Assembly (NCBI GenBank): GCA_028873795.1
Contig: JAPPNP010000054.1
Coordinates: forward strand, 17,099 to 81,098
DNA length: 64,000 nucleotides
Reading direction: 5' to 3'
DNA from: Chloroflexota bacterium
GTDB lineage: Bacteria; Chloroflexota; UBA11872
Notes under the pieces: model-generated
Databases searched by the model: none
Seen by the model: only the letters and a program-made list of their open reading frames with translations
What the model was told of the DNA's origin: nothing
Position numbers and translations under genes: made by a program
In this document: in pieces, positions 1 to 64,000 of the stretch
Layout: each line of letters opens with the position of its first letter
Numbering within the stretch: position 1 is the first letter of the stretch

Positions 1-849
1 CTGCGCCACGCGCTGACCGCGAACGAACACGAAGCCTTCGAGCGAGACGGATATCTGCGTGTCGAGGGCGCGCTGAGCCCGGACCATGCCGCAAATCTCG
101 TCGCGGTGATCGACCGCCTCCATCGAAACGGCCGGCTCGTCGCCCCGGAGACTTATGCCGGCGTCACCAACCGCGTGCAGCACCTGAACGCGGTGGGGCT
201 CGATCCGGCGTTCGTGGACCTCATCGATCACCCCACGACCTTCCCCAAAGTGTGGGGAATCCTGGGCTGGAACATCTTCCTGCACCAAACCCATCTCATG
301 CTCACGCCGCCGGAGCCGAGCGACGGTCCGCGCGGTCCTGGCGGGTGGCATCAGGACAACGGCCGCCGAACCTTGGACATGCCCGAGATCGAGATTCCGG
401 CGCGGCTGTCGCTCAAGGTCGGCTACTTCCTCACCGATGTATCCAGACGCGACATGGGCAACTTCTGGGTGGTACCCGGAAGCCACCGGCGGCGGAGCAT
501 CGAGGTCAAGCCAGGCGACGGCGGTCTCGTTCCGGGCGCTGAACCGGTGCTCCTGCGTGCCGGGGACGCGTTGGTCTTCGATGCCCGCGTGTGGCATAGC
601 GGGAGTTCCAACTATTCCGAAACCACGCGCAAGGTCTTGTTCTTCGCGTACGGCTACCGCTGGCTGCACTCGGACAACGTGCTGCCGCCCGATCATGAAG
701 CGCAAAGCACAACCGACCCAATCCGCCGGCAGCTCCTTGACATAATCGACACTCCCGCCGGGCGCATGGCGATCTCCGACGAAACCGTCCCGCTACGAGC
801 GTGGCTAACCAAACATCAGCCGCAGCTCGCCGCGCGGTATGAGTACTAG
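1..849 (+). CDS. Phytanoyl-CoA dioxygenase (PhyH) family Fe(II)/2OG dioxygenase, 5'-truncated by the window edge
   Basis: Frame is open from base 1 (LRHALTANEHEAFERDGYLRVEGAL, a typical PhyH N-terminus). WHQD HxD motif, VVPGSH motif and distal WH are present. Confidence 0.85.
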   Translation: MRHALTANEHEAFERDGYLRVEGALSPDHAANLVAVIDRLHRNGRLVAPETYAGVTNRVQHLNAVGLDPAFVDLIDHPTTFPKVWGILGWNIFLHQTHLMLTPPEPSDGPRGPGGWHQDNGRRTLDMPEIEIPARLSLKVGYFLTDVSRRDMGNFWVVPGSHRRRSIEVKPGDGGLVPGAEPVLLRAGDALVFDARVWHSGSSNYSETTRKVLFFAYGYRWLHSDNVLPPDHEAQSTTDPIRRQLLDIIDTPAGRMAISDETVPLRAWLTKHQPQLAARYEY

Positions 850-883
850 CAAACCCCCGATCGAATCCCTTCTCCCGGGAAGG

Positions 884-1004
884 GAGAACTTTGCGTAGTC
901 CTCCGTCATTCCCGCGAAGGCGGGAATCCACCCTTCATTGAACCTGAGGGCGGATGGTATTCGCACGGTCACCCTCAAGCCTGGACGGGATTCGGGGAAG
1001 TCTC
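884..1004. mobile_element. ~120-bp MITE-like element, copy 1, with internal GTCATTCCCGCGAAGGCGGGAATCC palindrome
   Basis: Aligns end to end by eye with 9616-9738 and 7955-8076. Degenerate ends GAGAACTTTGC...GGGAAGTCTC. Confidence 0.7.
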
Positions 1005-1128
1005 CTGGAAGGCGGAAGGTCGGAGCCTGCCCCGTACTCGATACTGTGCAGACCGAAGGTCCCAGCCGGTCCCTTGCGAATGAGACGCTTGCCGCCATCA
1101 CGCCCGGGTCCTGACTCCCTGGCCGCCC

Positions 1129-3597
1129 ATGCCTGATGCCACGCTGCCGAGCCACGCCCGGGCAGTCATCGTCGGCGCCGGCATCGCCGGCTGCAGCGTG
1201 GCCTATCACCTGACACAGCTTGGCTGGCGCGACATCGTGGTCGTGGACCAGGGACCGCTGTTCGAAACCGGCGGCTCCACGTCCCACGCACCGGGGCTGG
1301 TATTTCAGATCAACGCCTCGAAGACCATGACGAGCTTCGCGCAACACACCGTGGACCTGTGGACGCGAATGGAGCTCGACGGCGCTCCCTGCGCCAAGAC
1401 GGTGGGCAGCCTGGAGGTGGCCTGGACACCGGAGCGGCTGGCCGACCTGAAACGCAAGGTCGGCTATGGCTTGAGCTGGGGGGTGGAGGCGCACCTACTC
1501 GGCCCCGCCGAGGCGCGAAATCTCTTCCCGCTGCTTTCCGAGCGCATCCTGGGGGCGATGTTCGTCCCGTCGGACATCCAGACGCGGGCGACCCGGCCTG
1601 CCGAGGCGATGGCGCGCGAGGCGCAGCGCAACGGCGCGGCCTTCCACGGCCACGTCGAGGTGACCGGCTTCGGGACTTCCAACGGCCGCATGGCCCGAGT
1701 GCAAACTACTCAGGGCGACATCGCCACCGACCTGGTGGTTTCCGCCGTCGGCATCTGGGCGCCGCGACTCGGCGGACTGGCAGGCGTGCCCATTCCGCTG
1801 TCGCCGATGCAGCACCTCTATGCGGTCAGCACGCCCCTCCCGGAATTGGCCGGCAGCACCGACGAGATCTCGCTGCCGATCGTGCGCCACCAAGACAAGG
1901 CGCTGTACTTCCGCCAGGCAAGCGAGGCCATGGGCATCGGCTCCTACCTCCACGAGCCGCTGCTGGTGGACGCGGAGGTCATCCGCGCGCATGGGGAGGA
2001 CGCCATCCCGCCGGCCGAGATGCCGTTCGCACCGGATCACTTCGAGCGAGGGATGGCGGCGGCGCGCGAGGTGATTCCCAGCCTCCAGGGCGCGGGCTTG
2101 ACGCGAAAACTCAACGGCATGTTCTCGTTTACCAATGACGGCTTTCCGGTCCTCGGTGAGTCGCCCGACGCGCCCGGCTTCTGGTCGGCGCAGGCGGTGT
2201 GGATCACGCATGCCGGCGGCGTGGGCCAGGCAGTGGCCGAGTGGATCGTGAACGGCGAGCCCGCCATCGACCTGCGGGAGTGCGACATCCGGCGCTTCCA
2301 TCCGCACGCGCTCAGCCGCCCCTACGTGCGGGCACGTGCCGCGCAGCAGTACCGCGAGGTCTACGACATCATTCACCCGCGCCAGCAGCCGGCCAGCCCT
2401 CGCAACCTCCGCCTGACGCCATTCGCCGCTCGACAAGGGGAGCTCGGGGCGGTCTTCTTCGAGAGCGCCGGCTGGGAACGTCCCCAGTGGTACGACGCCA
2501 ACCGGGGCCTGCTCGACACACTCACCGTCCCCGGCGCATCGCGCTCCGGCTGGGAGGCGCGTGAGTGGTCGCCCACGGTGGCGATCGAGCATGCGGCGAC
2601 CCGTCAGCGAGCGGCTCTGTTCGACCTGACCCCGTTCGCCAAGTTCGAGGTGACCGGCCCCGGCGCGCTTGGGGCGCTGCAGCGCCTCGCCTCCAACGAG
2701 ATGGACAAGCCGGTCGGCTCGATCACCTACACGCCGATTCTCACGCCACGCGGGGGCGTCAAGTGCGATCTGACGGTGACGCGGCTCGGCACGGAGCGAT
2801 TCCTGGTGGTCACCGCCGGTTCCACCGGGCCGCACGACCTGGATTGGATCCGGTCGCATCTACCGGAGGACGGATCGGTCAACGTGGCCGACGTCTCGGC
2901 CGAACAATGCTGCGTCGGCCTGTGGGGACCGAACGCCCGCGACGTGCTGCGCCGCGTATGCGAGGACGACGTGAGCAACGCCGGATTTCCCTACCTGACC
3001 GCGAAGCCGATCACCGTGGCCGGAGTTCCGGCGCTGGCGCTGCGCATCTCCTACGTCGGTGAGCCTGGTTGGGAGATTTACGCGCCCGCGGAGCACGGGC
3101 TGCGGCTTTGGGATGCGCTCTGGGACGCGGGCCGGCCGCTCGGTCTGATCGCGGCGGGCGGCGGCGCGTTCGACTCGCTGCGGCTCGAAAAGGGCTACCG
3201 GCTCTGGGGCAACGACATCCACACGGAGTACAACCCGTTCGAGGCCGGCCTGGGATTCGCCGTGAAGATGAGGAAAGGCGAATTCATCGGCAAGCAGGCG
3301 CTCAGCGAAACCAGGGCGCAGGGTCTGACGCGGCGGCTGTGCTGCATGACCCTGGACGACCCGAGCCGCGTCGTCATGGGCAAGGAGCCCATCTTGGACG
3401 GCGATCGCGTGCTGGGCTATGTGACCAGCGCGAACTACGGCCACTCCATCGGCCGCGGCATCGTGTATGGCTACCTGCCAACTGGCCCGGCAGCGGCTGG
3501 GACCAGGGTGGATGTCCTCTACTTCGGCGAGCGCCTCACGGCGACGGTGGCCAACGATCCGCTCTACGATCCGGACGGCAGCAGGTTGACGGCGTGA
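1129..3597 (+). CDS. FAD-dependent oxidoreductase with GcvT domain (dimethylglycine/sarcosine dehydrogenase-oxidase family)
   Basis: GAGIAG FAD motif, GSTSHAPG, C-terminal folate-binding GcvT domain (SLRLEKGY); 822 aa. Confidence 0.92.
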   Translation: MPDATLPSHARAVIVGAGIAGCSVAYHLTQLGWRDIVVVDQGPLFETGGSTSHAPGLVFQINASKTMTSFAQHTVDLWTRMELDGAPCAKTVGSLEVAWTPERLADLKRKVGYGLSWGVEAHLLGPAEARNLFPLLSERILGAMFVPSDIQTRATRPAEAMAREAQRNGAAFHGHVEVTGFGTSNGRMARVQTTQGDIATDLVVSAVGIWAPRLGGLAGVPIPLSPMQHLYAVSTPLPELAGSTDEISLPIVRHQDKALYFRQASEAMGIGSYLHEPLLVDAEVIRAHGEDAIPPAEMPFAPDHFERGMAAAREVIPSLQGAGLTRKLNGMFSFTNDGFPVLGESPDAPGFWSAQAVWITHAGGVGQAVAEWIVNGEPAIDLRECDIRRFHPHALSRPYVRARAAQQYREVYDIIHPRQQPASPRNLRLTPFAARQGELGAVFFESAGWERPQWYDANRGLLDTLTVPGASRSGWEAREWSPTVAIEHAATRQRAALFDLTPFAKFEVTGPGALGALQRLASNEMDKPVGSITYTPILTPRGGVKCDLTVTRLGTERFLVVTAGSTGPHDLDWIRSHLPEDGSVNVADVSAEQCCVGLWGPNARDVLRRVCEDDVSNAGFPYLTAKPITVAGVPALALRISYVGEPGWEIYAPAEHGLRLWDALWDAGRPLGLIAAGGGAFDSLRLEKGYRLWGNDIHTEYNPFEAGLGFAVKMRKGEFIGKQALSETRAQGLTRRLCCMTLDDPSRVVMGKEPILDGDRVLGYVTSANYGHSIGRGIVYGYLPTGPAAAGTRVDVLYFGERLTATVANDPLYDPDGSRLTA

Positions 3598-3670
3598 ACC
3601 ACACTGACGCTCTGGCGGCTGGCGAGATGCCGCATCGGTGCAACGACCGACGGCGACTGGAGGTCCTCGG

Positions 3671-4912
3671 ATGACGCAAACGCTGGTGATCGACGGACTC
3701 AAGCCGCGTCGCGTGCCGATCAATCTGCGGCAGAGCGGCAACAGCGACGCGCGAATGCTCATCTCCACACGCGTCAGAAAGTCTCCCTGGTGGCACCTGT
3801 CAAAGGCCGCGGGATGTTGGGCTTACACCACCTACAACCACATGTACCACCCACGCGCCTACATCAAGCCCGAGGACGGCGGGCTGCTCGAGGAATACCG
3901 CTACCTCACGCAGCACGTCAGCATGTGGGACGTCGCGGTGGAGCGACAGATCCAGGTCAAGGGCCCGGACGCCGCCGACTTCGTCAACCTGCTGATCACG
4001 CGCGACGTGCACGCGCTGCTGCCGCCGATGCAGGCGCGCTACGTGATCCTGTGCAACCAGCACGGCGGTGTCATCAACGACCCGGTGCTGCTGCGGGTCG
4101 CGGAGGACGAATTCTGGTTCAGCATTTCGGACTCGGATGTCCTGCTTTGGGCGCAGGGCGTCAATGCCAACGCCGGCTACGACGTCGACATCAACGAGAT
4201 CGACGTGGCCCCGGTTCAGATCCAGGGACCCAAGTCGGCCCCGCTGATGGAGAAGGTGTTCGGTCCGCAGGTGCGGCAAATCCCCTACTACGGCCTGCTG
4301 CACGCCACGCTCAACGGCCATGCGGTCACGATTTCTCGCACGGGCTTCTCGGCTGAGATCGGCTTTGAAATCTATCTGCACGACGCCATGCGCCACGCGG
4401 ATGACGTGTGGCCGCACATCCTGGAGCAGGGCGCGGAATTCAACCTGCGCGTCATCGCTCCCAGCCACATCCGACGTCTGGAGGCCGGCATCCTCTCCTA
4501 CGGCCAGGACCTGGACATCGAGAACAACCCATATGAGGTCCGGCTCGGCTGGCAGGTGGATCTGACCAAGGACAACTTCATCGGCAAGGACGCGCTGGCC
4601 AGGATCAAGGCCGAGGGCGTGACCCAGCGGCTGGTTGGGTTGAGGGTCGGGGGCGATCCGATCACCTGGTACAACGAGGATTTCTACCTGGTCCAGGACG
4701 CCGAGTCCGGCCGCGACGTGGGCTACGTCACCAGCGCCTTCTGGTCGCCAAATGTCGGGTCGAACATCGCCCTGGCGGTCATGCCGCCCACGCACTGGAA
4801 GCGTGGCGCCCGCGTGAAGGTGCAGCTCCCGCAGGATGGTCCCGTCGACGCGGAGGTGGTGCGAGTGCCCTTCGTCGACCCGACCAAGGAGCGGCCAAAG
4901 ACGGCCCTTTGA
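3671..4912 (+). CDS. Aminomethyltransferase/GcvT-family THF-dependent demethylase (DmdA-like)
   Basis: YNHM, WDVAVERQIQVKGPDA, SRTGFSAEIGFE and RRLEAG motifs. ATG at 3671 follows GGAGG. Confidence 0.85.
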   Translation: MTQTLVIDGLKPRRVPINLRQSGNSDARMLISTRVRKSPWWHLSKAAGCWAYTTYNHMYHPRAYIKPEDGGLLEEYRYLTQHVSMWDVAVERQIQVKGPDAADFVNLLITRDVHALLPPMQARYVILCNQHGGVINDPVLLRVAEDEFWFSISDSDVLLWAQGVNANAGYDVDINEIDVAPVQIQGPKSAPLMEKVFGPQVRQIPYYGLLHATLNGHAVTISRTGFSAEIGFEIYLHDAMRHADDVWPHILEQGAEFNLRVIAPSHIRRLEAGILSYGQDLDIENNPYEVRLGWQVDLTKDNFIGKDALARIKAEGVTQRLVGLRVGGDPITWYNEDFYLVQDAESGRDVGYVTSAFWSPNVGSNIALAVMPPTHWKRGARVKVQLPQDGPVDAEVVRVPFVDPTKERPKTAL

Positions 4913-4920
4913 CAGGCGGC

Positions 4921-4952
4921 GGATTCCGGCCCGCAACGGAATGACGGAGGGG
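4921..4952. repeat. REP-like palindrome (reverse copy of the GTCATTCC...GGAATCC family)
   Basis: GGATTCCGGCCCGCAACGGAATGACGGAGG between convergent genes. Confidence 0.65.
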
Positions 4953-5013
4953 GCGGTCCCTCACCCCGATCCCCCGCCCAATACGGGGGCGGGCGGTTCT
5001 TGCCGTGTGTTCG

Positions 5014-5724
5014 CTAGCAGGCCGACCAGGTGGCCGAGCAGCCGTCGTCGAACTTGGCCCCGACGGTCACCGAAATGATCTTGATCTCCTCCTGCGGAAC
5101 GGACCCCTCACCGTCAGATCCCTCGGCAACCGGCACCGCCTCGATCTTTTCCAGGGTAGCGACCGATGGTTTGTGTTCGTCCTTCAGTTGCCCGAACAGC
5201 GTGAAGTCTGGCGGCAGGCGGTCTTGCGCCGTGAGGTCATCCAAAATGATGAAGAACTGGGAGCCGTTGGAGTCGGGCGTGCCCTTGTTGGCCATGGCCA
5301 GCCCGCCGCGGATGTACGGCCGCTGGGGCGGCTCGATCTCGAATGAGTAGCCCGGCCCACCGGTGCCCGTGCCAGAGGGATCGCCGCCTTGCACCATGAA
5401 GCCGGGAATCAGGCGATGGAAGGTTACGCCGTCGAAGTAGCCCTCGTTGGCGAGGAAGATGAAGTTGTTGACGGCCAGCGGCGCCTCTTCGTGGAACAGC
5501 GCGAAGCTCATGCGCCCATGGTTGGTGGCAATGATCACCCAAGGCTCACCCTTGGGAATGTTGTCCATCTCCGGGTAGGCGTTGTAGGGCCCCCCCTCGG
5601 CTGATTGAGTCGAGACCGTCGAACCGGTCGAACCGGTCGAACCGGTCGATCCCGTCGTGCCTTCGCCACAGGCGGCTAACACAAGCACGAATACCAACCC
5701 GACCAAGATTGCCCGCCACATCAC
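5014..5724 (-). CDS. Cyclophilin-type peptidyl-prolyl isomerase, lipoprotein
   Basis: Lipobox LAAC; FHRLIPGFMVQGGDP and AMAN...NGSQFFI motifs. Confidence 0.92.
   Translation of the reverse strand: MMWRAILVGLVFVLVLAACGEGTTGSTGSTGSTGSTVSTQSAEGGPYNAYPEMDNIPKGEPWVIIATNHGRMSFALFHEEAPLAVNNFIFLANEGYFDGVTFHRLIPGFMVQGGDPSGTGTGGPGYSFEIEPPQRPYIRGGLAMANKGTPDSNGSQFFIILDDLTAQDRLPPDFTLFGQLKDEHKPSVATLEKIEAVPVAEGSDGEGSVPQEEIKIISVTVGAKFDDGCSATWSAC
5618..5653. repeat. 9-bp tandem repeat (GTCGAACCG x3 plus one degenerate copy) encoding a (GST)n linker
   Basis: Visible directly; in frame within the cyclophilin linker. Confidence 0.85.
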
Positions 5725-5811
5725 GCACCAACCTCCGCAAGTCCGCAGCAGCGGGCATTGTCCCAGAGCACGGCGCGGCCTGAAAAGCCGCCGCCGGTCG
5801 GATGTTTGGCC

Positions 5812-6573
5812 CTAGCCGGAAGACTCCTCAGCGGGGACAAGCTCGCGCCGACCCTGATACAGCCCCAGCCCGATGACGAACAGCGCCAGGGCGCCGATCA
5901 TCTGGAAGACGTTGTTCACCAGCAGCAGCGTGACGGTGTCGAGGCCGGGAGCGAGCAGCGCAATCAAGAAGTTGATGATGGCGCCCACTCCGATGATGAC
6001 CAGAACGTAGGACGCGAGCTTGAAGGCATTCAGGCCGCTGAACCGTCCGGCCAGCCCAATCCCGGTCAGGGCCGACGCGACGGGATAGAGCCACAAGAAC
6101 CCCATGAGCAATCCGGCAATGTCGATCTGAACGTCCAGGGCGAATTGCGCGAGCTGCGCTTGCGCTTCGGCGGACTCGGCCGAGTCCAGGCTGCGCTGCA
6201 TCAGGTAAATCACCATGTGTCGCTGGGCCAGGCCAAGAACGAATATGCCCCAGCCGAACAGACTGGTGACGACCCCTAGTCGCAAGGCCGTGCTCGCCAA
6301 GGATCGCTCACCATTGCCGAGACGGTAGAGGGCGACGAAGCCGTAGGCGTAGAACAGCATGCCGAGGATCAACAGCATCGTCATCACGTGCCCCAAGACG
6401 GCTTGCTCGCCTAGGGGTACGATCGCCGCGGCGAAGTCCGTTTGGTCCACCGGGCTCACAAAAGGACCGCCGGGAAAGAACAAGCCCGCCACGATGGTGA
6501 GGACGACGCCCGCCATCAGGGCGAGACCCGTGCCTTTGTTTCCGATCAGCATGCTTGAGTTCACGGTCCTCAT
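5812..6573 (-). CDS. Multi-pass membrane protein of unknown function
   Basis: About 6-7 hydrophobic segments; ATG at 6573 follows GGAAAGGG. Confidence 0.75.
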   Translation of the reverse strand: MRTVNSSMLIGNKGTGLALMAGVVLTIVAGLFFPGGPFVSPVDQTDFAAAIVPLGEQAVLGHVMTMLLILGMLFYAYGFVALYRLGNGERSLASTALRLGVVTSLFGWGIFVLGLAQRHMVIYLMQRSLDSAESAEAQAQLAQFALDVQIDIAGLLMGFLWLYPVASALTGIGLAGRFSGLNAFKLASYVLVIIGVGAIINFLIALLAPGLDTVTLLLVNNVFQMIGALALFVIGLGLYQGRRELVPAEESSG

Positions 6574-6650
6574 CGCCCTTTCCTGTGCGCACGATGCCAG
6601 CGTTGCACGGGCATACACTAACAGGCCAATTCGGATTCGCGCAATCCGGC

Positions 6651-6786
6651 GAAACGAACCAATATAGAGATAAGTTTACAATTGAGCGCAATATGTAAGA
6701 AGTGCTATTCAATTGCTATTGCGGCGACTTCACAGGCCATGGTAATCTCAAGAAAGGTGTGAGTTTTTGCTTCGCACTAACCCCGC
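6651..6786. promoter_or_regulatory. AT-rich divergent promoter region
   Basis: Strongly AT-rich tract in a GC-rich genome, between divergent genes. Contains TTTACA and the palindromes ATTG-AGCG-CAAT and CAATTG. Confidence 0.45.
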
Positions 6787-7353
6787 ATGACCAAAGATAC
6801 GTCCTTCCCGATGTGCTGCTCTGCCGCGACTGTCGGCGTGCATGCGACCCAAAGCATTGCGGTGGCGACGATCGCAGCGCATCGCGGCCGGGCGGCCATC
6901 TCCATGCTCGTGGCGGCAGTGGTGCTGATCGTGGTCAGCGGGTGTGGTGACGCGGAAGAGCCGCCGTACGCTTCTGAAGCATCGCCGGTCGCGACCACCG
7001 AAGCCACTGAAGTCGCGGCCGTCGAGACCGCGCAGCCCGCCTTTTCCGAGACAGCCCTCGCGGGCGAGAAGCTGTTCAACGCCAATTGCGCCCTCTGTCA
7101 CGGCGAAAGCGCCGCGGGCACCACGCAGGGCCCGACGCTCATCGACCGGATTTACCATCCCGGCCATCACTCGGACTTCAGCTTCCGCCGCGCGGTGGCC
7201 CAAGGAGTCCGGCAACACCACTGGACATTTGGCGACATGCTTCCGGTCGCGACGGTCACGGCCGACGAGGTCGAGCAAATCATCTGCTATGTCCGGGAAC
7301 TCCAGCGCGAGGCTGGCATATTCGACGGCGATAGCTTCGCCACGGTGTGCTGA
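6787..7353 (+). CDS. Monoheme c-type cytochrome, lipoprotein-like (true start may be near 6905)
   Basis: CALCH heme motif, PGHHSD motif, VSGC lipobox. Confidence 0.85.
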   Translation: MTKDTSFPMCCSAATVGVHATQSIAVATIAAHRGRAAISMLVAAVVLIVVSGCGDAEEPPYASEASPVATTEATEVAAVETAQPAFSETALAGEKLFNANCALCHGESAAGTTQGPTLIDRIYHPGHHSDFSFRRAVAQGVRQHHWTFGDMLPVATVTADEVEQIICYVRELQREAGIFDGDSFATVC

Positions 7354-7463
7354 TTCACGGCGCGCGGTCCAACGTCGAGAGATCATGTCGGATGCGGCGA
7401 GATCCATGCCGTCGGAAGCTCCCATTGCCGGAAGTGCGGCGCCGGCGCTCGATCCCTGTGCCG

Positions 7464-7964
7464 ATGGACCGCGTTGCGCCAATCCTCGCCTTGTTCGCAC
7501 TCTTGGCTGCCCTGCTTGTCGCCTGCGGCCCGGATCAGGGCGAAGCTTCGCCAAACGCCGCCGCGGCGGTGCCGGCGCCTCTCACCGGACGCGAGCTCTT
7601 CGCGGCAAACTGCGCCACCTGCCATGGAGCCGAGGGTGAAGGTCAACCCAACTGGCACATCGCCAACGACGACGGCACCCTGCCGGCCCCGCCCCTCAAC
7701 GGCGACGGTCACACCTGGCACCACGCGGATGGGTTGCTCTACCGCATCGTCAGCCAGGGCGGAGCCCAGTTTGAAAGCCCGAGCGATCCCAGCTTCAAGA
7801 GCGCTATGCCGGCGTTCGAAGACCGCCTGAGCCACGAAGAAATCATCGCCGTGCTGACATACGTCAAGAGCCTGTGGGGCAACAAGGTAAGGATGGACTT
7901 TTCCATCCGCGAGTCACAGGCATTGTTCAGTGAGCGAGACCCGTTTCCGCCTCAGAGCCCCTAG
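7464..7964 (+). CDS. Monoheme c-type cytochrome, lipoprotein-like
   Basis: CATCH, APPLNGDGHTWHHAD and MPAF motifs; LVAC lipobox. Confidence 0.88.
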   Translation: MDRVAPILALFALLAALLVACGPDQGEASPNAAAAVPAPLTGRELFAANCATCHGAEGEGQPNWHIANDDGTLPAPPLNGDGHTWHHADGLLYRIVSQGGAQFESPSDPSFKSAMPAFEDRLSHEEIIAVLTYVKSLWGNKVRMDFSIRESQALFSERDPFPPQSP

Positions 7965-8076
7965 CAAACCCCCTCCGCCATTCGCGAGACGGCGGGAATC
8001 CACCCTTCATTGAACCTGGGGGCGGACAGCATACGCCCGATGTTCCACAAGCCCGACCGGGTGTTGCAGAGGTCGC
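7955..8076. mobile_element. MITE-like element, copy 2 (degenerate; overlaps the cytochrome c stop codon)
   Basis: Shares GGCGGGAATCCACCCTTCATTGAACCTG with 884-1004; ends TTGCAGAGGTCGC. Confidence 0.6.
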
Positions 8077-8119
8077 CGAAGGCCGGAGTCTAGGAGCCGC
8101 TGAGGCTATTGCCCGACGG

Positions 8120-8143
8120 GTAGGGGCGGTTCGCGAACCGCCC
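8120..8143. repeat. GTAG-type REP palindrome
   Basis: GTAGGGGCGGTTCGCGAACCGCCC; family copies at 14098, 15379, 18333 and 35356. Confidence 0.7.
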
Positions 8144-8255
8144 TGGTCCACTAGTTCAAGTGTCTCCCTCGCGGGTATCGATCGACGGACTGTCGCACCA
8201 GCTTGGGACACATGGCGCCGATCCCCACGGCCGCCGCTAACCGGTCGGGGAAGAC

Positions 8256-9491
8256 CTAAGGAACGGCGGGCGCCCCCAACACTCGGAAACCCAGATTCTC
8301 CGCCGTGCGCTCGGCCACCGGCAGCACCTCGATGACGACGTGGGACACGCCCACCACGTCGCCGTTGGCGTCAAAGCTGTAGTCGTCGCCGATGGCCCCG
8401 CTCCAGGTCAGGTTGTAGAGACAGTCCCGGAAGCCGTCGGCGTCCTGGTCGTCGTTTGTCTGGCGCAGGCACTCGGCCGCGATGTAGACGCCGTCGTAGG
8501 CCGAGCCCTGGAACCAGGGCCAAGGCGCGATGCCGAAGCGGGCGTTGAAACTGTCGAGGAACTTTCGGCCGATATCGGTGTCCAGGTCGGGATTGGGGAC
8601 GACGGCCTTGAGTCCGGTGGCGGCCTCGCCGGCGATGTCGAGGGAGTTGGCCCCGGTGGGAACCACCTCGGAGTAGATCGGGCCTTCGTAGCCCAGTTCA
8701 CGGACCTGCTTGATGATGGTTCCGCCGGAGACCTCGCCTTGGGCGGCAATCAGGAGGGCGTCGGGAGTCTCGGCGAGCAGCTTTGTCAGCTGGGTGCGGA
8801 AGTCGATGGCCTCTGTGGGGTAGCTCTCCGCCGCGACCACCACGCCGCCCAGCTTCTCGAATTGCAAGACCGCCGAGCGGCGCGCGCCCTCGGCGTAGTC
8901 GGTGGCCTCGGTGATCGTGCCGATCGCGCGAATCCCGTCGGTCCACATCGTGTTGCCGATGTCGGCGCCGACCTTCAGCGAGTTGATGGCGGTGCGGAAG
9001 ATGTAGTCGCCGGCGTCGCTGATGTCGGGGCTGGTGGAGGATGCCGAAAAGAGGACGACGCCCTCCTGCTCCGCCAAGGGCGCGACGCCAAGCGTGGCCC
9101 CGCTGCACGTCGCGCCCAGGATGATCTTGACGCGTTCCACGTCCGTCAGCCGCTTGTACGCCGTGATGGCGTCCGCGGACGTGCACTTGGAGTCCTCCAC
9201 GATGAGCTTTAGCGAACGCCCATTGATGCCGCCCGCGGCGTTGATCTCCTCCACCGCGATCAGCTTGGACCGGGAAAAAGGAATGCCATAGGACTCACCC
9301 ACGCCGGTCAGCGAGTCCAGCGCGCCAATCACGAAGGGCTCCTGCGAGGAGTCGGCCTGACCCGATGCGCCCGCGGCGGCCGTCGACGCGGGCTCGGCGC
9401 CGGGGGTCGGTGCCACCTGCTCGCCGCACGCAAGCAGAAGCACTACCGTCAGGGCGAGAAAGGCGAGGGTCTTGCAGGACATGGAATTCAA
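8256..9491 (-). CDS. Branched-chain amino acid-type (LivK-like) ABC substrate-binding lipoprotein
   Basis: LLLAC lipobox; AVEEINAAGGINGR, YIFRT and AYDGV motifs. No permease adjacent. Confidence 0.9.
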   Translation of the reverse strand: MNSMSCKTLAFLALTVVLLLACGEQVAPTPGAEPASTAAAGASGQADSSQEPFVIGALDSLTGVGESYGIPFSRSKLIAVEEINAAGGINGRSLKLIVEDSKCTSADAITAYKRLTDVERVKIILGATCSGATLGVAPLAEQEGVVLFSASSTSPDISDAGDYIFRTAINSLKVGADIGNTMWTDGIRAIGTITEATDYAEGARRSAVLQFEKLGGVVVAAESYPTEAIDFRTQLTKLLAETPDALLIAAQGEVSGGTIIKQVRELGYEGPIYSEVVPTGANSLDIAGEAATGLKAVVPNPDLDTDIGRKFLDSFNARFGIAPWPWFQGSAYDGVYIAAECLRQTNDDQDADGFRDCLYNLTWSGAIGDDYSFDANGDVVGVSHVVIEVLPVAERTAENLGFRVLGAPAVP

Positions 9492-9615
9492 GCCAGACTG
9501 CGTTCGCCCATGTTCAGCCCGCTACTCGGAATCCATGGTACGGCGTCTCAATTGCCCCTCGCGTGGTCTGGACGCCCGAATAGCGGGCGACATTGAGACC
9601 GTCATTCCCGCGACG

Positions 9616-9738
9616 GGAGACCTTTGCGTAACCCCTCCGTCATTCTCGCGAAGGCGGGAATCCACCATTCAATGAATCTGGAGGCAGTTGGGATGCGCAC
9701 GGTCAGCCTTCGGCAGACTGAATTCTGCAAAGGTCTCC
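9616..9738. mobile_element. MITE-like element, copy 3, with perfect 12-bp terminal inverted repeats
   Basis: GGAGACCTTTGC (9616-9627) ... GCAAAGGTCTCC (9727-9738), with internal REP palindrome. Confidence 0.75.
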
Positions 9739-9743
9739 GAAGA

Positions 9744-9863
9744 GAGAACTCTGCATAACCCTCCGTCATTCCGGCGAAAGCCGGAATCCAGTCCTCGCTC
9801 CACCTGGAGCCGCCCAGGGTGCTCCGCGCTATCCCGAGGCTGCCTCGGATATGCAAGAGTCTC
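9744..9863. mobile_element. MITE-like element, copy 4 (variant interior)
   Basis: GAGAACTCTGCATA ... TATGCAAGAGTCTC imperfect terminal repeats; internal GTCATTCCGGCGAAAGCCGGAATCC. Confidence 0.6.
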
Positions 9864-9874
9864 CAAGGAACGGA

Positions 9875-10885
9875 TTACCCAGCCAACTCCCGTACCTTCG
9901 GAACAATGACTCTGAACATGCGCTCGACTTCAGCCTTCAGCCACGCTTGGTAATCCGGCCACTTATCGCGGTCTTCTAGCTCCGCATCCGTCCGAACCAT
10001 GACCCTCTTGATGCTCTCGGATTCCCACGGTTGCCAGTGGTATTGCTGCCCGGCGTCGCGGTGAATCAGGTCCGCTGACTCGGCTAGCCCGTCGAACCTA
10101 GCTTGTCGATCGCGACCAAAGAACTCTAGGGCAACCCGCAACTCCCCGACCGAAAATGCCTCTCTGGCGGAATTCCATGCTGTGAAGAACGAAACAACTC
10201 TGATACCCGAGATTCCTACGCCGTGTGTCATGTACGAGTGCGGCCTCGGCCTACCGCACGGAACATCTCCTTCGGCGTCCATGAGTTCTGAGAAGCCTGC
10301 CCAAAACTCAAGCTGTATGGCCTGAGTTTCGCTTAGCTCACCGACTGACCCAGTTCCGGCTTGCACTGTCTTCGCCCAGTCATTCGGCTGCACGACCACG
10401 TTAAACCGCGGCGCGGGCCGCGAGTCGTCGATCTTCAACAGTTCAATCTCGATTCCGAAGTAGGCGTAATCCCGTGCGGTGCTGGCGTTCAAAAGATCCA
10501 GGGCAGCTCGATGCTCGTCGCGGAATTCCTCGGCAATCCAAACCACTGTCCGTGCATTCAGCCCTGCCGCGTAGGTAAGCAGCTTGCCCAGGTGATCGTG
10601 GTCGGTGCGTGCGTATTGGTTCTCGATGACAACCCACGATTCGTCATCGTCTCCTCCGTCCAAACGACGGCAGAGGATGTCCGCGCTGAATCCTCCAACT
10701 GCTTGCTCGATTCCGTGCGGCTCCAGCGTCAGGCCGAGCGCCTCGCCCAATCGCTCCAAGTTGTCGGATTGCGCCAGCCAGGGTGTGAAATGCTGTGCCT
10801 CTTCTGCCCAGACGGTGCGCAGAGGGACGTGCTCAAGTTTTGAAATCGAAATGTCCGGCATGGTGGATACTCCCGAACGTGCCAT
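9875..10885 (-). CDS. DUF4268 domain protein with N-terminal NucS-like PD-(D/E)xK nuclease-like domain
   Basis: FTPWL, ADILC, VIENQY, DHDHLGKLLTYAAG and QLEFW motifs. Confidence 0.85.
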   Translation of the reverse strand: MARSGVSTMPDISISKLEHVPLRTVWAEEAQHFTPWLAQSDNLERLGEALGLTLEPHGIEQAVGGFSADILCRRLDGGDDDESWVVIENQYARTDHDHLGKLLTYAAGLNARTVVWIAEEFRDEHRAALDLLNASTARDYAYFGIEIELLKIDDSRPAPRFNVVVQPNDWAKTVQAGTGSVGELSETQAIQLEFWAGFSELMDAEGDVPCGRPRPHSYMTHGVGISGIRVVSFFTAWNSAREAFSVGELRVALEFFGRDRQARFDGLAESADLIHRDAGQQYHWQPWESESIKRVMVRTDAELEDRDKWPDYQAWLKAEVERMFRVIVPKVRELAG

Positions 10886-10957
10886 GTCTCGTCGGCAGAT
10901 TCCCAGTCTGTTGATGGTGGGACACTTTATCTCGCCTGTTCACGGACCAACGCCTCG

Positions 10958-11047
10958 CGACTTCGCTAGAGTGCGGCTGGCGGAATGTAAGGGATTGCAG
11001 ATGGCGGTGGGGTGGATTCCCGCCTCCGCGGGAATGACGGAGGGGCG
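10958..11047. repeat. Reverse-oriented degenerate MITE/REP copy
   Basis: GGATTCCCGCCTCCGCGGGAATGACGGAGGGG at about 11014-11045. Confidence 0.6.
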
Positions 11048-11108
11048 GAGGTGACGGGGCCGACGTGACGCACTCCCGGAGTTTCGAACCACGATTGAAG
11101 GTGCGGGC

Positions 11109-12299
11109 ATGATGGCTGCAGCAGGCCGCGACGCGGGCGACGCCATCCCCGAAATCGGCGTCGGCGTGGTCGGCACCGGCTTCATGTGCCAGGCGCATGT
11201 GAATGCCTTTCGCACGCTGCCCTACATGGCCTACCCGCCGCCGGCCCGGCCCAGGCTGAGAGCCGTCGCGAGTCGGAAGCGCGCCAACGCCGAGGCGGCC
11301 GCCGGTCGCTATGGCTTCGAGACGGCCCATGCGGACTGGCGCGAGATGCTGGCCGATCCGGCGATCCAACTGGTCGACAACTGCGGACCCAACAACATCC
11401 ACGCCGAGGTGAGCATCGCCGCTCTCGACGCGGGCAAGCACGTGCTGTGCGAGAAGCCGATGGGTCGGAACGCGGCCGAATCCCGGCAAATGCTGGACGC
11501 GGCCCGTCGCGCTTCCGGCAAGCACATGGTGGCGTTCAACTACCGCTTCGTACCCGCCGTGCGCAAGGCGCGAATGCTCATGGAGCAGGGCGCGCTGGGA
11601 GAGATCTTTCACTTTCGCGCGCGGTACTGCCAGGACTGGCTGGCCGACCCGGAGTTCCCGCGGGTGTGGCGGCTGCAGCAGGCGCTGTCTGGCAGCGGCG
11701 TCCTGGGCGACCTGGGATCGCACATCGTGGACCTGGCCCGGTTCCTCGTCGGGGAGCCGACGGTGGTGAACGCCCGGCTCAAGACGTTTGTCTCAGAGCG
11801 ACCGCTGCCGGAGAACCCGGATGAACAAGGGCCGGTGGACGTGGACGACGCCTTCGTGGCCTTGGTCGAGTTCGACAACGGCGCCATCGGCACGCTCGAG
11901 GCCACGCGATTCGCCGTGGGCCACCGCAACGCCAACATGTTCGAGATCAACGGCTCCAAGGGCTCGCTCGGATTCAATCTGGAACGGCTCAACGAACTCG
12001 AGGTGCACTGGCGGCCGGACCCGGCGTCGAACTCCCAGGCGGGATTCCGCAGCGAGTTGATCACGGAGCCCGACGACCCGTTCATCGAGTGGTGGTGGCC
12101 CGTGGGACATATCATCGGCTGGGAGCACACCTTCGTGCATCAAATCCACCACCTGCTCGACGCCATCGTGAACGACACCGACGTGGCGCCCTATGGCGCG
12201 ACGTTCGAGGACGGCTGGCGCTGCGACGTGATCCTCGAAACCATCACCAGGTCCGCCGCGGAAGGCGGATCCCCCATCGAGATCGAGTACGCCCCATGA
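11109..12299 (+). CDS. Gfo/Idh/MocA family oxidoreductase
   Basis: GTGFM, CEKP, GVLGDLGSH and WWPVGHIIGWEHTF motifs. Confidence 0.92.
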   Translation: MMAAAGRDAGDAIPEIGVGVVGTGFMCQAHVNAFRTLPYMAYPPPARPRLRAVASRKRANAEAAAGRYGFETAHADWREMLADPAIQLVDNCGPNNIHAEVSIAALDAGKHVLCEKPMGRNAAESRQMLDAARRASGKHMVAFNYRFVPAVRKARMLMEQGALGEIFHFRARYCQDWLADPEFPRVWRLQQALSGSGVLGDLGSHIVDLARFLVGEPTVVNARLKTFVSERPLPENPDEQGPVDVDDAFVALVEFDNGAIGTLEATRFAVGHRNANMFEINGSKGSLGFNLERLNELEVHWRPDPASNSQAGFRSELITEPDDPFIEWWWPVGHIIGWEHTFVHQIHHLLDAIVNDTDVAPYGATFEDGWRCDVILETITRSAAEGGSPIEIEYAP

Positions 12300-13267
12300 G
12301 AATCGGCGTGGTGACGGTCTTGCTGCGCGACCTGCCGCTGCCGGAGGCCTTGGACTACCTGGCCTCGATTGGCGTGCAGGACCTGGAGATCGGCTGCGGG
12401 GCCTATCCCGGCAACGAGCACTGCAATGCGCAGGAGCTGTTGGCCAGCGACGAGAAGCGCGCGGAGTTCCAGGAGGCGATTGCGTCGCGTGGGCTCAAGC
12501 TGAGCGCACTGGCCATGCACGGAAATCCCATTCATCCCAACGCGGAGATTGCCGAACGACATATCGTCGAGGAACGCGACGCGATTCGGCTGGCCGAGAA
12601 GCTGGGAGTCGAGACTGTCGTCGGCTTCTCGGGCTGTCCCGGCGATCACGAGGGCGCGAAGTATCCCAACTGGGTCACCAATGCCTGGCCGCCCGACTTT
12701 CCGGCGATCCTGGAGTGGCAGTGGGAATCCAAGGTGATTCCCTACTGGCGCGAGTCGGCGGCGTTCGCCCGCGACCACGGCATCCACAAGATCGCGCTGG
12801 AGATGCACCCGGGCTTCGTCGTCTACAACACCGAGACGCTCATGCGGCTGCGCGACGCGGTGGGGCCCGAGATCGGCGCCAACCTGGACCCGAGCCACCT
12901 CTTCTGGCAGGGCATCAACGTGCCGGAGGCGATTCTGGATATCGGGCGCGCGGGCGCGCTGCACCACTTCCACGCCAAGGACACCCGCATCGAGCCCACC
13001 ATCGCGCGAAAGCACGGCGTGCTCGACACCAAGTCGCTCGCCAATACGTCCGAGCGCGCCTGGATCTTTCGCACCGTCGGCTATGGCCACGGGGCGGACG
13101 TGTGGCGCGACATCGTGACGGCGCTGCGCACGGTGAATTACGACGGCCCCCTGAGCATCGAGCACGAGGACGCGCTCATGTCGCCGCGCGAGGGCCTGGA
13201 GAAGGCCGTGCGCTTCCTGCGCGAGATCATCATCGAGCAGCCCACCAGCGACGCGTACTGGGCCTAG
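12296..13267 (+). CDS. Sugar phosphate isomerase/epimerase (xylose isomerase-like TIM barrel)
   Basis: ALEMHPG, NLDPSH, HAKD and SIEHED motifs; ATGA overlap with the upstream gene. Confidence 0.9.
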   Translation: MRIGVVTVLLRDLPLPEALDYLASIGVQDLEIGCGAYPGNEHCNAQELLASDEKRAEFQEAIASRGLKLSALAMHGNPIHPNAEIAERHIVEERDAIRLAEKLGVETVVGFSGCPGDHEGAKYPNWVTNAWPPDFPAILEWQWESKVIPYWRESAAFARDHGIHKIALEMHPGFVVYNTETLMRLRDAVGPEIGANLDPSHLFWQGINVPEAILDIGRAGALHHFHAKDTRIEPTIARKHGVLDTKSLANTSERAWIFRTVGYGHGADVWRDIVTALRTVNYDGPLSIEHEDALMSPREGLEKAVRFLREIIIEQPTSDAYWA

Positions 13268-13269
13268 CG

Positions 13270-14073
13270 ATGATTCTGGCGGCCGCGCTCTACACGATCC
13301 GACGTGAGGTGCCGTCGCCCGCGGCATTCGCCGGCGGACTGCAACGGCTGCGCGACATCGGCTATCGAGGCGTCGAGGCGGGGGGCGTGCCGTTGTTGGA
13401 AGGCCCCGATCCCGCGATCTCGGCGCGCGACCTGAAGCGCATGTTGGATGACGCCGGGTTGCAATGCGTCGGCGCCCACGCGCGGTGGCGCGAGATCCGC
13501 GACGACACCTCGGCGGTCATCGATCGGCTGCAAGAGCTCGACTGCCCCATCATCAGCGTTCCCGCGTTCATCGACGAGTTCGACCGATTCGAGCCCGCAA
13601 GCTACGCCACGTTCGCCGGTGAGGCGGCGCTTGTGACGCAGGTCCTCGGCGAGCACGGCATGCGCCTGGGCTATCACCATCACGCGCACGAGTTTCTGCG
13701 CTTCGGCGCCGACCGCCGCACGATGTTCGATGTGCTGATCGACGAACCAAGTCTGGCCATCGAGATCGACGTCTATTGGGCGGCGTTCGGCGGCGTGGAC
13801 CCGGCCGGACTGATCGAGCGCCTGCCGGGACGGGTGCCGCTGCTGCACTGCAAGGACCTGGAGATGATTCGCGACGCCGAAGCCGGCGCGCGTCCCTTCT
13901 TTGCGCCGGTCGGCGAGGGCAACCTGAACTGGGACCGCATTCTGGCCGCCAGCCAAGCCGCCGGGACCGAGGCGTGGGTCGTCGAGCAAGACCAGTGCTT
14001 GCGTGATCCCTTCGACTGTCTGCGATCCAGTTTCGAGTTTCTGCAAGCGCGCGTTCCGTCGTCGCACGCTTGA
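13270..14073 (+). CDS. Sugar phosphate isomerase/epimerase (TIM barrel)
   Basis: GYHHHAHEF, EIDVYW, LHCKD and VEQD motifs. Confidence 0.9.
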   Translation: MILAAALYTIRREVPSPAAFAGGLQRLRDIGYRGVEAGGVPLLEGPDPAISARDLKRMLDDAGLQCVGAHARWREIRDDTSAVIDRLQELDCPIISVPAFIDEFDRFEPASYATFAGEAALVTQVLGEHGMRLGYHHHAHEFLRFGADRRTMFDVLIDEPSLAIEIDVYWAAFGGVDPAGLIERLPGRVPLLHCKDLEMIRDAEAGARPFFAPVGEGNLNWDRILAASQAAGTEAWVVEQDQCLRDPFDCLRSSFEFLQARVPSSHA

Positions 14074-14097
14074 TGGATCGGGTGAATAAAGCGGGAC

Positions 14098-14122
14098 GGG
14101 CGGGTCGCAGACCCGCCCCTAC
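14098..14122. repeat. GTAG-type REP palindrome (reverse)
   Basis: GGGCGGGTCGCAGACCCGCCCCTAC. Confidence 0.7.
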
Positions 14123-14142
14123 ACATCCAAGGAGTGCACGGC

Positions 14143-15255
14143 ATGGCGGGTGAAATCGGCATCGGCATCGTGGGCGCGGGAGGGGTCGCCAGGGGCGCGC
14201 ACGTGCCCGGCTACCTGAGCATGCCGGACCGCTGCCGCATCGTGGCCATTGCCGATATCGAAATCGAGCGCGCCCAACAGCTGGCGGCGCAGTTCGATAT
14301 CCCGCACGTCTTCGACAGCTACGAGCAGCTGCTGGAGGTGGACGAGATCGACGCCGTGAGCGTGTGCACCCATTCAGACTTCCACGCGCCGGTGGCCATT
14401 GCCGCGCTGGAGTCCGGTCGCCACGTCATGACCGAGAAGCCGATGGCGGTTGATTTGGCCAGCGCGCGCGCCATGGTGGAGGCGTCGCACAAGGCCAAGC
14501 GCATCCTCGCCGTGGACTTTCAGACGCGCTTCATCCAGCAGACCCAGACCATGAAGCGGTTCGTCGACGCCGGCGACTTGGGCGAGATCTACTTCGCCCG
14601 CGGCCGCTACGTGCGGCGACGAGGCATCCCGGGACGCCAGGCCTTCCACACCAGGGCGCAAAGCGGCGGCGGCGCGCTGATGGACATCGGCGTGCACATT
14701 CTCGACACCGGCTTGTGGCTCATGGGGTTCCCCACTGCCGTGTCGGCATCGGGATCGACATTCCGCAAGCTCATCACTCAGGAGGAATTGTTCAATCCCA
14801 TGGGCGATTGGGATCGGTCGGCGACCGACGTGGACGAGAGCGCGGTGGGGCTGATCAAATTCGCCAACGGCGCGGTCATGACCCTCGAGTGCGCCTGGGG
14901 AATAAACGTCGGGGAGACGGACTTCGGCATCACCCTGGCGGGCGACAAGGGCGGCGGCGAGGTGCGCTTCGTCGAGGCGCAGCACGCCGCGTCCGGCTCG
15001 CATCCGGTGCGCGTGTTCAAAGACACCGGCGAGATGCTGGTCGACCTGATTCCGAGCTCGGATTCGGCGGTGCAGTTCCACTCGTCAGGCGATCCCCCCA
15101 AGCCGCACACGCTGTCGATGCAGAACTTCGTCAACGCGATCATCGAGGGCACCGAGCCCCTGGTGACCGGTGACCAGGGCCTGATCACCAGCACAATCAT
15201 CGACGCGATTTACCGGTCGGCGGAGACCGGTCATCAGGTGGACATAAAGCCCTAG
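14143..15255 (+). CDS. Gfo/Idh/MocA family oxidoreductase
   Basis: GAGGVA, TEKP, RRRGIP and GGGALMDIGVH motifs. Confidence 0.92.
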   Translation: MAGEIGIGIVGAGGVARGAHVPGYLSMPDRCRIVAIADIEIERAQQLAAQFDIPHVFDSYEQLLEVDEIDAVSVCTHSDFHAPVAIAALESGRHVMTEKPMAVDLASARAMVEASHKAKRILAVDFQTRFIQQTQTMKRFVDAGDLGEIYFARGRYVRRRGIPGRQAFHTRAQSGGGALMDIGVHILDTGLWLMGFPTAVSASGSTFRKLITQEELFNPMGDWDRSATDVDESAVGLIKFANGAVMTLECAWGINVGETDFGITLAGDKGGGEVRFVEAQHAASGSHPVRVFKDTGEMLVDLIPSSDSAVQFHSSGDPPKPHTLSMQNFVNAIIEGTEPLVTGDQGLITSTIIDAIYRSAETGHQVDIKP

Positions 15256-15298
15256 AGCGCTTCGCCAAGCGCGCGTCCGGTCCCTTCTTTGCTCTGGT

Positions 15299-15403
15299 GA
15301 GACCCTCGCGTAACCCCTCCGTCATTCCGGCGGAAGCCGGAATCCAGTTCGGTCAGCCCTGAATGTGCGCTGTTTGGGGTAGGGGCGGGTCTCAGACCCG
15401 CCC
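15299..15403. repeat. Composite element: MITE left end + GTCATTCC REP + GTAG REP
   Basis: GAGACCCTCGCGTAACCCCTCCGTCATTCCGGCGGAAGCCGGAATCC ... GTAGGGGCGGGTCTCAGACCCGCCC. Confidence 0.7.
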
Positions 15404-16261
15404 GTCGGGCCGGATCGGCCTCCTAAACAGGCTGTACCCGAAGCGAAGCGTTTCCGGATAGCGATTCCCAGAGTCGAACGCCAAGAGCGCGCGCCGCACC
15501 TCGGCGTCGAAGCGCTCGACATCGTGCCCGAGGGCGCGTCGCGAGAACCTCGCGGTGGAGCGCAGATTCCCCAGGACCGAATCCACCGTCCAGACGTGGG
15601 GATGCGGAAAACCGAAGGTGCCGACGTGCTCGAAGCCGTGGCCCGTCAACACGACGCGCTCGGTGTCGGCGCCACGAGGCCGCGATGACGGCTGCTGGCT
15701 CGAGAGTTTCGTGGTGACGTCCGATCGCGCCCACGGCCGAACGGCCGCTCGCAAGACGTCATGCCACGGCTCCTGGCCCACCATCGGGCTGAAACACCCC
15801 AGCGTCGACAGGCAGCAACCGGGCGCGAGCCACTCAAGGGCCCCTTTGGCGACCAACTGCTGATCCAGCCGGTGAAAGGCCTCGCCGATGGCGATCAGCT
15901 CGAACGAGCCCGGCGCGGCCTCGACCTCCTCGGCCCGCCCGACCATCCAGCGGATGTTCGTCAGTCCCTGCCGTTCGGCCCCTGCCCGCCCAACCTCGAT
16001 CATCTCCGGCTCCTGGTCGATGGCCCAGACTTCGCCGAAATGCCGCGCGAGCGGAAGCGCCACCCGCCCCGGACCACACGCCAGGTCCAGCAGGCGTCCT
16101 TCGCCCGTGACTCGGGCGCGCTGCCGGAGATCGTCGAGCAACTCCTCCGGATAGGCAGGCCGAAATCGCGCGTAGTCCTCGGCAGTGCCCGAGAAGAGGT
16201 CCGTGAGCATTCCTGAGTCCATGGGTCGAACTCGACGTTTGTCCGATCCCGATTGGCTCAT
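15392..16261 (-). CDS. Class I SAM-dependent methyltransferase
   Basis: YARFRPAYP, LDLACGPG and AFH motifs; the start may be 16222 or 16210. Confidence 0.88.
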   Translation of the reverse strand: MSQSGSDKRRVRPMDSGMLTDLFSGTAEDYARFRPAYPEELLDDLRQRARVTGEGRLLDLACGPGRVALPLARHFGEVWAIDQEPEMIEVGRAGAERQGLTNIRWMVGRAEEVEAAPGSFELIAIGEAFHRLDQQLVAKGALEWLAPGCCLSTLGCFSPMVGQEPWHDVLRAAVRPWARSDVTTKLSSQQPSSRPRGADTERVVLTGHGFEHVGTFGFPHPHVWTVDSVLGNLRSTARFSRRALGHDVERFDAEVRRALLAFDSGNRYPETLRFGYSLFRRPIRPDGRV

Positions 16262-16351
16262 GCTCGATGCCGCCGCCGTGCTCGCCTGGACGGCAATCTT
16301 GGCATCTCCAACCGGGCGCGCCCGCCGGCGCCGGCGTAGCGCCCTGCGCGG

Positions 16352-17089
16352 TCAGGCGGTCGATGCGGCCAGCAGGCGTCCGCGGGCGGGCGTTGAGGCA
16401 GGGGCGCCGGCGAGTTGGGCGACATGCCACAGGGTGGCTTGGTTGGCGGTGACGACGGGCTTGCACAGGAGGTCTTCGAGGTCCTCGATGACGGCGGCGG
16501 TGCGCAGGCCTGTGCAGCTGATGAAGATCGCATCGGTCTCAGGCGTGTCCAAGTCTTTCGACACGACATCGAGCGTCTCTGCGGGCTCAATGGCCTCGAT
16601 GTCGCCGCGCCGATTCAAGCCGACCAGGTTGACGACCTCGAAGCCAGCGGATTCGAGGTAGGCGCGCAGCCGCTTGTTGAGCGCGTCGACATGCGGCGAG
16701 AGCACGGCCACCCGGCGCACGCCAAGCTCGTGCAGCGCCGCAGCCGCGGCAGCCGAGGTCGTGGTGGCCGGTATGCCGGCGGCGGTGCGCATGTCTGCCA
16801 CGATCGCCGCGTCGCCGTCGGGGCCGAGGACGTAGCTGCCCGAGGTGCACCCGTAGGCCACGGCCAGCGCGCCGCGCTCGGCCAGGCGTCGCGCCGCGCG
16901 GCCGATGCCCGGACCGCGCGGGAGTTCTTCCACGTGCGCTAGCGTGATGCCCTCGGGGCCAAGCTCGGGCGCGGAGTCCACCGGTTCGATGTCGAGCGCG
17001 AGGCCCGGCGGAACGAACAGCTCCAACTCAGCAAGATGCCCCGCCTGCACGGCCTCGGGCCACACGATGCCGATGCGGCACGCGCCCAT
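16352..17089 (-). CDS. Asp/Glu/hydantoin racemase / maleate isomerase family (EutA-like)
   Basis: Both catalytic Cys motifs (YGCTSG, ISCTGL) and PVVTANQAT. Confidence 0.88.
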   Translation of the reverse strand: MGACRIGIVWPEAVQAGHLAELELFVPPGLALDIEPVDSAPELGPEGITLAHVEELPRGPGIGRAARRLAERGALAVAYGCTSGSYVLGPDGDAAIVADMRTAAGIPATTTSAAAAAALHELGVRRVAVLSPHVDALNKRLRAYLESAGFEVVNLVGLNRRGDIEAIEPAETLDVVSKDLDTPETDAIFISCTGLRTAAVIEDLEDLLCKPVVTANQATLWHVAQLAGAPASTPARGRLLAASTA

Positions 17090-17093
17090 TTCG

Positions 17094-18299
17094 CTAGCGC
17101 TCGATGAGGACGCGCTCGCCGTGGGTCAGCACCTCACACCCGTCCCTGGTGATCACGCTGGTCTCGCTGAAGGCGACGCCGAACTCTCCCAGCCGCCGCA
17201 CGGCGATGGGGTGATGGAACACCATGCCCGGTTCGAGCACCGTGTCGTGATCGCGCTGGATGAACCCCGTCGCGTCGGCCCAGTTTGGCGGAAATCCCGC
17301 GCCGATGCCGTAGCCGAAGTTGCCGTGAAACACCAGGTCGTCGCCGGCCGCGGCGAGCGCGTGCCAGCCGATCTCGGCCACGTCGCGGGCGACTGCGCCC
17401 GGTCGCAGCGTCTCCAGCACGGCGTCGAGGGCGGCGGTGCAGGCGTCCGCCGCGCGCCGGACCTCGTCGGACGCCGGACCGATGGTCAGCGTGCGCATCT
17501 GCGGCGCGGTGTAGCGCTGGTGGCAAGCGCCGATCTCGAGCAGGACGTTGTCTCCCGCTTCGAGCGTGCGGCGCTTGTGGGTGGAGTGCAGGATGCCCGA
17601 GCGGCGACCGCTGGTGACGATCGGCGACAGGCAGGGATACTCGCCGCCCGCGCGCGTCATGGCCGCGTACGCCGCGCCGGCGACGTCCCCGTCCGTGACT
17701 CCGGCAGCCGCAGTCTCCACGGCGGCCTCGGTGGCCGCCCGCGTGGCCAGCGCCGCCCACCGGATGTGTTCGATCTCGGCGGGTGACTTCAGGCGCTTGA
17801 GCTCGATGAACAGCTCGCTGGCGCTGACGAACTCGGCCCCGGGCAGCGACTGCTCCAGTCCGGCGCGAAAGGCCGGCGTCTGCCCCCAGTTGGCGTCGTC
17901 GGCGCCGATGCGGCCGCGTTCCAGTCCGTGCTCGGCCAGCATGGACGCGGCGTAGGCCGGCCGGTCGCTTCCGGGCGGATAGCCCCGCAGGTCCTCGAAC
18001 CAGACGCTGAGCCAGGCGCTGCCGAACTCCGGTGGGTCCATCGCGATGGCCGGCTCGCCGTGGCGGGGCAAGACCAGGCAGGCGGCGCCGTCCACGGCGA
18101 ATGTCTGAAAGCCCGAGAGATAGAACACGTTGGCCGGGTTCATCACCAGCAGGGCATCGAGTCCGGCGGCGTCCATGGCAGCGTGGGCGCGTCGCAATCG
18201 GCCGCGGTACTCGTCGACGGAAAATGCCAGCTCTTTGCCGACACCCTTCAAGTCGTCGGCCGGGAACTGTCCGCCGTCAAGGCTGCGGTGGATTCGCAT
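17094..18299 (-). CDS. M24-fold hydrolase, creatinase/ectoine hydrolase (DoeA/EutD)-like
   Basis: KSPAEI, LLEIGACHQRYTAPQMRT and FSET motifs. Confidence 0.85.
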   Translation of the reverse strand: MRIHRSLDGGQFPADDLKGVGKELAFSVDEYRGRLRRAHAAMDAAGLDALLVMNPANVFYLSGFQTFAVDGAACLVLPRHGEPAIAMDPPEFGSAWLSVWFEDLRGYPPGSDRPAYAASMLAEHGLERGRIGADDANWGQTPAFRAGLEQSLPGAEFVSASELFIELKRLKSPAEIEHIRWAALATRAATEAAVETAAAGVTDGDVAGAAYAAMTRAGGEYPCLSPIVTSGRRSGILHSTHKRRTLEAGDNVLLEIGACHQRYTAPQMRTLTIGPASDEVRRAADACTAALDAVLETLRPGAVARDVAEIGWHALAAAGDDLVFHGNFGYGIGAGFPPNWADATGFIQRDHDTVLEPGMVFHHPIAVRRLGEFGVAFSETSVITRDGCEVLTHGERVLIER

Positions 18300-18332
18300 G
18301 GCTACCTTCTCTGGGGAGCCCCACACGGCATC

Positions 18333-18437
18333 GTAGGGGCGGGTTTCAAACCCGCCCGTTCCCCACGCGGCAAGGACGCTCCGTGGGTCACCGAGGAATC
18401 AGCCGACCTGGATTCCGGCGTTCGCCGGAATGACGGA
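18333..18437. repeat. Composite REP (GTAG REP + reverse GTCATTCC REP)
   Basis: Its reverse complement has the same layout as 35286-35380. Confidence 0.7.
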
Positions 18438-18486
18438 TCGGTACGCGGATAGTGTGGGGTGATTGGCAAGGGTGGCCTCCGCCACA

Positions 18487-19494
18487 TCAGCGGTACTCGT
18501 GCGGACCCCACGGGGCGTTGTAGTAAGTGGCTATGGCTCGTCCTGGCGGCGCCACCGCGTCCAGCCGCTCGCGATCGTCGGTGGTGACCTCAACGCTGAT
18601 CGCGCCCAGGTTCTCCGCCCACTGCTCCGGGGTGCGTGGACCCACGATGGGGCTCGTGATCCCCGGCTGCCGCATGTTCCATGCCAGGGCCAGCTGGCCG
18701 GGCGTGCAGCCCTTGTCGTCGGCGATGGCCGTCAGCTCGTCCACCACGGCAAACGCCGGATCGGTGAAGAGGCCACGCTGGCGCTGAGTCTCGACGCTGC
18801 GCTCGTAGCGCGATCCGGACGGCGGCGACGCGCCGCGGGCATACCGGCCCGTCAGGAATCCGCCCGCCAGGGGCGCCCAGGGAATAATCCCGATGCCGAA
18901 GTTCAGCGCCATCGGCACCAGCTCTCGCTCGATGCGCCGGTCGAGCAGGTGATACGGCGGCTGGTCGCAGATCGTGCGATTGAGTCCCAACTCGCGTGAG
19001 ATCCACAGCGACTCCACCACTTGCCAGGCCGGGTACGTGCTCGTGCCGACGTAGCGCACCTTGCCGGCGCGAATCAGGTCGTCGAGCGCGCGCAGCGTCT
19101 CGTCCAGCGGCACGTCCGTCACGGGCCGATGCACCTGGTAGAGGTCGATGTAGTCGGTTTGCAGGCGGCGCAGAGAGGCCTCGCACTGCTCGATGATGTG
19201 GCGGCGGCTGTTCCCCTGCGCGTTTGGGTCGTCGTCGTCCATGGGAAAGTGGACCTTGGTGGCCAGCACCAGGCGCGAGCGTCGGCCCGACCCGCCGAGC
19301 GCCTTCCCGACCATGGTCTCGCTGGTGCCGCGGCCGTAGGAGTTGGCCGTGTCCATGAAGTTGACGCCGGCATCGAGCGCGCGGTCGATGATGGCCTGCG
19401 TCTGGTCTTGATCGGTCACCTGGCCGAAGTTCCAGCAGCCCAGACACAGCGGGCTGACCCTGACCCCCGTGCGACCGAGATTGCGGTACTCCAT
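18487..19494 (-). CDS. Aldo/keto reductase
   Basis: DTANSY, LATK, SLRRLQTDYIDLYQVH and PLAGG motifs. Confidence 0.95.
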   Translation of the reverse strand: MEYRNLGRTGVRVSPLCLGCWNFGQVTDQDQTQAIIDRALDAGVNFMDTANSYGRGTSETMVGKALGGSGRRSRLVLATKVHFPMDDDDPNAQGNSRRHIIEQCEASLRRLQTDYIDLYQVHRPVTDVPLDETLRALDDLIRAGKVRYVGTSTYPAWQVVESLWISRELGLNRTICDQPPYHLLDRRIERELVPMALNFGIGIIPWAPLAGGFLTGRYARGASPPSGSRYERSVETQRQRGLFTDPAFAVVDELTAIADDKGCTPGQLALAWNMRQPGITSPIVGPRTPEQWAENLGAISVEVTTDDRERLDAVAPPGRAIATYYNAPWGPHEYR

Positions 19495-19797
19495 GGCCCA
19501 GTCTCCCCGTGCGCGCCGTTGCCGCTAGGGCGAGTGTGTCACGCCGTCCGGCGACGCGCAGGCTGACGCACCCTGGGCGACGTCCGGGCTGGCCGCCGGA
19601 ACAATCGGCGAATTGCCGTCTGCTTCAGGTGTAGTCGCCGGGATCGGCCACGACCAGACCTGGTCCTTGGGGATGGGCTTCCACGACGTTGGCCGCAAGG
19701 TGGCGGCCTTTCGGGACGTCCGCCTCTTCGAGCCGGCGAGCACCGGTGGTCTTTACGCCGCGGGCGCCCGCGGCTGATAATCCAGCGTCAGCGCGGG

Positions 19798-20925
19798 ATG
19801 CTTCTCAAGCAAGGACAAGATCCGATGCCGACGCCTTCTCCGAACGTGCCGCAAGTTGCGCCCTTGACGGCCAGTCAGATCGCCCAATTCAAGCGCGACG
19901 GCGTTCTCGTGCTTCCGGCGGTGCTCGACCCCGAGCTTTGCCGCCGCGCCCGGGACGACATGTGGGAGACGATTGCGGCGGACCTGCCCCGCATGAAGCG
20001 AGACGATCCCTCGACGTGGGGTCCGATCACTGAAGAGGAAACCGCCGGCTTCAGCACCCGGCGTCCCGCCGACGGCGGCGAGCCGCTCTTGAGCGGCAAG
20101 GGCTACCGGTTGACTATTCGCAATGGGTCTGAAGATCTCGCGCTCGACCTTGGTCCGCGGGCGGCGTGGCAGGTCGCCGAGCAACTGCTCGGGAAGGACA
20201 CGGTGGTATGGCCCGCCGGTCAGGACCAGTCGGGGTTTGCGACGGGCCCCTGCTTTATGGACGACGGCGCCATGGAGAGCCTTGCGAGTCACCTGGGCCG
20301 GCAGATCGAGAATTATCGGGAAGCCGCGAGTTACACGACGGAGGACTTGCGGGTGCCCAAGACCGGACCGGTGTGGATGAACGGACAAGGGACACGCGGC
20401 CTGTATTGCACGCTGCCGAACAGCCCCTCGCCAGGGCCGAACTGGCGCGGCTCCCATTCCGACGGCCCGTGCTACGGCAGGACACGCCTACAGTTCGCCG
20501 CCTACATCGACGACCTTCCGCCCGCCTCCGGCGGCTTCACCGTGTGGCCGGGCAGCCACACGCGGATTTGGGAGCAGCAGTGGAAGGCCTTTCATGAGCA
20601 CGGGACGACGCACACGGGCCAGCGCGAGCAGATGCGCATGGCGGGGGGCTATGACGCGCTTCCAGACCCGCTCTTCGAACAGATCAAGGCCGATACCCAG
20701 CCCTTCGAGACGCATGGGCCGGCTGGCACCTTGGTCTTGTGGCACACGAAGATTCTGCACATCCCCGGACAGAATCAATCCAGCGACGTCATCCGCCAGG
20801 CCACGATCTACGGCTATCTCAAAACGCTAGAGTCGCTCTCCGATGCGCTGGCGATGGACGATGACGGCGGCGGCATCTGGCGCGACTGGTCCGATGAGGT
20901 GCGCGCGATCGACGAGCGAAGCTAG
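19798..20925 (+). CDS. PhyH-family Fe(II)/2OG dioxygenase
   Basis: QFKRDG, HSD, GGFTVWPGSH and LWHTKILH motifs. Confidence 0.82.
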   Translation: MLLKQGQDPMPTPSPNVPQVAPLTASQIAQFKRDGVLVLPAVLDPELCRRARDDMWETIAADLPRMKRDDPSTWGPITEEETAGFSTRRPADGGEPLLSGKGYRLTIRNGSEDLALDLGPRAAWQVAEQLLGKDTVVWPAGQDQSGFATGPCFMDDGAMESLASHLGRQIENYREAASYTTEDLRVPKTGPVWMNGQGTRGLYCTLPNSPSPGPNWRGSHSDGPCYGRTRLQFAAYIDDLPPASGGFTVWPGSHTRIWEQQWKAFHEHGTTHTGQREQMRMAGGYDALPDPLFEQIKADTQPFETHGPAGTLVLWHTKILHIPGQNQSSDVIRQATIYGYLKTLESLSDALAMDDDGGGIWRDWSDEVRAIDERS

Positions 20926-21173
20926 ACGGGGAGAGAACGCTCGCGGAGAAGAAAGGCCGCCTAGCACGCCCTGGATAACGGCCTTGCGGTGCGCCAGGCC
21001 GGTGGCCTGACATCCTGGCCGCCGCGGGGGCTGGATTGAGCTGTCGCCATGCCCGGGTAGGAGTCGCCGTGGGGCAATGAGTGGCGCCCATGGCGGGTGA
21101 TCGCTCCCGTGGTGCCGAGCGCTACCCCGAACCGCGTAAAGTGGACCCCACTCGTTGCCGGCGGAGTCGCCAC

Positions 21174-22265
21174 ATGGCAATCACCAAGCCCAACGGCCGG
21201 CGCGAGGCGCTCGGCCGGGGCTCCTATACGTTCCCTGGTCTCACCGTGCAGGTCGAGCGCACGGAGACTCTGATTCCCGTGCATGAGAATCAGTGCCCCT
21301 GCGGCTTCCTCTTTCAGCTGGCCAATGGTGAGTTGGTGGTGGGCGGGCCACGCACCGTCGAGCCCGAGCTCACCTGGCGCCGGTCGCGTGACGGCGGCGA
21401 GACGTGGTACGCCGCGCCCGCCTGGCCCAGCTTCTACGTGCACCAGTTCGACGACGGCGAGCTGCTGCACGTGGGAACGCCCGGCGAACCGTGGCTGACG
21501 CGCGGCGACGCGCCGGGCGCCTATCGCTTTTCGATCCATCGCTCACACGACAACGGCCAGACGCATGCCCCGGAATCGGCGCTGATCTCGGGTGTTCCCG
21601 AGCTGGCGGTGGAAGACAGCGAGAAATGGGGGCGGCACGTCTGGGCGTATGTGGATCACGGCCTAGTCGCGCTCCGCGACGGGAGCCTCCTGGCCACCGT
21701 GCTCGGGAAGTTCGCCGGCGACGTCAAGCATCGGGTGTTCGTCATTCGCTCGGACGATCGCGGAGCAACCTGGCGATTTCGCGCGAGCGTGGCCTTTGAC
21801 CTCAACCCGACCCACACGCACCACATCGAGGGATTCACCGAGCCCGACTTGCTGGCGCTGCCGAACGGCGACCTGCTGTGTTTCATGCGCACCGGTGGGC
21901 GATACGAGGGGCGGCACACCGCGCTCGCCATGAGCCGGTCCGCCGACGACGGTCACTCGTGGAGCGCTCCGGAACCCGTCGCCGACCGCGGCGTCTTGCC
22001 CAAGGCCTGCCGCATGACGAACGGCGTGCTCGCCGTGATCTATGGCAGACCTGGCGACTGGCTCGCCTTCAGCCGCGACGACGGCCACACCTGGATGGGG
22101 CACACCTGTCTCAACCTGGGCACCCAGGCCTGGGACTGCGGCAACTACGATTGGGTGATCGAGGTGGCGCCCGACACGCTGCTGGCCGCCTATGCCGAGA
22201 CGGACCGAAACGACCCGCGTCGCAGCGCCATTCTCGGAACCTGGATAACCGTGAAGCCGACCTAA
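21174..22265 (+). CDS. BNR/Asp-box sialidase-like beta-propeller
   Basis: Asp boxes SRDGGETW, SDDRGATW, SADDGHSW and SRDDGHTW; FTEP and MRTG motifs. Confidence 0.85.
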   Translation: MAITKPNGRREALGRGSYTFPGLTVQVERTETLIPVHENQCPCGFLFQLANGELVVGGPRTVEPELTWRRSRDGGETWYAAPAWPSFYVHQFDDGELLHVGTPGEPWLTRGDAPGAYRFSIHRSHDNGQTHAPESALISGVPELAVEDSEKWGRHVWAYVDHGLVALRDGSLLATVLGKFAGDVKHRVFVIRSDDRGATWRFRASVAFDLNPTHTHHIEGFTEPDLLALPNGDLLCFMRTGGRYEGRHTALAMSRSADDGHSWSAPEPVADRGVLPKACRMTNGVLAVIYGRPGDWLAFSRDDGHTWMGHTCLNLGTQAWDCGNYDWVIEVAPDTLLAAYAETDRNDPRRSAILGTWITVKPT

Positions 22266-22312
22266 CCGGTTCTGGTCAGCGGCCCGAGTGGGGTTGAAAT
22301 CCCCTCGGCTGG

Positions 22313-22915
22313 CTAGCGGGCGACGCCGTGGCGATGGGCCGGATCGATCACCCGCCGCACGCGGGCGGGGAACAGGCTCACGATGCGCGGCGCCATGTGG
22401 CGCATGCGCCTGGCGATGTGGCGACGCAGATAGATCATGCTGACGACCATGGCGAGCAGCGAGCCGAGCGCGGCCATGGCGCCCAGAGCGCCGCCAAACA
22501 TCAGGCCCGCCAGAGCGCCGTTGGCGGCGCCAAGCGGCACCACATCGACTCGGGTATAGAACGACTTGAAGCCAAAGCCCCAGTCCACGCCCCAACCTTG
22601 GGAAACGTCCATGCCGGCGACCATGCCGGCGGTCGCGGCCACCGCTAGGCCGACGCCGAGCGCCCAGGTCACCCCGGCCACGTTCTTGAACAGCAGGCCC
22701 CAGACGAGGCCGAAGCCGATGAAGCTGAAGACTGGGATGTGCACGGTCATGTTGAGGTTGTAGAGATCGCCCTCGTCAATGACTTGGGGGGCGGTGAATA
22801 CCAGCGGCATCCAGATCGCGGCGATGATCGCCCCGATGACCAACCCGACCTTGAATCCGCCCCATCCGCGCAGCCAGTCGGTGACGGTCTTGTTTTCGGC
22901 GAGGTCGTAGAGCAC
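22313..22915 (-). CDS. Membrane protein of unknown function (paralog B)
   Basis: About 4 TM segments; shares YDLAENK..TDWLRG.GGFKVGL with 23035-23634. Confidence 0.8.
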   Translation of the reverse strand: MLYDLAENKTVTDWLRGWGGFKVGLVIGAIIAAIWMPLVFTAPQVIDEGDLYNLNMTVHIPVFSFIGFGLVWGLLFKNVAGVTWALGVGLAVAATAGMVAGMDVSQGWGVDWGFGFKSFYTRVDVVPLGAANGALAGLMFGGALGAMAALGSLLAMVVSMIYLRRHIARRMRHMAPRIVSLFPARVRRVIDPAHRHGVAR

Positions 22916-23034
22916 CGTCGGTGCTTTCCTATGGTCCGACGCGTGCGAGCACGGCGTTCGCGCCGACCGTGTGCGGGCGATGCATCAGCCACGCACTCAA
23001 CATCTGGGTGTCGGCAACCGTGAAGTGAGGACGA

Positions 23035-23634
23035 CTAGCTGTCGCTGCCGAAACGGTAGGCCGGATCGATCACCTGCCGAACCCGCACGGGGAACCGGGC
23101 CACGAGGCCGGGTGCCACGCCGCGCATGCGCTTGGCGACGATGCGGCGAATAAACAAAGTGATGGCGATCGCGGCGCCAAACGCTAGGAGGATGGTGGTG
23201 GCTGCCACGGCGCCGAGATGGATGAGCCCCTTGACCGCACCGACGGCAAACCCCTGTGGCTCGACGTCGATGGGGTTATAGAACGTCTTTACGCCGAATT
23301 CCCAGTCCAGGGACCAGCCCAGGCCGGCGGCCAGTCCTTCGGACATGCCGGCGCCGACGCCCATGACCAGGCCGAAGCCAAGCAGCCAGGCAACTCCAGC
23401 GGCCAGGCGGAATAAGAGACCCCAAATGACGCCGGCGGCGAGAATGGCGGCGATGGGAACCGGTATGGCCATCGAGAACCCATAAAACTCGCCCACGTAG
23501 AACAGCGGCGAGGCATATGAAATCGCCAGGTAGATGATCGAGACGAAGGCACCGATGTAGAGCCCAACCTTGAACCCTCCACGGCCGCGCAGCCAGTCGG
23601 TGAGCATCTTGTTCTCGGCAAGGTCGTAGGGCAC
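23035..23634 (-). CDS. Membrane protein of unknown function (paralog A)
   Basis: GTG start after GAGGTG; colinear with the downstream paralog. Confidence 0.8.
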   Translation of the reverse strand: MPYDLAENKMLTDWLRGRGGFKVGLYIGAFVSIIYLAISYASPLFYVGEFYGFSMAIPVPIAAILAAGVIWGLLFRLAAGVAWLLGFGLVMGVGAGMSEGLAAGLGWSLDWEFGVKTFYNPIDVEPQGFAVGAVKGLIHLGAVAATTILLAFGAAIAITLFIRRIVAKRMRGVAPGLVARFPVRVRQVIDPAYRFGSDS

Positions 23635-23801
23635 TGGCGCACACCTCACACTCTGAGCCGACGGACGGGCATCGGCGCCGAAACCTAGCCGCTATCGTGC
23701 CACGTCAGGCAGGGGCGCTGCGATTCCCGCGCCATAACGCACGCCTGCGGCCGCTGTGCGATCTTCAGTCCGCGCTGCCGGCTGCCGAGGGAAAAAGGCC
23801 C

Positions 23802-25025
23802 ATGCCGCTGTTTGGAGAGCTCAAGCGTCCGGCGGATGCGGGCGAAATCCGATCGCTGACCTTTGACGAAACCGAGTTTCAGCGGCGGCATGCGGCGCTG
23901 CGGACCGCCATGGCGGAAGAGGGCCTGGACGCGCTTGTGTGCACTTTCGCGCCCAGCGTCTGCTATGTCAGCGGCTACGAGACGCTGGCGTCGTTCGTGC
24001 CGGCGTTCCTCATCGTCGGAATCGACCGCGAGCCCACGCTGCTGGTGGACGACTTCGAGGCCTTCAACGCCATGGTCTCGAGTTGGGTCGAGGACGTGGT
24101 CACCTATCCGTGGTCGGAGGACCCCGCCGGTGCGCTGGTCGAAGTCTTGCGCAATCGCGGTTGGGCCAACGCGCGGCTCGGCTGGGAGCACCATCAGCAC
24201 GGCGGGGCGCACCAGAGCTATCTGCACGCGGCGGAGTCGGTGGGCGGCTCGTGGAGCTACGTCCACTGGCTGGTGGACGGGGTGCGGGCACGGAAGAGCG
24301 CCGCCGAGATTGCGGCCATTCGGTCTGCCGGGGCGATCACGCCGCGCGGATTCGACGCCGCCAGGGCTGAGCTGCGCCCCGACGCGCCGGATACGGCCGT
24401 CGCGGCGGCGGCCTACCAGGCGCTGGTGGGCGCGGGCAGCGAGCGCATGTCGATTCAGCCCATCATCACCGCCGGCCGAAACTCCGGCATTCCGCACACC
24501 ACGTTTGGGCGTTCGCGGCTCACGCCCGGCCATCCGGTGATTCTGGAGTGGGGCGCCTGCGTCAAGCGCTACACCGCGCCCATGATCCGCACCGTCGTGA
24601 TCGGCGAGTTGGCCGATCCGGTGTGGGACGCGATGTACGCGGCCTGCGTCGCGGCGGTGGAACGGACGATCGCCGGCATGCGGCCCGGCGTGTCCACGCT
24701 GGAGCTAGGCGAGCACGCCACCGAGCCGCTGGCCGAGCTGCCGTCGCGCGTGTTCAGGGACGGAAATCGCGGGTATTCGGTGGGCTTGAGCTTCGAGCCG
24801 GACTGGATGGACGTGCCCGGCTTGCAGATTTGTCCCCGCAGCGGCCGAACCGAGCGATCAGTGGCCACCTACCCGACGCTCGAGGAGGGCCACGTGTTTC
24901 ACGTGCGGGCGGTGACGCGCGACGTGGGCCGTGCGGGCGTGGGCGTAAGCGAAACGGTGGCCGTCACCGCCGACGGCTGCGAGGTGCTCACCGACTACTC
25001 GCGCCACCCGATTGGCCTCAGCTAG
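23802..25025 (+). CDS. M24-fold hydrolase, creatinase/DoeA-like
   Basis: KSAAEI, ILEWGACVKRYTAPMIRT, GYSVG and VSETV motifs. Confidence 0.85.
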   Translation: MPLFGELKRPADAGEIRSLTFDETEFQRRHAALRTAMAEEGLDALVCTFAPSVCYVSGYETLASFVPAFLIVGIDREPTLLVDDFEAFNAMVSSWVEDVVTYPWSEDPAGALVEVLRNRGWANARLGWEHHQHGGAHQSYLHAAESVGGSWSYVHWLVDGVRARKSAAEIAAIRSAGAITPRGFDAARAELRPDAPDTAVAAAAYQALVGAGSERMSIQPIITAGRNSGIPHTTFGRSRLTPGHPVILEWGACVKRYTAPMIRTVVIGELADPVWDAMYAACVAAVERTIAGMRPGVSTLELGEHATEPLAELPSRVFRDGNRGYSVGLSFEPDWMDVPGLQICPRSGRTERSVATYPTLEEGHVFHVRAVTRDVGRAGVGVSETVAVTADGCEVLTDYSRHPIGLS

Positions 25026-25082
25026 CGAGGGGGTGTCCGTGCGCTATGTTGCCGCTTGGCGGGCGATTGAAGTCCAGGACTA

Positions 25083-26147
25083 GTGAGCGCAATGGACACA
25101 GCACGGATCGGGGTCGTCGGCACTGGATGGTGGGCCACCGAGGCGCACATTCCGGGGCTCATCGAGCATCCGCTGGCCGAGGTTCCGGCGCTTTGCGATC
25201 TGGACGCGGCACGCGCGGCGCGGGCGGCCGAGCACTACGGCGTAGCCTCGGTCTACGACGACCTCGACCGCATGCTGGCGCGGGAATCCCTGGACGGCGT
25301 GGTCATTGCCAGCAGCAACGCCACGCATTTCGAGCTGGCGCGCCGGGCCATCGATGCGGGTCTGCACGTGCTGATCGAGAAGCCAATGACGGAAACCGCG
25401 CCCGAGGGCCGGGTGCTGCTGGAGGCCGCCGAGCGCGCCGGCACCGAAATTGTCGTCGGCCACACGTTTCATTACACGCGCCTGGCGCGGCGCGCCCGCG
25501 AGTTGATCACCGGCGGAGCGATCGGCGAGGTCGAATTGGTCCATAGCCTTTTCGCCAGCTCCGCCATCCAGCTCGTGCGGCAGCCGGACGTGTTCGAGGG
25601 CTGGGCCTTTCCGGTGCACGGCCCGACCGGACAAAACTTCAGCGCCCACGGGCAGGGGCAAAATCAGCTCACGCATTCGGCGGCGCTGGCGGCCTTCGTG
25701 ATTGACGACGGTCCCGAGTCGGTCCACGGGTATATGTCGAATCTCGAAGTGCCCGTCGACGCGGTGGACGTGCTGAGCGTGCGCTTCACCCGCGGCGCGT
25801 TGGGCACGCTGGCCAGCGTCGGGACCAAGCCCAACGACGACACCCCCCACAACGAGCTGCGCATCTTTGGCTCCAAGGGCTGGATGGAGATTGACATGGA
25901 GCGGGCGCCGCTGCTGACGCTGCACCGCTACGACGGCGGCGACGAGCAGCTGCGCGAGGACGACCCCTCGATGCACTACCCGCTGCGGGCGCCGGCCCGG
26001 AATCTGGCCGACGTGGCGCTCGGCCGCGCGCCGAACCTGTCGCCCGGATCGATCGCCCAGTGGTCGGTGGAGATCGTCGACGCGGCCTATCGCTCGGCGG
26101 CCAGCGGCGGGCCCGTGACTATCGCGGAGCTCTATCGAACGGCGTAG
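25083..26147 (+). CDS. Gfo/Idh/MocA family oxidoreductase
   Basis: GTGWWA, IEKP and NQLTH motifs. Confidence 0.9.
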   Translation: MSAMDTARIGVVGTGWWATEAHIPGLIEHPLAEVPALCDLDAARAARAAEHYGVASVYDDLDRMLARESLDGVVIASSNATHFELARRAIDAGLHVLIEKPMTETAPEGRVLLEAAERAGTEIVVGHTFHYTRLARRARELITGGAIGEVELVHSLFASSAIQLVRQPDVFEGWAFPVHGPTGQNFSAHGQGQNQLTHSAALAAFVIDDGPESVHGYMSNLEVPVDAVDVLSVRFTRGALGTLASVGTKPNDDTPHNELRIFGSKGWMEIDMERAPLLTLHRYDGGDEQLREDDPSMHYPLRAPARNLADVALGRAPNLSPGSIAQWSVEIVDAAYRSAASGGPVTIAELYRTA

Positions 26148-26370
26148 TATGCGTTACGCCGTCCCGGTTTGGAATCCCGAATGTTGCCGTCTTGTCTCTC
26201 CGAACGAATGTTAGGAATCTAAGGGCGTTGCGCGTTCTTCCCACTCTTGGATTCCCCGCCTACCGCTTATTTCGGTCTCAAAGTTAAGCGCCGAACATGC
26301 CAAGAGACTCCCGCTCCCTCGGTGTGAGATTCCTCGCGCCGCACCCCCAGTGCGGCGATCTGAGGCGCAA

Positions 26371-27402
26371 CTAGCTCCCGATGAACGCTGATTCCGGGTA
26401 GAAGTCTCGCCAGGCCCAGTCGAACGAGGATGTCCACGGCACTGGGCTAAGGGCTTGGCCCGCCAGCGGGCCGCTGAGCGCCAGACCGTTGACCGCGCTC
26501 CAGACTGTGCCCGTCTCGTGATCGCGCAGGGTGTCGTCGCCCGCTGGGTCGAAGTTCAGCACGCGGTTCGCCACTCGACGCAAGTAGGCCCGCACGGTGC
26601 CTGTGGCCTCATCGACCCAGACCAGCACGGGCTCATCGCCGACCGTCAGCTGCACCAATCCCGCGACCCGCGCGTGGCCGAATTCGACCGCCGCGGCCGC
26701 GTCCCCCAGGGCGAGGCCGACTACCCAGTTCTCGCGAGGCGTCGCCAGGACGAGGCGCGGACCGCTCAGGCCGTTGGCCAGCACCCGCGCGTCGGGATGG
26801 CGCGCGCGGAACCCGGCCCAGGTGTCAAGGGTCGAAGGAATTTGCGTGAGGGTCGCACCTCGAAGCTCGCCGACCAGGGCCCGGCCAATCGGCTGGCTCC
26901 AGATGCTGCCCGTCGAATGGTCGAACCACGTCATGGCGGTCTTGTACAGCGCGCCCTGATTGCCAAAGACCAGCGACTGGCCCTCGAATCGCCGGTCGTG
27001 CACGAGACCGGTGTAGCAAAGCGGTCACCAGGTGACGAGCACCGGCGTGCCGCCGACGACGTCGTTGACCATCTCGCGCCGGTTGAGCGTGGTGACCGGA
27101 TAGGCGCGGGCCTCACCGCCGATCACGAGTCCGATGACCAGCTCATCCGGCTGCAGCGGCGCATCGACGGCGGCAACGAACTGCGGCGCGTAGATGGGCG
27201 GGATGGCGTCGCGGCTGAGGCGCTGGTCGTAGGCCGAATCGAACATCATCCGCTCGTGCGGATCGGGGAGGTCCTGCGGCGGCCGTGCGACTCGCGAAGC
27301 CTCCGGCGAGCCGCGAATCGCCCACACCAGGGCCAGCGCACCCACTGCTGCCAGGGTCAGCCCGACTGCGACCACTGCCGCGATTCCTAGTCGACGCCGC
27401 AT
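26371..27402 (-). CDS. DUF3179-family selenoprotein (UxxC), read through the TGA at 27025-27027
   Basis: ORFs 27025-27402 and 26371-27003 are in the same frame. The join reads VTW-TGA-PLCYTG, matching the family T(Y/W)CPLC motif. DAIPPI, GEARAYP and TGSIWSQ motifs present. Confidence 0.85.
26992..27011 (-). promoter_or_regulatory. Candidate bacterial SECIS hairpin
   Basis: mRNA CCGGUC-UCGUGCAC-GACCGG stem-loop starting 13 nt after the UGA. Confidence 0.55.
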
Positions 27403-27457
27403 GCCGTTTCAAGCCGATGCCCGCCGACGCACACGCGGCGGGCGATGGGACCGAGGC

Positions 27458-29056
27458 TCAGCGCAGCGCGACCTGCAGCGCCTGGGCGATGTCGTCCACC
27501 GGAATGAAGGTGATGTCGTCGTGGATTCGGGGCGGAAGCTCGTCGAGGTCGCGCTCGTTGCCGCGCGGCAGCACCACGCGGCGCACGCCGGCGCGATGGG
27601 CTGCGAGCACTTTCGGCGCGACGGCGACGGTGGGCTCGACCCGACCGTCCACCGACAAGCTCCCGGTCGAGGCAAGCTCCGGGTCAACCGGACGATCGCG
27701 TGCCAGGGACACGATCGCGATGGCCACGGCAAGCGCCGCAGCGGCCTGGTCGTTGCTCAAGGTGCTGCGTGGCACCTCGACGTGCATGTCGAACTCCTGC
27801 AGGAAACGCGCCGAGACTTGAAGATCCGACAGACGCGCGCGGATGGCCGCGGTGACGACCATCAACTCCCTTGAGACATCGGCGCCATTCGTGTCGAGCA
27901 TCGATATCCGACCTAGCCCGGGTATGAGGGCATGGCCGAGCCCGGGCATGAGCACCGCCAACACGACGCCGTGCCGACCTCCGTGCTCATCAATCACCAG
28001 TGCGGCGGTATGGCCGCGTCGTTGCGCGCGGCGGTCGCGACGCTCAGGAAGGAGCGGTCTGCCGGCAAGATCGAACAGGTCTTCGCTCGCGATGACGCTC
28101 GGAGTGTCGGCACGCTGCACGCCGGCGACCAGGGACCGGCGGACGATGCGCCGTAGCAGGTCGTCCAGTCGAGCGACGCCTGCCTCGTCGGTGTAGCTCC
28201 GGATCAGCACCAGAAGGGCGTTGCCGTCAATCGTCAGGTCGGTGGGGGTCAGGCCATGGTCGGCCAGCGCCGCAGGCATCAGGGTTCGCCGGGACAGCTC
28301 GGTTTTCTGATCGATCAAGAAGCCGGGTAGCTCCGCGACGTCAAGCCGAGACAGGTCGTCCGCCGACAGGGATTGGGTCCAGCGGCAGGTGACGATGATG
28401 AGCGTGTGCGAGAGATCGAAGGGAACGTCGAAGAACGGGTCGCGGACGCTGGCGCGCCGGTGAGCGTCGGTGAGCCGCGCCAGCAGTGTGCCGATGTCGG
28501 CGCCCCATCGTTCGGCGGCGCGGTCGAGTCCCGCCAGTACAACCACGGCCTGGTCCGACTGCGCCTGCTCAACGGCGCCCATGAGCGCACCCGGCTGGCC
28601 GCGGCGCTGCCAAATCTCCGCCGCCGCGCCGAGTTGTGCCAGGTCAATGACCTCAACTGGTCGGTCAAGCACCCTTGCAATGGTTCGCGCGACAACCGTC
28701 TTGCCCACTCCATCGGGTCCGTGCAGGCAGAGGAGACGCTGCGGTGCGTGCGACGGTTGGGCGGCTGTTTGGCGGGCGTCGTGCGCTGTCACATGTTCGG
28801 CAATGGTCGCAACGGCTTGCGGCGGCGCGAAGTGCTCGGACTCCAGGGCGCTCCTGAGCGGGGCGATCGCGAGGGGTTTCGCAGGGCCGCGTGTCCAGGG
28901 CAGTCCGATGGCACGCGTGAGGCTTGCGCTGTCCGCCTTGGAATCATCCAAGCGTGCGGACAAGGCTTGGGCCGCCTCGTCGGGCAAATCGGCCTCGGCG
29001 AGGCGAGTCCGCAGGTCGGCTGGATCCACCGTGCACTCCACCCCGGCGACACGCAC
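27458..29056 (-). CDS. Lon protease homologue (AAA+ plus S16 domain), probably inactive
   Basis: Walker A GPDGVGKT, DPFFDVPFDLS, YTDEAGV and KVLAAHRAG are present. The PKDGPSAG motif reads SNDQAAAA. Confidence 0.85.
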   Translation of the reverse strand: MRVAGVECTVDPADLRTRLAEADLPDEAAQALSARLDDSKADSASLTRAIGLPWTRGPAKPLAIAPLRSALESEHFAPPQAVATIAEHVTAHDARQTAAQPSHAPQRLLCLHGPDGVGKTVVARTIARVLDRPVEVIDLAQLGAAAEIWQRRGQPGALMGAVEQAQSDQAVVVLAGLDRAAERWGADIGTLLARLTDAHRRASVRDPFFDVPFDLSHTLIIVTCRWTQSLSADDLSRLDVAELPGFLIDQKTELSRRTLMPAALADHGLTPTDLTIDGNALLVLIRSYTDEAGVARLDDLLRRIVRRSLVAGVQRADTPSVIASEDLFDLAGRPLLPERRDRRAQRRGHTAALVIDEHGGRHGVVLAVLMPGLGHALIPGLGRISMLDTNGADVSRELMVVTAAIRARLSDLQVSARFLQEFDMHVEVPRSTLSNDQAAAALAVAIAIVSLARDRPVDPELASTGSLSVDGRVEPTVAVAPKVLAAHRAGVRRVVLPRGNERDLDELPPRIHDDITFIPVDDIAQALQVALR

Positions 29057-29247
29057 GTTTGAATCATAGCCGGGTCTGGCGGCTGGTCGTCGGTGAGAAA
29101 GCCCGCATCCCGGCGCGGAAAGCCATAATCGGTCCGCGAACGCGCTGCCCTGGCGCGCGGGATTGACTCGCGGCTGGCGCGGCGCGAAGATCGAACCAAG
29201 AGGCGGGCGTTTTCCCGGCGGTGAGGTTTACCGTGGCTGCAGCACAG

Positions 29248-29574
29248 ATGTCTTCGAACGAAGTCGATGTCCATGAGGCCAAGGCATTGGTCGAGAAGGA
29301 CGAAGTCCGGGTGATCGACGTTCGGACCCAATTTCCGTTTCCGGCCATGCCGGGGGCGGAGTATGTGCCGCTCGAAGACATCCTGGCGCGGCCGACCGAG
29401 GCGATCCCCACCGACAAGCCGATTCTTTTCATCTGCAACGTCGGTCAGACCAGCGGCGTCGCCACGCAGATGGCGACCGCCCTGGGTCTCAACCAGGCCT
29501 ACAACATGCAGGGCGGCATGGAGGCCTGGGAAGCCGCCGGCTATGACACCGAGGAGCCACCGGACGGACACTAG
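29248..29574 (+). CDS. Rhodanese-like domain protein
   Basis: VIDVR, active-site loop ICNVGQTS, GGMEAW. Confidence 0.88.
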   Translation: MSSNEVDVHEAKALVEKDEVRVIDVRTQFPFPAMPGAEYVPLEDILARPTEAIPTDKPILFICNVGQTSGVATQMATALGLNQAYNMQGGMEAWEAAGYDTEEPPDGH

Positions 29575-29618
29575 GGCCGGCCGGGCATGCGAGAGGTCTA
29601 GGGAACGAGGGTAGGCGA

Positions 29619-30458
29619 GTGTTCAACGTCGAGCAGGTTCAACGATATAGCCGGCACATGCTGCTGCCGGAGGTTGGCGTCGCCGGTCAAATGAAGCTCT
29701 TGGACGCCAGCGTCGTGGCCATTGGAGCCGGGGGCCTCGGTTCGCCGGTGCTCTATTACCTGGCCGCCGCCGGCGTGGGCAAGCTGGGCGTGGTGGACTT
29801 CGATGTCGTCGACCGCTCCAATTTGCAGCGGCAGATCCTGCACCGCGAGGACCGCGTGGGCCTGCCCAAGACCGGGTCCGCGGCCGAGACGCTCACCGGG
29901 CTCAACTCCGACGTGGAAGTGATCGAGCACAACGAGCCGCTGACCTCCGAGAACGCCATGGAGGTGCTGGGCGACTACGACGTGATCGTGAACGGCTGCG
30001 ACAACTTCCCCACCCGCTACCTCGTCAATGACGCCGCCTACATGCTGGGCAAGCCCGTGGTCGACGGCAGCGTGCTGCGGTTCGAGGGCATGTCGACGGT
30101 CTTCGTGCCCGGCGAAGGCTGCTATCGCTGCCTCTACCCCACGCCGCCGCCCCCGGAAATGGCGCCGAGCTGCTCCGAGGCCGGCGTGCTGGGCGTGCTG
30201 CCGGGCCTGGTGGGTCTCATCCAGGCCACGGAGACGATCAAGGTGATCTTGGGCACCGGCGACACGCTCGCCGGACGGTTGCTGCTGTTCGACGCCCTGG
30301 CCATGGAATTCCGCGAGCTGAAGCTGCGGCGAGACCCCGACTGCCCGCTGTGCGGCGATTCCCCCACGGTCACCGAGCTGATCGACTACGAGGAATTCTG
30401 CGGCTTCGCCGGCGGCGACCGCGCCTCGCAGCCGGTCGAGGCGGGAGTTGCGGGGTAG
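29619..30458 (+). CDS. moeB: MoeB/ThiF-family adenylyltransferase
   Basis: RYSRH, GAGGLG, SNLQRQ, CYRC, SCSEAGVLG and CPLC motifs. Confidence 0.92.
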   Translation: MFNVEQVQRYSRHMLLPEVGVAGQMKLLDASVVAIGAGGLGSPVLYYLAAAGVGKLGVVDFDVVDRSNLQRQILHREDRVGLPKTGSAAETLTGLNSDVEVIEHNEPLTSENAMEVLGDYDVIVNGCDNFPTRYLVNDAAYMLGKPVVDGSVLRFEGMSTVFVPGEGCYRCLYPTPPPPEMAPSCSEAGVLGVLPGLVGLIQATETIKVILGTGDTLAGRLLLFDALAMEFRELKLRRDPDCPLCGDSPTVTELIDYEEFCGFAGGDRASQPVEAGVAG

Positions 30459-30466
30459 GAGCGCGC

Positions 30467-30495
30467 TCCCATGCTGCACGCAGCATGGGCCACCG
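30467..30495. repeat. 29-bp palindromic repeat (left partner of 31065-31093)
   Basis: TCCCATGCTGCACGCAGCATGGGCCACCG; 26/29 identical to the reverse complement of 31065-31093. Confidence 0.7.
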
Positions 30496-30505
30496 GATCC
30501 TTGCC

Positions 30506-30991
30506 ATGACCTCGCCTGACGCCTCGCCGCCAAGCACGGCCATCGATCGCGGCATCTACGTCATGCCGCAGTTCGTCACGTTCGAGGTGTCGGATATGGC
30601 CGCGGCGCGGCGCTGGTATGTGAACGGACTCGGCTTCGTGGAGCTGGCCGTGCTTCCGGGACCGGACGGCGACCCGGTGCTGGTCCACCTGCGCCGGTTT
30701 CGCTATCAGGATGTCTTGCTGGTGCCGGGACGCGATCCCGAGGAAAAGGCGTCGGGCGTGCGGGTCTCGTTCGCCGCCGGGGACGAGGACCTGGATGCGC
30801 GGGCGGCCTCTGCCTCCGGCGAGTCCGGCGGCGTCGTCGAAGGGCCGACCAGCACGCCGTGGAACACACGCGATCTGCACTTCCAGGACGCCGACGGCCA
30901 CCTGGTGGTGTTCACCCAGCCGGACCTAAACGTCGACATGGACTCGGAGTTCGCGCAGCGAGTGCGTGACTCGGTGCAAACGACCGACTAG
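30506..30991 (+). CDS. VOC/glyoxalase family protein
   Basis: IYVMPQFVT, LVHLRRFRYQD and TPWNTRD...DADG motifs. Confidence 0.85.
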   Translation: MTSPDASPPSTAIDRGIYVMPQFVTFEVSDMAAARRWYVNGLGFVELAVLPGPDGDPVLVHLRRFRYQDVLLVPGRDPEEKASGVRVSFAAGDEDLDARAASASGESGGVVEGPTSTPWNTRDLHFQDADGHLVVFTQPDLNVDMDSEFAQRVRDSVQTTD

Positions 30992-31003
30992 GTCGGCCGA
31001 AGT

Positions 31004-31038
31004 ACCGTTCGTGGTGAGCCTGTCGAACCACGAACGGT
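31004..31038. repeat. REP-like palindrome, possible terminator
   Basis: ACCGTTCGTGGT-GAGCCTGTCGA-ACCACGAACGGT, a 12-bp stem. Confidence 0.7.
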
Positions 31039-31064
31039 GCTGCCTCACCACCAACGGCGCCGCT

Positions 31065-31093
31065 CGGTGGCCCGCGCTGCGTGCAGCGTGGGA
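31065..31093. repeat. 29-bp palindromic repeat (right, inverted partner)
   Basis: CGGTGGCCCGCGCTGCGTGCAGCGTGGGA. Confidence 0.7.
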
Positions 31094-31157
31094 CCGGCCG
31101 GAGTCATATCTCCCAGGCTGCCTGCAGCCTGGGCCACTGGGCAATGAGCCCCGGAAA

Positions 31158-31239
31158 TGTCATTCCGAACGAACGTGAGGAATCTAAGGACGCTGCGCCG
31201 TCTCCGATGCCCCTTAGATTCCTCGCTGCGCTCGGAATG
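31158..31239. repeat. Inverted REP pair (REPIN-like) of the TGTCATTCCGA...GAGGAATCT family
   Basis: 31158-31185 and 31216-31239 are inverted. Further copies at 52219-52245 and degenerate at about 26193-26220. Confidence 0.7.
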
Positions 31240-31252
31240 CCCAGATGAGTGC

Positions 31253-32299
31253 TTACACGTGATAGATGTAGAGATCGCGGTCGGTCAGCGGCAAATCGAC
31301 CCACGCCCCGCCCTGGCGGTGGCTTTCGGCGATGGCAAAGCAGGCCTCGGTGACGTTGTGCGCCTGCTCGATGTGATTGAGCGTGGGCCGTCCGGTTTCG
31401 TGGGATTCGATGAGGTCCTCCAGGCACGCCACGACCGAGCTTGACTTCTCGACCTCGGGCAGCGGCTCCGCGTGCCACTCGCGGTGGCGCGTCGAGTCGG
31501 TGGGACGGTTGACGCGCAGGGACAAACCCTCGGCGTTGTTGAGCGTGCGCACCACGCCCTCGGTCCCGACGATCTCGAACTCATGCTGGCCGGCGGGGAT
31601 GCACCACGCCTCCACCCCGTTCTCGAACGCCAGGTGATAGGTCGCCATGGGGTCGTCATCGAGCCTGCCGTCCACGATCTCGAGATCGCGGGGATGAAGC
31701 TCACCGCGCACGCGCGTGATGCGGGGATCGCCGAGCAGATAGGACAGGGCATCCACGCTGTGGATGTGGCCGTGAAGCAGACTCCGGGCGGGGAATTGGA
31801 CCCCGGCCTTGGGCTCGCCGATGCGGCCCTGGTCGATCAGGCGCCGCGCCGCGCCGAAGGTTTTCGAGAACCGGTTCAGCACCCCTGAGTTGAACACGGT
31901 GCCCTGCGCCTGGCAGGCCGCCAGCACGGCGTCGGCCTCGCGGGGCGAGCAGGCGATGGCCTTTTCCAGGTACATCATGGGCACGCCGGCGTTCGCCACC
32001 CGCACGGCCAGCTCCGAGTGCACGTCGGCCCGGGTGCAGATGGCGACGAGGTCGGGCTGCTCCTTGGCGATCATCTCGTCCAGGTCTTCGTAAACCGCGG
32101 GCACACCCCAGCGATCGCTGAAATTGGCGCGCTTCTCGGGCAGCAGGTCGCATCCGGCCACCAGATCGAGTTGCGCGGCAGCCTGACAGGCGCCCGGCAG
32201 GCCGTAGGGCAGCATGAAGTCGCGCGACGGCGGAATCTCGTCGTCGATGGTGTTGCCCATGCGGCCCAGGCCCAAGATGGCGGCGCGGTAAGTCTTCAT
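31253..32299 (-). CDS. Gfo/Idh/MocA family oxidoreductase
   Basis: GLGRMG, LEKA and LLHGHIH motifs. Confidence 0.88.
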   Translation of the reverse strand: MKTYRAAILGLGRMGNTIDDEIPPSRDFMLPYGLPGACQAAAQLDLVAGCDLLPEKRANFSDRWGVPAVYEDLDEMIAKEQPDLVAICTRADVHSELAVRVANAGVPMMYLEKAIACSPREADAVLAACQAQGTVFNSGVLNRFSKTFGAARRLIDQGRIGEPKAGVQFPARSLLHGHIHSVDALSYLLGDPRITRVRGELHPRDLEIVDGRLDDDPMATYHLAFENGVEAWCIPAGQHEFEIVGTEGVVRTLNNAEGLSLRVNRPTDSTRHREWHAEPLPEVEKSSSVVACLEDLIESHETGRPTLNHIEQAHNVTEACFAIAESHRQGGAWVDLPLTDRDLYIYHV

Positions 32300-32350
32300 G
32301 TCGATCTCCTGCTGAGGTAGTCGCCTTCGCTGCCCGGTATGGTGCCAGCC

Positions 32351-32992
32351 TCAATCCGGCGGTGCGCGGTCCAGTGACTGGATGAATCCTGCCGTCTCCG
32401 CGACGGCCGTCGCGAGATGACCAGCCGCCGTGTGGCCGGACCGCTTGCGCGGGACGAACGAGTGGTCGCCGTCGGCCAGCCAGCGGACGCGGATGGCGTC
32501 GGACAAGCTGTAGCCATTGACTTCATCCTTGGAGCCAAATGCGTCGCGCTCGCCCTGCACGATGAGCGTCGGCGTGCGCAGGCCGGCCAGGTGCTCGGTG
32601 CGGAGCCTCTCCGGCTTGCCCGGCGGATGAAAGGGATAGCCAAGGCACACGAGTCCCCGAACGCCGACCGCGTCGGCGATGAGGCTGGCCATGCGGCCGC
32701 CCATGGAGCGCCCGCCGATCACCAAGTCTCTAGCTCCGCCCAGGGCGTCGATGACCTCGTGCCAGGTCTCCAGCAGCACGGCCTGCCGGTCGGGCGGCCG
32801 GCGGCTGCCGCCGTCGCGTCGCCGTCGCATGTAGGGAAACTCGAAGCGAACGACCTGAATTCCGGCGCCGGCCACTCCCGTGGCGATGGCCTCCATGGTC
32901 GGGCTGTCCATGGGCGCCCCGGCGCCGTGGGCCAGCACGAAGCGGTTGGGAGCGTTGGCTGGTCCGTCGGTGAGGAAGGACAGCTCGCTCAT
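32351..32992 (-). CDS. Alpha/beta hydrolase (KANL3/Tex30-like)
   Basis: HGAGAPMDS, GRSMGGR, LGYPFHPPG and DGDHS motifs. Confidence 0.9.
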   Translation of the reverse strand: MSELSFLTDGPANAPNRFVLAHGAGAPMDSPTMEAIATGVAGAGIQVVRFEFPYMRRRRDGGSRRPPDRQAVLLETWHEVIDALGGARDLVIGGRSMGGRMASLIADAVGVRGLVCLGYPFHPPGKPERLRTEHLAGLRTPTLIVQGERDAFGSKDEVNGYSLSDAIRVRWLADGDHSFVPRKRSGHTAAGHLATAVAETAGFIQSLDRAPPD

Positions 32993-32998
32993 GCCGAC

Positions 32999-34075
32999 TC
33001 AGACCAGGCGAATCTCAGCCGAGGTCAGGGCATCTCGGAATTCGTCGAGTGGCAAGTTTCCGTCGGTCATGACGATCGACGATGCGATCGGCGTGTGGCC
33101 GCCGGACCCGACGCTGAGCCGCATCGGTCCATGCCGGCGCGGGGTGTCCACGCCGCGGGCGCGAGTTTCGGGGAAACCCCAGAGGTTCACGATGTCCGCG
33201 GCGTCGGCTGGCAGATCGACGACGGCTTCGTGGGTGCGGTCCATGATGCCGCGGATGCCCTCCCAAAACTGCGCCACGTAGCGCGGGCCGTGCGAATCGG
33301 TGTATTCCCAGATGAACAGCCGAATGTTGTCGGCCAGGGGAATGTTCTGCTCGACCACCTCCGACTGCAGCAGCACCGGGCCTTCGGCTGGGTTAATGAG
33401 ATCGAATCGGCGCTCGATCGGATTCGCCAGGCCCATGGCGCGCCCAATCTGGATGGGGAAGCTCGCGGCGCAATAGCACCAGTCGCCGCCAAAGGCTTCC
33501 ATTTCCACGGTCGCCGGGTCGAATTCGAGCCCGCGGCTCTCGGCCTGGGACATGAGATCCAGACCCCAGGCCTTGGCCTGCATCCAGCCACGAATCTCGG
33601 TCTGCAGCAGCCCGCCTGGGGGCAGATTGGAAGCGGCATCGCGGGATGCCCGGTCCAGCCTGAGCTCGTCGGCGGTGAGCACCCGGTCGACGAGCCCGCG
33701 GTTGCGAATCGCCGCCCGCTGGTCGTCTTCCACGCCGTCAAGAAAGCTGCTGCCCAGCGCCCGTTCCTTGGCCTCGGCCCCGCCCTCGACGCGCGACGCC
33801 ATGGACCGCCGACCGAGCCGCGCGTCGGCGTATTCGATGATCTCGTCGGCGGCCTCGAAATGCGTGGGGAGAAAGTAGAAGGCCTCGTCATCGCCCGCGG
33901 CGTCGATGATGCGCTGGTAGTCCCGCTGCAGCCGCACTTCGAGCGGATACGCCAATGGAATCCGCTCAACGAATTGATTCCACTTGCGATCCATGCGCTC
34001 GCGGTTGTCGGGCGGCAGCGCCAGCCAGGTCAGAGAGTGGACCGAGAGCCAGATCTTGCGCAGCTGGGTCGCCAT
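32999..34075 (-). CDS. Hypothetical protein (about 358 aa)
   Basis: Protein-like composition from MATQLRK onward; lies 6 bp upstream of the hydrolase gene. No family recognised. Confidence 0.7.
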   Translation of the reverse strand: MATQLRKIWLSVHSLTWLALPPDNRERMDRKWNQFVERIPLAYPLEVRLQRDYQRIIDAAGDDEAFYFLPTHFEAADEIIEYADARLGRRSMASRVEGGAEAKERALGSSFLDGVEDDQRAAIRNRGLVDRVLTADELRLDRASRDAASNLPPGGLLQTEIRGWMQAKAWGLDLMSQAESRGLEFDPATVEMEAFGGDWCYCAASFPIQIGRAMGLANPIERRFDLINPAEGPVLLQSEVVEQNIPLADNIRLFIWEYTDSHGPRYVAQFWEGIRGIMDRTHEAVVDLPADAADIVNLWGFPETRARGVDTPRRHGPMRLSVGSGGHTPIASSIVMTDGNLPLDEFRDALTSAEIRLV

Positions 34076-34254
34076 AGGAGCGGCCTTCAAGTCGGATCGA
34101 CGCATCGCGGAAGCGCGAAGGCGATCACCGTCCGCTGCGATTATGCCCGGCGGGTCGGTCGGCGAGGCCGAATGGGGCCCTGCTCGGTGTGCGGGCACCC
34201 CTCGTGGCCACCGGCGCTTACTATGCCTCCGGCTGTTGCCGAGGTGTCGTCGCC

Positions 34255-35253
34255 ATGCAATGGATCGCGCTGCCGTCGCCGGATGTCGAAATGCGGGGTC
34301 TGGTGGGTGCGCCGCGGGCGCTGCTCCATCGGATTCCGGAGGAGCACCGGGACAGCCTGCCGGCCGACACCTGGGAGCGCTCGGAGATGGCTTCGGGCGT
34401 GCGGCTGGTCTTTCAGACGAACAGCCCGCGCGTGGCGCTGCATTTCGAGTACCTGCAGCGACCGAGCCGCGCCAGCAAGGTCGACGCCTACGTCGACGGG
34501 AAGTTTGCCGGCACGGACGGCGGTGACGACGCCGGGCCATGCACCGCCGATCTCCTTCAGGGCATGACGGGCACTCATGATGTCGAGTTGCACATGCCGC
34601 CCTACTCCAAAGTGCGGCTCAAGTCGCTGGGTCTCGCTCCCGGCGCCAGCCTGGCGGCGCCCGCCTCGCGGCCGTCGCGATTCATCACCTTCCACGGCGA
34701 CTCGATCACGCACGGCGCCGTCACGACGCGGTCGGGGCTGGCCTATCCGTCACGGGTGGCTCGTGCGCTCGGCGCCGATTTCATCAACCTGGGCTTCGGC
34801 GGATCGGCTAGAGGTGAGCCCGGCATGGCGCGAATCGTGGCCGACCTGCCGGCCGACGCGATCTCGCTCTATTACGGCATCAACACCTACGCCATCGGCC
34901 ATCCTGGACCGGAGGAATTCGGCCGCATCTACGCCGACTTTCTCGAGGTCGTGCGTGCCTCACATGGGAAAACGCCCATCGTGGTCATCACACCCACCTG
35001 GTATGTCCCGGAGCTGAACCAGCGGAACGCCGCCGGCGCTAGCGTGGAGGAGTATCGGGAGGTCATCCGGCGCGTAGTGAGCGCCCGCGTGGCCGCGGGC
35101 GATACCAACCTGGTTGTGCTGGAGGGCTGCAGCCTCATCGGCTCCGGCGACGAGTCGCGCCTGGCGGACCTGGTGCATCCGAACGACGAGGGCTTTGCCG
35201 CGATCGCCGCTGGGCTCACGCGGTTGATCGGCCAGGCGTGGGGGACGGCCTAG
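34255..35253 (+). CDS. SGNH/GDSL hydrolase (esterase) with N-terminal domain
   Basis: GDSITHG, NLGFGG, GINT and DLVHPND motifs. Confidence 0.9.
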   Translation: MQWIALPSPDVEMRGLVGAPRALLHRIPEEHRDSLPADTWERSEMASGVRLVFQTNSPRVALHFEYLQRPSRASKVDAYVDGKFAGTDGGDDAGPCTADLLQGMTGTHDVELHMPPYSKVRLKSLGLAPGASLAAPASRPSRFITFHGDSITHGAVTTRSGLAYPSRVARALGADFINLGFGGSARGEPGMARIVADLPADAISLYYGINTYAIGHPGPEEFGRIYADFLEVVRASHGKTPIVVITPTWYVPELNQRNAAGASVEEYREVIRRVVSARVAAGDTNLVVLEGCSLIGSGDESRLADLVHPNDEGFAAIAAGLTRLIGQAWGTA

Positions 35254-35285
35254 ACTCCCGCGTCCGTTGTCCCTTGTATCAACCC

Positions 35286-35398
35286 CTCCGTCATTCCGGC
35301 GGAAGCCGGAATCCAGTCCAGTCGAATCTCCAGGCACGGCGGACGCTTGGCGTGCGGGCAGGTTTGAAACCTGCCCCTACGGCATTTCGCACAGGTCT
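35286..35398. repeat. Composite MITE/REP element
   Basis: CTCCGTCATTCCGGCGGAAGCCGGAATCC plus GGGCAGGTTTGAAACCTGCCCCTAC, with a CGCACAGGTCT end. Confidence 0.7.
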
Positions 35399-35510
35399 GC
35401 ATTCGCGGGAAACGACGGCGGGGCTTCGTGCGGGTGAGCGTCCAGTGCGGCGCTCAATCACCCATTCGGATATCGTGACGCGCAGGACAGCGAGACACGG
35501 AGCCTGAGCC

Positions 35511-36419
35511 ATCAAGTCGAAGGATGAGTTCGACGCGCGGTTAGTGGGGCCGTGCAACTCCGTGCCGACGATCTTTCACGAAGACGGCACGATCGACTAC
35601 CCGTCCATCCGCAAACTGATCGACTTCAGCATCGACGGCGGCTGCGATGTGATCATGCTCACCTGGGGTGACAGCTTGATCTCGCTGCTCACCGACGACG
35701 AGGTCGCGGAGCTGCACCGGGTCGTCATTGACCAGACCGGCGAGCGCGCGGTCACCATCGCCTGCGACAACATTTGGGGCCGCAACAAGGCGGTCGAGTT
35801 CGGGCGCTACGTTCGCGAGCTCGGCTTCGACGTCTACATGGTGCGCCCCGCCGAATGGGCCAAGGGCACGGCGGAGTCGCTGGCGGAGTTCTACACCGCC
35901 TGCGGGCGCGAGTCGCCGGTGATGTTCGTGGGCGACGTGCCGCTGCGCACGCTCGAGCTCCTCGCCGACGACCCGAACATGTGGGCCTTCAAGGAAGACC
36001 TGGGCCTCGACTACGCCCACGAAATCATCATGCGCTGGGGCGACCGCTGGCCGATGATCGGCGGCGGCGGGATGAAGCGCCACCACCTGTTGTGGGCGCA
36101 CGGCCACTGCGACACGTGGCTCGACGGCTTCTGTCGCACCTTCCCGGCGGTCTCCCAGGACTATTGGCGCGCGCTTCGGCGCGGCGACATCGCGGCGGCC
36201 TGGGCGCAGGCGATGCAATACGAAGTGCCGCTGCGCGCCATGGCGCAGCGCGTGCGCTATGGACCCGACGGCTTCGTCAAGCATGCGATGGTGGAGGCTG
36301 CGGGCGTGGCTCCCCGCTGGCGACGCTCGCCGGCGGCCAACCCGACGGAGGAAGAGATGGACGAGTTGCGAGAGTTCCTGGCTGGGCTCGGACCGCAGAC
36401 ACAGCCGGTGCCGGCATGA
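35511..36419 (+). CDS. DHDPS/NAL-family class I aldolase-like protein 1 (probable ATC start)
   Basis: PTIF..DG.ID, LTWGDS and AFKED motifs; N-terminus IKSKDEF aligns with the paralog's MKSPDEI. Confidence 0.82.
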   Translation: MKSKDEFDARLVGPCNSVPTIFHEDGTIDYPSIRKLIDFSIDGGCDVIMLTWGDSLISLLTDDEVAELHRVVIDQTGERAVTIACDNIWGRNKAVEFGRYVRELGFDVYMVRPAEWAKGTAESLAEFYTACGRESPVMFVGDVPLRTLELLADDPNMWAFKEDLGLDYAHEIIMRWGDRWPMIGGGGMKRHHLLWAHGHCDTWLDGFCRTFPAVSQDYWRALRRGDIAAAWAQAMQYEVPLRAMAQRVRYGPDGFVKHAMVEAAGVAPRWRRSPAANPTEEEMDELREFLAGLGPQTQPVPA

Positions 36420-37303
36420 AGTCGCCCGACGAGATCCGCGGCCTCATGGAGGGCCCCTGCCTCTCCCTGCCGACGGTGTTCACACGCGACGGAGATGTCG
36501 ATCACGAGGGCATGCGCAACGTCATCGACGTGGCGCTGGACGCCGGTTGCCAGATCGTGATGCTGACCTGGGGCGACAGTCTGGTTTCGCTGCTCACCGA
36601 TACCGAGCTGGCCCAGGTGCATCGAAACGTGATCGAGCATGTAGGCAACCGAGCCGTGACCATCGGCTGCGACAACCAGTGGGCGCTGCCCAAGGCGCTG
36701 GAATTCGGGCGCTACGTCGAAGCGCTCGGGTACGACCTCTACATGGTGCGCCCGGCCGACTGGGCCAAAGGCACGCCGGAAACCCTGGCCGAGCACTTTC
36801 GGGCCATCGCCCAGGTGACCCGGGTGATGCTGGTGGGCATGGTGCCGCTGCGCACCTGCGAGTTGATCGAAAACGTGCCCAACGTGCTGGCGTTCAAGGA
36901 AGACCTGGCCATTGACTACGCGCACGAGGTGCAGATGCGCTGGGGCGACCGCTGGGCCATGGTCACCGGCGGCGCGCACAAGCGGCACGTGCTGTTCCAT
37001 CCCCACGGCCCGCGGGCGTGGCTGGACATCTTCATCCGCTTTCACCCGCAGCCGACCGTTGACTACTGGAACGCGCTCAAGCGCGACGACACCCGCACGG
37101 CCTGGGATATCGCCATGCGCTACGAGCAGAAGCTCTGGGACCTCGCCGCGCAGGTCCGCTACGAAAAGGACGGCCTGTTCGCCCACGCGCTGCTGGAGGT
37201 CTACGATGTCGCGCCGCGCTGGCGCCGCTCACCCGCACCCGATCCGACCGATGAAGAACTCGACGAGCTGCGCGACTGGCTGCGCGGCATCGGCCTGATG
37301 TAG
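36416..37303 (+). CDS. DHDPS/NAL-family aldolase-like protein 2
   Basis: ATGA overlap; LTWGDS and AFKED motifs. Confidence 0.85.
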   Translation: MKSPDEIRGLMEGPCLSLPTVFTRDGDVDHEGMRNVIDVALDAGCQIVMLTWGDSLVSLLTDTELAQVHRNVIEHVGNRAVTIGCDNQWALPKALEFGRYVEALGYDLYMVRPADWAKGTPETLAEHFRAIAQVTRVMLVGMVPLRTCELIENVPNVLAFKEDLAIDYAHEVQMRWGDRWAMVTGGAHKRHVLFHPHGPRAWLDIFIRFHPQPTVDYWNALKRDDTRTAWDIAMRYEQKLWDLAAQVRYEKDGLFAHALLEVYDVAPRWRRSPAPDPTDEELDELRDWLRGIGLM

Positions 37304-37320
37304 CCGCCCGGAGGTTCCCA

Positions 37321-38208
37321 ATGCGTGACCACGACGAAGTCCGCGCCCTGCTCGACGGCCCGATCAACTCGCTGCCCACGATCTTCACCGAGTCCGGCGA
37401 GATCGACTGGGACGGCACGCGGGCGGTGATCGACAAGTCGCTCGAAGGCAACTGCAACGTCATCATGCTGACCTGGGGCGACAGCCTCATCTCGCTGCTC
37501 ACGGACGACGAGGTGGCGGAGCTGCACCGCGTGGTGATCGACCATGTGGACGGCCGCGCGCTCACCATCGCCTGCGACAACCAGTGGGGTCTCAACAAGG
37601 CGATCGAGTTTGGGCGCTTCGTGCGCGAGCTGGGATACGACCTCTACATGGTGCGTCCGGCCGACTGGGCCAAGGGCACGCCGGAAAGCCTGGCGGACTA
37701 CTACAAGGCTTGCGGCCAGGTCGCCCCGGTGATGTTCGTGGGCGACGTGCCGATCCGCACGCTGGAGCTCGTGGCCGATGACCCGAACATGTGGGCCTTC
37801 AAGGAAGACCTGGGCCTGGACTACGCCCACGAGGTGCTGATGCGCTGGGGCGACCGCTGGCCGATGGCCGGCGGCGGCGGCATCAAGCGCCACTACGTGC
37901 TGTGGCCCCACGGCAACTGCAATTCCTGGCTGGACGTGTTCATCTACTGCAATCTGCTGCCCCAGAAGCTCTATTGGGACGCCATCAAGCGCGACGACCT
38001 GCCTGAAGCCTGGCGCCTGGCGCGGCACTACGAGCAGCCGATCTGGGACCTGTGGCCGGTATTCCCCGCCGGCGGCGACGGCCTGGTGCACACCATGATC
38101 GAGGTCTGCGGCGTGGCCCCCCGCTGGCGCCGCTCACCCGCCCCAAACGCCACCGAGGAGGAGATGGAACAGGTGCGGGACATGCTGCAGGGGTTGAAAC
38201 TGCTGTAG
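37321..38208 (+). CDS. DHDPS/NAL-family aldolase-like protein 3
   Basis: GGAGG RBS; LTWGDS and AFKED motifs. Confidence 0.85.
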   Translation: MRDHDEVRALLDGPINSLPTIFTESGEIDWDGTRAVIDKSLEGNCNVIMLTWGDSLISLLTDDEVAELHRVVIDHVDGRALTIACDNQWGLNKAIEFGRFVRELGYDLYMVRPADWAKGTPESLADYYKACGQVAPVMFVGDVPIRTLELVADDPNMWAFKEDLGLDYAHEVLMRWGDRWPMAGGGGIKRHYVLWPHGNCNSWLDVFIYCNLLPQKLYWDAIKRDDLPEAWRLARHYEQPIWDLWPVFPAGGDGLVHTMIEVCGVAPRWRRSPAPNATEEEMEQVRDMLQGLKLL

Positions 38209-38244
38209 GGGGCACCGAGAGCCTGCGCCACCGGGCAGTGCCCA

Positions 38245-39477
38245 TCAGTCGTCGTCAGGCGCTGCGGCGCGCTGCCGGCTGAGGATCAGCAGAATCACGA
38301 CAACCGGGGCAAGCACCAAGGCCGAGCCTAAGAACCCCGCGCGAAGCGAGATCCCAAGAGCGACGGCGCCGAGCGCCGGACCGGCAATGAGCTGCCCAGC
38401 TGCATTGGCCTGCGCGCCCACCGATAGCATCGTGGCTCGAACCCGCGACGGAATCACTCGATTCTGCAGCACGCTTAGCAATGGGCCGCTGACAGCGAAC
38501 AGCGGCCCGCGTAGCCACAGCATCGCCAGGGCGAGCCCAAGATTCGTGGCGAGCGCGAACGCGACCAGGCTGCCGATGTAGGTCGCCTGCGCGGCCACTA
38601 GCACGAGGCTCGTGACGCGGTCATTCGACGTATCGAACTTGCGGCGGGCGACTTCAGTGGCAGCGAGCGAGAGCCCCCGCCCCACATAGCCGCTGAGGCC
38701 GAACCAGGCTACGGGGTCCAGCGGGCCCAGCGGCGGCAGCGTGATGGTCTCCAGCAAGAACGGTGTGACCAGGCGGTCGGGGATTTCGCTGGACGCGCCA
38801 AACAAGAACGGCACGGCCACGACAAGGAGCAACGTGCGCTGGCCTCGAACGAGACGTAACGCCGTCCGCAGCGTCGCGCCCATCGTCTTGAACGTTTGGC
38901 GCCGGTGCGCCGGCACTCGCGTGAATCCCCGTTCCGGCATCGTGAATGCGAGGAATGCCGCAAGCCCCACAAACATTGCGCCACCCACGACAACCGGCAG
39001 TGCCCGCGACACGCTTGAGAGCGCAACAGCCAGCGAAATACCCACGAGACCGCCAATCAGATACGCCTGCGTACCGCGCAGAAGCGCTTCGCTGAGTCGC
39101 TCCTGCCCGACCTCATCGGCGATCCAGGCCGTGGTTGCGCCGCTGATGAAGGTAAATCCGAGCCCCCACACCACCTGGGCGGCGAGGACGCCCGCGAACA
39201 ACGGGATGGCCCCTTCCACCACGAATCCGGCGCCCATGAGGGCGAATCCGACCAAGATCGACAAGCGCCGGCTGTAGACATCAGCGACAACGCCGGTCGG
39301 CACTTCGAACGCCAACGTCGTCGCTTCGAGCAAGGTGCCGACTAACACGAGCTGCAGGGCATTCAGGCCGACGGTTTCGACCTGATAGACCAGGTTGGTG
39401 GTCACTACGGTGGTGAACGCCAGACCCTGGACGCCGGCCATCGCAATGGCGAGTGAATAGGCAGGGAGACGCTTCAT
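38245..39477 (-). CDS. MFS transporter, TetA(P)-like
   Basis: LNALQLVLVGT, FEVPTGVVADVYSRRLS and WGLGFTFISGATTAWIADE resemble the clostridial TetA(P) N-terminus. Confidence 0.85.
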   Translation of the reverse strand: MKRLPAYSLAIAMAGVQGLAFTTVVTTNLVYQVETVGLNALQLVLVGTLLEATTLAFEVPTGVVADVYSRRLSILVGFALMGAGFVVEGAIPLFAGVLAAQVVWGLGFTFISGATTAWIADEVGQERLSEALLRGTQAYLIGGLVGISLAVALSSVSRALPVVVGGAMFVGLAAFLAFTMPERGFTRVPAHRRQTFKTMGATLRTALRLVRGQRTLLLVVAVPFLFGASSEIPDRLVTPFLLETITLPPLGPLDPVAWFGLSGYVGRGLSLAATEVARRKFDTSNDRVTSLVLVAAQATYIGSLVAFALATNLGLALAMLWLRGPLFAVSGPLLSVLQNRVIPSRVRATMLSVGAQANAAGQLIAGPALGAVALGISLRAGFLGSALVLAPVVVILLILSRQRAAAPDDD

Positions 39478-39620
39478 TGAATGCCACCCGTCGTTGCTAC
39501 CGAGAGCCTGGACATGTGCGGATGAATGACGCTCGGTAGTCGACGCTGGCTTGACAATGTGTGCGGCAGGTCACGGTCGTCGCTGCGTGAACGCCGCGAC
39601 CGGACGGAAAGCATGGACAT
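39474..39620 (-). promoter_or_regulatory. Putative 48-aa leader ORF with hairpins (attenuator) coupled to the MFS gene
   Basis: GGAG RBS, then ATG at 39620; TGA overlaps the MFS ATG. Stems CTACCGAG/CTCGGTAG and CGGTCG/CGACCG. Confidence 0.45.
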
Positions 39621-40003
39621 AGATGGACTCCAATCCCAAGTACATGAGGTGTTGGACAGGAGCCCGGGGCGCAGCTCGGCCGCGTGCGTTAGCTTCTAGC
39701 GCCTCGACCGATGGTCGCGATCGAGGCGCGGTGAACGGACGGTCTACTTACCGCCTGCGCATTGCCCTGCGGCAAGGACTGTTGCTAGCGGGCGACCTTT
39801 CGCGTCGCAAGGCTCGCCAACAATTGGAAACTGCTCGCGAGGGATGCCATGTCGTTGCGACTCCTTGCGAATCGAAGTCCAAGCCTGAGCTTGGAGCCAC
39901 TTGGGCCAATGGTGCCAGCGGTGTTCGTCAGCGGCAACACCGGGTCAGCATGGTCGGCAGCGCCGATGACTGGCGGCCCAGGCTGTCTGGGCGCAATTGC
40001 TGC

Positions 40004-41518
40004 TCAAGATCGTCGAGTTCCCTTGGGGACCGGCGGGCGATACATCAGCGCAATCGCTGCCGCGGAAATCATGAACACCGCCTGGACGAGAAAGCCGACG
40101 CGCCAGCCGTCGAGGAAGGCGTTGGTGGTGGCGGGGTCCGAGGCCACGGCGCTGACGCTGGCCTCGGCGCCGGCGTTGGCCATGACGGCCGTGACGATGG
40201 CGGTGATCAGGGCCAGGGCGACGATGCTGGCGATGGTGCCCGCCAGGTTCATGAACGCCACGGAGACGGTGTAGACCCGATCGGGCACGGCGCCGAGCAT
40301 GGCATTGGTGCTGGGCGAGGTCACCAGCGAGAGACTGGCGCTGTTGACGACCAGCACCAGCACGATCACGGCCAGAGGGGTGTCCGATCCGAAGCTCGCC
40401 AGCGCGAGAACGCTGACGAGGCCCACCAGCGGTCCGGCAATCAGAAACGGACGCGGCGTCCACCGGTCGGAGAACCGTCCGGCGAGCGTGGCGACGAGGG
40501 TATAGACGGCGAATCCCGGCACGAGGATGAACCCCAGATCGCGCGCGCTGAAGCCCAGCACGCCCTGGATGTAGAACGGCACCAGGAATCCCCCGCCGGA
40601 CAGGCCCATCAGCAGCACGATGCGGGCGCCCAGCGGCGTGACCACGGCGCGTCGCCGTAGGAGTCGCAGGTCGAATACCGGATGGGGCGTGCGCAGCTCC
40701 CACCAGACGTAGGCGCCGCCCAAGACTGCGGCGGCTGCGATGGAGCTCCAGACCAGCGGCTCGGTCCAGCCGATCACCGGCCCCATCGTCAGCCCCAACA
40801 CCAGCGTAACCGCGATTCCGGCGATGGCGCTCGAGCCGAACCAGTCGAACCGGCCCGGCTCGTCGCCGGATTCGGGCGACCGACCCGCTTCCAACACCAG
40901 CCAGGCGCCGACCGCGCCGACGATCGCCGGTAGCGCCAACGCGTGATAGGCCCAGCGCCAGCCGCCCGCCTCAACGACGATGCCGCCGACCGCCGGCGCC
41001 ACCAGGGCGCTGAATCCGACCGTGGCGGAGGAGAGTCCGAGCACCTTGCCGCGCTCGCCCTCGGGGAAGAGGGTGACGGCGATGGCGATGCCGTTGGCCC
41101 CCACGATGGCCGTCGCCGCGCCTTGCAGCAGGCGCGCCGCGATCAGTGATTCGAGCGACGGCGCCCAGCCGGCCATGAGCGAAGCGGCGGCGAACAGCGC
41201 CATGCCGCCGATAAAGAACGCGCGGCGGCCCAACCGGTCGGCCAGGTAGCCCGCGGGCATGACCACGGCGGCCGTCGTCAGGGACACGGCAATGGCGACC
41301 CACTGCACCTCGGCCAGGGTGGACCCGAAGTCCGCCGCGATGCTGGGCAGGGTGACCGTGGCGATGTTGTGCACGATCACGCTGAGAAACGTGCCGATCA
41401 GGATGACGCCCAGACCGCGCCACTTGGGATCGCGCACGAGTTGCGACAGGTGCGGCCGGTCGCTGTTTTCGTCCTCGGATGCCGCCGCGTCGTTCACCGA
41501 CGGTCGCCGCTCACGCAT
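40004..41518 (-). CDS. MFS transporter, DHA2 (EmrB/QacA-like, 14 TM)
   Basis: LPSIAADF, GYLADRLGRR, ARLLQG, ERGK and FDW motifs; start uncertain. Confidence 0.88.
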   Translation of the reverse strand: MRERRPSVNDAAASEDENSDRPHLSQLVRDPKWRGLGVILIGTFLSVIVHNIATVTLPSIAADFGSTLAEVQWVAIAVSLTTAAVVMPAGYLADRLGRRAFFIGGMALFAAASLMAGWAPSLESLIAARLLQGAATAIVGANGIAIAVTLFPEGERGKVLGLSSATVGFSALVAPAVGGIVVEAGGWRWAYHALALPAIVGAVGAWLVLEAGRSPESGDEPGRFDWFGSSAIAGIAVTLVLGLTMGPVIGWTEPLVWSSIAAAAVLGGAYVWWELRTPHPVFDLRLLRRRAVVTPLGARIVLLMGLSGGGFLVPFYIQGVLGFSARDLGFILVPGFAVYTLVATLAGRFSDRWTPRPFLIAGPLVGLVSVLALASFGSDTPLAVIVLVLVVNSASLSLVTSPSTNAMLGAVPDRVYTVSVAFMNLAGTIASIVALALITAIVTAVMANAGAEASVSAVASDPATTNAFLDGWRVGFLVQAVFMISAAAIALMYRPPVPKGTRRS

Positions 41519-41640
41519 AGTTCGCGCCAGGCGATTGATGGTGCGATGGGGCGCGGCGTAAGGTACACCAACGTTCACCGGGCAGGAGGCGCGAATGTGC
41601 GGCCAACGCCGGTGAGCGTTGCCACGTCCATGCCCGGCCG

Positions 41641-43434
41641 ATGGCCGTCGCTGTGACCGACCGTTTCGGCGACACGTGGCTCAACGGCACGCCGCGCTAC
41701 CTCACCGACCTGGATCGCAGCGAGCCGGCAGCGGCCATCCGATCCTCGCCCGAGCTGCGGCACTGGCGCGCCATGTCGTACCGAACGGACTCGCTGCGCG
41801 GCACCATGCTGGCCGCGGGCCTCGAGACGGCGGCGCCCACGGTGCGCTATCCGCTCGACGCGCGCGGGCCGCACGCCATATCGGTCGGCACCGTGCCGCT
41901 TCGGACAGCCGACGAAGGGCTGACGCTGGGCCTGTCGCTCAAGCTGAGCGGCGACGACACGTTCTCGCTACTGGCCATGAATCCCTACCGGCGGCCCGAC
42001 CACGGCGTCGATGTCGTCGAGCTCTACTGGAAGATCGCGGACCTGACCGGCCAGCAGCTCGACATCGGCCAGGTGAGCGCGCGAGTCGGCGAGGGCGATG
42101 GGCCCGGAGCACTCGCCTGCGCGGCGGCGCGAGTGGTTTACATAAAACTCATCGCGTTGACGGACGCCGAGATCGCGGACTGGCGCGCGGACCAGACCCG
42201 ATCCGACACCAGGCGCCTCTTCGCCCACAACGACGCCCACTTTCCGCACTACCAGTTTCGGCTCACAACGCCCGGCGATGTGCGGAGCGAGTTCGAGCCG
42301 TACCACGAGAGCGACTTTTCACGGATGTACTGGGAGGCCGGGGGCGGCGACCTGATGTCGTATTTCACGGCCATCGGCAGGCGGCACACGCTGGACGGGC
42401 TGGAGGACTATGGCCGCCGCGGCGATCGCCTGCACGCTGAAAGCTGGCGGGTGTTCCGCGACGAGGGCGTCGACCCGTTCGAGGTAGCGCTGGCGGAGAC
42501 GCGCGCGGTTGGGCTGGAGTTTCACGCCTGCTATCGAGTGGCAGGATTCCACTACCCGCCACCGCTCGACCATCACAACCACGGCGACACCTATTTCCAG
42601 CGGCATCCTGAGTTCTACGGCGAAGACCGGGCAGGCAACCGGACGCCGCGCATCTCCTACAGCTATCCGGAGGTACGCGAGTTTGTCGTCTCGCTGCTGC
42701 GCGAGATCGCCGAGCGACCCATCGACGGGGTCTGTCTGCTCTACAACCGGCGCCCGCCGCTGGTGGAATACGAGCCGCCGTTGGTCGACGGATTCACCCG
42801 TGAATTCGGGTGCGATCCGCGGACGCTGCCGGAGGACGATCCGGACTGGCTGGCTTACCGCGCGGCCACGCTCACGCAATTCATGCGCGACGTGCGCGCG
42901 GCGATGGACCAAGCGTCGCAGGGTCGGCGGCGGAGGCTCGCGGTCTCGGCGATCGTGGCCGCGTCCGAGGCGGAGAACTTGATGCAGGGCATCGATGTGG
43001 CGGCCTGGGTGCGCGAGGGCCTGGTGGATACGCTGATTCCCTACAGCGCCCGCACCAACTATCGCCCGTTCTTCAACGAGCCCGGCGGCATGGTGTGGAC
43101 AGATTCCGAGCAGCTCGAATTCCTGGTGGAAACAGTGGCGGACTCGCCGTGCGTGGTGGCGCCCAACGTGATGCCGCGGTCGATGCCGCCGGAGGACTAT
43201 CGGCGGCAGGCGGCAACCATCTATGCGGCGGGGGCTGAGCATTTGTTCTTCTGGGATTCGGCGGGCGGCGGGTGCCGGGCGAACTTTGGGCACGAATGGA
43301 ACGCGCTGCGGCGGTTGGGCCATGTAGACGAGATCCAGGCGTGGATCGAAGCTGGTGAGCCCGAACTGCCGCGTCCGTCGATGCCGCTTCGCGAATGGGC
43401 CGGATGGGATCTTTCGTACGTGACTCCGGGATAG
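41641..43434 (+). CDS. GHL10/DUF187-like TIM-barrel protein, paralog 1
   Basis: HNDAH, RMYWE, SYSYPEVR and DGVCLLYNRRPP motifs, with an N-terminal beta domain. Confidence 0.65.
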   Translation: MAVAVTDRFGDTWLNGTPRYLTDLDRSEPAAAIRSSPELRHWRAMSYRTDSLRGTMLAAGLETAAPTVRYPLDARGPHAISVGTVPLRTADEGLTLGLSLKLSGDDTFSLLAMNPYRRPDHGVDVVELYWKIADLTGQQLDIGQVSARVGEGDGPGALACAAARVVYIKLIALTDAEIADWRADQTRSDTRRLFAHNDAHFPHYQFRLTTPGDVRSEFEPYHESDFSRMYWEAGGGDLMSYFTAIGRRHTLDGLEDYGRRGDRLHAESWRVFRDEGVDPFEVALAETRAVGLEFHACYRVAGFHYPPPLDHHNHGDTYFQRHPEFYGEDRAGNRTPRISYSYPEVREFVVSLLREIAERPIDGVCLLYNRRPPLVEYEPPLVDGFTREFGCDPRTLPEDDPDWLAYRAATLTQFMRDVRAAMDQASQGRRRRLAVSAIVAASEAENLMQGIDVAAWVREGLVDTLIPYSARTNYRPFFNEPGGMVWTDSEQLEFLVETVADSPCVVAPNVMPRSMPPEDYRRQAATIYAAGAEHLFFWDSAGGGCRANFGHEWNALRRLGHVDEIQAWIEAGEPELPRPSMPLREWAGWDLSYVTPG

Positions 43435-43438
43435 GAAG

Positions 43439-45214
43439 GTGAGCGCCATGTCCGATGCCATAACCGACCGTGGATTCCGCGCGGCGCCGCGCTTCGTGGC
43501 CGATTTCGACCGCTGCACGCCGTCCGACGCGCTGGCAACGGACGCCACCCGCGGCCACTGGCAGACGCTGTCGTTCGAGGCCGAGGGGGTCTCGGGGACG
43601 ATGCTCTTCGCCGGACCGGAAACGCTGGCGCCGGATGTGACCTATCCGCTGCGGGTCGACGGCTGGCACGCGATCTCGGTGGGCGTCCATCCGACTGCGG
43701 GAGGCGAAAGCGACTTCGCGCTGGTCCAGGTGATGCTCAGCGGCGATTCCGCATTCTCGACGCTGACCTGGAGCACGGAGGGCCACCACCTGCGCCGCAA
43801 AGAGCTGCAAGAGATTTTCTGGAAGGTCGCCGATCTCACCGGCCAAGAAGTGGTGTTCTCGCAGTTGCACCGGCGCATCGATTCCGGCGACGGGCTGGGG
43901 TCGGTGCAGTCGGGCTCGGCGCGCATCGCCTACCTGAAGCTGGTGCCGCTGGCCGACGATGAGGTAAAGGAACTGGTTGGTGAGCGCACGTCGGGCCGGG
44001 ACCGCCGCCTCTGGGCCCACAACGACGCGCACGGTCCGCACTACACCTACCGCATGACGACCGCCGAGGAGGTCAGGCGCGAGATCGAGCCGTACCGCGA
44101 CACGGACTTCAGCCGCATGTACTGGGAGTCGGGCGCGGGCGATCTGATGCGCTATTTCACGAAGATCGGCCGCACGGCCACCGCGCACGGGGTGGAGATG
44201 TTTCCGCGCGTCGGCGATCGCCTGCTGGCCGAGAGTTGGCGCAGCTTTCACGAGCAGGGCATCGACCCGTTTCAGGTGGCGCTCGATCACACCCACGAGC
44301 TGGGAATGGAGTTCCACGCCGCCTACCGGCTCGCCGCCTGGACCTACCCGCCGCCGATGAACCAGGAGTATCTGGACGGGTATTTCCAAGACAATCCCCA
44401 GTGGCGCTGCCTGGATCGTGACGGGCGCGAGCTGCCGCGCATGTCCTATGCCTTTCCCGAGGTGCAGGACTACTGCCTGGCCGCGCTGCGCGAGATGGCC
44501 GAATTCGACCTGGACGGCATTTGCCTGCTGTTCAACCGCCGCCCGCCGTACCTGATGTACGAGCAGCCGCTGATCGAGGGGTTCGCCGTGAGTAACGGCG
44601 CCGATCCCCGCGAGTTGCCCGAGGACGATCCGGAGTGGCTGGCCTATCGAGCCGGCGTGCTGACGGAGTTTATGCGCCGGGTGCGACAGGAGATGGACGC
44701 CGTTGCGCGCGAGCAGGGCCGGCGGCGCATCGAGCTCTCGGCCTGCGTGCAGGGCCTGATGGCGGAGAACGTGCTCTTTGGCTGCGACGTGGCCACCTGG
44801 GCGCGGGAGGGGCTGATCGACGCGCTGATTCCCTACAGCGCCGCGCCGCTGGCGATGCCGACCGACGAGGACACCTGGTCGGCGGCGGAGCAGCTGACGC
44901 CGTTTGTCGAGGCCACCAGCGGCACCGCCTGCACACTGGCGCCAAACGTGATGCCACGCCACATGAGCCCCGAGGACTTCCGGCGCAAGGCGCACCTGAT
45001 CTACGGCACCGGCGCCGAGCATCTGTTTTTCTGGGACTGCGCGGGTCCGGGCGGACGCGCCAACTCGCAGCCGATGTGGAACGCGCTGCGGCGGTTGGGT
45101 CACCGCGAGGAGATCGCCGAGTGGGTGGCGGCCGGCGAGCCGGCGCTGGGCGATTGGACCGTGCCGCTGCACGACCTCGCCGGATGGGACATGACGGTCA
45201 TCGCGCCGGGATAG
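43439..45214 (+). CDS. GHL10/DUF187-like TIM-barrel protein, paralog 2
   Basis: Colinear with paralog 1 (HNDAH, RMYWE, DGICLLFNRRPP, HLFFWD). Confidence 0.65.
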   Translation: MSAMSDAITDRGFRAAPRFVADFDRCTPSDALATDATRGHWQTLSFEAEGVSGTMLFAGPETLAPDVTYPLRVDGWHAISVGVHPTAGGESDFALVQVMLSGDSAFSTLTWSTEGHHLRRKELQEIFWKVADLTGQEVVFSQLHRRIDSGDGLGSVQSGSARIAYLKLVPLADDEVKELVGERTSGRDRRLWAHNDAHGPHYTYRMTTAEEVRREIEPYRDTDFSRMYWESGAGDLMRYFTKIGRTATAHGVEMFPRVGDRLLAESWRSFHEQGIDPFQVALDHTHELGMEFHAAYRLAAWTYPPPMNQEYLDGYFQDNPQWRCLDRDGRELPRMSYAFPEVQDYCLAALREMAEFDLDGICLLFNRRPPYLMYEQPLIEGFAVSNGADPRELPEDDPEWLAYRAGVLTEFMRRVRQEMDAVAREQGRRRIELSACVQGLMAENVLFGCDVATWAREGLIDALIPYSAAPLAMPTDEDTWSAAEQLTPFVEATSGTACTLAPNVMPRHMSPEDFRRKAHLIYGTGAEHLFFWDCAGPGGRANSQPMWNALRRLGHREEIAEWVAAGEPALGDWTVPLHDLAGWDMTVIAPG

Positions 45215-45669
45215 TGGGCGAAACCGCCGGCCTGGACCAGATAGAGAGCGCGTTCAACCGCGACTTCAACCACTGGGACATATGCCTGCCGCCGGAGGCC
45301 ATCGCATCCCGCCAGGCCGGCCGAATCGTCGAGAGCGGCTGGACCATCTGGTACACGTTCGGGTCTGACGAGGGCGACGAATACCTGGACTACTACGCCA
45401 GCCACCGGATGACCAACGACCGGCACGTTCGCCTTTGTGCCGATGGTCGTGTCGAAGGACTCGAGGCAGTGATCGACATGCACGTCGTTCCGGAGGATCC
45501 CGAGGAAGCCGCCCAGGCCCAGGCCGACTTTTACGCGCGCAACCGGGCCGTGCGGCGGATGCTGGATGCGAAGGGATTCACGCTCGACGGTGTCGTGCAT
45601 CCGAGTGTTGCGATCAATCACTACTTCCTGACTGGTGGAGCGGACGATGAGGGTGATTCCGAACCCTAG
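45214..45669 (+). CDS. Hypothetical protein (about 151 aa)
   Basis: GTG overlaps the upstream stop; protein-like C-terminal part of ORF 44635-45669 (YLDYYASHRMTNDRH). Confidence 0.65.
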   Translation: MGETAGLDQIESAFNRDFNHWDICLPPEAIASRQAGRIVESGWTIWYTFGSDEGDEYLDYYASHRMTNDRHVRLCADGRVEGLEAVIDMHVVPEDPEEAAQAQADFYARNRAVRRMLDAKGFTLDGVVHPSVAINHYFLTGGADDEGDSEP

Positions 45670-45684
45670 GGCCGGCTGGAGCGG

Positions 45685-46917
45685 TTAGGGACTGCCGTCG
45701 CCTTGCGGTCGCATCCGCTCGCTGAAGAGCGCGTCGGTGAGATTTGCGCCTTCAAGCACGGCGCCGGTCAGGTCCGCGCCGATCAGCTCGGCCCCGGTGA
45801 GATTTGCATCGGTCAGATTGGCGTTGTGCAGCAGCGCGCCATCCAGATTCGATCCCGAGAGATCCGCGTTGGCTAGCTGCGCGCTGCGCAAGTCGGCGTT
45901 CGTGAACGCGGCGCGAATCAGCTCGGCGCCGCTGAAATCGGCGTGCTGGAGGTTGGCCCGACGGAATCCCACGGCAAACGTCTGCATATCGGACACGATC
46001 GCGTGCGAGAAGTCACCATCGTCGAAGACCGAGGCGCGCAGGGTTGCACCGCGAAAGTCGGCGCTGGTACCGAATTCCTCGTACCCGGAGAAGTCGGACC
46101 CCATGAGCAGGGTGCCCGACACCGTCACGTCGGTGAACACCGCGCCGCTGAAGTCGGTGCGGCGAAACTCGGACCCATACACCTGCATGCCGCTCAACTG
46201 CGCCTGGGCGAAGTTGGAGGCGTAGACGTCCGTATTGATGATCAGCGCATCGCGCAAGACTCCGCCCGGCATGTCCACCCGGATCATGCTCGAGTTGGTG
46301 AGTTCGACGTTGCTGAGATCCGCGCCTGGGAGGCGGGTGCTATAGAACCGCGCTCGGCTGAGTTCGGCGCCGTGCATGTCGATATTGGCCGCGACGGCGT
46401 TGTCCAGTTCGATCCAGGAGGCATCGACGCTTCGCAGGCTGGCGTCGCTGAGGTCGGCGTTTTGCAGATTGGCGCCGGTCATGTTGGCGTCGTCGAATCG
46501 AGCGGCGATCAGCCGGGCCTCCCGGAAGGTGGCTCCATAGAGGTTGGCCTCCGACAGATCGGCGCCGTCCAGCGTGGCGTCGACGAAATCGGCGAACCGA
46601 AGGTCCGTGCCGCTGAGGTTGGCGCCGGACAAGTCGGCGCCGGAGAAGTTTGAGTCGCGCAGAAACGCACCAGCAAGGTCGGCGTCGGCAAGGTCGCTGT
46701 TGGGGCAATTGGTGGGCTCGTCACGCCAGGTCACCGTGAACTCTGACTGAATGGTGCAGGCGCCCACGACCGTGAACGGCTGGCCGATCACCAGTCCCAC
46801 GGCCAACACGGCAATGGCAAGAACCGCCAGCGCAAATGTCAGGTAGGCGGCGACAAATGCCGCGGAGCGGCGAATGGGCAGCGGATTCCTCCCCGGCGGC
46901 AGCGCCGCACCGGTCAA
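45685..46917 (-). CDS. Membrane-anchored pentapeptide repeat protein
   Basis: N-terminal TM segment followed by many A(D/N)LxX repeats. Confidence 0.9.
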   Translation of the reverse strand: MTGAALPPGRNPLPIRRSAAFVAAYLTFALAVLAIAVLAVGLVIGQPFTVVGACTIQSEFTVTWRDEPTNCPNSDLADADLAGAFLRDSNFSGADLSGANLSGTDLRFADFVDATLDGADLSEANLYGATFREARLIAARFDDANMTGANLQNADLSDASLRSVDASWIELDNAVAANIDMHGAELSRARFYSTRLPGADLSNVELTNSSMIRVDMPGGVLRDALIINTDVYASNFAQAQLSGMQVYGSEFRRTDFSGAVFTDVTVSGTLLMGSDFSGYEEFGTSADFRGATLRASVFDDGDFSHAIVSDMQTFAVGFRRANLQHADFSGAELIRAAFTNADLRSAQLANADLSGSNLDGALLHNANLTDANLTGAELIGADLTGAVLEGANLTDALFSERMRPQGDGSP

Positions 46918-46977
46918 TGGTAGCGAGACAGCGTCAGTCGTAGCGGAAGGGTGCTCACTAAGTGCTGATTGCAGGCG

Positions 46978-48003
46978 TTACCAGGGCTGCCGCTCCACCG
47001 GCTCCAGCAGGACCTCGCGGCCGGTCGCGCTCGAGCGCTCGGCGGCGAACAGGATCTCCATGATGTGACGGCCATAGGCGCTGCTGGCCGGCGGGCGGTC
47101 GTTGGTCGCGATCGCCGTGACGAAGTCACGGTACTGCTCGGCAAAGTCGTTGATAGGCTCGATATCTAGCTCTCGCCAGTCCCCGTCCTGGCCCACCCGG
47201 ACCATGCCGCCCGGATACTCGGCGGTGTCGAAGTGCACTTGCAGGCGGCCTTGTGTGCCGTGGACGTCGATATAGGCGGTGTCTTGGGCCCCGCGCGAGC
47301 TGGCCACCGAAACCACGACTCCGGCCACGCCGTTCGCATACCGGATGAGTGCCGTGGCGGTGTCGTCGCTGTGCATGTAGTGCATGTGGGTTCCCAGGAC
47401 CGCTTTCACGGACACGGCCTTGCGACCGACGAGGTGCGTGACCCAGTCGACCATGTGCACGCCGTTGCCCATCCAATTGCCGCCGCCCATGGAGCGGGTC
47501 AGATAGCAGCGGTCGAGGCGCTCATAGGGGAACCTGGCGCTGACGAGGGCCAGCACCTGGATGACCGGCCCAAGGGCATTGGTGTCCAAAAAGGCCCTCG
47601 CCGTGCGCAGCGCCGGTCGGTATTGCCCGGTAAGGCCAATCTGCAGCAGCCGGCCGCTGCGTGCCTCGGCCTCGATCATGCGATCGCACTCCTCCATGGT
47701 CACGGCCATGGGTTTCTCGACCAGCACGTGCTTGCCGGCGTCCAGGGCTTCGACCGTCACGCCGGCATGGAGGTGGTGCGGCAGGAGGATGCCAACGGCC
47801 TCGACGTCGGGATCGGCCAGCAGGTCGCGGTGGCTGGCGAAGACCCTGGGAATACCGAAAGTCTTGCGGTGCTCCTCGCGCCGCTCGTCCACCGGCTCCG
47901 CCCCGGCGATGCAGGTGGCGAGGCCCTCGGCTTCGAGTGCGGCGAGGCCCTGCAGGTGCCTGGCCGCGATGCCGCCTAGCCCAATCAGCCCAATTCGTAG
48001 CAT
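46978..48003 (-). CDS. Gfo/Idh/MocA family oxidoreductase
   Basis: GLGGIA, VEKP and GGGNWMGNGVH motifs. Confidence 0.92.
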   Translation of the reverse strand: MLRIGLIGLGGIAARHLQGLAALEAEGLATCIAGAEPVDERREEHRKTFGIPRVFASHRDLLADPDVEAVGILLPHHLHAGVTVEALDAGKHVLVEKPMAVTMEECDRMIEAEARSGRLLQIGLTGQYRPALRTARAFLDTNALGPVIQVLALVSARFPYERLDRCYLTRSMGGGNWMGNGVHMVDWVTHLVGRKAVSVKAVLGTHMHYMHSDDTATALIRYANGVAGVVVSVASSRGAQDTAYIDVHGTQGRLQVHFDTAEYPGGMVRVGQDGDWRELDIEPINDFAEQYRDFVTAIATNDRPPASSAYGRHIMEILFAAERSSATGREVLLEPVERQPW

Positions 48004-48045
48004 TCGAGCGACCCCGGGGGGAACGGGGCGTAAGTGTACGCGCGA

Positions 48046-48657
48046 CTATGCGTGCGGAGGATTCCGCTCGGGGGCTGCCGCCAGCGCGCCGCTGGGCGTG
48101 TGCGCGTAGCCCTCGCCCGCCGGCACGTCGAACACCAGGTCGAACACCAGGCCCAGATCGGTGTCCAGGTTCACCCGCACCGTGTCGTCGCTGACGTTGG
48201 CCGTAGCCGGATCGACGCGCTGGGTCACGTAGGCGAAGTCGGCGAACTGGGTGAGGGGATAGGCATAGCGCAGCCATACGCCGCGATGCAGCACCGCGCC
48301 CCGTCCCGGCTCCAGCAGGAAGGCCTGGGCGGCATCGACGTCCGGGCCCCCGCCTGCGTCGTCCGGGGCGACGACGATCGCGCTCACGCCGCTGACGGGA
48401 ATGAGCGTGACGGTGCTTTCCGGGTGCTTCTGCAGGAATTCGCAGCGGTTGCCGCGGTAGTAGTACCGCAGGCTGCACATATGGGCCGCCTTGGGGAACT
48501 CCAACTCCTTGTGCACCCAGAGAAAGCCGAGATTGCCCGGCGAGCGGTTCAAGCTCGGGGCGTCGGCCGTTTCAGGCGCGATGACCGCGCCGAACGGGCG
48601 AAATGCCTCTTGTTCAAGTGGACGGACGGCGAGGGGGCGCACGTCGAGGTCGGACAC
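48046..48657 (-). CDS. Ureidoglycolate lyase (AllA)-like cupin
   Basis: PLEQEAFRPFG, LQKHP and LHRGVW motifs; GTG start after GAGG. Confidence 0.7.
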   Translation of the reverse strand: MSDLDVRPLAVRPLEQEAFRPFGAVIAPETADAPSLNRSPGNLGFLWVHKELEFPKAAHMCSLRYYYRGNRCEFLQKHPESTVTLIPVSGVSAIVVAPDDAGGGPDVDAAQAFLLEPGRGAVLHRGVWLRYAYPLTQFADFAYVTQRVDPATANVSDDTVRVNLDTDLGLVFDLVFDVPAGEGYAHTPSGALAAAPERNPPHA

Positions 48658-48716
48658 CGGTGAATCCTCGGGCGGGCGGCGCTCGGGCACCTTGCCACAG
48701 ATGGGCCGCGGGGCGC

Positions 48717-49844
48717 CTAGGCGGAGTCGTCGATCGACGCGGGTCGGACGGGGCGTCCCTCGGCGGCGGACCGGCACAGGGCGATGTGCGTGCGCATGGT
48801 GCGCAAGACCTGCGCGGCGCTCACCCACGGCTCACGGCCCTCTCGGATGGCCTGCAGAAAGTCGGCGCGGGAGGCCAGGAACGAATCCGGCATGAGGGAG
48901 TGGCGCAGGGGCAGCTCGACCACGAGGCCGCGCGGGGTGTGCGGTCCGTAGCGCAGCGCCGGGCGCCGCATCGTCGCCGGCGGCGGCGCGCCGGCGTCCT
49001 GCCGGCCGTCCACGCTGGCGCGCTCACCCACGGCCACGAAGTCCATCTGGCGGCGGTGCCGCGTGGCGAAGTCGAAGAGGATCGTGGCGTTGGCCCCGTC
49101 GGCGAACCTGAGCGTGCTGCTGAACACCGAGCCCACCCCGTCGACCCGGCGGCTCCAGTGCGCGTAGACCTCCTCCGGCTCCTGCTCGAACCACGTCAGT
49201 AGCGTGTCCGCGGCGTGCACCACGTTGTCGTAGGCCGCGTCGAACGCGTTGGTGTGCTGGCGTCCCACGGCCGAGTGGTAGAGATACGAGGCCGATATGA
49301 GCGGCCCCGTCACGCCGGCCTGGATCAGCGACCGGATGCCGTGGGGCACCGGCGCGAATCGCGTGTTGTGGTCGACGGCGAGCGTGACGCCGCCGGCCTC
49401 TGCCGCGTCCACCATTGCGCGGCACTGGGCGTAGGTGGCGGCGAAGGGCTTGGCCATGAGCACGTGGATGCCTCGGCGCGCCGCTTCCTCAACCGCGGCC
49501 ACGCGCGTCGGCGAGAGCCCCACGTCCCAGCGAATGTTGACGTCGACCACGTCGAGATTCACCGCGTCGAGCATTTCCCGGAAGTCCGCGAAGACGCGCT
49601 CGACCCCCCAGCGGCGTTGTACGGCCAAGCGTGCTTCAGGGTCCGGATCGCTGGCGGCCACCGGCGTGATTCCGGCTTGGCGGTAGGCCGGAAGGACCGA
49701 GTTGTGCACCACGCGACCGGCGCCGATGAGCCCGACGCGCAAGTCTTGCGGAATCGGCTTGCCGAGCGCGGGCGGCGTCAGCGGAACGGCGGCGACTTCT
49801 TCGAGCGAAGCCGGCGGCGGCGTTTCCGGTTCCTGGAGGATCAC
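48717..49844 (-). CDS. Gfo/Idh/MocA family oxidoreductase (atypical AKP motif)
   Basis: GAGRVV, MAKP and DNVVH motifs. Confidence 0.85.
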   Translation of the reverse strand: MILQEPETPPPASLEEVAAVPLTPPALGKPIPQDLRVGLIGAGRVVHNSVLPAYRQAGITPVAASDPDPEARLAVQRRWGVERVFADFREMLDAVNLDVVDVNIRWDVGLSPTRVAAVEEAARRGIHVLMAKPFAATYAQCRAMVDAAEAGGVTLAVDHNTRFAPVPHGIRSLIQAGVTGPLISASYLYHSAVGRQHTNAFDAAYDNVVHAADTLLTWFEQEPEEVYAHWSRRVDGVGSVFSSTLRFADGANATILFDFATRHRRQMDFVAVGERASVDGRQDAGAPPPATMRRPALRYGPHTPRGLVVELPLRHSLMPDSFLASRADFLQAIREGREPWVSAAQVLRTMRTHIALCRSAAEGRPVRPASIDDSA

Positions 49845-50839
49845 TCGAGTCCTCGCAGGAGCGGTCGCACGTAGGCCGCGGCTTCCCGCACGCCCTCGGC
49901 ATAGTCCTGATACGGATCCTCATTCTCGAGGCTAAGCGCGCCGGAGTAGCCAACCTCCCGCAGTGCCTCGAAGAACGCCGTCCACACATCGTCGCCATGG
50001 CCGCGGCCAACGGTCCGGTGCACCCAGGCGCGCGGGGCGTCGGCCCCGAATGGCCGCCCGTCGAGCACGCCGGCCGTGGCGACTTCGCCGCCGATGAGCT
50101 GCGTGTCTTTGACGTGTACGTGCGCCACTGAGTCGCCCAGGGCGCGCACCACCGCGACGGGGTCCATCCCCTGCCAGAAGAGGTGGCTGGGATCGACGTT
50201 GGCGGCGATGACGGGACCAACCGCGTCTTGCAGCCGCATAAACGTCGGGACGTTGTAGACCAGGTGTATCGGGTGCAGCTCCAGCGCCACGCGCTCGACC
50301 CCGCGGCTGGTCGCGTAGCCCGCCAGGTCGCGCCAGAGTCCCACGGCCGCTTGCCAGTGACGCTCACGCAACGCCACCGACTCCTCGGGCCAGGGAAAGC
50401 TGACCCAATTCACGGTGCTGGCCGCCGGCCCGTCTGCCCCCGTGCCCGACATGCTGATGACGGTGCCGACGTCCAGCAGGCTGGCAAGCTCGATGGTGCG
50501 CCGGATGAGCCGCCGCGCGCGCCCGCCGATGCGCGGGTGCAGCGGCATGCCCGCGGCATTGAGCGCCGCGATCGAAAGCCCGCGGTCGGCAATCATGGCG
50601 CGCAAATCGCGCCGCAGCGGGGCATTTGCCACCAAGAGCTCCGCCGCCGCCGGCTGGCCGGCCTGCGTAATCTCGACCACCTCGGCGCCGATCTCGGCCG
50701 CCAGGTCCAGGGACGCCTCGAACTCCGAGCGCGTGACCGTGGAGCGTTCCCAGCGAGGCTTGGCCGCGCCGGCGCTCGGCTCCACGTCAATGCGGCCATG
50801 CGACGCCGTGAACAGGCGGACCAGCAGGCCCAGCCGCAT
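49841..50839 (-). CDS. Sugar phosphate isomerase/epimerase (TIM barrel)
   Basis: ALELHP, NVDPSH, HVKD and SLENED motifs; same subfamily as 12296-13267. Confidence 0.9.
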   Translation of the reverse strand: MRLGLLVRLFTASHGRIDVEPSAGAAKPRWERSTVTRSEFEASLDLAAEIGAEVVEITQAGQPAAAELLVANAPLRRDLRAMIADRGLSIAALNAAGMPLHPRIGGRARRLIRRTIELASLLDVGTVISMSGTGADGPAASTVNWVSFPWPEESVALRERHWQAAVGLWRDLAGYATSRGVERVALELHPIHLVYNVPTFMRLQDAVGPVIAANVDPSHLFWQGMDPVAVVRALGDSVAHVHVKDTQLIGGEVATAGVLDGRPFGADAPRAWVHRTVGRGHGDDVWTAFFEALREVGYSGALSLENEDPYQDYAEGVREAAAYVRPLLRGLE

Positions 50840-50872
50840 GCCTATCGCATCTTTCGAGGATTCAGCGGCGGA

Positions 50873-52072
50873 CTAGGTTCCCGGACTCTGCACGTCGATC
50901 ACCGCGCGGCAGATTCGCTGCGACGGCAGGCCGATGGTCCCGAGCTCGCGGGTGAAGTCCGAGTCCGAGTAGATCACGTGCAGCCGGTCGTCCCGGTACA
51001 TCTTGGAGGTGTAGGAGCAGCCGCCGCGCGTGTGGAAGGCGAAGGGCGTCTCCCAGTGCTCGCCGTTGCCGTCCAGACTCAGCATCACGTGCGTGACCTG
51101 CGGGTGTCCGTAGGCCCCGCGGCCGGAGGCGCAGGCGAGGATGCCGTTGGGCAGCAGCGTGAGCCGGGGCTTGACGGCCTGCCAGCCGGTGTTGGTGGGC
51201 TCGGACCAGGTGCGGCCGCCGTCGGTGGAGCGCGACTGGAACATCGGCGAGTAGCTGCCGGTCCGCATCACGCAGAGGATGTCGCCGTTGGCCGTGACGG
51301 AGAGATCGGCCTCGTCGAAGCCCTCGTCCACGGCGCGATCGGCGTGGCCGTAGACGGGCTTGAGCTCGCCGGCGTCGAACTTGTGCACGAAGTCCCAGGT
51401 GTAGCCCTGGTCGCTCGAACGAACGATGAAGACGCCGATGCGCGTCTTGCGGATGCGTCCCCGGGTGTCGGTGGACCACTGGTCGGCCGGCAGCAGGTCC
51501 ACCCACTCCAGCGCCGTCAGGTAGTCGCCGTTGTCCAGCTCGATGAGCGAGCTGTACGACTGGTACGAGGCCCGCTCGAACGGCAGGTCGCGCACCTTGA
51601 AGGTGTGTTTTTCCAGCGGCTCGCCGGCCTTGGACCATCGCCGCCAGAGAAACGTCGGGCTCTCGATTTGCCCGACCTCGTGGTACGAGCCTGAGGTGCG
51701 ATCCTTCCAGCGCTCGGCCAACTCCACCGTGTCGTGGTCGATGTACACGATGGTGTCGTCGCGCGGGTATCCCAAGACGCCGGACGCGAACTCGATGCCC
51801 TGACGACCGGTGTCCGGGTGGATGTAAACCATGGGGTGATCGTCGGGCGCCTTGCGCCAGGTGGCGCCGGCGTCATCGGAGACGGCGACCTGCAGCGGCT
51901 CGTGGCCGCCGTGACGTCCCCCGTGATAGCTCAGGAACATGTGGTCGCCTTCGAGCTCCACCAACCCCGGGAAGTTGATGACCGAATCCGTGGTCTCGAA
52001 CCAGGTGTCGATGCGCTCGACGGAGATCGACGCCGTGCGGCCGTTTCTCTCGTAGGTGGCCTGCCGCAGCAT
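50873..52072 (-). CDS. BNR/Asp-box sialidase-like protein, array member 5
   Basis: SDDAGATW, SSDQGYTW, STDGGRTW and GCSYT motifs. Confidence 0.85.
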   Translation of the reverse strand: MLRQATYERNGRTASISVERIDTWFETTDSVINFPGLVELEGDHMFLSYHGGRHGGHEPLQVAVSDDAGATWRKAPDDHPMVYIHPDTGRQGIEFASGVLGYPRDDTIVYIDHDTVELAERWKDRTSGSYHEVGQIESPTFLWRRWSKAGEPLEKHTFKVRDLPFERASYQSYSSLIELDNGDYLTALEWVDLLPADQWSTDTRGRIRKTRIGVFIVRSSDQGYTWDFVHKFDAGELKPVYGHADRAVDEGFDEADLSVTANGDILCVMRTGSYSPMFQSRSTDGGRTWSEPTNTGWQAVKPRLTLLPNGILACASGRGAYGHPQVTHVMLSLDGNGEHWETPFAFHTRGGCSYTSKMYRDDRLHVIYSDSDFTRELGTIGLPSQRICRAVIDVQSPGT

Positions 52073-52218
52073 GGATGTGACTCCAGTTCTCGGGCGCCGA
52101 AATGCTAGCCCCAGGGGTGTGCGCGTGTCGAACCTCGAAGCGTGTCCCTGCGATTCTGCGCCGACATCCGGAACCGAGCCGCGGGCAGGTCATTTCCTGC
52201 GACCGAGATTGGGGCTCT

Positions 52219-52245
52219 AGATTCCTCGCTGCGCTCGGAATGACA
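52219..52245. repeat. REP palindrome (TGTCATTCCGAGCGCAGCGAGGAATCT, reverse)
   Basis: Matches 31216-31239. Confidence 0.75.
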
Positions 52246-52291
52246 GGCGGGGCCCTGTGTGCGTCCGGAAATCCGCGCTTCGAGACGCTGC

Positions 52292-53458
52292 TTAGCTGTC
52301 GTGGAGGCGCACGTCGATCACGGCGCGGCGGATGCGCTGTGAGGGCAGGTTGTGCGTGCCGAAGGGTCGGGTGAAGTCGGAGTCGGAGAAGACGACGTGC
52401 AATTTCCCGTCGCGAACCAACGTCGAGGTATAGGAGCACCCCGGACCGGTGTGGAAGCAGAACGGCGCTTCCCAGTGATTGCCGGTGCCGTCAAGGCTGA
52501 TCATCACGTGGGTGACCTGGGGATGGCCGTAGGCCCCGCGGCCGGCCGCGCAAGTGAGCACGCCGTTGGGCAATAGGTTCAGCCGTGGCTTGACGCCTTG
52601 CCAGCCGACCGGATGCGGCGTTCCCCAGGTGTGCCCGCCGTCGGTGGAGCGCGTCTGCCACATGGGGGAGTACGAGCCGGTGCGGTTGACGCACAGGATG
52701 TCACCGTTGGCGGCGACGACCAGGTCGGCCTCGGTGAGCCCCTCGTCGACGGGTCGATCGCTCACGCCATAGACCAGCGGCAGCTCTTCAGGGCGGAACG
52801 CCGTGACGAAGTCCCACGTGCGGCCGCGGTCACGCGACCGGACGATGAACGTCGTCATGGTGATTGCCCAGCGGTGCCGGCCGTCGTCGCGAATCTCGTC
52901 AGTCTTCCTGGGTGGGCCGACCTGGGCCTCCATGGCGGCGAGCAGGCTGCCGTCGTCGAGGTCCAGGATCTTGGCGTAGGTCTGGTACGAGGCGGTCTCC
53001 CACGGCAGCCCGTCGATCTTGAACTCATGCCTGTCGATGGGGTCGCCGTTCGAGCGCCAGGTGCCCAGGCGAAAGGTCGGGTCGTCCTCCTGCATCACCA
53101 GGTGAAACGGTCCGACGTGCTTGTCCCACGTGCGCCGGTTGGCCTCGACCGTGTTGTGCTCCAGCCGCATGATCGTGCCGTCGCGGAGATATCCCAGGCT
53201 GCCGCCGCCGAGGTCCATGCCGGGAGGTGGGTCGCCCCAGGTCTCGCCGTCGTCGGTCGAAAAGGCGTCGCGTTTGGGCTCCACGTCGGCGATGGCGTGC
53301 TGCGAGCGGCTGAAGCGCATGAAGAGGCAGTCGTCGGCGAGCTCGACGACATGGGGAAAGTTGAGGATGACCTCGGTGTCTTCCTGCCAGGTGTCGATGC
53401 GCTCGACGCTCAGGGTCGCGGTGCGCTGGCCGTCGCTGTAGGTGGCGGACTCGATCAT
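52292..53458 (-). CDS. BNR/Asp-box sialidase-like protein, array member 4
   Basis: Asp boxes; near-identical to 54722-55888. Confidence 0.85.
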   Translation of the reverse strand: MIESATYSDGQRTATLSVERIDTWQEDTEVILNFPHVVELADDCLFMRFSRSQHAIADVEPKRDAFSTDDGETWGDPPPGMDLGGGSLGYLRDGTIMRLEHNTVEANRRTWDKHVGPFHLVMQEDDPTFRLGTWRSNGDPIDRHEFKIDGLPWETASYQTYAKILDLDDGSLLAAMEAQVGPPRKTDEIRDDGRHRWAITMTTFIVRSRDRGRTWDFVTAFRPEELPLVYGVSDRPVDEGLTEADLVVAANGDILCVNRTGSYSPMWQTRSTDGGHTWGTPHPVGWQGVKPRLNLLPNGVLTCAAGRGAYGHPQVTHVMISLDGTGNHWEAPFCFHTGPGCSYTSTLVRDGKLHVVFSDSDFTRPFGTHNLPSQRIRRAVIDVRLHDS

Positions 53459-53512
53459 CGGGATGAACCTCCTGCGCGGCAGCGTGCCGGCGGGTTTCCG
53501 TGGCGCGGCCGG

Positions 53513-54709
53513 TCAACCATCGAGAACGGAGATGTCGAGAACGGCCCGGCGAATGGTCTGCGACGGCAGCTCGCCGGTGCCCATCTCACGGGTGAAGTCG
53601 GAATGGGAGTAGACCACGTGCAGCCGGTCGTCGCGCTGCATGGTCGAGGTGTAGGAGCAGCCGGGTCCGGTGTGGAAGGCGAACGGCACTTCCCAGTGAC
53701 GCCCGGTGCCGTCCAGGCTGAGGGTCACGTGGGTCACCTGCGGGTGCCCGTAGGCCCCGCGACCGGCGGCGCAGGCCAGCACGCCGTTGGGCAGCAGCTC
53801 CAAGCGCGGCTTGACCCCTTGCCAGCCGGCGTTCACAGGGGTCGACCAGGTGCGCCCGCCGTCCTCGGAGCGCGACATATGCATCGGCGAGTACGACCCG
53901 GTGCGGAACATGCAGAGGATGTCGTCATTGGCGAGCCTGACCAGGTCGGCCTCGTTGAAGCCTTCGTCCAACCGACGGTCGCCGGGGCCGTAGGTCGGTT
54001 TGAGCGCGTAGGCGTCAAAGGCGTGCACGAAGTCCCAGCTCTTGCCGCGGTCGCTCGAGCGCACGATGAAGACGCTGGTGATCGTCTTGCGCACGCGGTT
54101 GGGCAAGGTCTGCCATTCACTTTCCGGCAGGATCCTGACCCACTCCAACGCCGTGAGGAAGTCGCCGTCGTCAAGCTCGAGCAGGCGCGAGTAGCACTGG
54201 TAGGACGCGCGACGCCACGGCATACCGCGCACCTTGAACGGGAAGCTCTCGATCGGCGTGGCGTCGGCGGTCCAGCGATGGAAGCGGAACGTGGGGTCTT
54301 CCTCCTGGAACTGGTCGTGATACGGCCCGTGCGCGCGGTCGTAGCCCACGCTCAGCGCGTGCTCGGTGCTGTGGTTGATGCGCACGAAGGAGCCATCGCG
54401 CAGGTGTCCGGTCACTCCGGAGTCGTGGGTCTCGTTGATGAGGCCGGTCCGCGCATCGCGCGAGAGCAGCGGAAAGTCGTTGGGCAAGCGGCGCCAGGTG
54501 GCCCCGGCGTCGTCGGACAGGTAGGCCCACGTGGGTTCCTCGCCGCCGTGGCGGCCGTGGTGAATGGTCATGAAGAGGCGGTCGCCGTCGAGTTCCACGA
54601 CGCCGGGGAAGTTGATGATCGACTCGTGGTCTTCCAGCCAGGTGTCAATCCGTTCGACGGCGATCTGGACCGAGCGCCTGCCGTCGGTGTATGTGGCGCT
54701 TTCGATCAT
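53513..54709 (-). CDS. BNR/Asp-box sialidase-like protein, array member 3
   Basis: Asp boxes; RTGSYSP, GAYGHPQVTH and GCSYT motifs. Confidence 0.85.
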   Translation of the reverse strand: MIESATYTDGRRSVQIAVERIDTWLEDHESIINFPGVVELDGDRLFMTIHHGRHGGEEPTWAYLSDDAGATWRRLPNDFPLLSRDARTGLINETHDSGVTGHLRDGSFVRINHSTEHALSVGYDRAHGPYHDQFQEEDPTFRFHRWTADATPIESFPFKVRGMPWRRASYQCYSRLLELDDGDFLTALEWVRILPESEWQTLPNRVRKTITSVFIVRSSDRGKSWDFVHAFDAYALKPTYGPGDRRLDEGFNEADLVRLANDDILCMFRTGSYSPMHMSRSEDGGRTWSTPVNAGWQGVKPRLELLPNGVLACAAGRGAYGHPQVTHVTLSLDGTGRHWEVPFAFHTGPGCSYTSTMQRDDRLHVVYSHSDFTREMGTGELPSQTIRRAVLDISVLDG

Positions 54710-54721
54710 GCGTGCCTGCTT

Positions 54722-55888
54722 TCAGTCATTGTGGGTTTCGACGCTGATCACGGCGCGCCGAATGCGCTGCGAGGGCAGGTTGTGCGTCCCGAACGGTCGT
54801 GTGAAGTCGGAGTCGGAGAAGACGACGTGCAGTTTCCCGTCCCGGACCAACGTGGAGGTGTAGGAGCACCCCGGACCGGTGTGGAAGCCAAACGGCGCTT
54901 CCCAGTGGTTGCCGGTGCCGTCGACGCTGATCATCACGTGGGTGACCTGCGGGTGACCGTAGCCGCCGCGGCCGGCGGCGCAGGTGAGCACGCCGTTGGG
55001 CAACAAATTCAGCCGGGGCTTGACGCCCTGCCAGCCGACCGGCGCGGGCGTGCCCCAGGTGTGGCCGCCGTCGGTCGAGCGCGTTTGCCACATGGGGGAA
55101 TACGAGCCGGTGCGGTTGACGCACAGGATGTCGCCGTTGGCGGCGACGACCAGGTCGGCCTCGGTGAGCCCCTCGTCCACGGGTAGATCGCCACCGCCGT
55201 AGACCAGGTTCAACTCCTCCGGTCGAAAGGCGGTGACGAAGTCCCACGTCCGACCGCGGTCGCGCGACCGGACGATGAAGGTCGTCATGGTGATTGCCCA
55301 GCGGTGCCGGCCGTCGTCGAGAATCTTGTCGGTCATCCGCGGCGGGCCCACTTGGGCCTCCATGGCGGCGAGTAGGCTGCCGTCGTCGAGGTCCAGGATC
55401 TTGGCGTAGGTCTGGTAGGAGGCGGTCTTCCACGGCAGCCCGTCGATCTTGAATTCCAGGCTTTCGATGGGCTCGCCGTTGGAGCGCCACGTGCGCACCA
55501 GAAACGTCGGGTCGTCCTCCTGCATCGCCAGGTGGAACGGGCCCGCGTGCTTGTCCCACGTGCGCCGATTGGCCTCGACCGTGTTGTGCTCCAGCCGCAT
55601 GATCGTGCCGTCGCGGAGGTAGCCCAGGCTGCCGCCGCCGAACTCCATGCCCGGCGGCGGGTCGCCCCACGATTCGCCGTCGTCGGTCGAAAAGGCGTCG
55701 CGATGGGGCTCCTCGTCGGCGATGGCGTGCTGCGAGCGGCTGAAGCGCATGAACAGGCAGTTGTCGGCGAGCTCGACGACGTGGGGAAAGTTGAGGATGA
55801 CCTCGGTGTCTTCCTGCCAGGTGTCGATGCGCTCCACGCCGATTCGCACCGAGCGCGAGCCGTCGGTGTAGATGGCGCTTTCAATCAT
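54722..55888 (-). CDS. BNR/Asp-box sialidase-like protein, array member 2
   Basis: Asp boxes and the same conserved C-terminal motifs. Confidence 0.85.
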   Translation of the reverse strand: MIESAIYTDGSRSVRIGVERIDTWQEDTEVILNFPHVVELADNCLFMRFSRSQHAIADEEPHRDAFSTDDGESWGDPPPGMEFGGGSLGYLRDGTIMRLEHNTVEANRRTWDKHAGPFHLAMQEDDPTFLVRTWRSNGEPIESLEFKIDGLPWKTASYQTYAKILDLDDGSLLAAMEAQVGPPRMTDKILDDGRHRWAITMTTFIVRSRDRGRTWDFVTAFRPEELNLVYGGGDLPVDEGLTEADLVVAANGDILCVNRTGSYSPMWQTRSTDGGHTWGTPAPVGWQGVKPRLNLLPNGVLTCAAGRGGYGHPQVTHVMISVDGTGNHWEAPFGFHTGPGCSYTSTLVRDGKLHVVFSDSDFTRPFGTHNLPSQRIRRAVISVETHND

Positions 55889-55900
55889 GCGGGCCGGCTT

Positions 55901-57109
55901 TCAGTCATCGTGGGTCTCGACGTTGATCACGGCGCGCCGGATGCGTTGCGAGGGGAGTTGGTTGGTGCCCATCTCGCGGGTGAAGTCGGAGTGCGAGAAC
56001 ACGACGTGCAGCTGGCCGTCCTGGACGAAGGTGGTGGTGTAGGAGCACCCCGGGCCGGTATGGAAGGGGAACGGCATCTCCCAGTGACTGCCGGTGCCGT
56101 CGAGGCTCAGGATCACGTGGGTGACCTGCGGATGCCCGTAGCCGCCGCGTCCCGAGACGGCCGCCAGCACGCCGTTCGAGAGGAGATGGAGCCGCGGTTT
56201 CACGGCGGGCCAGCCCATGCACTCGGGCTCGGTCCACGTATCGCCGCCGTCGGGGGAGCGCGTCTGGAAAATCGGCGAGTACGAGCCGCTACGCATGATC
56301 AGCACCAGGTCGCCGTTGGATGCGATCTCCAGGTCGGCTTCGTCGAATCCCTCGTCGACGGGCCGGTCGTGCGGGCCGTAGACCTGCTCGTGCTCCCAAG
56401 GATGGAAAGCCGCCGTAACTTCCCAGGTTTCGCCGTTGTCGTGCGAGCGGATAATGCCCACCGAGAAGCGCATGTTGAAATGCGGGCGGCCCCGGCGGTC
56501 CACGCCCGGCAGGCGCGGCGGTGCGCCCGCCAGCACGCCCACGGCCGTCAGCAACTCGCCGCCGCCGAGCTCGAGAATCCTGGCGTAGTTCTCGTAAGAC
56601 CCAGTCTCCCAGGGCGTGTTCTGCAGCGTGATCAGGCGGTTTTCCAGCGGTTCGCCAGAATTGCTCCAGCGCCGCCAGCGCAGCCTGTGGTCGGCCGTTT
56701 GCATGATCGCGTGCAAGGGACCATCGCGCCGACTCCATTGGCGATGCTCGAGATCGGCCTGGTGGACGTCGATGTGGGTGATGGTGCCGTCTTGCATGTA
56801 GCCACGGTTGCCGCCGGCGAAGGTGAGGTAGTTCTCGCCGGTCAGTGGGTGCGCGTCGAGGAACGGGCTGTCGAGGCCCAGCAACGTCCAGGTGGCGCCG
56901 CCGTCCTCGGAGAGAAAGGTGCGCAGCGGCTCGCCCTCGAAGTCACCGTGACGGGCGTGATTGGCGCTCAGCACCAGCCGATCCCCGTCGAGCACGACGA
57001 TGCCCGGAAAATTCACGATGGTGTCGGTGTATTCGACGAACGTGTCGATGCGCTCGACCGAGATGGTGGCGCGTCGTCCGTCGCGTGCGTAGGTGGCCGT
57101 GGTCAGCAT
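55901..57109 (-). CDS. BNR/Asp-box sialidase-like protein, array member 1
   Basis: Start MLTTATY follows AAGGAG and aligns with paralog starts; Asp boxes present. Confidence 0.85.
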   Translation of the reverse strand: MLTTATYARDGRRATISVERIDTFVEYTDTIVNFPGIVVLDGDRLVLSANHARHGDFEGEPLRTFLSEDGGATWTLLGLDSPFLDAHPLTGENYLTFAGGNRGYMQDGTITHIDVHQADLEHRQWSRRDGPLHAIMQTADHRLRWRRWSNSGEPLENRLITLQNTPWETGSYENYARILELGGGELLTAVGVLAGAPPRLPGVDRRGRPHFNMRFSVGIIRSHDNGETWEVTAAFHPWEHEQVYGPHDRPVDEGFDEADLEIASNGDLVLIMRSGSYSPIFQTRSPDGGDTWTEPECMGWPAVKPRLHLLSNGVLAAVSGRGGYGHPQVTHVILSLDGTGSHWEMPFPFHTGPGCSYTTTFVQDGQLHVVFSHSDFTREMGTNQLPSQRIRRAVINVETHDD

Positions 57110-57358
57110 GGGCCTGAGCTCCTTCGAGCCCTGGCGGGCTGCGGAGGCGTCGTGACCCGAGTACACCACGCCCGCACGCGCCGCGCGAGTGTCGCGAGTG
57201 CGGCGCGTGGCACCCGGGTAATCCAATCGTCCAGGCGCTGGCGGGTGGCGGGCCGTGTTGCCGGTCGGCGCACCTATTGAGTAGCATGCCCTTGCTCGGG
57301 GAACTTGCGCAGAGCGGACGCGCAACGCAGACACCGCGCTTCGGCGTGAAGGGATGAC

Positions 57359-58327
57359 ATGACCCAATACATCATCCGTCGCGTTCTCATCTCGATTCCG
57401 CTGCTGTTCTTGCTGTCCCTGACGTCGTTCATCGTCTTCCAGCTCGCGCCGGGCGACCCGATTCAGGCGTTGATCGATCCCGAAGAAATGCTCTACATGG
57501 GGCCCCACGACATCGAGGAGCTCCTCAAGGAGTACGGGCTCGACAAGCCGGTGCCGGTGCAGTACTTCCTCTGGCTGAAGGAAGCCATCCAAGGCAATCT
57601 GGGCTACTCCATCCAGACGCACAATGTTCCTGTGCTGGAGTTGATCCTCGACCGGCTGCCGCCGACGATCAGCTTGATGACGGCCACGGTGGCGGTGGGA
57701 TTGGCCCTTGGTCTGCTGTTCGGCGTGATCTCAGCCCTCTACCAGTACTCGCGAATGGACTACACGCTCACGATCAGCGCCTTCTTCATGCTGTCCGTGC
57801 CCGAGTTCTTCTTCGCGTTGATGGGCATGTTCATCTTTGCGGTGACCTTGGGGTGGTTCCCGACGTTTGGCATGTGGACGCCCGGTGGCGAGACCGGCAT
57901 TAACTGGGACTTGCTGCACCACGCGGTGCTGCCGGTGTTCGCGCTGGCCATGAACGATATCGCCGGCCTGATGCGATATGCGCGCGCGTCGGTGCTCGAC
58001 ACCATTTCCGCCGACTTCGTGACCACGGCCCGGGCCAAGGGCCTGAGCGAGCGGCTGATTCTCTGGAAGCACGTCTTCCGCAACGCGCTGATTCCGATCG
58101 TCACGCTGATCGGTCTCCGGCTGCCGGTGCTGTTCGGCGGCGCGCTGATCGTCGAGACGATCTTCCGCTGGCCGGGAGTCGGTTTGCTGGGATACACCGC
58201 ACTGTTGCAGCGCGACTACCCGGTGATCATGGGCGTGCTCATCATCTCGTCGGTCATCACGCTGGCGGCAAACCTGCTGACCGATATTGCCTACGCCTGG
58301 GTTGATCCACGGGTCCGCCACTCATGA
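57359..58327 (+). CDS. Peptide/nickel-family ABC permease (OppB/DppB-like)
   Basis: APGDP, GLDKP..VQY and TARAKGL..HVFRNAL (EAA) motifs. Confidence 0.95.
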   Translation: MTQYIIRRVLISIPLLFLLSLTSFIVFQLAPGDPIQALIDPEEMLYMGPHDIEELLKEYGLDKPVPVQYFLWLKEAIQGNLGYSIQTHNVPVLELILDRLPPTISLMTATVAVGLALGLLFGVISALYQYSRMDYTLTISAFFMLSVPEFFFALMGMFIFAVTLGWFPTFGMWTPGGETGINWDLLHHAVLPVFALAMNDIAGLMRYARASVLDTISADFVTTARAKGLSERLILWKHVFRNALIPIVTLIGLRLPVLFGGALIVETIFRWPGVGLLGYTALLQRDYPVIMGVLIISSVITLAANLLTDIAYAWVDPRVRHS

Positions 58328-58346
58328 TCCAGCATCGAGGGGCCGC

Positions 58347-59315
58347 ATGAGCACTGAGAGTCGAGCCATGGACGAATCCGGCGCTCAGCCGAGTACGCCC
58401 ATTTCCCAGGCGGCTGCCGATCTTGCCGCGGAAGAGATCATCGAGCTTCCGCCGGAGCTTTCGCCGTTTCGCCGAGCGTTTCGGCGCTTTCTCGCCCATA
58501 AGCTGGCTCTCGCGGGGTTCATCTGTCTCACGGTGATGGCGCTGCTGGCCGCCACCCAGGCGATCGTGTCGCCGTTCGATCCCGAGAAGCCGCACCTGTT
58601 CAAAGTTAACCGTCCCCCGGACACCGTCAATTGGATGGGGACCGATCAGGTCGGGCGTGACGTATTCAGCCGGATTCTGCAGGGTGCGCGCGTGTCGCTG
58701 TCGGTGGGCATCGTCGCGGTCTCCATCTACGTCGTCATCGGCTTCATCATCGGGTCCATCTCGGGACTCGCCGGCGGCTACGTCGACGATGCATTAATGC
58801 GCTTTACGGACTTCGTGATGACCTTCCCGACGTTCATTCTTATCATCATCCTGGCGGGTATTACTGGTCCGAATATTTTCAACATCATGGTAATCATCGG
58901 AATCTTCGGCTGGCCGGGCCTGGCGCGGCTGTTCCGCGGCAACATCCTGGTGATGCGCGAACTGGAATACGTGATGGCGTCGAGTGCGCTGGGCGCCAGT
59001 CAGCGGTACATCATCGTGCGGCACATTCTGCCGAACATCGTCGGTCCGGTGACGGTGGCGATTACCCTGGGCGTGGCCGGTGCGATTCTCGCCGAGGCAG
59101 GGCTCAGCTTCCTCGGGTTCGGCGTCACCGAGCCCGCCGCGAGCTGGGGCTCGATGATCAACGCCGCGCGCGGCATCGCCTTCCTGGCCGGCTTCCCCTG
59201 GCTGTGGATCGCCCCGGGCGCGGCGATCAGCCTCGCGGTGCTCTCGATCAACTTTATGGGTGACGGCCTGCGCGACGCCTTCGACGTGCGTGGGCGCAGC
59301 CAGTCCGGCGAGTAG
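58347..59315 (+). CDS. Peptide/nickel-family ABC permease (OppC/DppC-like)
   Basis: GTDQVGRDVFSR, HILPN, EAGLSFLG and GDGLRDAFD motifs. Confidence 0.95.
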   Translation: MSTESRAMDESGAQPSTPISQAAADLAAEEIIELPPELSPFRRAFRRFLAHKLALAGFICLTVMALLAATQAIVSPFDPEKPHLFKVNRPPDTVNWMGTDQVGRDVFSRILQGARVSLSVGIVAVSIYVVIGFIIGSISGLAGGYVDDALMRFTDFVMTFPTFILIIILAGITGPNIFNIMVIIGIFGWPGLARLFRGNILVMRELEYVMASSALGASQRYIIVRHILPNIVGPVTVAITLGVAGAILAEAGLSFLGFGVTEPAASWGSMINAARGIAFLAGFPWLWIAPGAAISLAVLSINFMGDGLRDAFDVRGRSQSGE

Positions 59316-59451
59316 CCGCAACGCCTAGCTGTTCGACCGCCGGGATCTGAAAGCCCCCCGGCCGAGGTCAATCGGCGTCCGAGACTGACGCCCTTTCAGC
59401 CTGAATGTTGTCTGGTTGCCGCGTCGCCCTTCCGTGGGGCGGCGACGGCGA

Positions 59452-60390
59452 TCAGCCGGAGGCGGAGCCCACCAGCCCCAGGCGCTCGAGCTCCGGCTTG
59501 ACGCGTTCGAGGTCGGACTCGTCCGCCGACGTGTGCGGCAGTCGCAGGTGCCGCGACGCGATGCCGTTCAGCTCCAGGCACGCGCGCCAGAGCGATTGCC
59601 ACCCGCCGGGGAATGCCTTGCCGACGCGGACCACCTTGGGGTGGCCGGACAAGTCGAACAGCGGCGTCTCGATCTCCCGAACCACGCGCGCCGCGTCGGG
59701 TATGTCTCCCGACTGGAGTGAATCCCAGAACCGCCGGCCGACCTGGGGCGCGAAGCTGGTAGACCAGTCCATGAAGCTGCGGCAGCCATAGGTCCACTGC
59801 AGCATGTGGCGCCCGAGCTTGCCGCCGCTCATGAACTTCCAGTGGCCGTCGAACTCTTCGATTGTCTGCACGGCGTAGGCGTCCGTGCCGTCTTCCTTCA
59901 TGCAGCAGATATTCGGCTCGTCCACCAGCCGATGCAGCATTTCGTGCGGGGGAAAGCCGACGATCATCACCGGCATGACCGCCGCCACGGCCTTGTAGTG
60001 AGCCGCCATGCCCACGGGATCGCCCAGCTGACCGGACGGCGCCGCCATCACCACGTCGGCGCCGACCTCGCGCGCGTAGTGCGCGAACTCGACCGACTGG
60101 GTCGTGGCCCAGAGGCCGGTAGCGGCGACGACCATCGCGCGCCCAGCCGTGCGCTCGACGACGAAGCGCGTGATATCGGCCACTTCCTGCTCGCGCATAT
60201 AGGCGAACTGGCTGTCGCCGATCGTGAGCAGCGCCACCTGAGTGCCGCCCGCGATTCCGGTCTCGATGATGTTGGCGACACCGTCGTAGTCGATCGGGCC
60301 GTCGGCCAGAAAGCTGGTGGGAATGGACATCACCGGACCTTCGAGTTGCGTCTTGATCTCGTCGGGCGTCATTCGGTGCGGCTGGGCCAT
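59452..60390 (-). CDS. DHDPS/NAL-family aldolase-like protein 4
   Basis: GPVMSIPT, LTIGDS and CMKED motifs. Confidence 0.85.
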   Translation of the reverse strand: MAQPHRMTPDEIKTQLEGPVMSIPTSFLADGPIDYDGVANIIETGIAGGTQVALLTIGDSQFAYMREQEVADITRFVVERTAGRAMVVAATGLWATTQSVEFAHYAREVGADVVMAAPSGQLGDPVGMAAHYKAVAAVMPVMIVGFPPHEMLHRLVDEPNICCMKEDGTDAYAVQTIEEFDGHWKFMSGGKLGRHMLQWTYGCRSFMDWSTSFAPQVGRRFWDSLQSGDIPDAARVVREIETPLFDLSGHPKVVRVGKAFPGGWQSLWRACLELNGIASRHLRLPHTSADESDLERVKPELERLGLVGSASG

Positions 60391-60501
60391 GCGCGGCTCT
60401 CCCGGCGGGCGATTCCGCAGCGTATCCCAAGGATTCGTCGGCCCGCTGGTAGGCTTGCGCGCCGCTCGCCGGTCTCAATCCTCCCAGGCAAGGAAGACCC
60501 G

Positions 60502-62106
60502 ATGCTCGCTACCCCCCGCTACCGCGCCGGCACCAGGCTCGGGCAGATCGTCGAGCTCCCCGACGGGCAGTTCTTCACGCTCACCGCCGAGGGCAAGCCG
60601 CCCTTCCAAGAGACGCTGGGGGGCGCGGCTTTCGACGATCCGTGGACGCCGGAGCGCCTGCTGATGCGACGCGGTCGCGGCATCCCCATTGTCTGGTCCG
60701 AGCCGGAGGTGGTGCACACCATGCCCGGCAGCGCGGGGCTCTGGACGCTTGGTCGCGCCCTCGTCGACCGCAACGGCGATCTGCACGGAATCGGGATGCG
60801 GTTTCTCAAGTGGCCCAAGGACATCGAGCGGCCGGGCCGCGACGAAATGCGCTGCGACGTCTTTCACGTCGCGTCGCGAGACGGCGGCGCTACCTGGGAG
60901 CCCCCGCACCGCGTCGACTACGGGCGTGAGTACACCGGCGCGCTGCTGGGATTCACGCAACTCTCGAGCGGACGGCTGCTGCTGCCGCTGCACTTCTACG
61001 ACTTCGACCGCGAGGCCGGAAAAAACGTGGCGAAATCCTGCTATTCGGACGACGGCGGGCGCACGTGGCACGCCGACTCGACGGAACTGCCGGTGCCCTC
61101 GGGCGGGCGCCACAGTCACTCGGGGGCGGTCGAGCCGACGGCCGCGGAGCTTGGCGACGGCCGAGTCTGGATGGTCATTCGCACCCAATTCCGTCGGCTC
61201 TACGAGTCGTTCTCGAGCGATGGCCGAACCTGGAGCCCGCCGCAGCCGACGCGCTTCCGGGCGCCCAACTCACCCTGCTCCGCCGCGCGCCTGGCCGACG
61301 GCCGCTTGATGCTTGTCTGGAACAACACCCAGGGCCCGCCCTTCGGCGGCGAGACTCGCCAGGTGCATGCGTCGCGGCACGTCATGAACGCCGCGGTGTC
61401 GAGCGACGACGGGGCCACGTGGCAGGGCTACCGCGAGTTCGCGCGGCAGATCGACCACGACAACGTGGACGACCAGGTGAGCTACCCGATCATCAACCCG
61501 CTGTCGGACGGCCGCGTCCTGGTCCAGTTCGCCCACGTGATTGCGGGCTGGCGAAGAGTCGAGACCGACTACGTGGTCTTCGACCCCGACGTGCTGACCG
61601 AAACGACCGACGCCGACGATTTCACCCACGGCCTGCGCGGCTGGTCCACCAACGGCTGCGGCGGGGTGAGCGTGGCCCACGAGGCTGGCGAGGCCATGCT
61701 GCGCTTGCAGCGCGTGGACGAACGGCCGACGGCGGCTGAGCGGAACTTCCCCTTCGGTCCGAAGGGCGAGTTGCGATTCGAGATTCGCCGCGCCGCTGAC
61801 GCGATTGGCGTCGACCTCGTGCTGGACGAGGCGTTCTGGCGTCCGAACGATCGCCGCGCGGACGGCGCCGTGGACGCGTCCCTGGGCATCGCGGAGTTGC
61901 CGGCGGGAATATGGACGCCGGTAACCGTGGCCTGGGACATCGGCCGCGGCGAAGCGATCGTGAATGCCAACGGCGCCGAGCGCCGGTTGCCGATCCAGGG
62001 CGACGCGCCGGGGCTGTGCTACCTCACCCTGTACGGGCGCGCGCCGGGTCCCGAGCTTGCCGGAACCGACGTGCGGCGACTGACGGTCGAGGTGACGCCC
62101 GAGTAG
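60502..62106 (+). CDS. BNR/Asp-box sialidase-like protein with C-terminal beta-sandwich
   Basis: SRDGGATW, SDDGGRTW, AVEP, IRTQ, SDDGATW and SYP motifs. Confidence 0.85.
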   Translation: MLATPRYRAGTRLGQIVELPDGQFFTLTAEGKPPFQETLGGAAFDDPWTPERLLMRRGRGIPIVWSEPEVVHTMPGSAGLWTLGRALVDRNGDLHGIGMRFLKWPKDIERPGRDEMRCDVFHVASRDGGATWEPPHRVDYGREYTGALLGFTQLSSGRLLLPLHFYDFDREAGKNVAKSCYSDDGGRTWHADSTELPVPSGGRHSHSGAVEPTAAELGDGRVWMVIRTQFRRLYESFSSDGRTWSPPQPTRFRAPNSPCSAARLADGRLMLVWNNTQGPPFGGETRQVHASRHVMNAAVSSDDGATWQGYREFARQIDHDNVDDQVSYPIINPLSDGRVLVQFAHVIAGWRRVETDYVVFDPDVLTETTDADDFTHGLRGWSTNGCGGVSVAHEAGEAMLRLQRVDERPTAAERNFPFGPKGELRFEIRRAADAIGVDLVLDEAFWRPNDRRADGAVDASLGIAELPAGIWTPVTVAWDIGRGEAIVNANGAERRLPIQGDAPGLCYLTLYGRAPGPELAGTDVRRLTVEVTPE

Positions 62107-62185
62107 CTCCGGCCCGTTGCCTGGCGCGGCTCCCTGCCGCCGCTGGCGCTACCATGCGGCGATTGGGCGTTGCCGGGAGTGAGCC

Positions 62186-64000
62186 ATGTATTCGACCACC
62201 CCACCGGAGCTGACGGCGGTATCGCACTGGCCGGCCCGTTGGATCTGGACCGACGGCGAGCCCAAGCCGCGCAACTGCTATCTCATGGCCCGGCGGACGT
62301 TCGAGCTTGAAGGCGATGCGTCCCAGGCCGACCTGCACATCTCCGCAGCGGACCGCTATGTGCTGTGGGTCAACGGAAGCTATCTGGGCCGAGGACCAGC
62401 GCGCAGCGATCCACGGCGCAAGAGCTATGACACGCACGACGTGGCGGCGCACCTGACGTCGGGACGCAACGTCATCGCCGTGCAGGTCTACCACTACGGC
62501 ATCGAAGGTAGCCGCGGCACGGGCTGGGGCAGCAGCAGCGGTTCGTCCTACTCGGTCGGTGAGAGGGCGGGGTTCTGGGCGCAGCTCGATCTCACCCTGG
62601 ACGACGGCTCGGCACAGACCATCGGCACCGATTCGGACTGGGTGCTGCAGCCCGCAAAGGGCTGGCGCACCGACGTCGAGCTCATCAATAGCCTCGTGGG
62701 CTTCATCGAGGTCTACGACGCCGGGGCCGACCCGGCGGATTGGATGGATTTGGACTTCGACGACGGCGATTGGGCTCACGCGGTCGAGATCACCGGCAAC
62801 GACGTGGAGTGGTTCGTCTTCGAAAAGCGTGAGATCCCGCAGATGGAAGAGCGGATGCTCTATCCGCGCGAGGTCGTGGACGTGGGCGAGACCATCGACC
62901 TGGGCCGGGCAGGCCAGATCGACATTCCCGAGTTGCTGTACAGCGAGCCGCACCTGCCGTTGGCGAACGCGATTGCGGACGAGGTGTCGGCGACGCTGAC
63001 GCCCGACGATTCGACGGCAACGCTCCAGAGCGTATTCGCCCCCGGCCAGGGGATTCGCGCGCCCTTCGTGGTGGTGGACTTCGGCCGGCAGCTTTTCGGC
63101 TATCCCCGACTCGAATTCGAGGCGCCGGCAGGGGCCATCCTGGACGTGACCTACGGCCAGCAGCTGCTGGGCGGACGCATTCCGGCCGCGTTGCGCTATG
63201 GCGACCGCGTCATCACCCGCGAGGGCCGCCAGACCTGGCAGGTCGGCGAGTATCGACAGTTCCGCTTCCTGCACGTCACCGTTCGAAGCCGGCACGAGCC
63301 GGTGCGGCTCCAGTCGATCGGCCTGAACGAATACCGCTATCCGGCCGACATCCGCGGGCGCTTCGAGTGCTCGGACGAGGTGCTGACCAAGGTGTGGACG
63401 GCGTGCGTGGACACCATGGAGTCGCACATCGAGGACACGCTGGTCTGCGACTCCTACCGCGAGCGCGTGCCCTGGAGCGCCGGCGACGGCAGCCACGGGG
63501 GACGCTTCACTCACGTTGCCTGGGGCGACCTGCCGGTGGTGGACCGCTACTTTCGCCTGTTCACGCTGAGCGACCGCGGCGACGGGAACCTGATGATGGC
63601 CTTTCCGCCCAGCTTCTGGCCGACGCACGTGAATCAGCATTTCATGCTGCAGTGGAGCACGCGCATTCGCGAGATCTACCTCTACGGCGGGCGTCGCTGG
63701 GTGCTGAAGGAGCTATATCCCAGCGTGCGGAAGCAGCTCGATTGGTTCGTCCCGCACCGCGACCGCACGACCGGGCTCCTGACCTGGGTGCACCCGCTCT
63801 ATCACATCGATTGGACGCCCAACGACTTTCGCGGGGCGAGCATCATCACCAACTGCCTGTACGTGGCGAGCCTCGAGGACGCCGCGGCGCTTGCCGACGA
63901 AGTGGGTCGGGACGACGACGCCGCGCGGTGGCGCGAGATCGCGGGGCAGGTGCGCCCGACGGTGCGGGAGAGGTTCTGGAACGAGTCGCGCGGGCTGTTC
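62186..64000 (+). CDS. GH78 alpha-L-rhamnosidase-like protein, 3'-truncated by the window edge (absent from the ORF track)
   Basis: ARWIW, ADRYVLWVNG..GRGPARS, VVDFGRQLFG and VCDSYRERVPWSAGD motifs. Confidence 0.85.
   Translation, partial: MYSTTPPELTAVSHWPARWIWTDGEPKPRNCYLMARRTFELEGDASQADLHISAADRYVLWVNGSYLGRGPARSDPRRKSYDTHDVAAHLTSGRNVIAVQVYHYGIEGSRGTGWGSSSGSSYSVGERAGFWAQLDLTLDDGSAQTIGTDSDWVLQPAKGWRTDVELINSLVGFIEVYDAGADPADWMDLDFDDGDWAHAVEITGNDVEWFVFEKREIPQMEERMLYPREVVDVGETIDLGRAGQIDIPELLYSEPHLPLANAIADEVSATLTPDDSTATLQSVFAPGQGIRAPFVVVDFGRQLFGYPRLEFEAPAGAILDVTYGQQLLGGRIPAALRYGDRVITREGRQTWQVGEYRQFRFLHVTVRSRHEPVRLQSIGLNEYRYPADIRGRFECSDEVLTKVWTACVDTMESHIEDTLVCDSYRERVPWSAGDGSHGGRFTHVAWGDLPVVDRYFRLFTLSDRGDGNLMMAFPPSFWPTHVNQHFMLQWSTRIREIYLYGGRRWVLKELYPSVRKQLDWFVPHRDRTTGLLTWVHPLYHIDWTPNDFRGASIITNCLYVASLEDAAALADEVGRDDDAARWREIAGQVRPTVRERFWNESRGLF

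Follow-up and report, generated by a model that had tools for sequence, protein, structure and literature searches.

The minus strand of the window (the whole stretch of 64,000 nucleotides analysed here) reads GTC ACC TGG TGA CCG CTT TGC TAC, and the TGA of this sequence occupies 27027-27025. The question raised by this locus is whether the TGA ends a gene, or is decoded as selenocysteine (Sec) inside a gene that has been annotated in two parts. The source is a sponge-associated Chloroflexota bacterium. Most of the sequencing runs in which the stretch occurs carry the label sponge metagenome, and no RNA runs are listed among them.

The split gene and its family

If the TGA is read through, the frame extends from ATG at 27402 to TAG at 26373-26371 and encodes 343 residues, including the motif W125-U126-P127-L128-C129. 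The TGA is the sole interruption of the frame 27402..26371 (-). C129 is the only Cys in the 343-residue protein, which has one Sec besides. With translation table 11, the same frame is divided into ORFs of 125 aa (27402..27025) and 210 aa, the latter with a GTG start (27003..26371). The codons TGG TGA CCG CTT TGC and the 343-aa open frame given in the original prediction are both borne out by the sequence. The features of the locus, all on the minus strand, are as follows.

26371..27402, minus: gene read as a complete selenoprotein gene of the DUF3179 family (PF11376), with one in-frame UGA, 343 codons and a TAG stop (Pfam, frame)
27025..27027, minus: UGA codon, Sec residue 126 (invariant Cys in homologues, TGA kept in relatives)
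27016..27018, minus: Cys129 codon TGC, partner of U126 in U-P-L-C (sequence; invariant in both homologue alignments)
26992..27011, minus: putative SECIS hairpin, stem 27011-27006/26997-26992, loop 27005-26998 UCGUGCAC (synonymous constraint specific to Sec forms)
27316..27399, minus: N-terminal hydrophobic helix, residues 2-29, probably a signal anchor or export signal (sequence and model)
26818..27117, minus: first predicted Rieske-like beta domain, about residues 96-195, with U126-x-x-C129 (model, structural matches)
26410..26709, minus: second predicted Rieske-like beta domain, about residues 232-331, without Cys (structural matches, internal repeat)

The protein matches Pfam DUF3179 (PF11376) with an E-value of 2.1e-64 and 218.2 bits, against a cut-off of 27. 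The match is in two stretches, and the best of them (residues 64-210) spans the TGA. No family is found among the NCBIfam profiles. In an alignment with 17 full-length homologues, column 126, where the TGA lies, is Cys in 17 of 17 sequences, and W125 and C129 are invariant too. In a larger alignment of 59 homologues, W125 and C129 are again invariant and C126 is present in at least 90%. The invariant residues are found mostly in the first domain (E110, D114, W125, C129, R137, L152, D161, W168, Q170, and G178). Thus the first half carries the W-C-x-x-C motif of the family, and the TGA corresponds to its invariant first Cys, the correspondence to PF11376 that the original prediction expected.

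A protein search yields 288 matches among 8000 scored candidates. The best 20 of them (P0002-P0021) are each exactly 210 residues long and 82-100% identical, and they are the same truncated gene call as the 210-aa ORF of the window. The expectation that gene callers split this gene is thereby confirmed. Two of the 288 matches are named "DUF3179 domain-containing (seleno)protein" by NCBI.

Sec variants of the family had been described as known, and the literature goes beyond what was implied. The tables of two reviews (PMC9312934, PMC13188914) contain DUF3179 as a UxxC/T selenoprotein family, and these reviews credit Zhang & Gladyshev 2007 (PMC1976440) for it; section 12 and further passages of PMC1976440 do not name DUF3179. 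As a member of a family with an existing selenoprotein entry, the gene is to be expected. It does not represent a novel kind, because of the tabulated UxxC/T entry and the two "(seleno)protein" names. The word "hidden" in the original prediction is accurate with respect to gene callers, but not with respect to the field.

Decoding of the in-frame TGA

DUF3179 matches are present in 40 of 41 related genomes, including the genome of the window itself. Among the 12 genomes of the genus, 11 have a full-length match with a single TGA, and in all 12 the TGA is at the same codon. The twelfth genome, G005, contains the gene in two pieces (C1:1046814-1047272 and 1048301-1048876, locus L036) separated by about 1 kb, and the first piece has the TGA. 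The split suggests that the gene has undergone an insertion or a rearrangement. TGA forms are also seen in eight genomes of five other genera (G014, G029, G030, G033, G035, G037, G038, and G040). In G034, the DUF3179 copies have several stops. Seven genomes of the genus g3 contain an uninterrupted form with TGC or TGT at the site. The proteins of the genomes that keep the TGA are as low as 44-59% identical, with one TGA, at the same codon, and both halves in frame. The downstream half, whose decay would have spoken for a pseudogene, is intact and conserved.

A wider scan with one genome per species yielded 460 relatives, and the 80 loci most similar to the query were kept. The titles of these 80 loci are of Chloroflexota type, except for one "Actinomycetes" and two plain "bacterium". 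The TGA form is present in 78 of the 80 best loci. These correspond to 80 TGA genes, because L064 and L073 have two each; L060 and L121 went unparsed. In L130 and L131, Sec copies are adjoined by three genuine Cys copies. Two other "Cys" matches, in L075 and L116, turned out to be false positives of the search pattern. The 80 loci are those closest to the query, and their high share of Sec therefore characterizes the orthogroup, not the whole family. Tandem pairs of Sec-type DUF3179 genes are found in L064 (3199-3252 and 4332-4385) and L073, on some Dehalococcoidia and Anaerolineae contigs.

A quick tree with 108 rows groups 88 Sec genes with 10 Cys genes (SH-aLRT 99), and outside this group are Cys paralogues only. 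The Cys label requires five changes on the tree, three of which are forced by well-supported branches. It can be read as a single gain of Sec followed by a few losses; this is a reading rather than a result, because the tree is quick and its root is arbitrary.

The Sec machinery is present in the genome of the window (3.18 Mb, 89 contigs, estimated to be 96.6% complete). tRNA-Sec scores 71.3 bits and is called SeC(tca) by ARAGORN. SelA is found with 499.9 bits, SelB with 295.9 bits (its 638-codon frame also contains a second match, to the end of the selB model), and SelD with 376.3 bits. All four are above the curated cut-offs, so the genome contains the complete set that was to be sought. SelD is itself a candidate selenoprotein, because selD has one in-frame TGA of its own, in GAG-U-ACKL. 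This selD (G000:C75:179515-180441, locus L020) has a GGCGCA-CGUGA-UGCGCC hairpin about 30 nt downstream of its TGA. Elsewhere in the window TGA does serve as a stop: the upstream Lon-like gene terminates with it at 27460-27458. TGA is therefore not reassigned genome-wide.

The 6-bp hairpin noticed past the UGA is also present. CCGGUC (27011-27006) pairs with GACCGG (26997-26992) across an 8-nt loop, and the structure begins 13 nt after the UGA. Folded alone, it has an energy of -10.6 kcal/mol. The 81-nt region shows z = -1.47, with 16 of 200 shuffles folding equally well. The genome is G+C-rich, and when 3993 windows of 27 nt are placed in it 12 nt behind random TGA triplets, 8.7% of them reach -10.6 or better. 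Taken alone, the 6-bp hairpin is not beyond chance. It rises above chance because it is conserved across orthologues.

The 21 nt ACC GGT CTC GTG CAC GAC CGG are near constant in every TGA form, while the codons vary in Cys forms. To quantify this, 17 Sec and 7 Cys orthologues were aligned by codon, leaving out the incomplete or broken L036, L049, L050, and L051. In the Sec set, the mean third-position entropy of codons +5 to +11 is 0.121, the lowest of 276 windows (rank 1); the gene as a whole averages 1.06. For the Cys set, this 7-codon window has an entropy of 0.753 (rank 228 of 288). Over the whole gene, nucleotide identity among the Sec set is as low as 51%. Loci L024-L133 contain 94 Sec genes with 45 distinct 27-nt versions, some genomes being counted twice. 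All 45 distinct versions have a hairpin at the same spot. The Sec versions fold with a mean energy of -10.3 kcal/mol; the corresponding mean is -5.3 for 14 distinct Cys versions, and the genome background stands at -6.0. In thirteen of the 45 versions the hairpin pairs in a shifted register, GGCAUG..CAUG(A)CC, and in 3 of these 13 the Asp codon is replaced, giving a continuous helix. G and U are present in the apical loop of nearly all versions.

When the register of the 6-bp stem is kept fixed, pairing is seen in 86.3% of cells across the 45 sequences, with no double-sided pair changes, and 10 of 500 shuffles reach the same level. RNAalifold does not recover the hairpin, and the window has no Rfam match at the gathering threshold. 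For these reasons the evidence is constraint specific to Sec forms, not covariation. A second hairpin (26997-26968), which the minimum-energy fold of the single sequence favors over the first, was rejected, as the codons of its 3' arm vary freely among orthologues. The exact 16-nt hairpin core occurs once in the genome, so the hairpin is not a repeat. We read the hairpin at 27011-26992, a stem-loop shortly 3' of the UGA, as the SECIS element.

These facts can be set against two explanations that do not involve Sec. The TGA could be a true stop, in which case the locus would be either the remains of one gene or a pair of small genes encoding 125 and 210 residues. Table 11 gives exactly both ORFs and public sets have the 210-residue piece; moreover, about 1 kb separates the two pieces of the G005 gene, and the G034 copies have several stops. 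Such a history is hard to reconcile with two halves kept in frame around one TGA at the same codon at 44-59% protein identity, with a single Pfam domain that spans the TGA and aligns it to an invariant Cys, or with the coexistence of Sec machinery and a SECIS-type element, and we consider a true stop highly improbable. Slightly more improbable still is that an assembly or sequencing error put TGA in place of TGC or TGT, or that TGA is read other than as Sec, whether by general reassignment or by near-cognate read-through. Cys codons are indeed seen at the site in genus g3 and in adjacent paralogues, but the same TGA is found in 88 distinct Sec-form genes from many independent assemblies. Contigs of three runs besides the probable source (X2, X6, and X7) span 27025-27027; they differ from the window at 4 of 530, 5 of 186, and 19 of 500 bases, respectively, and among the differences listed for them none is between 26756 and 27118. 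General reassignment is contradicted by the TGA that ends the Lon-like gene, and the downstream synonymous constraint is specific to TGA forms, which is expected for SelB-dependent decoding. The in-frame UGA lies opposite the Cys of homologues and the sequence is conserved on both sides of it, as in bacterial selenoproteins. That 27402..26371 (-) is a real Sec-decoded gene is thus, in our judgement, very highly probable, and the original prediction proved right on every point that could be checked.

Predicted fold, location, and gene neighborhood

AlphaFold2 with 60 sequences gives a model (pLDDT 89.0, pTM 0.80) with a helix at residues 2-29, a disordered linker, and beta structure thereafter. 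In a full-library structural search with the C-terminal half (232-331), the top 44 of 50 rows are Rieske proteins with Z between 9.5 and 5.7, the best being 2qpz_A (Z 9.5, rmsd 3.0, 92 residues aligned). The rows below them are unrelated proteins with Z of 5.1 or less. The N-terminal domain modelled alone has pLDDT 94.4, and its top 45 rows are of Rieske type. Its best match is 3c0d_A (Z 7.8, rmsd 3.2, 95 aligned), and 2qpz_A reaches Z 7.7; the structural tool warns that Z under 8 can reflect just a common arrangement, and the motif-bearing domain is at 7.8. The resemblance is weak by Foldseek, which gives nothing at E <= 0.001 for the full-length model or the N-terminal domain model. The PDB contains no sequence relative of the protein, and a protein-atlas search with a natural Cys homologue gave no usable match.

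The two halves form an internal repeat, with 31% identity over 100 residues (E 3e-8). In the repeat alignment, U126 is opposite D264 and C129 is opposite T267. The models thus predict two tandem Rieske-like beta domains without Fe-S ligands. The Rieske ligands CxH...CxxH are absent from this protein with its one Cys and one Sec, and there is no match to Pfam Rieske at E <= 0.01. The scaffold is accordingly Rieske-like on the predicted models, but not that of an iron-sulfur protein, because the ligands are absent. Based on our reading of the strand order, U-x-x-C would be on a hairpin turn before the place of the first ligand loop of Rieske proteins. A thioredoxin fold is not indicated, as the modelled domains are all-beta and there is no thioredoxin-type Pfam match.

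The N-terminus consists of MRRR followed by 23 hydrophobic residues, in line with the membrane or signal segment originally proposed, and it resembles a signal anchor. In the same genome, the N-termini of three Cys paralogues carry RR-type signals, after which come a lipobox (LAAC or LAGC) and linkers rich in Pro, Thr, and Ala. The full-length homologues likewise have signal-like or lipoprotein-like N-termini. The N-terminal helix, together with the RR signal and lipobox of the paralogues, suggests that the Sec protein is exported or located outside the cytoplasm.

Upstream of the gene, and sharing its strand, is a Lon-like AAA protease; downstream is a convergent Gfo/Idh/MocA oxidoreductase. 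The Lon-like protein (27458-29056, minus strand) contains AAA, Lon lid, and Lon_C domains without the long N-terminal domain, and its gene ends 55 nt upstream of the selenoprotein start. In ORF clustering of 81 loci, the Lon-like neighbor is seen in 8 loci of close relatives only, so no operon function is proposed. Beyond close kin, only one neighbor cluster recurs in this clustering, in 15 loci.

In 15 of 80 loci the Sec gene is followed, within about 0.3 kb downstream, by a Redoxin/AhpC-TSA-like gene, and 14 of these 15 genes lie on the strand of the Sec gene. The Redoxin-like gene contains an in-frame TGA in EFGSFT-U-PYCGMAAPS, with a conserved GGGAUGGCGGCGCCAUCC hairpin directly after it. 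The protein matches Pfam Redoxin (E 6e-8) and AhpC-TSA, and shows a weak deiodinase match below the cut-off. It has no obvious signal peptide, and the Redoxin-like gene has no match in the genome of the window. This neighbor is a second candidate selenoprotein.

L069:3803-4573, plus: Redoxin-like candidate selenoprotein (TGA in FGSFT-U-PYC, hairpin, Pfam); also in L065, L066, L073, L075, L079, L081, L082, L088, L099, L112, L116, L117, L119, and L123

One Cys paralogue has a fixed neighborhood of its own.

G000:C4:24829-29433 (L134): Cys-type DUF3179 lipoprotein paralogue between gamma-glutamyltranspeptidase and ctaA (heme A synthase)

The arrangement of L134 is repeated in L137-L140. Gamma-glutamyltranspeptidase is within 2.5 kb of the Cys paralogue in at least 27 of 41 genomes (a hand count in which four genomes were not judged). 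CtaA directly adjoins the Cys paralogue in all 13 genomes of the genera g1 and g2, and is about 3-4.5 kb from it in 7 of the 16 genomes of the family f2. CtaB and/or cytochrome oxidase subunit II are near the Cys paralogue in the loci examined. Although it concerns a paralogue, this neighborhood suggests that the family takes part in thiol or metal chemistry on the outer side of the membrane.

Two other paralogues (G000:C27:119952-121745 and G000:C14:40603-42312) have the motif YCTLC. In both, an extra N-terminal region of about 200 residues, which matches nothing in Pfam, separates the lipoprotein signal from the DUF3179 domains. In G035, two gamma-glutamyltranspeptidase matches (C3:1329399-1330667 and 2380439-2381707) have one in-frame TGA each.

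Possible function and comparison with known systems

The best overall explanation, which we regard as likely, is an intact Sec-type DUF3179 gene with SECIS decoding, whose product is an exported two-domain protein with a reactive U126/C129 center. SelB and Sec-tRNA(Sec) would bind the hairpin as a bacterial SECIS, and Sec would be inserted at residue 126. The N-terminal helix would then anchor or export the protein, which would therefore hold its tandem Rieske-like domains outside the cytoplasmic membrane. U126 and C129, on the predicted beta-hairpin turn of the first domain, would constitute the reactive center. Most likely this center cycles between a selenol/thiol and a selenenylsulfide, or else it may bind a soft metal. 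By analogy, the function would be selenol/thiol redox or metal handling outside the membrane. The Redoxin-like neighbor in 15 of the 80 loci provides a redox context, although it shows no obvious signal peptide and is not matched in the genome of the window. This functional part is built on the motif, the predicted location, and analogy, because the fold Z scores are middling and the neighbors are not conserved beyond close kin.

Whether the U126/C129 center is for selenol/thiol redox or for metal binding is roughly evenly balanced. The more specific proposal that U126-x-x-C129 is mainly a metal site, for copper or another soft metal, on a Rieske-derived scaffold, with the protein serving as an extracytoplasmic metallochaperone or sensor, is possible, and we entertain it tentatively. 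Both domains resemble the metal-cluster domains of Rieske proteins, the Cys paralogues have RR-type signals resembling those of the Tat pathway, which often exports folded cofactor-bearing proteins, and in g1, g2, and f2 genomes the Cys paralogue is linked to CtaA and to CtaB/cytochrome oxidase subunit II. Several metal-handling selenoprotein families with UxxC also appear in the tables of the two reviews (PMC9312934, PMC13188914). All four Rieske ligands are missing, on the other hand, with no CxH...CxxH, and the cytochrome oxidase linkage belongs to the paralogue, not to the Sec orthogroup.

A wider view of the family can be speculated, although we consider it rather unlikely as a whole. DUF3179 might be an unrecognized extracytoplasmic class with two cluster-less Rieske-derived domains, which gained a Cys/Sec-x-x-Cys on a hairpin turn and handles thiols or soft metals at the cell surface. 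One paralogue might work with gamma-glutamyltranspeptidase and cytochrome oxidase assembly, and an early switch to Sec might have occurred in one orthogroup and persisted through much of Chloroflexota.

DUF3179 belongs to the selenoprotein families without known function, and no functional study was found in the full-text literature for DUF3179 or PF11376. Several leads open its function to testing: the tandem Rieske-like fold of the models, a Sec form that is near-universal in one Chloroflexota orthogroup, the strongly conserved SECIS, and the Cys paralogue fixed between gamma-glutamyltranspeptidase and cytochrome-oxidase assembly genes. What is added here is the N-terminal membrane helix and the tandem Rieske-like domains, both from models, and the gene neighborhood of the Cys paralogue. 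As for annotation, the gene and at least 20 close relatives stand as 210-residue fragments in public sets; these should be joined and marked as selenoproteins.

Compared with the DUF3179 selenoproteins in the review tables, this gene has the same Pfam family, the same Sec position, and the same UxxC motif, without an assigned function in either case. The difference is that this copy and its close relatives are still called as fragments. Rieske [2Fe-2S] proteins, such as naphthalene dioxygenase ferredoxin (2qpz) and PetC3 (5cxm), are alike in fold on the predicted models, but they differ in the CxH...CxxH ligands, in place of which this protein has one Cys and one Sec. Thioredoxin-fold UxxC selenoproteins (Redoxin/AhpC-TSA-like and DsbA-like) also have Sec first in U-x-x-C, whereas the fold modelled here is all-beta and Rieske-like. 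The SECIS of the E. coli fdhF type, in its commonly described features, is likewise a stem-loop in the coding sequence just 3' of the UGA, and the G and U in the apical loop of nearly all versions strengthen the likeness. The putative SECIS of the DUF3179 gene differs from it in the short stem of 6 bp and in the shifted register of a minority of relatives.
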